Shown piece after piece: positions 1 to 38,775 of a DNA stretch of 38,775 bases; positions within the stretch are counted from its first letter, which is position 1, and every line of letters begins with the position of its first letter. The DNA lies in the IMG/VR virus record IMGVR_UViG_3300034001_000024, positions 1 through 38,775 of that record; one strand, 5' to 3'. The position numbers and the translations under genes were made by a program. This DNA is from a virus. Taxonomy: Duplodnaviria; Caudoviricetes. Under the pieces are notes generated by a model. It did no database searches and was not told the DNA's origin. It worked only from the letters and a program-made list of their open reading frames with translations.

Positions 1-1284
1 TCATCCGGCCTTTTTCTTTGGGATTTTGCTGTTTTTGGCCGGGCGTCGCTTTTGCACAGAGTTGCCAGAAGTTGCACCATCCGTATCTACTGAGGAGGCT
101 TTTGTGGAGGCCAAAGCCACCAGAAACGCCGATGCGGCAGCGGCTCTGGCACGCGACTCCGGTGTGCTGTGGACGTACTTTGTGGTCTCCGTAATCGAGT
201 GATGGCCTGCCCAGTCGCGCACTGTGGCTAAATCTACGCCCTGCTGTAGAAGATTAGTAAGGCACGTATGCCTTAAATCGTGAACCGTCCACCCGCCCTC
301 AACCTGCTGACCATACAAGATTTCGCAGGCTTCTGATGCCTGCCGGAACACCGAGCGAATCCAGTGATCACGGCAGTTGAAAACGTGCGTCGCATCTCCG
401 CGCCCGTCACGCTTGCGCTGCATGATGATCTTTACGACACCGGGCACATGGATAACACGGTCTTTGCCGGTCTTATTAGCGCGCAGCAAGACGGTTTCAA
501 AGTGCTCATTTACGTCCGTCCATCTAATGCCAGCTGCAGCGCGGTCTTCGCGCTCCACGGTTGGAAGTATCTCATCAAACCTCGCGCCCGTTCCTAATCC
601 GACCCTGAAAAAGTCCCATACGTCGCGCCACTCTTCATTCGCGGCCAGCGCGGCAGAGAGCGCTTTGATTTCATCATCAGTAAGTATGCGCATGCGGCTC
701 TTGTCCGCATCCTTCATTGATGGACGGCGTGGTAGCCTGTATCCGGCCAGATCAGGGCGTGTCTCGGCCGCATGGTAGAGAGCCGCACGGATGCCGTTTA
801 CGTGGCGCGCGATCGACGATGGCTTCAGTCCACGCTGCCGTTCGTGTGCGACGTAGGATGTGAAGTCGTCGCGCGTTAACTCCCGCACAGCACGCCCCCG
901 GCCAGCAAACTCCGCCCACTGTTTGATGGTAGTGACCTGTCCTTTGTATCTTTTCGCATAACGAGCGCCGTGCCTGCCGACCCACTTCTCTTCGAGTGAC
1001 TTACAATAGCCATCCACGGCTTCGCCGATGGTCGTAGCCTTCACTGGCGTCGGCGGCTCGATGCCGAACCTGCGCTGCCGCGATTCGAGCTTGAGTTTCG
1101 CTACAGCAGCCTCTGCGTCCCCTTTCGTGACGAACCCACTGGCTGCGCGACGATGCCATTTTCCATCGCTCTCCAGCACGCGGATCTCGTATCTCCAGCA
1201 GCGACCGTAACGCGCAGTCTCTTCCTGCCAGATGCCATATCTCTTTATTTTCTTTTCTTCTGTTTCTTTCTTTCGGCGGGACAT
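1..1284 (-). CDS. int: Tyrosine recombinase / phage integrase (about 427 aa)
   Basis: Catalytic motifs GARFDE (R), NKTG (K), HDLRHT, GHHS and TKY; N-terminal arm-binding-like region (RYEIR...SGFVTKGDAEAA). Start placed at ATG 1284 because the longer ORF overlaps xis on the opposite strand. Confidence 0.93.
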   Translation of the reverse strand: MSRRKKETEEKKIKRYGIWQEETARYGRCWRYEIRVLESDGKWHRRAASGFVTKGDAEAAVAKLKLESRQRRFGIEPPTPVKATTIGEAVDGYCKSLEEKWVGRHGARYAKRYKGQVTTIKQWAEFAGRGRAVRELTRDDFTSYVAHERQRGLKPSSIARHVNGIRAALYHAAETRPDLAGYRLPRRPSMKDADKSRMRILTDDEIKALSAALAANEEWRDVWDFFRVGLGTGARFDEILPTVEREDRAAAGIRWTDVNEHFETVLLRANKTGKDRVIHVPGVVKIIMQRKRDGRGDATHVFNCRDHWIRSVFRQASEACEILYGQQVEGGWTVHDLRHTCLTNLLQQGVDLATVRDWAGHHSITETTKYVHSTPESRARAAAASAFLVALASTKASSVDTDGATSGNSVQKRRPAKNSKIPKKKAG

Positions 1285-1287
1285 ATC

Positions 1288-1324
1288 GCTAGACAATAGC
1301 CTGATGCGTTTCGACTTGTCTAGC
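1288..1324. promoter_or_regulatory. Inverted repeat GCTAGACAA-N19-TTGTCTAGC in the int/xis divergent intergenic region; candidate operator
   Basis: Perfect 9-bp arms at 1288-1296 and 1316-1324. Confidence 0.5.
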
Positions 1325-1351
1325 CGGGTGTGTTTCTGAGATATTAGCTGC

Positions 1352-1537
1352 ATGGGAGATACAAAAGTCTTCCTGACCCCAGCAGAAGTGGCGTACCTGC
1401 TGGAAATTTCGGTCAGCGCCGTGTACCACAAATCCGCAGGTACATCATCGCTGCCCCGATATCGTTTCGGGCGGCTTCTCCGGTTCAAAAAAGCGGATGT
1501 CGATAAGTTCATTTCGGATCGCAAGTCCCGCATGTAA
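1352..1537 (+). CDS. xis: Excisionase-like HTH_17 DNA-binding protein
   Basis: LTPAEVAYLLEISVSAVY...LPRYRFGRLLRFKKADVDKF is the typical MerR/Xis-like winged-helix signature; adjacent to int. Confidence 0.85.
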   Translation: MGDTKVFLTPAEVAYLLEISVSAVYHKSAGTSSLPRYRFGRLLRFKKADVDKFISDRKSRM

Positions 1538-2003
1538 CTATCGACGATCGGAGACATACTGCCCGCATCAGCGATGGTGCGGGCAGTTCTATTTGCAGCG
1601 TGTTGTGCTGCGGAGCTACGCTGCGCGCCGCATGCGGAACCCACCATCAGCCGCTGCCCTGCGGCGACTCGCGTACGAGAAGATCCAAGCCGCCGGCCCG
1701 GACTGGCAAGAGAGACTAACCAATTGGTGGGTGATCGGACTGCGCCGCGAGGATTGCATCGTTGCGCGCCCTGTGCTGGCCGTCCACGCTCGTTGGATCA
1801 TGACCGGCACGCGCTACGCACTGCATGATGGCCTCAACACAGGCGAAACCATTGCCGAGTCCGTTAGCGTCTGCCAAGTGCGGCCAGATGAGTGGGCGGC
1901 ATTATCCAAGTATCTCGAACAACAGATCGTGATCGACAATACGCTTAATGCCATCATGGCAGCTACGGATACAGCAGTGAGCGATGATGAGTGGCCGTTT
2001 TGA
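1497..2003 (+). CDS. Hypothetical phage protein (start uncertain)
   Basis: ORF co-directional with xis with acidic C-terminus DDEWPF; no motif recognised. Confidence 0.5.
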   Translation: MSISSFRIASPACNYRRSETYCPHQRWCGQFYLQRVVLRSYAARRMRNPPSAAALRRLAYEKIQAAGPDWQERLTNWWVIGLRREDCIVARPVLAVHARWIMTGTRYALHDGLNTGETIAESVSVCQVRPDEWAALSKYLEQQIVIDNTLNAIMAATDTAVSDDEWPF

Positions 2004-2036
2004 CGCGCGGCTGATGTCCCGGTACAGTGCATCCAG

Positions 2037-2603
2037 ATGACAAACAGCAGCGAGCGCATCGCGCGCATCAGAGAGATCGCTGACAACGACGACCCGCAGC
2101 AGGAGCAGATTTGCCTGCTGACCATTCAGGAATACGATGCCGAGGAGCAGCCGGGAAGCCAGCGCATCGTGGATTACTGCAAAAAAGATGAACTGGCCAA
2201 GGGCATGATCGCGCTGGCCGAGCGTTACACGGCGCAGGGCATGGACGTGCTCGTAGGTTTCATCGATGCGCGCGATGCCAGCGATGACGACTGGCACGAG
2301 ATCATCGACTACCTCGTGCAGCAGGATGAGGGTGAACGGCTCGCCGATCTGTGCGAAGCGCAAGCGCACATACAGGCACATCAGGCTGACGAGATCACAG
2401 AGGCGGATGCGTGGGAAGAGATGGCCATGGATCCGGACATGCTCGCGCACCGGCGGGTGTATCAGGGAGCGCAGCGCCAGGAGCCGGTGACGGGCAAGTG
2501 CTCGACGTGCGGCGGCCGTGGCGTGGTCGAGCATCCAGTAATCGCAGGCTACTTCGGCGACTGCCCCGATTGTGGCGTGCTGGACGATCGGATTCTGATG
2601 TAA
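2037..2603 (+). CDS. Hypothetical acidic protein with C-terminal zinc finger
   Basis: CSTCGGRG...CPDCG (DnaJ-like Cys motif) at the C-terminus. Confidence 0.7.
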   Translation: MTNSSERIARIREIADNDDPQQEQICLLTIQEYDAEEQPGSQRIVDYCKKDELAKGMIALAERYTAQGMDVLVGFIDARDASDDDWHEIIDYLVQQDEGERLADLCEAQAHIQAHQADEITEADAWEEMAMDPDMLAHRRVYQGAQRQEPVTGKCSTCGGRGVVEHPVIAGYFGDCPDCGVLDDRILM

Positions 2604-2668
2604 CTACGATGCCCAAGATATACACGAAAGAGAGAATTTAACCACAAGGTATTGACGGCCCGGAAACA

Positions 2669-3568
2669 ATGACTGTAAATTGCAAAGCCATGAGCGACTC
2701 CATGAACTCCCCGTTCCGGTATCCCGGCGGCAAATTCTATGCGCGAGACCTAATTATCCCGCACATCCCTCCGCACGATGCGTACCTAGAACCTTTTGCC
2801 GGTGGAGGATCGATCTTCTTCATGAAGGAAAAGGCGGCCTTCAATCAACTAAACGATGCTGATGAGGAACTCATCAATACCTATCTTATGATTCGGGATC
2901 AGCCGGAGGAGTTGATTGGATTTCTAGCCAATGAGCAGGCTACTAAGGAGAGGCACGGCTGGTATAAAAACGAGTTCCAGCCAGGAAACGATCTAGAGCG
3001 CGCTGGGCGTTGGTACTACTTAAACCGCACCAGCTATTCCGGCATCATGAAGCTCCAGAACTGCTTTTGGGGCTACGGCGATAAATACTCCATGCGGCCT
3101 GAGAACTGGCCTCGTAACATTCGTCGCACATCAGCAAAACTGCAGAATGTGTTGATTACTAACTGGGATTTCCAACAGGCTATAGAAGGAGTACCAGACG
3201 GAGCATTCCTGTTCGTCGACCCGCCGTATTATAATGCTGACCAAGATAAATTCTATAACCACATCTTTACACATGATGACCATGTCCGACTGGCGCAAGT
3301 TCTGCATGAGCATCGCCATCGTGTTAAGTTTCTGATCACCTACGATAACTGCGATGATGTACGCGACCTCTACGAGTGGGCGACCGAGATGCACGGGCGC
3401 GAGTGGAACTATGTCATCGCCCGCACCGACGATCAGAAGAAAGAAGCCAAGGACAAGCCAAAGCTGAAGGGAACGCGTGGCAAAGGGCGCGAGTTGTTCA
3501 TCGTTAATTACATCTCCAGTGAGTTGGAACAACAATATATTGGCATGCAGATGGCTATCGCCTTCTAG
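2669..3568 (+). CDS. DNA adenine N6-methyltransferase, D12/Dam class (start may be ATG 2690)
   Basis: FRYPGGK, EPFAGGGS (SAM-binding) and DPPY catalytic motifs. Confidence 0.93.
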   Translation: MTVNCKAMSDSMNSPFRYPGGKFYARDLIIPHIPPHDAYLEPFAGGGSIFFMKEKAAFNQLNDADEELINTYLMIRDQPEELIGFLANEQATKERHGWYKNEFQPGNDLERAGRWYYLNRTSYSGIMKLQNCFWGYGDKYSMRPENWPRNIRRTSAKLQNVLITNWDFQQAIEGVPDGAFLFVDPPYYNADQDKFYNHIFTHDDHVRLAQVLHEHRHRVKFLITYDNCDDVRDLYEWATEMHGREWNYVIARTDDQKKEAKDKPKLKGTRGKGRELFIVNYISSELEQQYIGMQMAIAF

Positions 3569-4460
3569 TTGGAATAAAGCTTTGGAACACTTGCAGGCAG
3601 TTTGCTAATTCGATCCATCCGTTTGTTGGCTGCGGCACAAGTTCATCTGGTTGTTCATCTACCTTACCGAAGTTGATGAGCGGATAGTTGGGAATGAACC
3701 CACACGTACGAACAGTCTCCAACTTTTTGCAACTCTTCTTACCGCATATAACGCCGCTCGCCTTCGATACTGCCAGTTGATCCGAACGAATGAGATAGAC
3801 TTTGTTGTAGACAAATTCCTGCAGTCCGCCTTCGGTTTCAGACGGCGGGTTGAGTCTCTTTATAAACTCCAGTCCAGCCTCAGTAGGTTGGAATTTATAA
3901 GCCATGTTGCCATCTTCATCCTCGATTGTTTCATAAAATGCGTTGCCGATAGATGTAGCGACGATATTGAAATGTGAAGCCCGATACTGATCGCTATGCG
4001 CTAAGAACGCCTCAGGAGTCACTTTGAGTTGCTTCGCCATGGAGGCGACTTTATCTGGCGATTTAGTGGTGCGGGAGCGCATGCATTTTACTGCAATTGT
4101 ATAGTCGCCCTTCTGGATGTTACCGCCCTGCGCCCGCTTCGCTACTCTGAATTTGCCCTTTCCTGCGAGCTTGCATTCGACAGTGATGTGCGTTTCAGTC
4201 GGGATATGCGTCACCAGAACATCCATGTCATGAAGGCTACTCTGCGCGTTCATTATCGGCTTGGTCACTAACCACACATCGCCCGGCAGGATGCGCTTCA
4301 GACGCGCGTACGTCGAGAACTCAAATGCCTTGCCGCGAATCATCGGCGCAACTTTTAAGTCCGTAACGATCCGGTAGAGATCGTCGGTCGAGATGTTCAA
4401 TGAGCGGCAGTATTCTCGGAGATCGGCTATCCACTGCTCATGAGGAGAAGCTGTTGTCAT
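3555..4460 (-). CDS. Putative type II restriction endonuclease (PD-(D/E)XK fold)
   Basis: RGKAFE helix and DMDVLV...VECKLA nuclease motif; convergent with and overlapping the MTase by 14 nt; lower GC than the phage core. Confidence 0.7.
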   Translation of the reverse strand: MTTASPHEQWIADLREYCRSLNISTDDLYRIVTDLKVAPMIRGKAFEFSTYARLKRILPGDVWLVTKPIMNAQSSLHDMDVLVTHIPTETHITVECKLAGKGKFRVAKRAQGGNIQKGDYTIAVKCMRSRTTKSPDKVASMAKQLKVTPEAFLAHSDQYRASHFNIVATSIGNAFYETIEDEDGNMAYKFQPTEAGLEFIKRLNPPSETEGGLQEFVYNKVYLIRSDQLAVSKASGVICGKKSCKKLETVRTCGFIPNYPLINFGKVDEQPDELVPQPTNGWIELANCLQVFQSFIPTRRR

Positions 4461-4626
4461 TCTGCTATCTACCTTGAGAAGATTGGAACTGGGAAGAGCT
4501 TCCTTAATATCTTCTCAGAGTAGACAGGGCTTTGTCACGCTGCGGAGATGTGTATAGTAGTTGTAACACACACAATCTTCTGGCAGGATTTCCTCTTGAG
4601 CATCAGCAGATGCGTGAGGGTTCTGG

Positions 4627-4689
4627 CTAGTGTTTATGTTTTGTCTTGCTTAGCAGTTTCGCAGGTAAATCCATATCATCATCAATCAA
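4627..4689 (-). CDS. Possible 20-aa small ORF (MIDDDMDLPAKLLSKTKHKH)
   Basis: Perfect AAGGAGG Shine-Dalgarno (4697-4703) 7 nt before a TTG; downstream of the peptide gene. Very short and unverified. Confidence 0.3.
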   Translation of the reverse strand: MIDDDMDLPAKLLSKTKHKH

Positions 4690-4916
4690 AACACCGCCTC
4701 CTTAAGACGAAAACCTTCGGTTGAAACCTTTCGCAGTAGCAATGATTTTTGCTATCGCTCGCAGGCACAGCAGCAGCCGACACATCACATATTTTTGCTG
4801 TAACTATTTTTCGGATTTTGATGTATATTGTCGCGCGGACACACGCGCGCGGGCACACGACGACCGCGCCGCCTGTGAGCCTCACGGCAGCGAAGTCTTA
4901 CCTGATTATCACTGCA

Positions 4917-5072
4917 CTAGAACAGGAGACTTTGCAGCAGGTCGAGCACGATCATCATACTGTCTGGTGCTGGTGCTTGTTCCGTGACTCCTGTCTGCAT
5001 AATCCCTGCGAGAGCCGGGGAAGCCGACATCAGCATCACGAGGACAGCGACAGCTTTTCGATAGTTTTTCAT
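4917..5072 (-). CDS. Small secreted pro-peptide, 51 aa; candidate signalling peptide
   Basis: MKNYRKAVAVLVMLMSASPALA-GIMQTGVTEQAPAPDSMMIVLDLLQSLLF: basic N-region, hydrophobic core, ALA cleavage site; GAAGGGA upstream; divergent from the TPR-HTH gene. Confidence 0.75.
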   Translation of the reverse strand: MKNYRKAVAVLVMLMSASPALAGIMQTGVTEQAPAPDSMMIVLDLLQSLLF

Positions 5073-5133
5073 CTTGTTTTTCCCTTCGAGGTAAAGTGAA
5101 ACCAGCTCGTTACTGGTTTTCCAACGCGCTTTC

Positions 5134-5176
5134 TGCAAGAAGGCAGCGCAGAGGTCTGTTTGCAAGAATCCTTGCA
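5134..5176. promoter_or_regulatory. TGCAAG-N4-CTTGCA palindrome (5161-5176) plus half-site TGCAAGAA (5134-5141); candidate regulator site
   Basis: Seen directly in the intergenic region between the peptide and TPR-HTH genes. Confidence 0.45.
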
Positions 5177-5201
5177 TAAAACAGCGAAAGGTGACTTTGC
5201 A

Positions 5202-6692
5202 TTGAATTTAACAGCCTTACATCAACAGTTGAGTAACCCGGAACTGAGCCTTGATGAGCGTGTCCGCATCCGATGCCAGATCGCAGGCGAGCTTGAGCAC
5301 CGGGGGCAGTGCGAGGCAGCATGTGATGCGCTCGCCGACCTGTGGCAAGGGATCAGCGCAAGGCCATCTCTAGAGGGTTTAACAGAACTCACGGCGGCAG
5401 AAGTCCTATTACACATCGGAACTCTATCAAGCTGGTTTGCGAGTGTCCACCAGTTAGCCGACGAACAGGACGAGGCCAAAGACCTCATCAGCGAAAGCAT
5501 AGGTATCTTCCAGTCGCTCGGAGAAATGACCAAGGCAGCAGCCGCGCAGAGCGATCTTGCCTTCTGCTACTGGCGGGAAGGCGCGCTGGACGAAGCTCGC
5601 CTCATTTATCTCGAAGCACTTACCGGACTCCCTGAAGAAGCAATCGAACTGCGAACGCGCATCGCCATCCGTAGGTCGATGGTCGAGATCTCGGCGGGCA
5701 GGTACAACGACGCGAGACAGATCCTCGGAGAGATAAACGCAGATCGGATAGAAAGCGATGCGGTGCGCGGCAGGTATCACAACCAGCTCGGCGTCGTGCT
5801 CATGCAACTCAGCGCAGCAGAGGGGCGGCGGGACTATATTGACCAAGCAATTATCGAATATACCGCCGCGAGCCACTACTTCGAGCAGGCCGAGCACGCA
5901 AGCTACCGTGCGAGGGCGGAGAACAATATCGGTTATCTCCTCTACAAACTGGGCCGGTACGCGGAAGCCCATGAGCACCTTGATTATGCGCGCCGAACAT
6001 TCGTCGGTCTCAGAGACAGGGGCAGCGTCGCTCAGGTAGACGAAACCCGCTCCCGGCTCCTCCTCGCCGAAGGGCGAGAGCATGAAGCCATCGAAGTCAT
6101 CAGGAGCGCGGTACGGGCGCTTGAGAAGGGGCGGGAACGCGCTCAGCTCGCGGAAGCACTGACGACGAGGGGCGTGATCGAGGCGCGGATCGCAGACGCC
6201 CGTACCTCCCAGGCGACGCTCTACCGCGCCATCAACATCGCGGAGCGCGCAGGATCGACGGAAGATGCCGGGAAAGCCGTGCTCGCATTGATTGAGGAAC
6301 ACGCCGAGCGGCTGTCGGCAAAGGAGCTATTCAAGCTCTACGAACGCGCCGACGAACTGCTTGCAAAGAGCCAGGATGCGGAGACCATCTCAAGGCTCCG
6401 AGCGTGCGCCCGGCGGGTAATTAGCATGACCCGCGAGTACGCTGAGGAGAAACAAGAATTCGTAAAGAGCTGGCAGGACTTTTCCCTCACGAACGCAGTG
6501 CTTGACTACGAGGCAAGCGTGATCCGCCAGGCGCTCAGGGACGCCCAGGGCAGAGTCACCCGCGCGGCTCACCTTCTCGGCATCACGCATCAGGGCCTCG
6601 CGTACATCCTCGAAGGAAGGCAGAAGAAGCTGCTAGACGAACGGATACCGGCGCATCCGAGACGTGCGAGCATCTTCAAGCGCAAGCGCTAG
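5202..6692 (+). CDS. TPR-repeat protein with C-terminal Fis-type (HTH_8) DNA-binding domain; putative peptide-sensing regulator
   Basis: Multiple TPR-like repeats (e.g. ARAENNIGYLLYKLGRYAEAHEHLDYA) and terminal YEASVIRQALRDAQGRVTRAAHLLGITHQGL; no AAA+ domain. Start TTG 5202 (AAAGGTGA upstream) preferred over 5160. Confidence 0.85.
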   Translation: MNLTALHQQLSNPELSLDERVRIRCQIAGELEHRGQCEAACDALADLWQGISARPSLEGLTELTAAEVLLHIGTLSSWFASVHQLADEQDEAKDLISESIGIFQSLGEMTKAAAAQSDLAFCYWREGALDEARLIYLEALTGLPEEAIELRTRIAIRRSMVEISAGRYNDARQILGEINADRIESDAVRGRYHNQLGVVLMQLSAAEGRRDYIDQAIIEYTAASHYFEQAEHASYRARAENNIGYLLYKLGRYAEAHEHLDYARRTFVGLRDRGSVAQVDETRSRLLLAEGREHEAIEVIRSAVRALEKGRERAQLAEALTTRGVIEARIADARTSQATLYRAINIAERAGSTEDAGKAVLALIEEHAERLSAKELFKLYERADELLAKSQDAETISRLRACARRVISMTREYAEEKQEFVKSWQDFSLTNAVLDYEASVIRQALRDAQGRVTRAAHLLGITHQGLAYILEGRQKKLLDERIPAHPRRASIFKRKR

Positions 6693-6851
6693 TGCTGGCA
6701 CGTCCGCGACGAGGGGACGCGGTCTGTGCCGCCAAGCCGCGCCTAGAGGGTGGAGGCGCGGCTGACACGGCTGTCCATGCTGCTCTCGGAGGTGGCATGG
6801 ATGGTCGTGCATCAGAGATGTCGCCATGCTTTGAGAAGGGAAAGAAATTCT

Positions 6852-7622
6852 ATGTTCAAAAATACTTTTATCCTTAAGGCTGTGCTTCTCTTGGTATTAG
6901 CCGCATCAACGCTAGGCGCTTCGCTCTCATGTGCATCAAAACAACTTGATCGCAAGCAGGCTGCCGATCTCATTCGCCGCTCTCAGCCCTTCACTCAAGC
7001 GTACAAAATGATCGTCAGGCACGGCACTGACAGGCGCTATCTTGATCCGGTATCTCCTGATGAAACCAAAGCACAGGGCGAAGCTCGCGCAGTCGAGAAT
7101 TGGCGCACCAGTTATCCTTATAGGGCCGTGTTGATGCATCTCGGCTTAGTCGATGTGCGAGCGCAATACCAGAGCACGACTATGTACGGCGATAGAGAGG
7201 ATCGTAGCACATACGATCTCGATATAAATCTTTCTGATGCGGGGCAAAAACTATGGCGGGATTTGGGCATGGAGATAGACCATTCATCAGTGCCGCTCGC
7301 CAGGAGAAAGTTGATTGCCGTAACGGGCATCACAGGGGGCGGTAAAGAGGCGCGTGCCACCGCCGAGTTCACTTGGCAATGGGAACCCACGCCTGCTGGT
7401 GCAGCCATGTCACGCGGCACACCCGACTTTGAGCGGCTGCCTAATGAAGTGAAAAGTTTATTCGACAGCTCTGAATCATTCATGCCAACCTTTAAGGTCA
7501 AGACACCATTAAATCTTGGCGGCACAGGCCAAGGCATCGCAATCTTTCAGCGATACGACGATGGTTGGCGGATTGAATCTATCGAACCTGCCAAGACAAG
7601 CCCACTGAATCCACTCGATTGA
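6852..7622 (+). CDS. Putative lipoprotein / exported moron protein (about 256 aa)
   Basis: Signal peptide MFKNTFILKAVLLLVLAASTLGASLS-C with a lipobox-like Cys. Confidence 0.7.
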   Translation: MFKNTFILKAVLLLVLAASTLGASLSCASKQLDRKQAADLIRRSQPFTQAYKMIVRHGTDRRYLDPVSPDETKAQGEARAVENWRTSYPYRAVLMHLGLVDVRAQYQSTTMYGDREDRSTYDLDINLSDAGQKLWRDLGMEIDHSSVPLARRKLIAVTGITGGGKEARATAEFTWQWEPTPAGAAMSRGTPDFERLPNEVKSLFDSSESFMPTFKVKTPLNLGGTGQGIAIFQRYDDGWRIESIEPAKTSPLNPLD

Positions 7623-7736
7623 TAAGTAGATGCGCGTTCACCTATCGCGCATCACAGGCACGCATGTAGGCGGGAGCAGGATGTGCCGCAGCTGCCGTGC
7701 GGTGGGCGAGTACGCACGGCGGCCTCTTCATATGCA

Positions 7737-8714
7737 TCAGGCAGGGTCGACTGTGATGATGATATCCCGTAAGACGGGCGCTACGTTCCCGTACACCGTC
7801 AGGCGATAGGTTCGGGTGTCGGGCGGTGTCACCTGAAGCGAACCTGCCTGCAGCGGCATCTCGGTCACCACGCCGGTATCGAGATCGGTAATTGTGATGC
7901 GGTTGGCGTGCTTGCATGAATACGAAAACGTCACGCTCTCGCCGACGACGATGTGATCATCAGTAACCGAGTATGAGATAACGGACTGGGCGGCCAGCAC
8001 GCGCACCTGCACGTCCGACGTCGCCGTGCAGCTCGATGTGGCCGACAGGCGATAGGTGTACGTGGCCTCCGTCTGATTGTTCGGCGGCTCTGGCGACGGG
8101 ACGAAAGTGAATGTGCCGCTGGACGGAGGGGGACTCACGTTTATGGGCGTGCTGCTCGGCAGCTTCTGGATGTTGGCTGATGTTACCTGCGGCTGGAGAC
8201 TCCATGCCAATTGGACGGACTGTCCGTAGTTGATCTGCGTGGGCGTAGCCGTGAACGAGTTGATATTATTGCAGGCGTTGAACGTGATGACAATGACGTT
8301 CTCCTCGTGGTGGCCGTACGAACCATCAGCGATTAGCCGATACGTGATCTGCGACTGGCCGGAGGGCGGATCCGGTGGCGTCACCGTCCGGCTTCCCGAT
8401 GGGATATCGCTGGTCAGGTCGATGTCGGTGCCGGCAGTTACGTTGCGCAGGATGAGTTGCGTAGTGTGGCCCGTCACTTGGAAACTGAACGTCACCTGCT
8501 CGCCGTGGCTGATAGCGGTCTTATTCGATGTGAAGCTGATGATGAGCTTCACCTTGCTCATGATTGATACGGGCATATCATTCGGCGGATGCGTGGTGAA
8601 CAGCGGCTGCCGTTGCGGCTCATCCGGCAGAGGCTCGCCGGCTGATGCCTGGCGCTGGCGGATAGGGATGTTAATGATGATCGTGCCACCGCGCGGCACG
8701 CGGTATGAAGGCAT
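7737..8714 (-). CDS. Tail-associated protein with three Ig/PKD-like repeats (possible receptor-binding protein)
   Basis: Repeats FTSNKTAISHGEQVTFSF / FTATPTQINYGQSVQLAW / YSVTDDHIVVGESVTFSY; last gene of the tail operon; TAATG coupling to the upstream gene. Confidence 0.7.
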   Translation of the reverse strand: MPSYRVPRGGTIIINIPIRQRQASAGEPLPDEPQRQPLFTTHPPNDMPVSIMSKVKLIISFTSNKTAISHGEQVTFSFQVTGHTTQLILRNVTAGTDIDLTSDIPSGSRTVTPPDPPSGQSQITYRLIADGSYGHHEENVIVITFNACNNINSFTATPTQINYGQSVQLAWSLQPQVTSANIQKLPSSTPINVSPPPSSGTFTFVPSPEPPNNQTEATYTYRLSATSSCTATSDVQVRVLAAQSVISYSVTDDHIVVGESVTFSYSCKHANRITITDLDTGVVTEMPLQAGSLQVTPPDTRTYRLTVYGNVAPVLRDIIITVDPA

Positions 8715-10978
8715 TACGGCACGGCCCTCCGCTTGCGGAAAGTAGCCTGCTGCGACAGCCACTGGTCTTCGCCCCACGATTCGCTCAGCCCCGTGCAGAT
8801 GAACAATCCCTGGTCACCATCACGATCAAAGATGCGGCGCACTTCCGTGCGGTTCAGCGTGAAATCAGGATCGGGTAACTGCAGCGTGGCAATCGGCGGA
8901 TCTGGCTGCATCAGCAGACGAGCGAGCGGCAACGCGATAGCGCGCGGCATCTCATCAGCATCGAATGCATCAGCCTTGCGTACTCCCCATTGCGCGATGG
9001 ACGCATCGTCCTTAAGGGTGATGCGTACCTCCGTACCAGCGTGGCTGCCGACGCCACGGCCAATGTCGCTCCCGCGTTCTCCGTAGCCATATTGGTAGCG
9101 CCGTCTCTTTTTTTCGACTACAGGCTTGCCCGTGCGCGTCCAGCTCTGAGAGTATTTTATGTTGTCCGTTACCAGATCGTGGATGGAGGTGTCCTGCAGC
9201 GTGAGTCCATCATCCGTTGCGATGTTGCGCTCAATGATGAGTTCAATTTCTCCCCAGTCCACTGTGTATGGGATGTCTTCAGTGTTCGAGAAGATCTGTC
9301 CAGTGTTGGCCTGCAAGGCAGGCGTAGATTTTGGCATGGGCACGCCATTTCGTACGACATCTTGCGTTACGATCAGCCCTGATTTGTAGGTGGCCGTGCG
9401 CGTCTGCACATACTCGCCATTTCGGTTCTCCCACTGGATCTGGCAGCGCTCCTCCTGCAACGTCCCCAGCTCATCTCCCTGATCGTCAGGGATCTTGCCG
9501 GTGATGGATTTGAAGTGTCCGATCTTCAGTTTTCCGGCGTAGTAGCTTTGCAGCGACTCGGCCGACATAATCTCGCCGCCGCGCTCAAACTGGCGCATGA
9601 CGGACAAAACTTGCGACGAGAGAATCACCTCAGGATTCGACTTCGATCTGAAGTCGATGTCGGTGCGCCATTCCGTAGTGGTCACATCGCCATCAATGTT
9701 AACTACCGGAGGGTACGTGAACGTCGTCGAGAATACATAATCGTCCTGCCCGCCACTTAGCGTGGATGCATCTGCCTGGGCATCGACAGCATCATCATAA
9801 ATCTGCTGCGCCTGCGCTATCACGACCGGGTCGCCATCGTCCTGCGCGTGTTCGAGGGCGATATCTGCCCACGCGACCGCCTTGGCCGCCAGCCATACCG
9901 CCGCGCCACCATCATCGTTAGCGATGGCCTGTTGCGTTGCTGTGAGAAGGCTCTGCGCGTACTCGATAAGCGTCGCGGTGAGTGCCGTCGTCTCGTCTGG
10001 AGGAGCAGTAACGGCGCGATAGTCCTCCCATCCGACAGCCACGTCAGCGCCGTTGTGCCGGTAGATCACATCGATCAGATTTACGATCTCATCGCTGCCA
10101 TCGGAGATAGATGGGAACGCCTGGCTGAGATGCAGTTCAGGCGGGGCATAGCCTTCCGGCAGTTCCCATTCCGGCTGTTTCACCTCGATGGTGTTTGCTA
10201 CCTCATCCTCTTTCCAGATCGGCTCATGCGGCAGCAGGCGTGCGGAGATAGCCTCGTACCAGCCGCCCGACGGCGCAACGTCCAGCCGTCCGATGGGGTA
10301 GTCGGGGATGGTCATCAACGCATCGGTGAATCCACATCCATCTTCCAGGCAGCGCTCCAGCAGATCCTGCAGGGTGAGGCCGGTGTTCGCCTCGTACACC
10401 GGATGGATGCGGTTGCCGTCTTCGTCGAAGGGCAGATCCTCTTCGTTGACTACCAACTCTTGCGGCAGTGCGGCTGCGAGCGCGGCGGCCACAAATGCCG
10501 GCTGGTTGTCCTGATCGACCACCACTGGCTGCGTGTCGAGAATCCGTTGCGCGATGGCTTCGCCAGTCGTGCCGTTGTTGATTCGGTTGGCATCGTAGAT
10601 GATGTGCTGCGTGTCGGGCGCGCGGCGGCAACGCTCGGCCATATAGCTCACGCAGTCGATGGTCAGTACATCCAGCGGCGCTCCCGTCTGCTCGTCGATG
10701 CCGGTTTGGAACCGGCGCCGCGCGACAGTGCCCTTAAAGCGGGTCACCGTCTCAACTCCGATGGTGTTCGTGACGCGAACTTTGTACTCGACGGCAGCGC
10801 CGATGGCGGCCGTCGCGCGATAACCCGCATCGAGTGTGATGGAGAGCACTTTGCCGGGCCGGCCTTCCGGCACATCCATGTTTCCACCGACAGTCAGCAC
10901 GAGCGCGCCACCGATGTAGAACAGCGGCAGGAACTCGGAGTCGCCATGATTGCGTGCGTAGTCGAGTACAGCGCCCAT
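8714..10978 (-). CDS. Tail tip / baseplate hub-like protein (754 aa)
   Basis: Large acidic beta-rich ORF two genes after the tape measure; DDASIAQWG motif typical of tail hub proteins. Confidence 0.65.
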   Translation of the reverse strand: MGAVLDYARNHGDSEFLPLFYIGGALVLTVGGNMDVPEGRPGKVLSITLDAGYRATAAIGAAVEYKVRVTNTIGVETVTRFKGTVARRRFQTGIDEQTGAPLDVLTIDCVSYMAERCRRAPDTQHIIYDANRINNGTTGEAIAQRILDTQPVVVDQDNQPAFVAAALAAALPQELVVNEEDLPFDEDGNRIHPVYEANTGLTLQDLLERCLEDGCGFTDALMTIPDYPIGRLDVAPSGGWYEAISARLLPHEPIWKEDEVANTIEVKQPEWELPEGYAPPELHLSQAFPSISDGSDEIVNLIDVIYRHNGADVAVGWEDYRAVTAPPDETTALTATLIEYAQSLLTATQQAIANDDGGAAVWLAAKAVAWADIALEHAQDDGDPVVIAQAQQIYDDAVDAQADASTLSGGQDDYVFSTTFTYPPVVNIDGDVTTTEWRTDIDFRSKSNPEVILSSQVLSVMRQFERGGEIMSAESLQSYYAGKLKIGHFKSITGKIPDDQGDELGTLQEERCQIQWENRNGEYVQTRTATYKSGLIVTQDVVRNGVPMPKSTPALQANTGQIFSNTEDIPYTVDWGEIELIIERNIATDDGLTLQDTSIHDLVTDNIKYSQSWTRTGKPVVEKKRRRYQYGYGERGSDIGRGVGSHAGTEVRITLKDDASIAQWGVRKADAFDADEMPRAIALPLARLLMQPDPPIATLQLPDPDFTLNRTEVRRIFDRDGDQGLFICTGLSESWGEDQWLSQQATFRKRRAVP

Positions 10979-11388
10979 TAGCTCCAGGCTCCATCCACTT
11001 CGAGAGTGATCTTCACATCAGCAACGTAACCGTCCGTCTCCTCATCGGCATAATCGATCTCGACAAGGCTCACGGCCAGATCCACGTTGCGGCTGGCATT
11101 CGTGCCCTGCAGCCGGACAGATGAGAACGCTGCCATCGCCGAGTTGATGGCCGTCTCAATGGCCGCCAGCTTCGCCATCGGCAGCCAGGGCGTTTGCAGC
11201 ACCAGATGTTCGCCCTTCTGCCCGACATTGAGAAGGAAACGCCGCCGCAGCGAGCCATCGGCCATGCGCGAGGCGCGCGTGCGGTGGACGATGCCGAGCC
11301 GATCAGAGCCGGACAGATCGCAGCGCAGCGCCGTGCCGCCCGTATCGGTCAGCGCCACTCCTGCTAAGCTGCCCTCAAAGTTCCACAT
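10978..11388 (-). CDS. Putative distal tail protein
   Basis: Position directly after the tape measure; contains RMADGSLRR motif; translationally coupled to the next gene. Confidence 0.55.
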   Translation of the reverse strand: MWNFEGSLAGVALTDTGGTALRCDLSGSDRLGIVHRTRASRMADGSLRRRFLLNVGQKGEHLVLQTPWLPMAKLAAIETAINSAMAAFSSVRLQGTNASRNVDLAVSLVEIDYADEETDGYVADVKITLEVDGAWS

Positions 11389-11393
11389 ATCTG

Positions 11394-13382
11394 CTACCTG
11401 CTACTCGGCCCCGCCAGCGATACGCTCGACTGGCCGTCCAGCCCGTTCAGTTGAATCTTCACGATGCCCTCTTTGTTGAGCGCATCTGTGTTGCGCTCGA
11501 TGGCGCGCGTCATCGCCTCACTCGACTTTAGCTCTTGCTGGATGCGCTCATCGGCGCGCTGCTCAGCCTGCTCCTTGCGCTGGGCATCGCGCTCGTAGAT
11601 GTCCGCGAGCGCGCGCTTCAGATCATCCGGCAGCTTCTGTATTTCGATTGCCGATGACTTGATGGCGCTCTCGACAGATCTATCGTATCCCGCCTGTGAC
11701 GCATCCTGGTTCAGCCCTCTGTTTTGCTCGTACGTCCGTTGCGCGACGGCAATATCTTCACGCAGGTTATCGAGCTGTCTCCGCTCCTCCGGTGAGAGTT
11801 GCGACTGCGTCGTCTGGGGTCGCCATATCGGGATGTCAGAGGATGATCGGTTGCCGACAGAGCCGGTGTCGATGCTAGGGGATGCAGACTGGCCTCGGAT
11901 GTCGCGCGCCGCCTGCCGCAGATCGTTGGCCTGTAAGGCAGTATCGAAACGCGCGTTGATGCGCTCGATGTCCGCGACCTGCTTTTCGATCTCCTGTAGC
12001 TGGCGGACGATGGATTGGCCAGCCGCGCCGAACTCGCGCTCGATGCTCTGCGCCGCCTTGATGGCGTTGGTTTCGATGCCGATGAACGGATTGTCCTGCT
12101 CCAGCCGGGTGAACGTGCTGCCGATGTTGCCGCGCAGCTTCTCGTAGATGGAGACGAGTCGCTTGGCATGCTCTTCAGTTGCCTTCTCGCGCTCCTTCTG
12201 CGCTTGCGCCTGAATCTTCTTGATCTGCTCCTCGACCTGCTGGTACGCCTTGGGTCGATTCTTTTCAGCATCCTCAGCCTGCTTCTTTTGCTGATCCGCG
12301 ATCCTCTGGTTCTGCTGCGTGAGTTGCTCGATCCGTCGCGCCTGGATCTTGTTCGGATCGGTGGCATCACCGATAAATTCGAGGCCGGGTATTTTCGAGA
12401 GCAGATAGCTTGTAATAGGGCCGCCGGTCGCAACCGTCGTAGCGCCAGCAGTGATGTAGTCCAGCGTGCGGCTGAATTCGGAGTTGGCTTGCTCTTCGGC
12501 GATCTGCTTCGGCGTCAGCCCTTTTGCCAGCTTCTCGCGGACTTCATCAGCGTTGATGGAGATGGACTTCAGCAGTCCGTTGACCGTGCTCAGGAAGTTT
12601 TGAAACTCCATCGAGCCTGTCACCGTGGTGCCGATCTGCGCGTACAGATCTTCGAGCCGCTTAGTGGCTGTCGCCATCTGGCCGTCCGCATCCTTCAGGC
12701 GCTCGGCCGCAGCGCCCGCATTCTGTTCACCGAGCTTCACCACGGCGTTCACACGGATCTGCGCCTTCTCCATCTCGGAGAGCGAATCGGTTGTGCGTCC
12801 GACTGATGCTGCGTAGTCTTTATATAGGCCGGATGGGTCTTTCAGGCCGAGTCGGTTGAGTGCTTCATCCTGTCCCGACACGAGTTGCGAGACGAGCGTG
12901 CTGATGTCTTCGCCCTTGAGTCCCTTCGCTGCTGCGACATCGGCGAATCTCTGCGAGATCGTATTGAGCTGTCCGGTCTGGCCAGAGTTCTTTGTGAGCG
13001 TGATAAGGCTTGAGTAGGTCTTCTGCGCTTCGCTGTTCGAGATGGCTAACTGCTCGCCGAGTTTGCGCGCGCCATCAGCAGCCTGCGAATAGACGATGCC
13101 GGCGCCGGTCGCTGAGGATGTGATTTGACGGTTGGCGGCGGCGGCATCATTGGATGCTTGGATGATGTCCTTGCCGTACTTGATGGCGGCAGCGCCCGCG
13201 AGTCCCCACGCGGCTGTGACGGCAGAGATGCCGGGGATCATGCTGCTGGTCGCCGAGTTCGATACGCCGGCCGATCCACGGAGCGAGGAGTTGACGCCGC
13301 TGATCTTGACTTCGAGCGTCCTCAGCTGACCGTCGAGCCCGCTCATATCCAGCCTTACTCTGACGGTCGCTTCGTTGCCCAT
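11394..13382 (-). CDS. Tail tape measure protein (662 aa)
   Basis: Long Ala/Gln-rich helical ORF after the chaperone pair; N-terminus ATVRVRLDMSGL. Confidence 0.85.
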   Translation of the reverse strand: MGNEATVRVRLDMSGLDGQLRTLEVKISGVNSSLRGSAGVSNSATSSMIPGISAVTAAWGLAGAAAIKYGKDIIQASNDAAAANRQITSSATGAGIVYSQAADGARKLGEQLAISNSEAQKTYSSLITLTKNSGQTGQLNTISQRFADVAAAKGLKGEDISTLVSQLVSGQDEALNRLGLKDPSGLYKDYAASVGRTTDSLSEMEKAQIRVNAVVKLGEQNAGAAAERLKDADGQMATATKRLEDLYAQIGTTVTGSMEFQNFLSTVNGLLKSISINADEVREKLAKGLTPKQIAEEQANSEFSRTLDYITAGATTVATGGPITSYLLSKIPGLEFIGDATDPNKIQARRIEQLTQQNQRIADQQKKQAEDAEKNRPKAYQQVEEQIKKIQAQAQKEREKATEEHAKRLVSIYEKLRGNIGSTFTRLEQDNPFIGIETNAIKAAQSIEREFGAAGQSIVRQLQEIEKQVADIERINARFDTALQANDLRQAARDIRGQSASPSIDTGSVGNRSSSDIPIWRPQTTQSQLSPEERRQLDNLREDIAVAQRTYEQNRGLNQDASQAGYDRSVESAIKSSAIEIQKLPDDLKRALADIYERDAQRKEQAEQRADERIQQELKSSEAMTRAIERNTDALNKEGIVKIQLNGLDGQSSVSLAGPSSR

Positions 13383-13400
13383 TAACCAGCCCCTTGCTCG

Positions 13401-13775
13401 TTACTTGCTCCCGGATTTGTCCGGTTTGTTCCACATGCGATGCTCCAGCTTCCGCTCCTCATCTCGGAAGATGTTGAGCATCTCGATTGTCAGATCGTCC
13501 GCATCCGGCGGATAGCCCTTGCCCTCAAGCTCCGCGTTGATCTGCGAGGTGATGCCGACCTGGATTCGCAGATCATCAACGCTCCATCCGTCCGTGTTCG
13601 GCTCGCCGTGCCGCGTGCCATCTTTCGTGCCGCAAAACATCCTCAGATATTTCAGGATGTTCTGCTCCAGTTCCTTCTGCCCTCTCTTTTTCGGGCAGAT
13701 AGCGCAGCCATCTGGATCGCTCGGCGGCAGGTGCGTCTTGGCGCAACTCATCGGGCAATCCAGGAACGGCAGCAT
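13401..13775 (-). CDS. Tail assembly chaperone, T-like part (probably made as a frameshift fusion with the upstream ORF)
   Basis: Lies between the G-like ORF and the tape measure; its frame stays open upstream of the ATG into the end of the preceding gene. Confidence 0.6.
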   Translation of the reverse strand: MLPFLDCPMSCAKTHLPPSDPDGCAICPKKRGQKELEQNILKYLRMFCGTKDGTRHGEPNTDGWSVDDLRIQVGITSQINAELEGKGYPPDADDLTIEMLNIFRDEERKLEHRMWNKPDKSGSK

Positions 13776-13815
13776 GCTCTTGTCGCGCAGCCGCTCGCCG
13801 TGCTCCAGTAGCGCC

Positions 13816-14232
13816 CTAGTTACTGCCCTGAGTGCTTTTGGGAAACGTCGCGGCAGGTTTTACAACCTGCCAGTATCCTTTCCACACGTCATCGAGCAGT
13901 TCGCGGTTGGCCGCATCGCCGAAGTACTCGCGCGTACGCGCGGCCAGCGGCCGCTCATCAACAGGAAAATCCTCCACGTTCTCCGGCTCGCCGACCATCA
14001 AGTCGCAGAGGCAATCCAGCTTGTGCTCGTCGACTTTCTTGTCGATCTCATCCTGCTTCTGGCCCAGAAACTCGCGCCGCTTGGTAGCCATCATCGTGGA
14101 CATCGTGCGCCGCAGCGGGAACACCATCGAGCCATCGGCGAAGGTTACGATCTCCAGTTCGATGGTTTTGTTTCTGCTGTAGCCGGGCTGCCTCGCCGGC
14201 TGCTCCTGCTGCTCTTTGGTCTGATCTTCCAT
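13816..14232 (-). CDS. Tail assembly chaperone, G-like
   Basis: Position immediately after the tail tube gene; ends with slippery TTTCCCAAAA. Confidence 0.7.
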   Translation of the reverse strand: MEDQTKEQQEQPARQPGYSRNKTIELEIVTFADGSMVFPLRRTMSTMMATKRREFLGQKQDEIDKKVDEHKLDCLCDLMVGEPENVEDFPVDERPLAARTREYFGDAANRELLDDVWKGYWQVVKPAATFPKSTQGSN

Positions 14233-14275
14233 TACCCTTTGATCTCCTTACTACGATCTCCGTATCTCCGTTCGT

Positions 14276-14318
14276 AAAAGAAGGGCGGTGCGGCCGGAGA
14301 TTAGAACCACACCGCCCT
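14276..14318 (-). terminator. Intrinsic terminator after the tail tube gene
   Basis: Stem AGGGCGGTG/CACCGCCCT followed by TCTTTT on the minus strand. Confidence 0.6.
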
Positions 14319-14343
14319 GCTCGCGCGAGAAGCGCTCGAAACC

Positions 14344-15351
14344 TTATGCCGCTGCCGGCAGGTACTGCTGCGCCACGGTGTTGCGCGCCGTGACGGTGCT
14401 GACCACTCCCGCAGATTTCATCGGAACGACATTAACCTTCGTCACCAGCGGGCGCTGATCGCCTTCAGGCGTAACATTCCCCTCGAAGCGCGCCTTCGGA
14501 TAAGCGAACTGGATGAAGTTTGTGGTCGTGCCGCAGCGCCGTACGACGTTGTGGTCGGTCTGCGTACCGGCCTCCACTTCCGTGCTGATGGCGTGGTCGG
14601 GATCAATCGAAAGGGTCAGGCTCATGCGGTCGTTACGCCGCGCGCCACGGTGCGCTCTGGTCGGATTCTGGCCGGCGTTCGTGAAGCGATAGCGCCCTTC
14701 ACGCAACTGGTTGTCGTAGCTGATGCGGCTGTCGAATAAAACGCTCTGGATGCTGCCGCCATCGACCGTCATTTCGCTGTCGGCCGTGTCGAGCACGGTC
14801 CCGGCGTCCGAGCATGCAGGCGGCGTGTAGTCGGCGACCGGCGTGACTATCGGGTAGAAGTCCAGCACCACATCCATGTAGAAGTAATCGCCGTCGTCGC
14901 CGATGATCTCGAACGAGACGCAACGCACTGCGCGCAACTCGCGCGCATCAACATCGTCCTGCCCCGCGCCGGCGATGATCATCGTCGTGGGCGGCAACTC
15001 GAAGTCGTATGCAGGCGTGCGTGCCGATGTGTGCGTGTACGTGCCATCGCCGTTGGCGACCGGCGCAGCAGATGTGCCGCGCGCTGCTGCGATGAACGCA
15101 TAGGCAGTGTCGGCTTTGAGCTTCAGCCGCAGCTGCAGCTTCGCCGTCTGCCGGCGCACCTTGCGGTCGGCCATGTCCTCATCCGTGCAGTCATAAGTCT
15201 CTTTGAACTCGCGCGTGATCTCGAACCAGTTCTTGGAATCGGCTGTGGCCGGCACTACCGCCGTCAGGTTCGCATGGTTGAGCGCGGTCGTGTCATCGGC
15301 CTGCTTCATCCATCGCGGATGCATCACCAGCACTAACTGTTCAGCTAACAT
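14344..15351 (-). CDS. Major tail tube protein
   Basis: 335-aa beta-rich ORF (YTHT...PPTTM pattern) between head-completion genes and chaperones, followed by a terminator. Confidence 0.75.
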   Translation of the reverse strand: MLAEQLVLVMHPRWMKQADDTTALNHANLTAVVPATADSKNWFEITREFKETYDCTDEDMADRKVRRQTAKLQLRLKLKADTAYAFIAAARGTSAAPVANGDGTYTHTSARTPAYDFELPPTTMIIAGAGQDDVDARELRAVRCVSFEIIGDDGDYFYMDVVLDFYPIVTPVADYTPPACSDAGTVLDTADSEMTVDGGSIQSVLFDSRISYDNQLREGRYRFTNAGQNPTRAHRGARRNDRMSLTLSIDPDHAISTEVEAGTQTDHNVVRRCGTTTNFIQFAYPKARFEGNVTPEGDQRPLVTKVNVVPMKSAGVVSTVTARNTVAQQYLPAAA

Positions 15352-15407
15352 GATTGTCTACCCTCGTGATGAAAGTTACTGGCGGCGCCCGGCCGCCACG
15401 TCGTGCC

Positions 15408-15671
15408 TCAGCCCTGCGCGTCCAGTAGCTCGTAGTGCGTGCCGTATAGCGCTGCCACGATGCTCGCTTTCGGCTCATACCAGCCGGCCGCCTGCTTCTC
15501 TTTCGCGTCTGGCAGCACGATGCCTTTGTAGCCAAGATCGCCGAGCGTGATCGGCTCTGCGCCTTCTTTCAGCCTGATGTTCGCCTTCTGCGTCTGTTCG
15601 CTCATCGCGCCCTCCGTCTCTTGCACACTAGCATCTGAATCAGGGGCTGCTTCGCCCTTGCGTCTCGCCAT
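15408..15671 (-). CDS. Hypothetical virion-module protein
   Basis: Translationally coupled ORF in the head-tail operon. Confidence 0.6.
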   Translation of the reverse strand: MARRKGEAAPDSDASVQETEGAMSEQTQKANIRLKEGAEPITLGDLGYKGIVLPDAKEKQAAGWYEPKASIVAALYGTHYELLDAQG

Positions 15672-16192
15672 CAGTTCACCCTCACTTCCACTTCGATATC
15701 CAAGATGTGCCCGGGCTGATCGGTCGTTCCGAAGTAACGATCGAACGGGTCCAAGAGCGGCCCATCGGCGATCTCCGCGCGCTGCACCCGGCAGTTGCGA
15801 TAGCCGAGATTGCTGCTGGCGTACAGCGCATCAATCGCCTTCAGTACCGCATCCAGGATCGAGTCGCTGCTGTTGTCGTTGTCGCCGAAGTCGTAAAAGG
15901 ACTGCAGGCATCGGATGAGATACTTGAGCGTGCCGCTATGGCAGATCTCAGGGACGTTCCTTCCCGATAGCCCATCCTGCAAGATGAAAAGCCCACGCAA
16001 GGACGCGCGGCCCGTCGTGGCGTCCTTATAGCCGAGCAGCCGCTGCCGGTTCACCTGATTCTTGAGATCGGGCACGCGCGTGTAGGTGTTGCGCGCCGCC
16101 GGCACTGCATCGGTGATAGCCTTCTGCATGGCGTCGCGCACCGCCTTCTCAATGGCGCTCCGGCTGCTGGTTGGAAGATTCTGCAGTTCCAT
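15671..16192 (-). CDS. Putative tail terminator / completion protein
   Basis: Position and size; C-terminal beta strand LDIEVEVR. Confidence 0.55.
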   Translation of the reverse strand: MELQNLPTSSRSAIEKAVRDAMQKAITDAVPAARNTYTRVPDLKNQVNRQRLLGYKDATTGRASLRGLFILQDGLSGRNVPEICHSGTLKYLIRCLQSFYDFGDNDNSSDSILDAVLKAIDALYASSNLGYRNCRVQRAEIADGPLLDPFDRYFGTTDQPGHILDIEVEVRVN

Positions 16193-16539
16193 TATCTGTT
16201 CGTCTCCGCAACAGCCGCATCAACCTGATCCTGCACGCTGCTCTCGGCAGCACCGATCTCGCTGTTAAATGCCGCCTCGAGGAAATGCTTCTTTCGCTCC
16301 TGAAAGACCGTGTATGGCGCGCGTCCGAACACCGTCAGCAGGAAGCCCGCGCCATCGTCGACCAGTTCGTACGTGATCTGGCTTGCCATGAAGCCTGTGC
16401 GCTTCGGAGCGTTGGCAGCAGCCGTTTGCGCGAACCGCAGGCCGGCTCTGTTTCCTGCGCCGCGCAGGTTGCGCCGTATCGCGCCCGGAAGCGCGTGCAG
16501 GCCGTCTAGCTTCAGATCGACATCGAACTGAACATTCAT
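16192..16539 (-). CDS. HK97 gp10-like neck / tail completion protein
   Basis: APKRTGFMASQI...APYTVFQE...FLEAA motif; ATGA overlap with the upstream gene. Confidence 0.75.
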   Translation of the reverse strand: MNVQFDVDLKLDGLHALPGAIRRNLRGAGNRAGLRFAQTAAANAPKRTGFMASQITYELVDDGAGFLLTVFGRAPYTVFQERKKHFLEAAFNSEIGAAESSVQDQVDAAVAETNR

Positions 16540-17198
16540 CGCCGCTCCTGCAGCGCCTCCTTCCAGCGCTCCAGCACCAGCTTCACGAATGGCGGCAGCG
16601 CTTGCTGGATGGCCGTACCATCCGGCCGGATGATGTCGCCGACGACACCGCTCACCTGCCCATCCTTCGTGCGCCACAATCTTTCAACCAGGCGCCGGCA
16701 CGCCAACTCGATGTCAGCAGGCACTTCGGCATAGCCCCATCTGGCCGTTACCTTGATCGCTTCGCCAACCTGCCAGCCATAATTCCCATACAGCGGATCG
16801 CGGTTGAAATAGCGGTTCCACTTATCGACATCCATCAGCGTGAACGTCGTCGTGGACTCGGCGAGATGCAGGCGCACGATATAGCCATCACGAATCTCGT
16901 AATCAGTCGCTGGATCGTAGTAGTCGGGAAGCGTAACGGTCGCATCGCCGGTGTATGGCGGCAGCCTGATGTAGTCAGTGCCATCTCCATAAAAGGTCTT
17001 CTGCGTTGGCTGCTCGGCTGATGGCTTAAAGTAGCCGGGCGGCACTTTCAGATATGAATCGATGAAGGCGCTGACGGCGTAGACGTAGCCCTCGATGATG
17101 CTGGCCTCATCGGACTGGATGAGCGGATTGTCTTCAATCTGCTCGCCCGACAAGTCCTGCAAGATCTGGCCGAGATTTGTGTACAGGTACGTCGCCAT
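16536..17198 (-). CDS. Head-tail connector / adaptor protein
   Basis: IKVTARWGYAEVPADIELAC motif typical of head-tail adaptors. Confidence 0.75.
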   Translation of the reverse strand: MATYLYTNLGQILQDLSGEQIEDNPLIQSDEASIIEGYVYAVSAFIDSYLKVPPGYFKPSAEQPTQKTFYGDGTDYIRLPPYTGDATVTLPDYYDPATDYEIRDGYIVRLHLAESTTTFTLMDVDKWNRYFNRDPLYGNYGWQVGEAIKVTARWGYAEVPADIELACRRLVERLWRTKDGQVSGVVGDIIRPDGTAIQQALPPFVKLVLERWKEALQERR

Positions 17199-17252
17199 CT
17201 GCGGTCGCCTCGCATATGCGGATAGGCGCACAGTCCCCTGCGCGCCCTCCGG

Positions 17253-17486
17253 TTACTTCGTCTCTGTCGGATTCGATTCCTTCGTCTCTGTCGGGCCGGC
17301 CGTGTTCGTCTTCACGAGGCCAAGCTCGACTGCACGCGCAATCGGCATCACAGTGCCCTTGCGCGCGATGAGAATCTGGCGGCCATCCTTTAGCTTCTCG
17401 GTCACATCTTCCTTGACCGTGTGGAAGCGCGGATCGACAGCCGGCTTCTGCGTGGCCTTCTCGGCCTTGTCTTTCGTCTCTGCCAT
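17253..17486 (-). CDS. Small hypothetical protein after the capsid gene
   Basis: 77 aa with GGAGG RBS; Lys/Glu-rich with GPTETK-NPTETK tail. Confidence 0.7.
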   Translation of the reverse strand: MAETKDKAEKATQKPAVDPRFHTVKEDVTEKLKDGRQILIARKGTVMPIARAVELGLVKTNTAGPTETKESNPTETK

Positions 17487-17514
17487 GGTTTAGTCCTCCG
17501 GAGTATTGCCTATT

Positions 17515-17547
17515 GAAAAGGGCTGCTGCTCATCGGAACAGCAGCCC
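17515..17547 (-). terminator. Intrinsic terminator after the major capsid gene
   Basis: GGGCTGCTG/CAGCAGCCC stem followed by TTTT on the minus strand. Confidence 0.65.
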
Positions 17548-17586
17548 GTAACCCACCCTTTGCTCGCTCGTCAGTGGCCTGATGCT

Positions 17587-18837
17587 CTAGCCATCAAGGC
17601 CGTTGATGTACTCCAACGCATTGCCGCGCGTGACGGCGAATGCCAGCCGGCGCTCCTCAAGAATGCGGATGGCGTTCTTGATGAAGTCCTCGCCGACGTT
17701 TTCGCTCACTCGGATCTCCGACTGCATACGATCCCAAAGGGTCGCAGCCATCAGGAAGTTTCCGACGATGGCCTCCTCAGCCGTGAGCGCGAACGACTCG
17801 ACCACAGGCTTGCGCCACACGGTCAGGCGAACCGGATCGAGTACGTTTAGGTAGCGTCCCTGCCCGTCCTTCTCCAACTCCAGCGCCTCGGCAACCTGCG
17901 GCGAGAGCGCCACAGTGATGTTGTCAAGGAAGAAGGCCAGTTGGACGTCGGTGATCGCCTTGCGGATCGTGTCGCCGATCTTGTCGTTAACAGAGAATGC
18001 GCGTCCCGACACCTTGTGCTCGCGCAACTGGATGCCCGTGCTGTTAATGATGCCGCGCAGGTTCTCACCCGCGCCGTCGCCGCGAACGATCTGCGTCTCC
18101 TCGATCACATCGCCCATGAACTCCAACTCGGTGTCGATGGTGTCGCGCAGCCGGGGCGCATCCATTAGCAGGTTGCGGTGTGCGCGCATCCAGTGCGGGA
18201 TGGTGCGAACCGGCGCCGTCTCGTTCGTGAACTGCAGATCCGACTGCGGCTTGGTAGCCATGTCGGTGTTGCCGGCGTTGCGATCCGCCGTGGGCGCGGC
18301 GTTGTTCGTGCGAACCGACTGCTTGATGAACTCGACGAGATTCGAGTTCGTCTCCTGCCGGTTGACCAGCAGGCGGATGCCGCCGACCGGCTGGCGCTGC
18401 AGCGTGATGACCTCAGGCTGGCGGTCGCGCGCAATTAGTGCGCCACCGGCTGTGCCCGCGCTGTACATGTCCTTGACCTCAACCGACGGAACGGTCGTCG
18501 GCGCGCCGCTCTTGACGGCTTCCTTGAACGTCTCCGAGTTGATGAACTGCGCGCCCTTCGACTGGCGCTGCTCCGGACGGCCCGAATCCTTCGCCTGCCG
18601 CTCGTTGCTGGCCGCATCGAGCAACTCGTCCGTCTCCAGGATGCCCTTGATGCGCTCCACCTCGGTGCGCATGGCTTTGCCGGCAGCCTCCATGTTGTCG
18701 AGCTTCGCCAACTCTTCAGGAGTGACCGTCTCCTTTTTGGCGCGCTTGCCTTCCAGTTGCTCCCAGAGTCCTTTGAACTCGTTCTGGTGCTTCTGCAGTT
18801 CAGCCGCCTTTTCCTTCAGCGTCTGCTTCATGCTCAT
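17587..18837 (-). CDS. Major capsid protein, HK97 fold with N-terminal coiled-coil delta domain
   Basis: GGALI, GDGAGENLRGI, KDGQGRYL, IVGNF and FIKN...EERRL motifs. Confidence 0.93.
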   Translation of the reverse strand: MSMKQTLKEKAAELQKHQNEFKGLWEQLEGKRAKKETVTPEELAKLDNMEAAGKAMRTEVERIKGILETDELLDAASNERQAKDSGRPEQRQSKGAQFINSETFKEAVKSGAPTTVPSVEVKDMYSAGTAGGALIARDRQPEVITLQRQPVGGIRLLVNRQETNSNLVEFIKQSVRTNNAAPTADRNAGNTDMATKPQSDLQFTNETAPVRTIPHWMRAHRNLLMDAPRLRDTIDTELEFMGDVIEETQIVRGDGAGENLRGIINSTGIQLREHKVSGRAFSVNDKIGDTIRKAITDVQLAFFLDNITVALSPQVAEALELEKDGQGRYLNVLDPVRLTVWRKPVVESFALTAEEAIVGNFLMAATLWDRMQSEIRVSENVGEDFIKNAIRILEERRLAFAVTRGNALEYINGLDG

Positions 18838-18855
18838 GATGCGCTCCTTCTGCGC

Positions 18856-19776
18856 TTAGCAGTTGATGAGTAGGTTTTCGTTTTCCGCGATAGCCACTCG
18901 GTACTTCGCCAGAAGGAGCGCATCTGCCTCCGCAGACTGCGTGACCGCGACTCCCTGCTCGCCCTGTGTGCCCGCTTGTTTACCCGCTTGCTCTTCCACC
19001 GCGCAGACGGCCGGCTCTAGCTCGACCAGCAGCGCGTGGATATCCGTCATGCGGCGGCGATCAGAATCGCTGTTGCGCCGCCCTTCCTTCAGATCAGTGA
19101 TAAAAGATTTCAGTCCGTTGAAAAGCGCATCCATCGACTTGCCAGCTTCGAGCGCGCCATTCACATCGGCCAGCGTGGCCGGATTCATGCCCCACAGCAC
19201 GTCGCTGGTATCCCACAGCCGAACCTCTCTCAGGTTGCGGATGCGTAGCTCGTTGAGGGTGTCAGGATTGATAGTTTCGAAATCGTATTTGATAGCCGAG
19301 TAGCCATAGCTCATCTCGGTGATGGCTTTGTTGACGATGCCCTCGAGGATCTCGTCACCGCGCGGCGTCTTCAGATATTTGCGGCTGACGAACAGCCCGC
19401 CCGCCGCATCCGGCGCATAATCAAAAATCTCTTTCGGCAGTTCGTCTTTCGAGACTTCCTTGATGTCGAGGATGGCGGCAGTCGGCGGGTTGCTGAACGA
19501 GTGGTTCCACAGATGCTTTACGCGCTGGCGGCCTTCGTTCAGCGTCATGTTGAACGCGCCGGGGAAGCTGCGATCCGCGCCGTCGTCGATGTTGCCATGC
19601 ACAGCGACGATGCCATCTACCACGCGCTCATCAGCCACCGCGTTGCCGGCATCAGCAGCTTTCTTCCCCTGCGAGCCAGGCTGCGTGTAGAAGATCGGGA
19701 CGGACTTAAACTCACGCTCTGGCCCATCAGCCTTGAGCACGAGTTTTACGAAGTCTGTGAAGTTCTTGATTTCCAT
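18856..19776 (-). CDS. HK97-family prohead maturation protease
   Basis: HGNID...PGAF, LWNH, MSYGY and LWDTSDV..GMNP motifs. Confidence 0.9.
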   Translation of the reverse strand: MEIKNFTDFVKLVLKADGPEREFKSVPIFYTQPGSQGKKAADAGNAVADERVVDGIVAVHGNIDDGADRSFPGAFNMTLNEGRQRVKHLWNHSFSNPPTAAILDIKEVSKDELPKEIFDYAPDAAGGLFVSRKYLKTPRGDEILEGIVNKAITEMSYGYSAIKYDFETINPDTLNELRIRNLREVRLWDTSDVLWGMNPATLADVNGALEAGKSMDALFNGLKSFITDLKEGRRNSDSDRRRMTDIHALLVELEPAVCAVEEQAGKQAGTQGEQGVAVTQSAEADALLLAKYRVAIAENENLLINC

Positions 19777-19821
19777 CTGCCGTGTGCCTTCCCTGGATCG
19801 ATCAATCAACAGGCACGACGG

Positions 19822-19850
19822 ACAGTAGCATGCGGATTTGGAGCTGCTCG
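19822..19850 (-). promoter_or_regulatory. Candidate late promoter CGAGCAGCTC-N11-GC-TACTGT upstream of the protease
   Basis: Same 10-mer and identical spacing to a -10-like hexamer as upstream of the endolysin. Confidence 0.6.
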
Positions 19851-19861
19851 GCGGGCAACAG

Positions 19862-19891
19862 AAAGGGCAGCGACTATCGAGTCACTGCCCT
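19862..19891 (-). terminator. Hairpin / probable terminator upstream of the protease promoter
   Basis: AGGGCAGTGACT-cgat-AGTCGCTGCCCT followed by TTCTG on the minus strand. Confidence 0.5.
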
Positions 19892-19910
19892 CAAACTGCA
19901 TACAAAACTC

Positions 19911-19939
19911 TTGACAGATACATCAGAAGCTTCTAACAT
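19911..19939 (+). promoter_or_regulatory. Sigma70-type promoter TTGACA-17-TAACAT
   Basis: Consensus -35 at 19911-19916, 17-nt spacer, -10 at 19934-19939. Confidence 0.75.
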
Positions 19940-19945
19940 TTAGGC

Positions 19946-20355
19946 TGTCATCATTCGGCACGCTCTTTGAAAGTCTGACGCGCGATCTTTTCGGTACTCA
20001 CGTCTGTTGGATTATATGGTGAAGGGGAATACGGGAGGTCGACTTTTCGTTTAGCTTTTAATCTCGCGTATGCGAGATTCCGGGGTGTTTTCACTAAAAA
20101 CACGTTCGTCTGATAGGATCAATGGGAGTCAGTTGGCAAGTGAAAAAGGCGCAGTGCAGCTTTTGGGTGCAGCGGAGTAACATGGATTGATCGCAGGTTT
20201 GGAGGCGCTCCCCTTCGTGCCGCCAAACTGTTATAACCAATCCACAGCAATTACCCATCGGCCATCAGCCAGTAATTGCAGATCGCGTGCTCAGACTGTG
20301 CCCATTTTCAAGATTTGAAAAAGGCCAGTCGTGAAGATCACGACTGGCCTTTTTT
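19946..20355 (+). ncRNA. Putative structured non-coding RNA of about 400 nt, family unknown
   Basis: Bounded by a consensus promoter and a strong terminator; no ORF of 60 aa or more; 5'/3' ends pair (19957-19988 with 20280-20302); several internal hairpins. Confidence 0.6.
20318..20355. terminator. Bidirectional intrinsic terminator
   Basis: AAAAA-GGCCAGTCGTGA-aga-TCACGACTGGCC-TTTTTT. Confidence 0.85.
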
Positions 20356-20584
20356 CGTGTTTATTGAGTTTTCAGTGGGGCTAACCACTGGAACCCCGGC
20401 CACAAGCGTGGTCGGTAGTATAGCGGGGGTAGGGTTGCCGAAGGTTTGCGTCCGAGGCAACCCACCCCTGGGTCTGGGGTCTTACCCTGGGGTAAGACCT
20501 CATGGGTCATGTGTGAACGTGACCCCCATGGGTTAAATTCTAGCACATCGGGGCTAAATTTAACCTAGAAAGTCGAGCAAGACC

Positions 20585-20683
20585 ATGATGGTGTGGTTGA
20601 TACCCCTGGGTATCGTGGCTCTTGCTGTCATTATCTTCCTCCTCCGGCTGGATAAAATCCAGCTACACTTCCGAAAGAAGTGA
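20585..20683 (+). CDS. 32-aa single-TM peptide, type I toxin-like (MMVWLIPLGIVALAVIIFLLRLDKIQLHFRKK)
   Basis: Translated by hand (below the ORF-track cutoff); 20-residue hydrophobic helix plus basic tail; heavily structured upstream region; terminator downstream. Confidence 0.6.
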   Translation: MMVWLIPLGIVALAVIIFLLRLDKIQLHFRKK

Positions 20684-20707
20684 GCAGGAAGACTGCGGCG
20701 ATAGCCT

Positions 20708-20748
20708 CTAAAACAGCTGCGCGCTCGTAAGGGCCGCAGCTGTTTTAG
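20708..20748. terminator. Bidirectional terminator between the small peptide and the portal 3' end
   Basis: CTAAAACAGCTGCG / CGCAGCTGTTTTAG 14-bp inverted repeat overlapping the portal stop. Confidence 0.75.
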
Positions 20749-22112
20749 CCGCCTGCTGGCGTAGGCTGCGTCTCAGGCTTGCCATCGCGCGCCTGACCAA
20801 TCTCTGCCGCAGGTACGACGCTGAATTTTGAGGGTAGGTAGTAGACGTCCCCGCCATCTGCTGGCTTCTTACCGACATCAGCCAGATACTGGTTTAGGGT
20901 CAATGCGCCACCCTGCAGCCCTTCGAGCGCCCGCTTGTGCCTATCATTCAAGTCCTCCTGCAGCGCCATCACCGTGTCCATATTCCAGAACACTCGGATG
21001 CGGCCAGCGAGTATAGCTTCCATCGGCTCGAACTCTGAGAGCAGCACCATGGTCAGGAAGTGCCGCCAGCGCGTGAAGAGCGGCGACATCTTGTTAACCC
21101 AGAAGTCCTCCATCGCAGCTTTCGCTGATGCGCGGTTGTTCTGCTGCTTGAGGCCGACGTACGCGCCAACCAGGATGGGCGGCACTCCAAAGACCCCGCA
21201 CAATCTGGCCTCGAATTGCTGGCGCAGTTCGCTGGATTCGATCTCATTGAGATTCGCGCCGATCTTCTGATACGTCATCTCATCGTCGAGTACAGCCGGC
21301 CCGCCGCCGGCACCGCGGCGACCGTAGCGATTCATCCAGCCCTGCCGCATCTGCTCGGCCTTATCAGGTGGGACGACTTTCTTCGACTGGATCACGCCTG
21401 ACGGCTGGCCGCCGCCTGCGAAGAAACTCCGCACGAAGTCGGTTTGTGCCGCATCAGCATCGGCTGAGCCGAGCGCGACGAGTAGCGGCGGCAATCCGCC
21501 ATGTGGGTTGGTCAGATCAAGCGCGCGGCGCACCAGCATGTTCTCAATCGGGATGCGGCGCGTGCGGCCGTTGTCGCGCCACTCGTACTCGACCAGGTCG
21601 CCTTCGCGCGTCACGATGGGCGTAACCTTCGCAGGGTTGAGCGGCCAAAGCTCGATGGGTAGGCCGAGATCGTTGCGTACGATCTCAGCATAGAACTCGC
21701 CCGCGATGTGCTCCGAAACGACCCATGCGCGACGGAAGTCAATCTCGTCAATGTGCGGGTTCGGACGCGCGAGCAGAGCCACGAGCGGATGCGCCGCGTA
21801 GTGCACGCTGTTCCAGTCCACCCATTCGCCGTCCGAGTTGCGCTCCTGAATGACTAGCACGGGATCCATGGACGCATCAGCGATCTTCTCCGTGCATGAG
21901 AAGACCAGCTCGCTGCGGCGCTGCCACGTCATCAGGGATGCTTTGTCGTGGTCGGGACGCTTCGCCCTGCCATGCACGCCGATGCGCATGATGGTCGTGC
22001 TCTGCTGCCGCGCCTTCTCCTGCAGGAATTCGATCTGCGCGTCTGAGACTTTGCTGCGCTCCATGCTGCTGAAGTCCGGCCGTGGAATGAGTGCCGTTGA
22101 TTTCTGTTCCAT
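20745..22112 (-). CDS. Phage portal protein, HK97 family
   Basis: LLARPNP, ELWPLNP, GLPPL, FFAGGGQPSG and FGVPPILVG motifs. Confidence 0.93.
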   Translation of the reverse strand: MEQKSTALIPRPDFSSMERSKVSDAQIEFLQEKARQQSTTIMRIGVHGRAKRPDHDKASLMTWQRRSELVFSCTEKIADASMDPVLVIQERNSDGEWVDWNSVHYAAHPLVALLARPNPHIDEIDFRRAWVVSEHIAGEFYAEIVRNDLGLPIELWPLNPAKVTPIVTREGDLVEYEWRDNGRTRRIPIENMLVRRALDLTNPHGGLPPLLVALGSADADAAQTDFVRSFFAGGGQPSGVIQSKKVVPPDKAEQMRQGWMNRYGRRGAGGGPAVLDDEMTYQKIGANLNEIESSELRQQFEARLCGVFGVPPILVGAYVGLKQQNNRASAKAAMEDFWVNKMSPLFTRWRHFLTMVLLSEFEPMEAILAGRIRVFWNMDTVMALQEDLNDRHKRALEGLQGGALTLNQYLADVGKKPADGGDVYYLPSKFSVVPAAEIGQARDGKPETQPTPAGG

Positions 22113-22133
22113 ATTACCTGCCCTCGCTCGCTC

Positions 22134-23606
22134 TTAAATTGCGTTGCCGCCCATGAAGACTTGGCTCGCCAGCCAGTTGAAACATCCCGCTCCCGCATCC
22201 ACCTGGTCATCATTCTTGCCGGTTGGGAACGCGCAGTGCTCGTTGATGAACACACCGTTCCATGTGCCGCGCAGTAATTTTACGTTGCCCACCTGTTGCT
22301 GACTGGCGTACGCCGATGCGTTCGTCGTCTTGCTGCCGCGCTCGACCGCGCGTTCCGTATCTACCGAGAATCCGTTGAGCAGCCGGATGAACGCAGCCGC
22401 GTCGCGCTTGCCTGATGCGCCGCCCTCCTCTTCGCCGCGCGTATGAACGAATCCATAGTTGATGCGATCCAACTCGGCCGTCTGCCGGATGATGTTATCG
22501 AGCGCGGCTTCACCCCACTGCCCGCGAACCACATCGCATACCCAGTACGTGCTGTCCGAAGCCAAGGCCATGAGCACGCCGACCGAGAAGTCGCCACCAC
22601 CTTCCGTCGCGGCCTTATCCCAGAACCTAATGAACCTGCATCCGGCAGGCAGCGCATCAAGAATCTGAAACTTGTCGCGCTTGAACATGCCGCCCTGTCG
22701 TGGGCTTGGATTCTGCTGGTAAATGGCCTCCCACTCGTAGTCGCCGGTGTTCGCGCGCTTGCGCTCCATCTTCCGTTGCGAGTAGCGCCCGGGCACAGCC
22801 GTCTGTCCGGCGGGTCGTCCAAGCGGGTCGCCTTCGCCTTCACTAAAGCAAGGGATCTTATTGACCACCCACTTGTCGCCGCCCTGCTTTTCCATCTCTA
22901 GCAGGCGGCCGACGTGGTCGTCATGGTGCCAGCGCGTGTTCTGCATGATCACCGCGCTGTGCGGGGCGAGACGCGGGTAAAGCGATCCCTGCCACCACTC
23001 CCAAACGGTCTCGCGCATCACTTCGGACTCGGCTTCCTTGCGTCCCTTAAAGAGGTCGTCAAGGATCAGCACATCGCAGGGATTGCCCGTACCGCCGCCG
23101 ACGCCAACCGCCAGGAAGCTGCCGCCCTCTTCGAGCGCCCACTCGTTCTTCGCCTTGGAGTCGCTGCGGATGTCGAGGATGCCGCGAGCAGCTTCGCGCG
23201 CCCAGCCCGATATGCGTCGCGCATGCTCTTTGTTATAAGAGCCGACGATGATGCGTAAGCTAGGATTGAGGCTTAAGAGCCAGACTGGGAAGTAGACGGA
23301 TGCCAGCCACGTCTTGCCCCACTGCGGCGGCATGAAGTTCATCATCCGGTCGTACTCTCCGCGCGCCACAGCTTCGAGCTGCTCGGCCAGATAGCGGACG
23401 TACGCCCACTCGGTGTTGAACTTCGGATTGATGCGCTGGCAGAAGCGAAGGAATGCGCCGGGCACGAACGGCGGGACGAGCGCGCCGTCAGTCATCACGC
23501 TGCCGGACATGAGCCGCATGAACTCTGCGCGCTCCGCCAGCGACATCTCGGCACACAGCTCGACGATCTCGTCTTCAGTGAACTCGTCTAAGACTGCAGC
23601 GGTCAT
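22134..23606 (-). CDS. terL: Terminase large subunit
   Basis: Walker A MPPQWGKT, Walker B VLILDD, TRWHHDD, YQQNP and nuclease DDQVDA motifs. Confidence 0.93.
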   Translation of the reverse strand: MTAAVLDEFTEDEIVELCAEMSLAERAEFMRLMSGSVMTDGALVPPFVPGAFLRFCQRINPKFNTEWAYVRYLAEQLEAVARGEYDRMMNFMPPQWGKTWLASVYFPVWLLSLNPSLRIIVGSYNKEHARRISGWAREAARGILDIRSDSKAKNEWALEEGGSFLAVGVGGGTGNPCDVLILDDLFKGRKEAESEVMRETVWEWWQGSLYPRLAPHSAVIMQNTRWHHDDHVGRLLEMEKQGGDKWVVNKIPCFSEGEGDPLGRPAGQTAVPGRYSQRKMERKRANTGDYEWEAIYQQNPSPRQGGMFKRDKFQILDALPAGCRFIRFWDKAATEGGGDFSVGVLMALASDSTYWVCDVVRGQWGEAALDNIIRQTAELDRINYGFVHTRGEEEGGASGKRDAAAFIRLLNGFSVDTERAVERGSKTTNASAYASQQQVGNVKLLRGTWNGVFINEHCAFPTGKNDDQVDAGAGCFNWLASQVFMGGNAI

Positions 23607-24199
23607 GGCGCATCGTCGTCCTCAGCATCGTCGCCTACTTCATCAGCAGGTGCAGATGCTTTGGCCTCCTTCCGCGCCCGCATCTTTCGCAGCATGTCGG
23701 CGGCCTGTCTGGCGCAGGCTTCAGGTGAGAGCGGGTCGATGTCTTTGCCGGCCGTGTCGGTGAGGGCCAGCTTATCCGGCGCATCCATGCCGAGCATGTC
23801 GGACTCACGCTTCCAGCAGTCGAGGAGGACTTTCGCCCATCGTGGATCCGATGCCGACTCGCTGATCTTTTTGGACATGCGGTCAAAGGCAGCGCCATCG
23901 CGCGTGCCCTCTTCCTTCATGGCCTCGTACATCTCGCGGTTCGTCTTGTGCAGCATCCGCCAGGCGTGCTTTTCCAGCTTGCTGACTTTCTGCAGCGTGC
24001 GCGCCTTCCGCTTCGTGATCTTCTCGATGGACGCCTTCTGCCAGCGGCGCTCTAGCTCTTTGATATCAGCGCCGATCTGCTGGCGGCTGACGCCGATGGC
24101 GTCCGCGATCTCCTGCTGCGTCATGTTTTCGAGATACATGTCCGCCGTGCGATCAAGATCGCGCTCCCGCTCAAAGTCTGTTCGCTTAGGCGCTGCCAT
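23603..24199 (-). CDS. terS: Terminase small subunit (HTH)
   Basis: N-terminal HTH MTQQEIADAIGVSRQQI and LGMDAPDK motif; directly upstream of terL. Confidence 0.75.
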   Translation of the reverse strand: MAAPKRTDFERERDLDRTADMYLENMTQQEIADAIGVSRQQIGADIKELERRWQKASIEKITKRKARTLQKVSKLEKHAWRMLHKTNREMYEAMKEEGTRDGAAFDRMSKKISESASDPRWAKVLLDCWKRESDMLGMDAPDKLALTDTAGKDIDPLSPEACARQAADMLRKMRARKEAKASAPADEVGDDAEDDDAP

Positions 24200-24201
24200 C
24201 G

Positions 24202-24375
24202 CTATATCAGATCCATTATCTCTTCGAGCAACTCCCGCCCGGCGCCGGCAGGTACGGCTGGCTTAGGCGGCTCGTCCGGCCTCCTGATCGCGAGTTTGCC
24301 GTCCGGTGTCTCTTCGACTTCCAGCTTCTCCAACTGGCCGAGCAGGTGCTCGAATTTCTCATCCTGCTCCGTCAT
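24202..24375 (-). CDS. Hypothetical 57-aa protein (MTEQDEKFEHLLGQ...)
   Basis: Translated by hand; fills the gap with ATGA overlap to the upstream ORF and ends 2 nt before terS. Confidence 0.6.
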   Translation of the reverse strand: MTEQDEKFEHLLGQLEKLEVEETPDGKLAIRRPDEPPKPAVPAGAGRELLEEIMDLI

Positions 24376-24584
24376 CCCACTTCGCCGAGATCGATGTAAC
24401 TATCCGCATCCTCACGAAACTGCGACGCCTCCATCGGCCGCACCTCGCGCGTAACGATTGTGTGCGTGCCGCGCTTGTGATCCTTGATGTGCGAGATCAT
24501 TGTGCTGCCATCGACGATGGTGTGCGTCTCGCATGAGAGCGCGCCGTCGTCGTCGTACTCGCGGATGTTCGTGATGCGCTTCAC
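24372..24584 (-). CDS. Hypothetical 70-aa protein
   Basis: Coupled overlaps on both sides. Confidence 0.6.
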   Translation of the reverse strand: MKRITNIREYDDDGALSCETHTIVDGSTMISHIKDHKRGTHTIVTREVRPMEASQFREDADSYIDLGEVG

Positions 24585-24901
24585 AGTGCCGTCCCTTCAA
24601 TATCGAGCACCTGCTCTGTGGGTTGCTGGACGGCAGTCAGTCTCGCCAGCTCCTCTTCCGCCAGCAGCCGCATCTCTTCGATGATGCTGTCCAGGTGCTC
24701 CTGTGCATCCTGGCCATCCTCTGCGACTGCCCAGTCACGCTGGATGACGTAACGCGGGTCGGGCACGGACGGACGGTTATCTTTCGCACCAGCCTTGGGT
24801 GCTGGCAGATCCGGATCGGGTACGTGCCGGTCGGTGTCGATATGCAGGGCGATGCGGATGTTGCCGCCCACGACACGCGCCTGTAAGACTTTCATAGCCA
24901 T
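24581..24901 (-). CDS. Hypothetical protein (possible fibre chaperone)
   Basis: Follows the repeat-rich fibre-like gene; GAGAGGGG RBS. Confidence 0.55.
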   Translation of the reverse strand: MAMKVLQARVVGGNIRIALHIDTDRHVPDPDLPAPKAGAKDNRPSVPDPRYVIQRDWAVAEDGQDAQEHLDSIIEEMRLLAEEELARLTAVQQPTEQVLDIEGTAL

Positions 24902-24935
24902 TTCTGTATTCCCCTCTCGCCACAGCATGTGGCGC

Positions 24936-26825
24936 TTACATCAGCGCTTTGAGCACGACGCTATATGTCCAACTGCCCGCTCCGTTATGCAGGACTCGGA
25001 AGTAAAGTCGGTCGCTGATCGGCATGTTGTAATGCTTGATGTGCGTCGCATCATCCTGCACGACCGTATCAATGCCCGGATAAATCACCAGATCAAATAG
25101 GGCGCGTGATGCGTAAGCTCCATCCGGGATGGTCTGCGAGGCGAATGGTAGAGGCGGCTGCCCGGCACCCTGGTCCCTGCCCATGACCTCCAGCGTCAGC
25201 GTGCTGCCGTTGTTCGGCCCGGCGGTCACAGCTATCTGCAGTCGAATGCCACGAGCACCGGGCGTATCCATCGACATCACTGATGGCGTGGTCGTCCTAG
25301 CAGCTGAGGCCAGCAGAGTAGCTAGGACACCATTTACGTTAACGGCGCGCCAACTGTCGCCGATCCCATCATGTCCAGCTATCGCCGCGACTGTCATCAG
25401 TCCCCTGGTCGAGCCGCTGATCAGCCCAGCCACGCCGATGCTGAGGTTGTTGGTTACGGCCGGCTCTTGACCAGATGAGTTCAGCAATACCGCCGGGTGT
25501 CGGTTAGAGTTGAGCGCTGCCAGTCCGCCGTTGAGGAGCGTGCGGATGCGCTTTAAGAGCGCGATCACTGTGCCGTTACCGGCAGCGGCCTCCGCATCCG
25601 TTGTAGTGCCGATAGTGACAGCCGCGCCATCAGCAATCGTCACTGCGCCGCCACCTCCGCCGCCTCCCACCGTCTGAACGACGTCCACCTTGAGAGCCTT
25701 CGCACCACCGACATCCGAGATGCCAACATCTGAGACTCCATCAGTAATGCGAGACTTTTGCGATCCGTCTGTTAGGGCTGTGATGATGGCGTCAATGCGC
25801 GTGCGGACGCGCTTAGCGATAGCGATGAGCGAGCCGTTGCCAGCCGCTTCTGCATCAGTCGTCGCGCCCAGCGCCACGCTGCCGCCATCAACCGTCGTGA
25901 TGGCTTGGCTGGCAGGGAAGTTTTGAATGTGCGCCTTGAGGCCGCCATCCGCATCCAGTGCTGCAGGCAAGCCACCGCCGAGCTTTGTGATCTGGCTATC
26001 GAGCAGGGTGCGAAGACGCTTTAAGAGCGCCACCACCGTGCCGTTGCCAGCAGCCGCCTCTGCATCAGTCGTCGCGCCGAGTGCCGCATCAGAACCATCA
26101 GCCACCGAGACGGCCTGCGTGGCCGGAAAGTTATTCACTCCGACCGTGCCTGAAACTGGCTGCGTAGCGGGCAGGTTATCGACGACGACGCTCTGCTGCG
26201 CGGGGAAGTTCTGCACCGCCACATTCTGTGTTGCGGGCAGATTCTGGACATGCGCTTTAATGCCCCCATCCGCATCCAGTGCGCCGGGCAGGCGGTTAGT
26301 AACGAGCGTGACGATGTCGCCGAGTAACGTGCGCAGGCGTTTCGTGATAGCGATTAAGCTACCGTTGCCGGTCGCTTCCACATCGACGCGCTGGCCCAGT
26401 GCTGCGATAGCGCCGTCAGCCGCCGTGACCGCCTGTTCAGCAGGAATGTTGCCGACATTGACTGTGCCTGAAACCGGCTGCGTAGCAGGAAAGTTCTGCA
26501 CCGCCACGTTCTGCGTGGCCGGCAGGTTCGTGACCTGCGTCTTCTGCGTGCCGTCAGTCAGCGTGGTCAGGATGCTACTGAGCAGCGTACGCAGGCGCTT
26601 GAGCAGCGCGATCACCGTGCCGTTGCCGGCAGCAGCTTCCGCATCGGTGGTAGTGCCCTGCGCCACATCAGCACCGTCTGCGATAGTCGTTGCGCCACCC
26701 CCGCCGCCACCAGCCGATGGATTAACGACATACACGGCCGGCGCTACTGTGCCATCGCCGTTGTCGTGAATCTTCTGCTGCTTCTGCCCGTCGTCGGTGA
26801 AGATTCTCTTTGTTGTGTCCGCCAT
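24936..26825 (-). CDS. Repeat-rich fibre/whisker-like structural protein (629 aa)
   Basis: Five copies of DG..xGxxxDxEA..GNG(T/S)xxAxxKRxRT, NFPATQ/NLPATQ repeats, poly-Gly hinges and a beta-rich C-terminal domain. Confidence 0.65.
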   Translation of the reverse strand: MADTTKRIFTDDGQKQQKIHDNGDGTVAPAVYVVNPSAGGGGGGATTIADGADVAQGTTTDAEAAAGNGTVIALLKRLRTLLSSILTTLTDGTQKTQVTNLPATQNVAVQNFPATQPVSGTVNVGNIPAEQAVTAADGAIAALGQRVDVEATGNGSLIAITKRLRTLLGDIVTLVTNRLPGALDADGGIKAHVQNLPATQNVAVQNFPAQQSVVVDNLPATQPVSGTVGVNNFPATQAVSVADGSDAALGATTDAEAAAGNGTVVALLKRLRTLLDSQITKLGGGLPAALDADGGLKAHIQNFPASQAITTVDGGSVALGATTDAEAAGNGSLIAIAKRVRTRIDAIITALTDGSQKSRITDGVSDVGISDVGGAKALKVDVVQTVGGGGGGGAVTIADGAAVTIGTTTDAEAAAGNGTVIALLKRIRTLLNGGLAALNSNRHPAVLLNSSGQEPAVTNNLSIGVAGLISGSTRGLMTVAAIAGHDGIGDSWRAVNVNGVLATLLASAARTTTPSVMSMDTPGARGIRLQIAVTAGPNNGSTLTLEVMGRDQGAGQPPLPFASQTIPDGAYASRALFDLVIYPGIDTVVQDDATHIKHYNMPISDRLYFRVLHNGAGSWTYSVVLKALM

Positions 26826-26830
26826 GTTCC

Positions 26831-27400
26831 CTACTCCTTGCTCACGCCCTGCGCCGCCAGGTTGCTGCTATCAACAGGCTTCAGTACCGTTGTCGTTTGC
26901 ACAACAGCCGCAACTTCTGTCGGCATGGGCGGGTCTGTTGACCGTCGGCCAAAATTCAGCATGTTCGGAGGGAGCGGCTCGATGAGATCAGAGATGTCTT
27001 CATGCGCGACCATAGCTCGCAGGCGCCTATAAGCCGCGTACAACAAGCTGTACTGATTGATCATGAAGTCGTACCGCGATTCCAGAATCGTGTAGCGTGC
27101 CTCCAGCTTCACGTAATCCGCATCGGCCTTGTCCGCCTTGTCGCAGGCCGCCTTCACTTCCACGCGTAGTGCCTTGATCTCTTCGCGGAAGGAGGCGCGC
27201 TCCGAGGCATCGTCATCGATCTGCTTGATGCGAACGCTGGCCTGCCCATCGATGCGCTTATCGCGCTGCGCCGCCCATCGCTGCGCGAGCCACAACAGCA
27301 AGCCACCCACGCCAAGCGCGGCCATGAGCGCAGCCAGCAGCGTGATCGGATGAACCGCCACGCTGCTAGAAGATGCCTGCATTAGAATTGCCGTCCCCAT
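26831..27400 (-). CDS. Membrane-anchored coiled-coil lysis-cassette protein (spanin- or holin-like)
   Basis: N-terminal TM (LLAALMAALGVGGLLLWLA) then coiled coil; two genes downstream of the endolysin. Confidence 0.55.
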   Translation of the reverse strand: MGTAILMQASSSSVAVHPITLLAALMAALGVGGLLLWLAQRWAAQRDKRIDGQASVRIKQIDDDASERASFREEIKALRVEVKAACDKADKADADYVKLEARYTILESRYDFMINQYSLLYAAYRRLRAMVAHEDISDLIEPLPPNMLNFGRRSTDPPMPTEVAAVVQTTTVLKPVDSSNLAAQGVSKE

Positions 27401-27426
27401 GAACCCCTTGCTCTTTCTATCTCCGG

Positions 27427-27648
27427 TTACGCATTGACCATCTCCATGCATTCGCAGCATGCGCCCCGCTGCTTTAGCGTTTCCTTCAGTTGAATGATCT
27501 CCAGTAGCATGTCGACCGCGCGATCTTCAGCTTGCTGCAGCCTTGCCATCTCCTCCCTAACTTCATCGAACAGCCCGGCGATGCGCTGTTCAATCTCCTC
27601 CGCCTTGCTGCAAACAACCGACATGATTAGTAAGCTCCCGCCATCCAC
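27427..27648 (-). CDS. Small coiled-coil hypothetical protein
   Basis: ORF within the lysis cassette; start uncertain. Confidence 0.45.
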   Translation of the reverse strand: MDGGSLLIMSVVCSKAEEIEQRIAGLFDEVREEMARLQQAEDRAVDMLLEIIQLKETLKQRGACCECMEMVNA

Positions 27649-27685
27649 CCTGCGCTGGTTTCATTTCCGCCAGCGCCGCTACTAT

Positions 27686-28801
27686 TTATGCCGGTGCGGC
27701 CTCCTTCACGACCGCGTTGTACTTGCTCGGATCGGCTGCGATCTTGAGCTGCTCAATCGATAACTCGTGCGCGCGCTGTGCGGCCTTCTCGGCCGCTTCA
27801 GCAGCGCGTTGCTCCCGCCGGTTCTTGAGCCAGAAAATAGCGATGGCGATGGAGGCACCAACGAGCACCAGCGCTGCAATAAGGCCGATCACCAGCATGG
27901 TGTTGGCCTGAGTTAGCCAGCCCCATGTGGCGGCCAGCGCCGTGCCGACCCCGGTGACGCCGCCGGCCCACCAGCCTTTAACCTTCGTCTCGATCTGCTG
28001 AAACGCAGACTCGGCTGGTGCGGGCGCGGGTACTTCTATCGGCGCGTCGCTCGGCCTGCCGCCGACGATGGCTTCATCTGCCTTTGCTGGCTGTGTGGGT
28101 GCGGGCTCGCCTTCACTGGCGGCAAGTGCGGCTGGCTGCTCTTCGGCAGCAACTGCCTGAGACTCTGGAGATGAAACTGATGGCAGGCTTTCTGCTACAT
28201 CTGCAGGGATAAGTGCTGAACGCAGGATGCGCTCGAACTGCTGCGCGTAGCCGGCAATCTCGGCGGCGCGATCCGTGCCGTTGATGATGCGGCGTGCGTT
28301 CCGGTAGTCGCAGCGAGCGCCGCTGATATAGTCGGAGAGTCGCTTGCCCGTAAACATTCCCGTCCGCATGCCGAAGGACATGCAGGTGTACGCCACGTCG
28401 GGGCGCAGCGCCAGATCGGGGCTCGCCACCAGATCCAGCCCGACTACCTTCGACAGCTTGCGATAGTTGGTCTTGCCGGTGATCTGCACGAAGCCTCGCC
28501 CACGGTACGTGTAACCGTCGCCCGGCTGGTCGTTGCCGAGTTCTCTGGCCTTGCGTGGGTTGCTGGTGATATCGTAGCGCAGGAAGTAGCTGCGGCCGCC
28601 GCGCTCCGTGATGGGAGCATATGTGCCAGCGGTCTCGATCCGCATCGTGGCGAACTGGTAAGCCGCGTACCGCACATCTTTGAGTTGCGGGTCAGCTTCC
28701 ATCGCGGTCAGCACCGCATCAATAGCCGCCACGACGGGCTGCGAGAGCCTGCCGAACTCCCGCCTGTAGCCATCAAAAAAGGTTTTGTGTGAAAAACGCA
28801 T
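27686..28801 (-). CDS. GH19 (chitinase-class I/lysozyme-like) endolysin with C-terminal transmembrane segments
   Basis: AYQFATMRIET, YRGRGFVQITGKTNY and ARRIINGTDRA motifs; GGAGG RBS before ATG 28801; hydrophobic C-terminal helices. Confidence 0.9.
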   Translation of the reverse strand: MRFSHKTFFDGYRREFGRLSQPVVAAIDAVLTAMEADPQLKDVRYAAYQFATMRIETAGTYAPITERGGRSYFLRYDITSNPRKARELGNDQPGDGYTYRGRGFVQITGKTNYRKLSKVVGLDLVASPDLALRPDVAYTCMSFGMRTGMFTGKRLSDYISGARCDYRNARRIINGTDRAAEIAGYAQQFERILRSALIPADVAESLPSVSSPESQAVAAEEQPAALAASEGEPAPTQPAKADEAIVGGRPSDAPIEVPAPAPAESAFQQIETKVKGWWAGGVTGVGTALAATWGWLTQANTMLVIGLIAALVLVGASIAIAIFWLKNRREQRAAEAAEKAAQRAHELSIEQLKIAADPSKYNAVVKEAAPA

Positions 28802-28823
28802 GGCGCGTAACCTCCCGCGCCAC

Positions 28824-28852
28824 ACCATAGCGTCCACCTGCAGAGCTGCTCG
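28824..28852 (-). promoter_or_regulatory. Candidate late promoter CGAGCAGCTC-N11-GC-TATGGT upstream of the endolysin
   Basis: Matches the motif and spacing at 19822-19850. Confidence 0.6.
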
Positions 28853-28859
28853 CGCATAC

Positions 28860-28891
28860 AAAAAGGCCGGCGGTTTCACCGGCCGCCGGCC
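28860..28891 (-). terminator. Intrinsic terminator ending the middle operon
   Basis: GGCCGGCGG/CCGCCGGCC stem followed by a T-run on the minus strand. Confidence 0.8.
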
Positions 28892-28948
28892 ATCCTTCGA
28901 GGTTTCACTATCCCTTTCTAGTGATTTATGCCGCCGTAGCGGCGATGG

Positions 28949-29068
28949 CTACTGTAGCTCGCGCTGGTCGTGCTCGTCGAGCCAGTCGTCTTCGCTGCGC
29001 GCGATGCTGATGGCGACGTACACTGCCAGAACCAGCATCAGCAGCGCCAGTAACGGATCGCCGATCAT
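28949..29068 (-). CDS. 39-aa membrane peptide (MIGDPLLALLMLVLAVYVAISIARSEDDWLDEHDQRELQ)
   Basis: Translated by hand; AGGAGG RBS and ATGA overlap with the upstream ORF. Confidence 0.65.
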   Translation of the reverse strand: MIGDPLLALLMLVLAVYVAISIARSEDDWLDEHDQRELQ

Positions 29069-29286
29069 GCGCCCTCCTGCTTCAGTGGCGCGACCTTGCC
29101 TTCTGCCAGCATCTGCTGAAACTCGGCCTCCGAGTACGTGATCCCGCCGACCGAGATGCGCGTGATGTAGTTATTAGCGCCGCAGGTACGACACTCCACT
29201 CGCGCCAGTGCGCCTATTGGCTCATCTCCTGCCTCGTAGCCATCGAAGATCGGCGCGCCGCACTCTTGGCATTCAGTGATGATCAT
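29065..29286 (-). CDS. Zinc-ribbon protein
   Basis: CQEC...CRTC motifs; coupled overlap. Confidence 0.7.
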   Translation of the reverse strand: MIITECQECGAPIFDGYEAGDEPIGALARVECRTCGANNYITRISVGGITYSEAEFQQMLAEGKVAPLKQEGA

Positions 29287-29579
29287 GCGCTCTCCTGCTC
29301 GCGCACCAGCGGCCAGCCGCGTGCTTCGTCGCCCGCCGCATCTACTTGCTCTGGCACGAATGGCGACTCCGCATGCAGCGACAGTGGCGGCTGCGTCTCG
29401 CCCTGCACCCGCAGCCAGATGCGCCCCGTGCGCTGGATCTGCGCCAGTTCATCTGGCGATAGCTCCCAGCACGAGATGACTTCCATGCCAGTGCAATAAG
29501 CAGGCATCTCCAGCACGTTCTCCATACCCTCGGACGCCACCAGCAACGTATCGGCTTCTGGAAAATTCGATGGCCGCAT
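29283..29579 (-). CDS. Hypothetical phage protein
   Basis: ISCWELSPDELAQIQRTGRIWLRVQG..QPP pattern; GGAGG RBS. Confidence 0.7.
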   Translation of the reverse strand: MRPSNFPEADTLLVASEGMENVLEMPAYCTGMEVISCWELSPDELAQIQRTGRIWLRVQGETQPPLSLHAESPFVPEQVDAAGDEARGWPLVREQESA

Positions 29580-29771
29580 AAAACAACCTCCAGCCAACAT
29601 GCTTGCTCGCACACGCGGCGGAGCCAAGGGCTATCTCGATGCAAGCGCCATGAGGCCAACAGGCCACGCTCTTTTCAAGCGTCAACTTCTGTATTGCTGA
29701 TGGTGCGGATTCTGGTTAGTGTGAAGGCATGAACGTTCTACACAATCCCGCCACTGTTAAGGCTTTACAAC

Positions 29772-29963
29772 GTGGGTGCAGGCTATACCGACCGGCAGCG
29801 ATCATGTGCCGGGAAGGTTCAATACAGCAGCCGATTGCATGCCGAGCGCGCGGCCGTCCGTGCTACTAAGCGTGCGTGGGAGCACATTGTTCCCTATAAG
29901 TGCCGACACTGCCATCAATGGCATATAGGACATGCCCAACGTCGTGAGAAGCGATGTACATAA
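29772..29963 (+). CDS. Small Cys/His zinc-binding phage protein
   Basis: CAGKVQYSS...YKCRHCHQWHIGH motif; followed by a terminator. Confidence 0.65.
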   Translation: MGAGYTDRQRSCAGKVQYSSRLHAERAAVRATKRAWEHIVPYKCRHCHQWHIGHAQRREKRCT

Positions 29964-29969
29964 AGATCG

Positions 29970-30000
29970 AAGGCCACCTGTTACGGTCAGGTGGCCTTTC
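29970..30000. terminator. Terminator between convergent genes
   Basis: AAGGCCACCTG/CAGGTGGCCTT stem. Confidence 0.65.
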
Positions 30001-30029
30001 GCTTGCACGGGTAACTGTTGATGCCGCAT

Positions 30030-30557
30030 CTACAATTCTATGCGCTCCAGTTCGGCAACGATTTGCGCGCCAGCATCAAGGCGCGTCGGTGGCAGTGCGA
30101 GATACCATTCAAGCAGCTTAATAGCCGCGTCTGCTCCATCGCATATTTCTGCGTAGTAGCCTTGCTCTCGTACACGCCGGATGAAGTCGTGCTGCTCTGG
30201 TGTGCCGCCGTCGCCGCCTCGTGAATCCTTCATCTCGATATAGCAACCAAAGTATCCGCCGCGTGCTGCTGGAAGAAACAGGTCGCTCACGCCTGCCTTC
30301 TGGCCTTCGCTTTTGAAGTAATTGATGGCCGCCCAGTTTACGGACTTGCGTCCTGCTGCGCTAACAGCAAACATCGCTTTGCCGTTAGGGATTGAATGCA
30401 GCAGGCATAGCTCTGGAAAGCGACCTTCATGGACTCTTGCCCATCCAATAACGGTCACCTGCTCCTGATGTTCGGATGCACATGCGACGCGTGGTTTACG
30501 CTTGCGGGCTTTGCTGCTGGTGGCTCTGGTTGTGTGGCCCTGTGGAAGTTTTACCAT
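30030..30557 (-). CDS. VRR-NUC domain nuclease (Holliday-junction-resolvase-like)
   Basis: SEHQEQ, HSIPNG, GVSDL, IEMK and TPEQ motifs. Confidence 0.9.
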   Translation of the reverse strand: MVKLPQGHTTRATSSKARKRKPRVACASEHQEQVTVIGWARVHEGRFPELCLLHSIPNGKAMFAVSAAGRKSVNWAAINYFKSEGQKAGVSDLFLPAARGGYFGCYIEMKDSRGGDGGTPEQHDFIRRVREQGYYAEICDGADAAIKLLEWYLALPPTRLDAGAQIVAELERIEL

Positions 30558-30698
30558 AGGCGGACACGATACCTCGTAAGGCGCGCAGTGCTTTTCATGC
30601 AGTAACTAGGTGGATGTGTCACTGGCGCTGCATCTCGCCGCGTGTGCAGAAGATGCAGCGCCAGAATGGGCAGGGTGTGCGTAGGGTGCGACAGTTCG

Positions 30699-31085
30699 TC
30701 AGTGGCCGCCGAGCGTCTTTCGAAGCAGCCATTTTACGCGCTCGCGCAGATCGATCAACTCGTACTCGGTATGCATTGTCCGCTGGCCGATATGGCGTAT
30801 GATCACCTGATGCTCTGTTTCCAATAGCCGGCCGATTAACTCGACTTTGTCCGCATCTTCGAGCCATCTGTCGCTCAAGATGCGCTGCTCAGCCTTGCGA
30901 AGCGTCGCGCCCCATCGTTCATCGAGCGTTGCTGGCCTGCCAGCGCGCCTACGCACCTGATCTTCCTCTAAATAGCCCTGTACTCTTATGCGTGTCTGCT
31001 GTAAGGGGCTGGCGCGCAGATATGGCTCAAGTGCAGATATAAATTCATCCCAGTGTGCGTCTCTTTCAGCTTGCGTTAACGCCAT
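30699..31085 (-). CDS. Hypothetical protein
   Basis: AAGGAG RBS before (M)MALTQAER; helical sequence. Confidence 0.6.
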   Translation of the reverse strand: MALTQAERDAHWDEFISALEPYLRASPLQQTRIRVQGYLEEDQVRRRAGRPATLDERWGATLRKAEQRILSDRWLEDADKVELIGRLLETEHQVIIRHIGQRTMHTEYELIDLRERVKWLLRKTLGGH

Positions 31086-31258
31086 CATCAATCTCCTTAC
31101 GGCTGTTGCCGTCACTGAGACGTTGACTCGAATACGCAAACATGTGAAGAGGTTTTTACGATGTCCGACATGCAATCTGCATCCGGAGACTCCTGCAAAG
31201 AGTGATGGCGATGAGGTTTTCCTTATCGCCATCACTCTAGTCTCCGCATGTGGATCTG

Positions 31259-32083
31259 CTACGAGCGGACGTGTTCGGGCTTTCTGCTGTACGCCAGTGC
31301 GCGCCACGTCTCTCGAATCGCATGCTCGACGGCTGTACCAGGAGTCGGAAAGCCTCCTTTATGCATGATGCGCGCGATCAGCGCCATCGCGTCGCGGCTG
31401 ATGGGCACGTTGAGCCACTCCGTATCTTCGCTGGCCGGCACGCTCGACGGCGATGGGCCTGTACCATCAGCAGCCGGTTCGCTCCGCTCTGTTGTCAACT
31501 CGCCAGCCAGTATGGCGCGACGGTCGTTCATAAACTCTTGCAGGGATACTGCACCTTGCTCGATGGCGCGCTTCTCTGCGATGCGAATGGCCGCATGCGG
31601 TTCCGGATCCTTGGCTGCTGCCAGATATACGGATCGCGGCACACCAGGGGTCGGCGCGGGGAATGTGGATCTGAGATCCACATTCTCTTCGGACGCCACT
31701 GATGGGTAGAACGTCCGGACGATCAGCGCATCGTCGCGCAGGGTGCGCGGGTCGACACCCGTCTCGCGTCCCAACTCCTTGATCTCCGCTGTCCGGCTAC
31801 GCCCACCACCATATGACCGCTTGCCGTCGCGCTCTTCGCGCTCAGCGACGCGGCGCTCAGCTTCGCAGACACATGCGCCACGCAGTATGTATGCGTGCTC
31901 CCTAGCATCCGTAGCCATTTTGATGGTTTGCTGCAACTCTTCATCTGAGAGTTCGCGCAGGCGCGCCGTCAATTCACGGCAGCCGGCCGTCGAGTACCAC
32001 AGCAGACCGTGTAGCTGCTGCGTGCTCATCTCGGAAATGGCTGGCGGCGCGGCCTCATGTTTTTCGATTGCTACTGAACTCAT
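31259..32083 (-). CDS. Putative DNA-binding protein (central HTH, C-terminal RHH-like segment)
   Basis: IKELGRETGVDPRTLRDD (HTH-like) and WLNVPISRDAMALI...AVEHAIRE (RHH-like). Confidence 0.6.
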   Translation of the reverse strand: MSSVAIEKHEAAPPAISEMSTQQLHGLLWYSTAGCRELTARLRELSDEELQQTIKMATDAREHAYILRGACVCEAERRVAEREERDGKRSYGGGRSRTAEIKELGRETGVDPRTLRDDALIVRTFYPSVASEENVDLRSTFPAPTPGVPRSVYLAAAKDPEPHAAIRIAEKRAIEQGAVSLQEFMNDRRAILAGELTTERSEPAADGTGPSPSSVPASEDTEWLNVPISRDAMALIARIMHKGGFPTPGTAVEHAIRETWRALAYSRKPEHVRS

Positions 32084-32088
32084 GAAAA

Positions 32089-32502
32089 CTATTGCTCTCC
32101 TTCGATAGTGATGATGGCTTCCTTCAGATAGTAATAATGCCCGCCATCTAAAGTCCGGCAGGGCACTTTGCGGCAGCCCACCTTGTCGCTTTCCATCAGC
32201 CGCCAGATGGATTCGCTGAGGATGTCGTCATCGTTATCCGATGCGTCGTCCATGATGTTACCGAGCCGGTCGAGACCGACTTCCGCCCCGATCTGTGTCC
32301 AGCCGTGATTGCCAGCCCGTATCGCAGCCAGCACGGCCGCGTCCATCTCTTCATCAGTACGGCTGCGCGCCGAAACGCGCACCTCTGCCTCATGCGCGCG
32401 TTGTGCCCGCTCCTGGGCGGCACGCGCTACATAATTTTCCTGATGGAGTGAATTGATGAATGAATCGGGGAGTGAAGGTTGCGAGGGGAACTGTGTATCC
32501 AT
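32089..32502 (-). CDS. Hypothetical protein, possible winged helix
   Basis: VLAAIRAG..WTQIGAEVGL...SESIWRL pattern. Confidence 0.55.
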   Translation of the reverse strand: MDTQFPSQPSLPDSFINSLHQENYVARAAQERAQRAHEAEVRVSARSRTDEEMDAAVLAAIRAGNHGWTQIGAEVGLDRLGNIMDDASDNDDDILSESIWRLMESDKVGCRKVPCRTLDGGHYYYLKEAIITIEGEQ

Positions 32503-32631
32503 GATGTTTTGTGCTTCCCTTTGCTCGTTCGTAACGCCCGGCTCTTACGCCGGGCGGGGTCTATTACGATCGTCGAACCATGCGGCGATCAACACTGTTG
32601 CTGCAAAAACGATGGCTATCGGTAATGCCAT

Positions 32632-32727
32632 ACTTCAATGGGGCCTCATCTTTAAGGATGAGGTGCTCGTTTACGATGATTGTCCAAGCTTCGCTTCAAT
32701 GGAGCCTCGTCTTCGGACGAGGTCGAC
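32632..32727 (-). CRISPR. CRISPR-like mini-array: two type I-G-like repeats and one 24-nt spacer, no cas genes
   Basis: Minus strand GTCGA-CCTCGTC-CGAA-GACGAGG-CTCC-ATTGAAGC (32727-32693), spacer GAAGCTTGGACAATCATCGTAAAC, then GAGCA-CCTCATC-CTTAAA-GATGAGG-CCCC-ATTGAAGT (32668-32632). Confidence 0.65.
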
Positions 32728-32890
32728 GCATGATGCGTTTCGTTTGCAGCAGGGGATGCCGCTGAGACCATGGAGCACTATGTGCGCGACAGAGTCAACA
32801 CCCGATGCAAACTTTTGTCGTCCGATGCGAGCGAAGCGCCAGCAGTGTTACGACTGCTGGCGCTCGCGGTGTTGCTGATGTGGATGCACA

Positions 32891-34507
32891 TTAGAAAGCA
32901 ATGGCCTCCTCCGGCCACTCCTCTGCTTCCGGCAGTTCGATACCTGCCCGACGTTCCCATCCCATCTCGCGCGCAACGCACTCGCGCTCCGCCAGCTGGA
33001 CGAGCCGCTTCGAGGGCACGTTGAATACCATCCGGCACTCAACCACCTGCCCGCTCTCGCGCGACTTCAGCACGCGGAAGACAGTGTCCGTCTCGGCCAG
33101 TTCGCCCTCGCGCTTCTTATGCGGGACGCGCCAGACCTGAATCAGGTTGTGCGCCCAGTTCGTGATTTTCTTCGAGCCTTCGACATCATCCTTCTCTGGC
33201 ATGTGGCCGAAGTCCGCCTGCTTTTTGTTGTGCGCGATCAGGTGGATGTGGATGCCGAACTTGGCTGCGAAGTTTTTGCAGCTTTGCACGAACGCGCCCT
33301 GCGCCGCGTAGTAGCCGAACTCATCCACGCCCGATGTGAACGCCATCAGGTTATCGACGATCGCGGCCTTGATGCCGTATCTGCGGACGGCGATCTCCAG
33401 CAGCTCGAAGAAAACCTCTGGCGTCATATACTCCTCGTCGAGGATGAAAAACTGCCCGCGATACCAGTCGCGGATGTGCGCGATCATCTCAGGCTTGACG
33501 ATGAAGTACTCCAGGCCGGTCTTAGTGGCCGTGCGCGATTCGAGGTACAGCGGGCCGGCGGCCACCAGCTCGAACCAGCGCCGCAGTGCTTTGATCTTCT
33601 GCTCGCCGCTCCAGAAGAGCGTCGGCACGCGCTCGGCCACGTTGGCGCACGTGACATTCAACAGTGCCGTGCTCTTGCCAGCGAAGTTGTCGCCGCCCCA
33701 CACTGTGATCTCGCCGTCCCTGAATCCGCCGATGGTCGAGTCGATGTCTCCCCATGCGGTCGGCGTGCCTTCCGGCAGCGCATCCGGCTCCTCCCAGTCG
33801 GCCACATCAACGATCTGCGAGCCGGCGTACCACTTCGCCTGCTGGACGGCTTCACGTACGGCGTCTGCGCCCGTACGCCGCATGAGATCGTTGGCATCTT
33901 TGTCGTCGACACGGACGATCTTCACCCGCGCCTTGCCGAGACGCACGGCCATCTCGTCCTGCTTTTTCCACGCGCGCTCGGCCGCCTCCGCATCTCGATG
34001 ATCGTCCGCGTCCGGCCAGATGATGATCTCCCTGAACTGTTCGAGCCAGTCGAACTGATTCTCGATGAACTGATGCGCGGAGTCGCCGAAGGGCAGGGAC
34101 GTCGCATTCGGCACGCCCGCCTGCGCCACCGACATCGCGTCGTAGTGGCCGGCGCAGATTACGAGCGGGCCTTCGGCCGGATCGCACAGATGCGATCCGA
34201 AGAGGACATGGCGACCACCTGGCTCCGCGAACGTCTTGGTCTCCTTATCCTTGATTCGTATCAGCCCGCCGTCCGGCGCGCGGAACGTGGTCAGGACGTG
34301 TTCGTCCGCTTCGTCGTAGTGGGGCAGCGCGATCTTGCCGCCCTCAGTGCAGCCGAGTCTGTATGCGTTGATGGTGTCGTGGCGCAGGCCACGCGCGCTC
34401 TGCAGGTAGTCCAGCGCCTGCGGAGTCGGTGCCACGATTTTCGTCTGCGGTTTCACGAAAGAGCGCTCCCCGCCAGCGCTCACGATGCTTCTGCTCTTGT
34501 CGCTCAT
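32891..34507 (-). CDS. Toprim plus SF4 helicase (T7 gp4 / Twinkle-like primase-helicase without its Zn domain)
   Basis: YLQSARG, LFG, GHYDAMS, WPDAD and KDAND; Walker A GGDNFAGKST, IVDNL, HLIAH and GSKKI. Confidence 0.9.
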   Translation of the reverse strand: MSDKSRSIVSAGGERSFVKPQTKIVAPTPQALDYLQSARGLRHDTINAYRLGCTEGGKIALPHYDEADEHVLTTFRAPDGGLIRIKDKETKTFAEPGGRHVLFGSHLCDPAEGPLVICAGHYDAMSVAQAGVPNATSLPFGDSAHQFIENQFDWLEQFREIIIWPDADDHRDAEAAERAWKKQDEMAVRLGKARVKIVRVDDKDANDLMRRTGADAVREAVQQAKWYAGSQIVDVADWEEPDALPEGTPTAWGDIDSTIGGFRDGEITVWGGDNFAGKSTALLNVTCANVAERVPTLFWSGEQKIKALRRWFELVAAGPLYLESRTATKTGLEYFIVKPEMIAHIRDWYRGQFFILDEEYMTPEVFFELLEIAVRRYGIKAAIVDNLMAFTSGVDEFGYYAAQGAFVQSCKNFAAKFGIHIHLIAHNKKQADFGHMPEKDDVEGSKKITNWAHNLIQVWRVPHKKREGELAETDTVFRVLKSRESGQVVECRMVFNVPSKRLVQLAERECVAREMGWERRAGIELPEAEEWPEEAIAF

Positions 34508-34516
34508 CTCATCTCC

Positions 34517-34852
34517 TTAGCGGTAAACGTACGCTGCTGCTGCGCGCGGCTTGGCGGGGCGGCCAGTGCGTTGCGGCGCGGCTTGCGTCCGGTCGATATA
34601 GTCGCGGGGGTCGATGCCTGCATGCAGCATCAGTCCCCAGAACGTGCCTCGTACAGCGCAGGTCTCGCGCTTGCAGCCGTAGTTGCCATCTGTGCGGTGG
34701 ATAAAGAAAGTACCCTCATCCGCGTGGCGGCCGCCTTGGCAGAACGGGCACAGCCGCAGGCAGATCCAGTTGCGCGGCTGGTGGCGTGTGAGCCGCCACC
34801 CTCGCCGTTGCACCAACTCAATCGGCGTGATCGTGTACGGGATTCTGGTCAT
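34517..34852 (-). CDS. Stand-alone primase zinc-binding domain
   Basis: CPFC...TFFI...GNYGCKRETC..RG motif; GGAGGAGG RBS; ATGA overlap with rep. Confidence 0.75.
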   Translation of the reverse strand: MTRIPYTITPIELVQRRGWRLTRHQPRNWICLRLCPFCQGGRHADEGTFFIHRTDGNYGCKRETCAVRGTFWGLMLHAGIDPRDYIDRTQAAPQRTGRPAKPRAAAAYVYR

Positions 34853-35913
34853 CGCATGCCTCCTCCCGTCAGCGGATTCTGGAATGTGGTCTGTACTTGT
34901 GCGCCTGCTGCGCCGAAGGCCGTGGGCACGCGGCTCTGCGCCCACGTATCACCGATCTGCTTCGGTGACGGAGCGCTGCCCTTCTTTCCGGCGAAGTGCT
35001 CGGCCTTCCACCAGTTCAGCCAGCGATCCAACTGCTCGACGCCAATGCCGATCCGGTCAAACGCCTGCGCCTGCTTGCGCAGCCCGATCAGGACGCCCTT
35101 GCTCAGCAGCGCCCGCATCTCAGGCGTCGTGGCCGCGTAGCAGATCTCCGCCAGCTTGCGCGCCACCAGTTCCTGCGCGCCGAGCGGATCGCGCACAGCC
35201 TTCGCAGCGGGCGGCGCGCCCACACATTCTGTTTCAGGAGATTCAGCCGAAAAAGTTTTACTGGCTTCGCCTGAAGCCAGTTGAAACTCTTCTGCTGGCT
35301 TAGCCTCAGTGGAAGGTGTGTGGCCGGCTAACGCCGGCTCCTCTCTCTCTTCCACTGAATCTCTTCCATGAGTCTCCTCTGTTGGGCTGATGCCGCACTC
35401 TAGATTGGGCTGATGCCGCACTCTAGGTTGTGGGGTGCTGCTGGCGGGTGTAACTGGTTGCGCGGCCTTGAGATCGGCTACAGCCTGTATGACTCGGTTA
35501 CGGTTCACGCGGAAATATAGGCGAGCAGGCAGTCCGAACTGCGCCTCGCTCAGGAATCCGAGCCGGATCAGTTGGTCGCGCGCGGTTTCCTGTTCGTCGC
35601 GGCTGAGTCCGGTCTCCTGCTCCCACTGCGCCTGTGTGTGAAACCAAAAGCCATCGTGCATCTGCCCGTGCTCATCTTTAATGGCCTGCAGCTTCGCGTT
35701 GTGGAAGCGCTCCATCTGCAGGAACATGGCCTGCGAGAGAAAGATGGCGGCCACCGTGCTGTTGCTGATGCGGCGATAGACGGGGTTGTATCTGACCAGT
35801 TCCTTCTCGGTCAGGCGGTCAAACATGTCGACCGCGGTGCCCTTTACCTGGCTCCTGTTCAGATCGACTGTGATGTGCTGCGTGCGGCGCTTGCGCCTCT
35901 TTTCTTCGCTCAT
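34849..35913 (-). CDS. Phage replication initiator (winged-helix N-terminus)
   Basis: AAIFLSQ...FWFHTQAQWEQETGLSRDEQETARDQL..LGF...PARLYFRVN; low-complexity linker containing DNA repeats. Confidence 0.8.
   Translation of the reverse strand: MSEEKRRKRRTQHITVDLNRSQVKGTAVDMFDRLTEKELVRYNPVYRRISNSTVAAIFLSQAMFLQMERFHNAKLQAIKDEHGQMHDGFWFHTQAQWEQETGLSRDEQETARDQLIRLGFLSEAQFGLPARLYFRVNRNRVIQAVADLKAAQPVTPASSTPQPRVRHQPNLECGISPTEETHGRDSVEEREEPALAGHTPSTEAKPAEEFQLASGEASKTFSAESPETECVGAPPAAKAVRDPLGAQELVARKLAEICYAATTPEMRALLSKGVLIGLRKQAQAFDRIGIGVEQLDRWLNWWKAEHFAGKKGSAPSPKQIGDTWAQSRVPTAFGAAGAQVQTTFQNPLTGGGMR
35382..35426. repeat. Two identical 22-bp direct repeats (TTGGGCTGATGCCGCACTCTAG); probable ori iterons
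   Basis: Copies at 35382-35403 and 35405-35426; period 23 is not a multiple of 3; inside the rep linker. Confidence 0.75.
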
Positions 35914-36266
35914 CACGCAGCCTCCTTCCTTTGCGCGATGTGCAGGTGGTTGCGCTGTTCGTAGCTCAGTCCGTAGTGCGCGAACATGGCGCGCAGATCG
36001 TTGCGGCGGACGCACAGTTCACGCACGAGGTCGTACGAACTGATGTCCTCCCGTGTGCAATACAGCGCCAGCCAGCGCGTTTCAGACTGCCAGCTATTGC
36101 GTTGCGTGAAGGCCGTGCGCTGCCGCTTGCGGACGGCGGCCATGAAGGTTGCTGTGTCCGGCCTGTAGCCCCGGAGTCCCCACTCGCGTGCAGTATTGGC
36201 ATGCTGAATGATGGGTGAGATTTCGCTTGACGGCAGATGGCTGCCGTGGGATAGTGATGCAGACAA
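35913..36266 (-). CDS. Hypothetical early protein
   Basis: TTG start after AGAAAGGT; ends KEAA with TGATG coupling to rep. Confidence 0.6.
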   Translation of the reverse strand: MSASLSHGSHLPSSEISPIIQHANTAREWGLRGYRPDTATFMAAVRKRQRTAFTQRNSWQSETRWLALYCTREDISSYDLVRELCVRRNDLRAMFAHYGLSYEQRNHLHIAQRKEAA

Positions 36267-36332
36267 AGTTTTTACCTTTCTGCGCCGGCCCGGTGTTCTA
36301 GCACCCCGGCGCTGTTCTTTTGCCCCTTGCCA

Positions 36333-36686
36333 TCAGTTGATTCGCTGCGCCTGCAGCTTCTGATAGCGATTCCATACACGCGCAGCTGCCCGATGCCAGC
36401 AGTGCGGGACGTGGTAGAAAAACGCATCGCACTGACAGATGAGTTCTGATGGTTCGTATGTGCGGCCACGTTTCGATGGGATCTCCAATCGCGTTCCGTT
36501 GAAGGCGATAAACGGATTAGACACTAACTCCTCCGCCGCGCGCTCAAACGCGCGCACCCATCCATCGCCCTTGGCCCGCGCGATGCATTCGCGCACGATG
36601 CCATCGAACAGATCTTGATCCTCGATGATGATGAAATTTGTGCTTGACTCCGCCGGGATGACAGCGTAGTGATGATGTGACTGCAT
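36333..36686 (-). CDS. SWIM-type zinc-finger protein
   Basis: CQCDAFF...CWHRAA (CxC...CxH). Confidence 0.75.
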   Translation of the reverse strand: MQSHHHYAVIPAESSTNFIIIEDQDLFDGIVRECIARAKGDGWVRAFERAAEELVSNPFIAFNGTRLEIPSKRGRTYEPSELICQCDAFFYHVPHCWHRAAARVWNRYQKLQAQRIN

Positions 36687-36716
36687 AGTTACCTTTCTGC
36701 CGGCAGCAACCGGCTG

Positions 36717-36760
36717 AAAAAACAGAAAGCCACCTGGAGTTAATTCACCAGGTGGCTTTC
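36717..36760 (-). terminator. Intrinsic terminator after the first early ORF
   Basis: 13-bp stem GAAAGCCACCTGG/CCAGGTGGCTTTC followed by TGTTTTTT on the minus strand. Confidence 0.7.
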
Positions 36761-36931
36761 CTGTAGCTGATCGGTTGTAACGGCCTTCTGGCCGCGATTC
36801 TCGCCCGTGAACGCGCGCATGAGACTTGCCGCGACTAGCGCCTTCACTTCGGCGCTGGCGGGCTGCATGCGCTGGCGTTCAGCTACATTCTCTTGTTGAT
36901 AATCCTGCCCAAAAAGTAATTGAGGTTGCAT
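36740..36931 (-). CDS. First ORF of the leftward early operon (63 aa, hypothetical)
   Basis: ORF downstream of the leftward promoter; start codon lies inside a long hairpin. Confidence 0.45.
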   Translation of the reverse strand: MQPQLLFGQDYQQENVAERQRMQPASAEVKALVAASLMRAFTGENRGQKAVTTDQLQESHLVN

Positions 36932-37090
36932 ACGTCACCCTGCAGGCTATGCCTGCGTCGGTGGATGCAACCTCATCCGGTTTCAGGGGCGGCAGATTGT
37001 ACAGCGCGTCCTCTCGGAACTTAACAGGCGCTTGCGCGCCGCGCGGATGGCCCACTCCCCTGTCGAATTGTGCGCCGCTCACAGCGGCTA

Positions 37091-37124
37091 CTACATATGT
37101 AGCGAATGCTCGCGTAGGTGTCAA
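37091..37124 (-). promoter_or_regulatory. Leftward early promoter TTGACA-17-TACATA overlapped by palindrome CTACATATGTAG
   Basis: -35 at 37124-37119; perfect 12-bp palindrome at 37091-37102. Confidence 0.55.
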
Positions 37125-37150
37125 TACCCCTCGCAAACTATTTTTCGATT

Positions 37151-37203
37151 TTTGTCTAGTTTCTTTTCGCTTTACGAAAATAGCTCGCGCGGTTTGTCTA
37201 GTT
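37151..37203. repeat. Direct repeat TTTGTCTAGTT x2, 42 bp apart
   Basis: Copies at 37151-37161 and 37193-37203; core TTGTCTAG equals the int/xis inverted-repeat arm. Confidence 0.6.
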
Positions 37204-37223
37204 GTGGTGTAGTAAGCGGAGGG

Positions 37224-37232
37224 TGATATAAT
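37224..37232 (+). promoter_or_regulatory. Extended -10 promoter TGnTATAAT for the GHKL-nuclease gene
   Basis: TGATATAAT at 37224-37232, 58 nt before the ATG. Confidence 0.65.
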
Positions 37233-37290
37233 TTCGAGCACCATGTCCTGGGGCAAAACGTCTTCCGAATCTTATATCAGGTGAGAATCT

Positions 37291-38775
37291 ATGATTAATG
37301 TTAGCAACCTAAAAACTGCAGCATCTACAGTAAGAGTAGCTCCCTCCGATAATATATTCACAGAGTTAGGTAAGAATACTTACGATTACAAAGATTTACT
37401 GTCAGAACTCATCGACAACTCCATCGCTGCTTCGGGGAATTCTAGGCCAGTCAGAGTCGTTATTGATGTATACGTCGATGTAAGCAATAGACCTGTCGAG
37501 TTCGTAATCAGAGACAATGCAAGTGGAATCCCTCCAGAAAAATTAGGCATAGCAATCACACCTGCTGGCATCAGATCCATAAACTCATTAAATGAGCACG
37601 GACTGGGCATGAAACAAGCTATTTCGGCCCTCGGAACTTTGAAGTATCTTGCTACTAAAACAGCTAGTGAGCCTAATGCCAGAGTAGTCCTTAAGTTTCA
37701 ATTCGGAGAAATACCAATCTATGAATCTGATTTTGATTCTGAATCGGGTACAGAAATTGCGATAACCAACCTTAGTCCCATCGTCACAGCTAATCCCACC
37801 TCGATCACTAGATCACTATCAAAGTATCTGGGCGCTCGATATAGACGATTCTTGAAGCCTGACAATAAGTCTTTAGATTTAACAATAAATCTAAGGAAGC
37901 AGTTTAATGGACAGATAACGAATTATTGGGAAGTAAAGGAAGCGAAGCCCTACTATTTTCATCCATACACGAGAACTAATAAGCCTGTTATCCTAAAGCA
38001 CCCGCTCTCTGGAGATGGATGGAAGGCTGAATTGACTTTCGGTTACGCTCCTCAAGAGAGCGAGTATGCTGAAATGGGTATTGATCCTCCCACTAAATTT
38101 GATCCGTACTATGTATCGCTCAACCGTCAAGGGCTCGATGTCATTCTCCACAATCGGGTGATCCTCTTTCACCAACTTAATGAGTTGGGCTTTGTTCCAA
38201 TAAGACACTCCGATTACAACAGTGTACGCGGCGAGATTGATCTTATAGAAGGCTTCTCAACAGCTATCACTAAAAATTCTATTATTTACGATAACAACTT
38301 TCGAGATTGCATTGATGAAATTGCGAGCATCCTGAAAGGCGAGAAAGCCGGGCCTGACGGTCAGAAAAAGAACTACCTCTTGCTCAAGACATACCCTGAT
38401 CAAATTCCTGAGAAACTTCTTAGAGATAGATTGGCTGCTTGGCTTCAAAGCAATCCGTTGAACCAGAGGAGTGATGTTAAGACAGAGTTCGTCGTTCAGG
38501 GTATAGAAGGCTACATTGACATACTTGCAGATGGCGAAGCTTGGGAGCTTAAAACTGATCAGGCAAACGCCCTCGATGTGTACCAATTGTTCATGTACAT
38601 GGATGTTGGTAAATTCGATAAGGGGTACTTAGTTGCCAAAGGTTTCACTACCGGAGCTGAAACGGCTGCCGATTACATCAACGAGAAACATGGGAAAGTA
38701 ATTAAACTTTCTAAGATCGATCAATTTCCAATTGGACATCAGCCTTCTGGTACTGAAAGAGAAGAATATTACTAA
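37291..38775 (+). CDS. GHKL (HATPase_c/MORC-like) ATPase fused to a C-terminal PD-(D/E)XK nuclease; candidate defence protein
   Basis: ELIDNS, DNASGI, HGLGMK and GT GHKL boxes; C-terminal GYIDIL...WELK...YQLFMY; AT-rich relative to the phage core. Confidence 0.82.
   Translation: MINVSNLKTAASTVRVAPSDNIFTELGKNTYDYKDLLSELIDNSIAASGNSRPVRVVIDVYVDVSNRPVEFVIRDNASGIPPEKLGIAITPAGIRSINSLNEHGLGMKQAISALGTLKYLATKTASEPNARVVLKFQFGEIPIYESDFDSESGTEIAITNLSPIVTANPTSITRSLSKYLGARYRRFLKPDNKSLDLTINLRKQFNGQITNYWEVKEAKPYYFHPYTRTNKPVILKHPLSGDGWKAELTFGYAPQESEYAEMGIDPPTKFDPYYVSLNRQGLDVILHNRVILFHQLNELGFVPIRHSDYNSVRGEIDLIEGFSTAITKNSIIYDNNFRDCIDEIASILKGEKAGPDGQKKNYLLLKTYPDQIPEKLLRDRLAAWLQSNPLNQRSDVKTEFVVQGIEGYIDILADGEAWELKTDQANALDVYQLFMYMDVGKFDKGYLVAKGFTTGAETAADYINEKHGKVIKLSKIDQFPIGHQPSGTEREEYY

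Follow-up and report, generated by a model that had tools for sequence, protein, structure and literature searches.

We found that the minus strand of a 38.8-kb virus record carries, at 32727-32632, a mini-array of 96 bases in which two repeats flank one spacer; the window analysed here is the whole stretch of 38,775 nucleotides, and the coordinates of the features are collected in Table 1. This mini-array is a real feature with type I-G-like repeats. We tentatively read it as an RNA anti-CRISPR, possible rather than probable, which would occupy Cas subunits of the host and would probably silence a cas or toxin promoter. The layout given in the original prediction, with two diverged repeats of a 7-bp stem, a loop, 4 nt and ATTGAAG(C/T) around a 24-nt spacer, was confirmed on re-inspection, and the compensatory change that it described between the two stems (C-G/T-A) is present. 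The 5-nt leader that the repeats were said to share was refuted: the host leader is the 4-nt [GA]TTT, which neither phage copy keeps, so that the spacer length is 24 or 25 nt.

Table 1. Positions and properties of the features; positions are those of the window unless a contig is named.
Feature	Position	Strand	Description
Repeat 1, type I-G-like	32693..32727	-	35 nt; 7-bp stem, 4-nt loop, CTCC link, ATTGAAGC handle
Spacer	32669..32692	-	24 nt; 25 nt if repeat 2 takes a host-type 4-nt leader
Repeat 2, more diverged	32632..32668	-	37 nt; 7-bp stem, 6-nt loop, CCCC link, ATTGAAGT handle
Tail 3' of repeat 2	32600..32631	-	Weak hairpin and short T run
Long hairpin, without U-tract	32827..32867	-	Directly after the primase-helicase stop codon
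DNA primase/helicase	32891..34507	-	PHROG 239, E 3e-73; upstream neighbour of the mini-array
137-aa ORF	32089..32502	-	Downstream neighbour of the mini-array; no PHROG or Pfam match
TPR + Fis-HTH cargo gene	5160..6692	+	Used solely as host-family marker
Split-repeat guide units	L094 (G273), L095 (G079), L096 (G107), L097 (G365)		
Split-repeat guide units	L098 (G082), L099 (G066), L298 near 6998 (G197), L300 near 6999 (G236)		

Both phage repeats keep the parts of the host repeats that Csb2 uses (stem, 4-nt link and handle), whereas the leader is lost and the loops are changed. All 14 stem pairs of the two repeats are Watson-Crick despite several substitutions, with link length and handle intact in both. 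An A-T pair of the host repeats is replaced by T-A in both phage copies, and this phage-type pair was seen in none of the host arrays viewed. Upon aligning repeat 1 with the repeat of genome G053, we observe 23/26 matching stem, link and handle positions (5' arm 6/7, 3' part 17/19), with two of the mismatches forming one compensated pair; against the G079 repeat the 3' part reaches 18/19. ATTGAAGY has only two sites in the window, both within the phage repeats, and as an 8-mer it stands at chance level (2.2 expected). When the windows were dinucleotide-shuffled, one unit of the repeat architecture arose in 5/1500 cases and two units in 0/1500. Furthermore, a roughly calibrated covariance model, trained on ten Pyrinomonadaceae array repeats with the window's own repeats left out, returned the phage repeats at 25.4 and 25.1 bits (E 2.9e-5 and 3.8e-5), the next match having an E of 0.47. 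The covariance model and the shuffles exclude a chance origin of the repeat pair. Rfam gave no match at the mini-array.

The likely host family has type I-G systems with matching repeats. A loose 3'-end repeat pattern detected arrays in 13/301 Pyrinomonadaceae genomes, the covariance model detected further ones among 160 hand-picked genomes, and Csb2 was present in 7/10 further genomes tested. The host repeats (36 nt) consist of the 4-nt leader, a 7-8-bp stem, a 4-nt link and the handle ATTGAAGC, and their arrays adjoin Cas4g/Cas1g and the I-G effector genes (csb2, cas7g, cas8g, cas3g). In stem (7 bp), link (4 nt) and handle (8 nt) the phage repeats agree with the repeats beside these I-G genes. 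The comparison with host-lineage arrays thus supports the type I-G identity proposed at the outset, and a lineage devoid of I-G systems is not what was found. Host spacers span 34-42 nt (352 distinct) versus 24-25 nt in the phage, at least 10 nt shorter than normal, which bears out the claim of a short spacer. We also observe that in two genomes, G053 (L058) and G065 (L045), a single Cas4g/Cas1g and a single repeat family are common to the I-G and type III modules, with host-type repeats beside type III-A and III-B genes; each genome encodes a full Csb2 and has another match to its C-terminal half.

Csb2 cuts 4 nt 3' of the 7-bp stem, leaving an 8-nt handle, and remains on the 3' hairpin of the crRNA, while the I-G Cascade places seven Cas7 over 42 nt and reads a TTN PAM (10.1101/2022.08.08.503147). 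Since stem, 4-nt link and 8-nt handle are kept in both phage repeats, a guide of 61 nt is predicted: host Csb2 would make two cuts, the one in repeat 1 between 32701 and 32700, releasing an 8-nt handle, the 24-nt spacer and a 29-nt hairpin, in line with the product of about 60 nt foreseen in the original prediction. Repeat 2 would supply the Csb2-bound 3' hairpin, and, if Csb2 cuts repeat 2, the tail behind it would give a second, open-ended guide. From handle to stem the predicted guide measures 29 nt versus a modal 41 in the host, i.e. 12 nt or two Cas7 shorter, although this exact shortening is weak evidence given the wide range of host spacers. Such a guide would be expected to assemble a shortened Cascade with about five Cas7 instead of seven, which would not cleave DNA, would tie up host I-G Cas subunits and so impair immunity, and would probably silence a cas or toxin promoter in the host.

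The phage is temperate, with a likely host among soil Acidobacteria of the family Pyrinomonadaceae. Its record has genes for an integrase, a Dam methylase, an HK97-type head, terminase, portal and endolysin as well as a replication block; almost all of these lie on the minus strand, and no cas gene was recognised among the 53 ORFs scanned (PHROGs, Pfam). The named relatives of the phage primase belong to Pyrinomonadaceae or Acidobacteriota. The TPR-Fis cargo protein has matches at E<=1e-20 in 93/121 Pyrinomonadaceae genomes (best identity ~55-56%), a count run on Pyrinomonadaceae as the only family and on plasmids, 72,556 of which gave no match. The phage's own host genome is not among the 401 family genomes. 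Five metagenome runs labelled biocrust or soil contain the phage wholly or partly, and no RNA run is listed among them; three runs have no listed difference from the window, and one diverged run has zero coverage over the mini-array. A family I-G locus could not be tied to the host through these runs, as their contigs align in short pieces, mostly of 80-90%. Eleven unpublished genomes (G284, G035, G234, G131, G385, G387, G020, G176, G113, G232 and G399) enter as tallies only.

The mini-array lies within a 388-nt gap from the primase-helicase to the 137-aa ORF, on the same strand as both. No recognisable Acr gene adjoins it: a protein search with the 137-aa ORF returned only the ORF itself, with no anti-CRISPR evidence, and its structural leads to winged-helix folds are weak (TM <0.5). 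We found no sigma-70 promoter-like site in 31000-34000 and hence none belonging to the mini-array, so that its expression, if any, would be by read-through from the replication operon, with the primase/helicase transcript as the likely source.

Next, we turn to guides within the host family. A solitary repeat that the covariance model picked out upstream of cas3g in G107 led to split-repeat units, of which eight I-G loci carry one each (Table 1). Each unit has, in this order, a -35/-10 pair, just the 3' repeat half, a spacer of 34-40 nt and the 5' repeat half, the two halves being complementary over 9-13 bp with covarying letters. In all eight loci the first 20 nt of the spacer match a promoter-proximal site at 13-16/17 scored positions, next to a PAM of TTC (7) or TTA (1), a score that shuffled guides reach in 0-1/300. 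These sites do not coincide with the -35 box but begin ~27-45 nt upstream of it, and in G197 the matching site is found immediately upstream of the cas3g promoter. A single Csb2 cut would yield a guide whose 3' stem is made of two strands, and the units appear to follow the logic of CreA/CreR. Six of them precede a 41-aa hydrophobic ORF (L061:8107-8232 and homologs), a candidate for a CRISPR-repressed toxin; its profile has matches in 20/401 family genomes, many outside CRISPR loci, and it has no viral relative and no PHROG. Two further units, in G255 and G041, have no local target. In the same two genomes, L242 (G041) and L274/L306 (G255) carry a diverged I-G repeat with a near-identical spacer, and no cas gene was recognised nearby. 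We did not find the split-repeat design described in literature searches, although supplements beyond them may hold it; creA-like elements for I-U have been mentioned previously (figure S7 of 10.1101/2023.03.10.532045). A circuit open to phage hijack is thus present in the host family, because eight I-G loci carry guide-like RNAs that match promoters, and guide-directed repression by the phage RNA is plausible, since the same arrangement can be read at these eight loci. As host guides vary widely among species, a phage guide of this kind would be host-specific.

Upon searching for targets of the phage spacer, defined as PAM-flanked matches at 17 scored positions, we observed no site above background. 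Across 475 kb of cas-locus DNA, part of it overlapping, the best PAM-flanked match was 11/17 and shuffled spacers reached 11-15; a further 222 kb again gave 11/17. The 401 genomes of the order held three one-mismatch matches versus five for controls. IMG/VR, in which relatives of the phage are scarce, gave 0 exact matches to the spacer pattern, and phage records gave none. Within the window there is no self-target, the best match being 15/24 without a PAM, and 177 host spacers compared with the window gave merely chance matches of 12-17 nt. Reading the guide from +5, or from the tail after repeat 2, likewise produced no match above background. The proposed check of the spacer, with a TTN PAM, against cas loci and other phages therefore returned no PAM-flanked target above shuffles or controls. 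The suggestion that a -35-like TGGACA in the spacer marks a cas promoter target fails as well, given where the host guides match relative to the -35 box.

Several single candidates were rejected. BLAST matches that family genomes gave to the spacer region either lay in coding sequence or lacked a PAM. A PAM-plus-seed pattern had three matches in ten I-G-bearing genomes versus five for controls, and 0/3 in the genus of G107. A two-mismatch pattern had 15 matches in 22 genomes versus six for controls, all in coding regions or at gene ends and none at a cas promoter; one of them, at the end of a cas6 gene, lies within a simple repeat. A site with a TTT PAM at the start codon of a pilus gene following pilO (G484, G406), which would have allowed receptor silencing, is at chance level, with three matches versus five controls overall, and it is absent from 29 orthologous operons.

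The 5' seed of the phage spacer is unlike any of ten host guides, and no match of at least nine PAM-proximal positions to a host guide or a cas/toxin promoter occurs at the sampled loci, the true host being unsampled. Spacer positions 13-24 (32669-32680) agree at 11/12 positions with the first 12 nt of the G236 guide (L300 6980-6991), a resemblance that was noticed post hoc and arises in 5/3000 shuffles; the 12 nt upstream of the G236 promoter site do not match the phage seed. This 11/12 match hints that the phage spacer may derive from a captured host guide.

We also examined other viral contigs for I-G repeat units. No homolog of the mini-array was found beside 17 loci with related primases, in 401 family genomes, or in phage or plasmid collections, and IMG/VR holds 0 exact relatives of the repeats. 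A pattern of two handles at short spacing had two matches, both inside genes and without stems, and was discarded. A 17-letter handle pattern returned 45 viral loci, many of them redundant coding matches, of which 14 have repeat structure. Among viral contigs we observe solitary I-G repeats (L115, L137, L142, L154), arrays of two to four repeats (L126, L131, L144, L148, L150, L156) and split repeats (L125, L128, L129, L139, plus L147 and L124) with arms of 12-18 bp (7 in L124) and no local target. The closed spacers of these viral units are all of normal length or longer, so that the short spacer is so far specific to this phage. The spacer of the mini-array opens by repeating the final 5 nt of the handle (window 32688-32697). 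Such an echo of the handle end (4-6 nt) at the spacer start is seen after viral or prophage I-G repeats in the window, L115, L125, L131 and L241, with near-echoes in L142 and L263, and in only 4/177 host spacers. Owing to the echo, the guides of L241, located after a major capsid gene, and of L125 match their own DNA at a site 4 nt upstream, with TTG taken from the handle; the self-match scores are 15/17 and 13/17, respectively, versus at most 12 for host spacers, a post hoc comparison. The first spacer of the four-repeat array at L126:401-645 is similar to a TTG-flanked site that lies 126 nt upstream in that contig. Finally, L142 near 401 holds a textbook solitary I-G repeat flanked by a promoter-like site and a terminator-like hairpin, a clean Racr candidate.

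Other readings of the mini-array have to be weighed against an RNA anti-CRISPR that both occupies subunits and represses. It is somewhat unlikely that it acts as a pure decoy in the manner of a Racr, with a processed RNA that would soak up Csb2, Cas7 and Cas8g and a spacer whose sequence would be irrelevant. The absence of a target in cas-locus DNA, the 401 genomes and IMG/VR would fit such a decoy, as would the handle-end echo that is shared with L115, L125, L131 and L241 and rare among host spacers, and solitary I-G repeats are among the predicted Racrs (PMC10651486). However, the two full repeats and the intact 5' handle would make a complete guide, whereas RacrIF1 is described as acting by lacking the handle, and the target searches covered loci other than that of the true host. 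A more specific reading, in which a type I-G Cas-repressing phage RNA attacks the undescribed split-repeat circuit of the host, is unlikely. The host transcript would start at the 3' stem arm, which would pair with the 5' arm after the spacer to form a one-cut guide, and this guide would repress its own promoter ahead of the 41-aa toxin candidate, or the cas3 promoter; the two-hairpin phage guide, 12 nt shorter, would then build a smaller Cascade that keeps the promoter shut while draining subunits. Against the main reading, an RNA anti-CRISPR that occupies subunits and represses, stand the lack of a target, homolog, own promoter or recognised neighbouring Acr in the searches above, a 5' seed unlike the host guides, the T-A pair that no sampled host array has, and the occurrence of I-G arrays in a minority of family genomes (13/301 by the first pattern).

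A decaying remnant, either of a viral mini-array or of a captured array piece, which would have lost 12 nt of spacer and be drifting without function, is quite unlikely. The phage repeats do differ from each other and from every sampled host repeat, the leader is lost, and neither a homolog nor a promoter was found, but drift should break pairs and all 14 are intact, as are link and handle. Because viral mini-arrays mostly aim at related viruses (PMC11656645), and because the I-G spacer of L126 resembles a site on its own contig, the phage guide might be directed at a target other than CRISPR, such as the promoter of a rival phage or a host gene, e.g. a receptor operon. Viral mini-arrays retain host-identical repeats and normal spacers, though, and neither IMG/VR nor the window holds a match, nor does the pilus-gene site exceed chance or persist in orthologous operons, which leaves this reading highly doubtful. 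It is extremely improbable that a co-located type III complex uses the RNA or that the hairpins are due to chance or mere mRNA structure: G053 and G065 do place host-type repeats beside III-A and III-B genes, but both also encode Csb2, and chance is excluded by the covariance model and the shuffles.

Compared with known systems, the mini-array resembles Cracr RNAs in being phage-borne, outside any cas locus and on a mobile element, and in having diverged repeats and a short spacer; the validated CracrIE1 has a 24-nt spacer, I-F Cracrs are shorter than the host guides that they mimic, and both guide and titration effects have been demonstrated (10.1101/2024.10.29.618823). A host lineage with crRNA-like regulators is a further likeness, here at the family level only. 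Cracrs are reported for V-A, I-B, I-C, I-E and I-F, the main text of the same paper naming neither I-G, I-U nor Csb2. What defines a Cracr is that it matches a guide or promoter of the host, and as no target was found for the phage spacer, the mini-array cannot be filed as a Cracr. Like Racrs, it mimics a repeat, lies between phage genes and is not accompanied by cas genes, and it differs from them in its two repeats and intact 5' handle (PMC10651486). Racrs are single repeats with no partner within 100 bp, whereas the phage repeats lie 24 nt apart and are too diverged for the 90% identity rule of the Racr search, whose main text contains no I-G case (PMC10651486).

The CreR/CreA units offer another likeness, with two degenerate repeats and a guide that would repress its target without cutting it, and regulatory mini-arrays are reported in 4% of 235 I-G loci (10.1101/2023.03.10.532045, PMC10120712). 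In contrast to these, the mini-array is on a phage, away from cas genes, and its spacer is shortened; the host units have a split repeat, and their spacers remain 34-40 nt long. Viral mini-CRISPR arrays likewise have one spacer, no cas genes and a need for the host Cascade, but their host-identical repeats and normal-length spacers are not seen here, and their related-virus targets had no counterpart in IMG/VR, where relatives of the phage are scarce, or in phage records (PMC11656645). In type I-G the Cas5-Cas6 fusion sits at the 3' end and the 5' handle is largely unbound (10.1101/2022.08.08.503147), so the mechanism of a mimic is not deducible from I-E or I-F. No tested I-G RNA anti-CRISPR was found in our literature searches. 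To our knowledge, no other type I system has been studied less than type I-G. The 96-base unit is easily tested in a reconstituted I-G system and would yield a compact I-G inhibitor or repressor guide, while the host split-repeat guides provide a PAM (TTC/TTA) and natural targets of repression, and suggest how a single-cut guide might be designed.

Additionally, we observe several features elsewhere in the window. The head of the early operon (36740-37290) has no gene recognised as a CI-like repressor. The integrase region (1-1647) lies downstream of the tail genes. A 629-aa ORF (24936-26825) between the lysis and packaging genes has internal diverged repeats and no family assignment. At the right end of the window (37291-38775), on the opposite strand, a GHKL ATPase gene of low GC content (43%) is possibly defence cargo.
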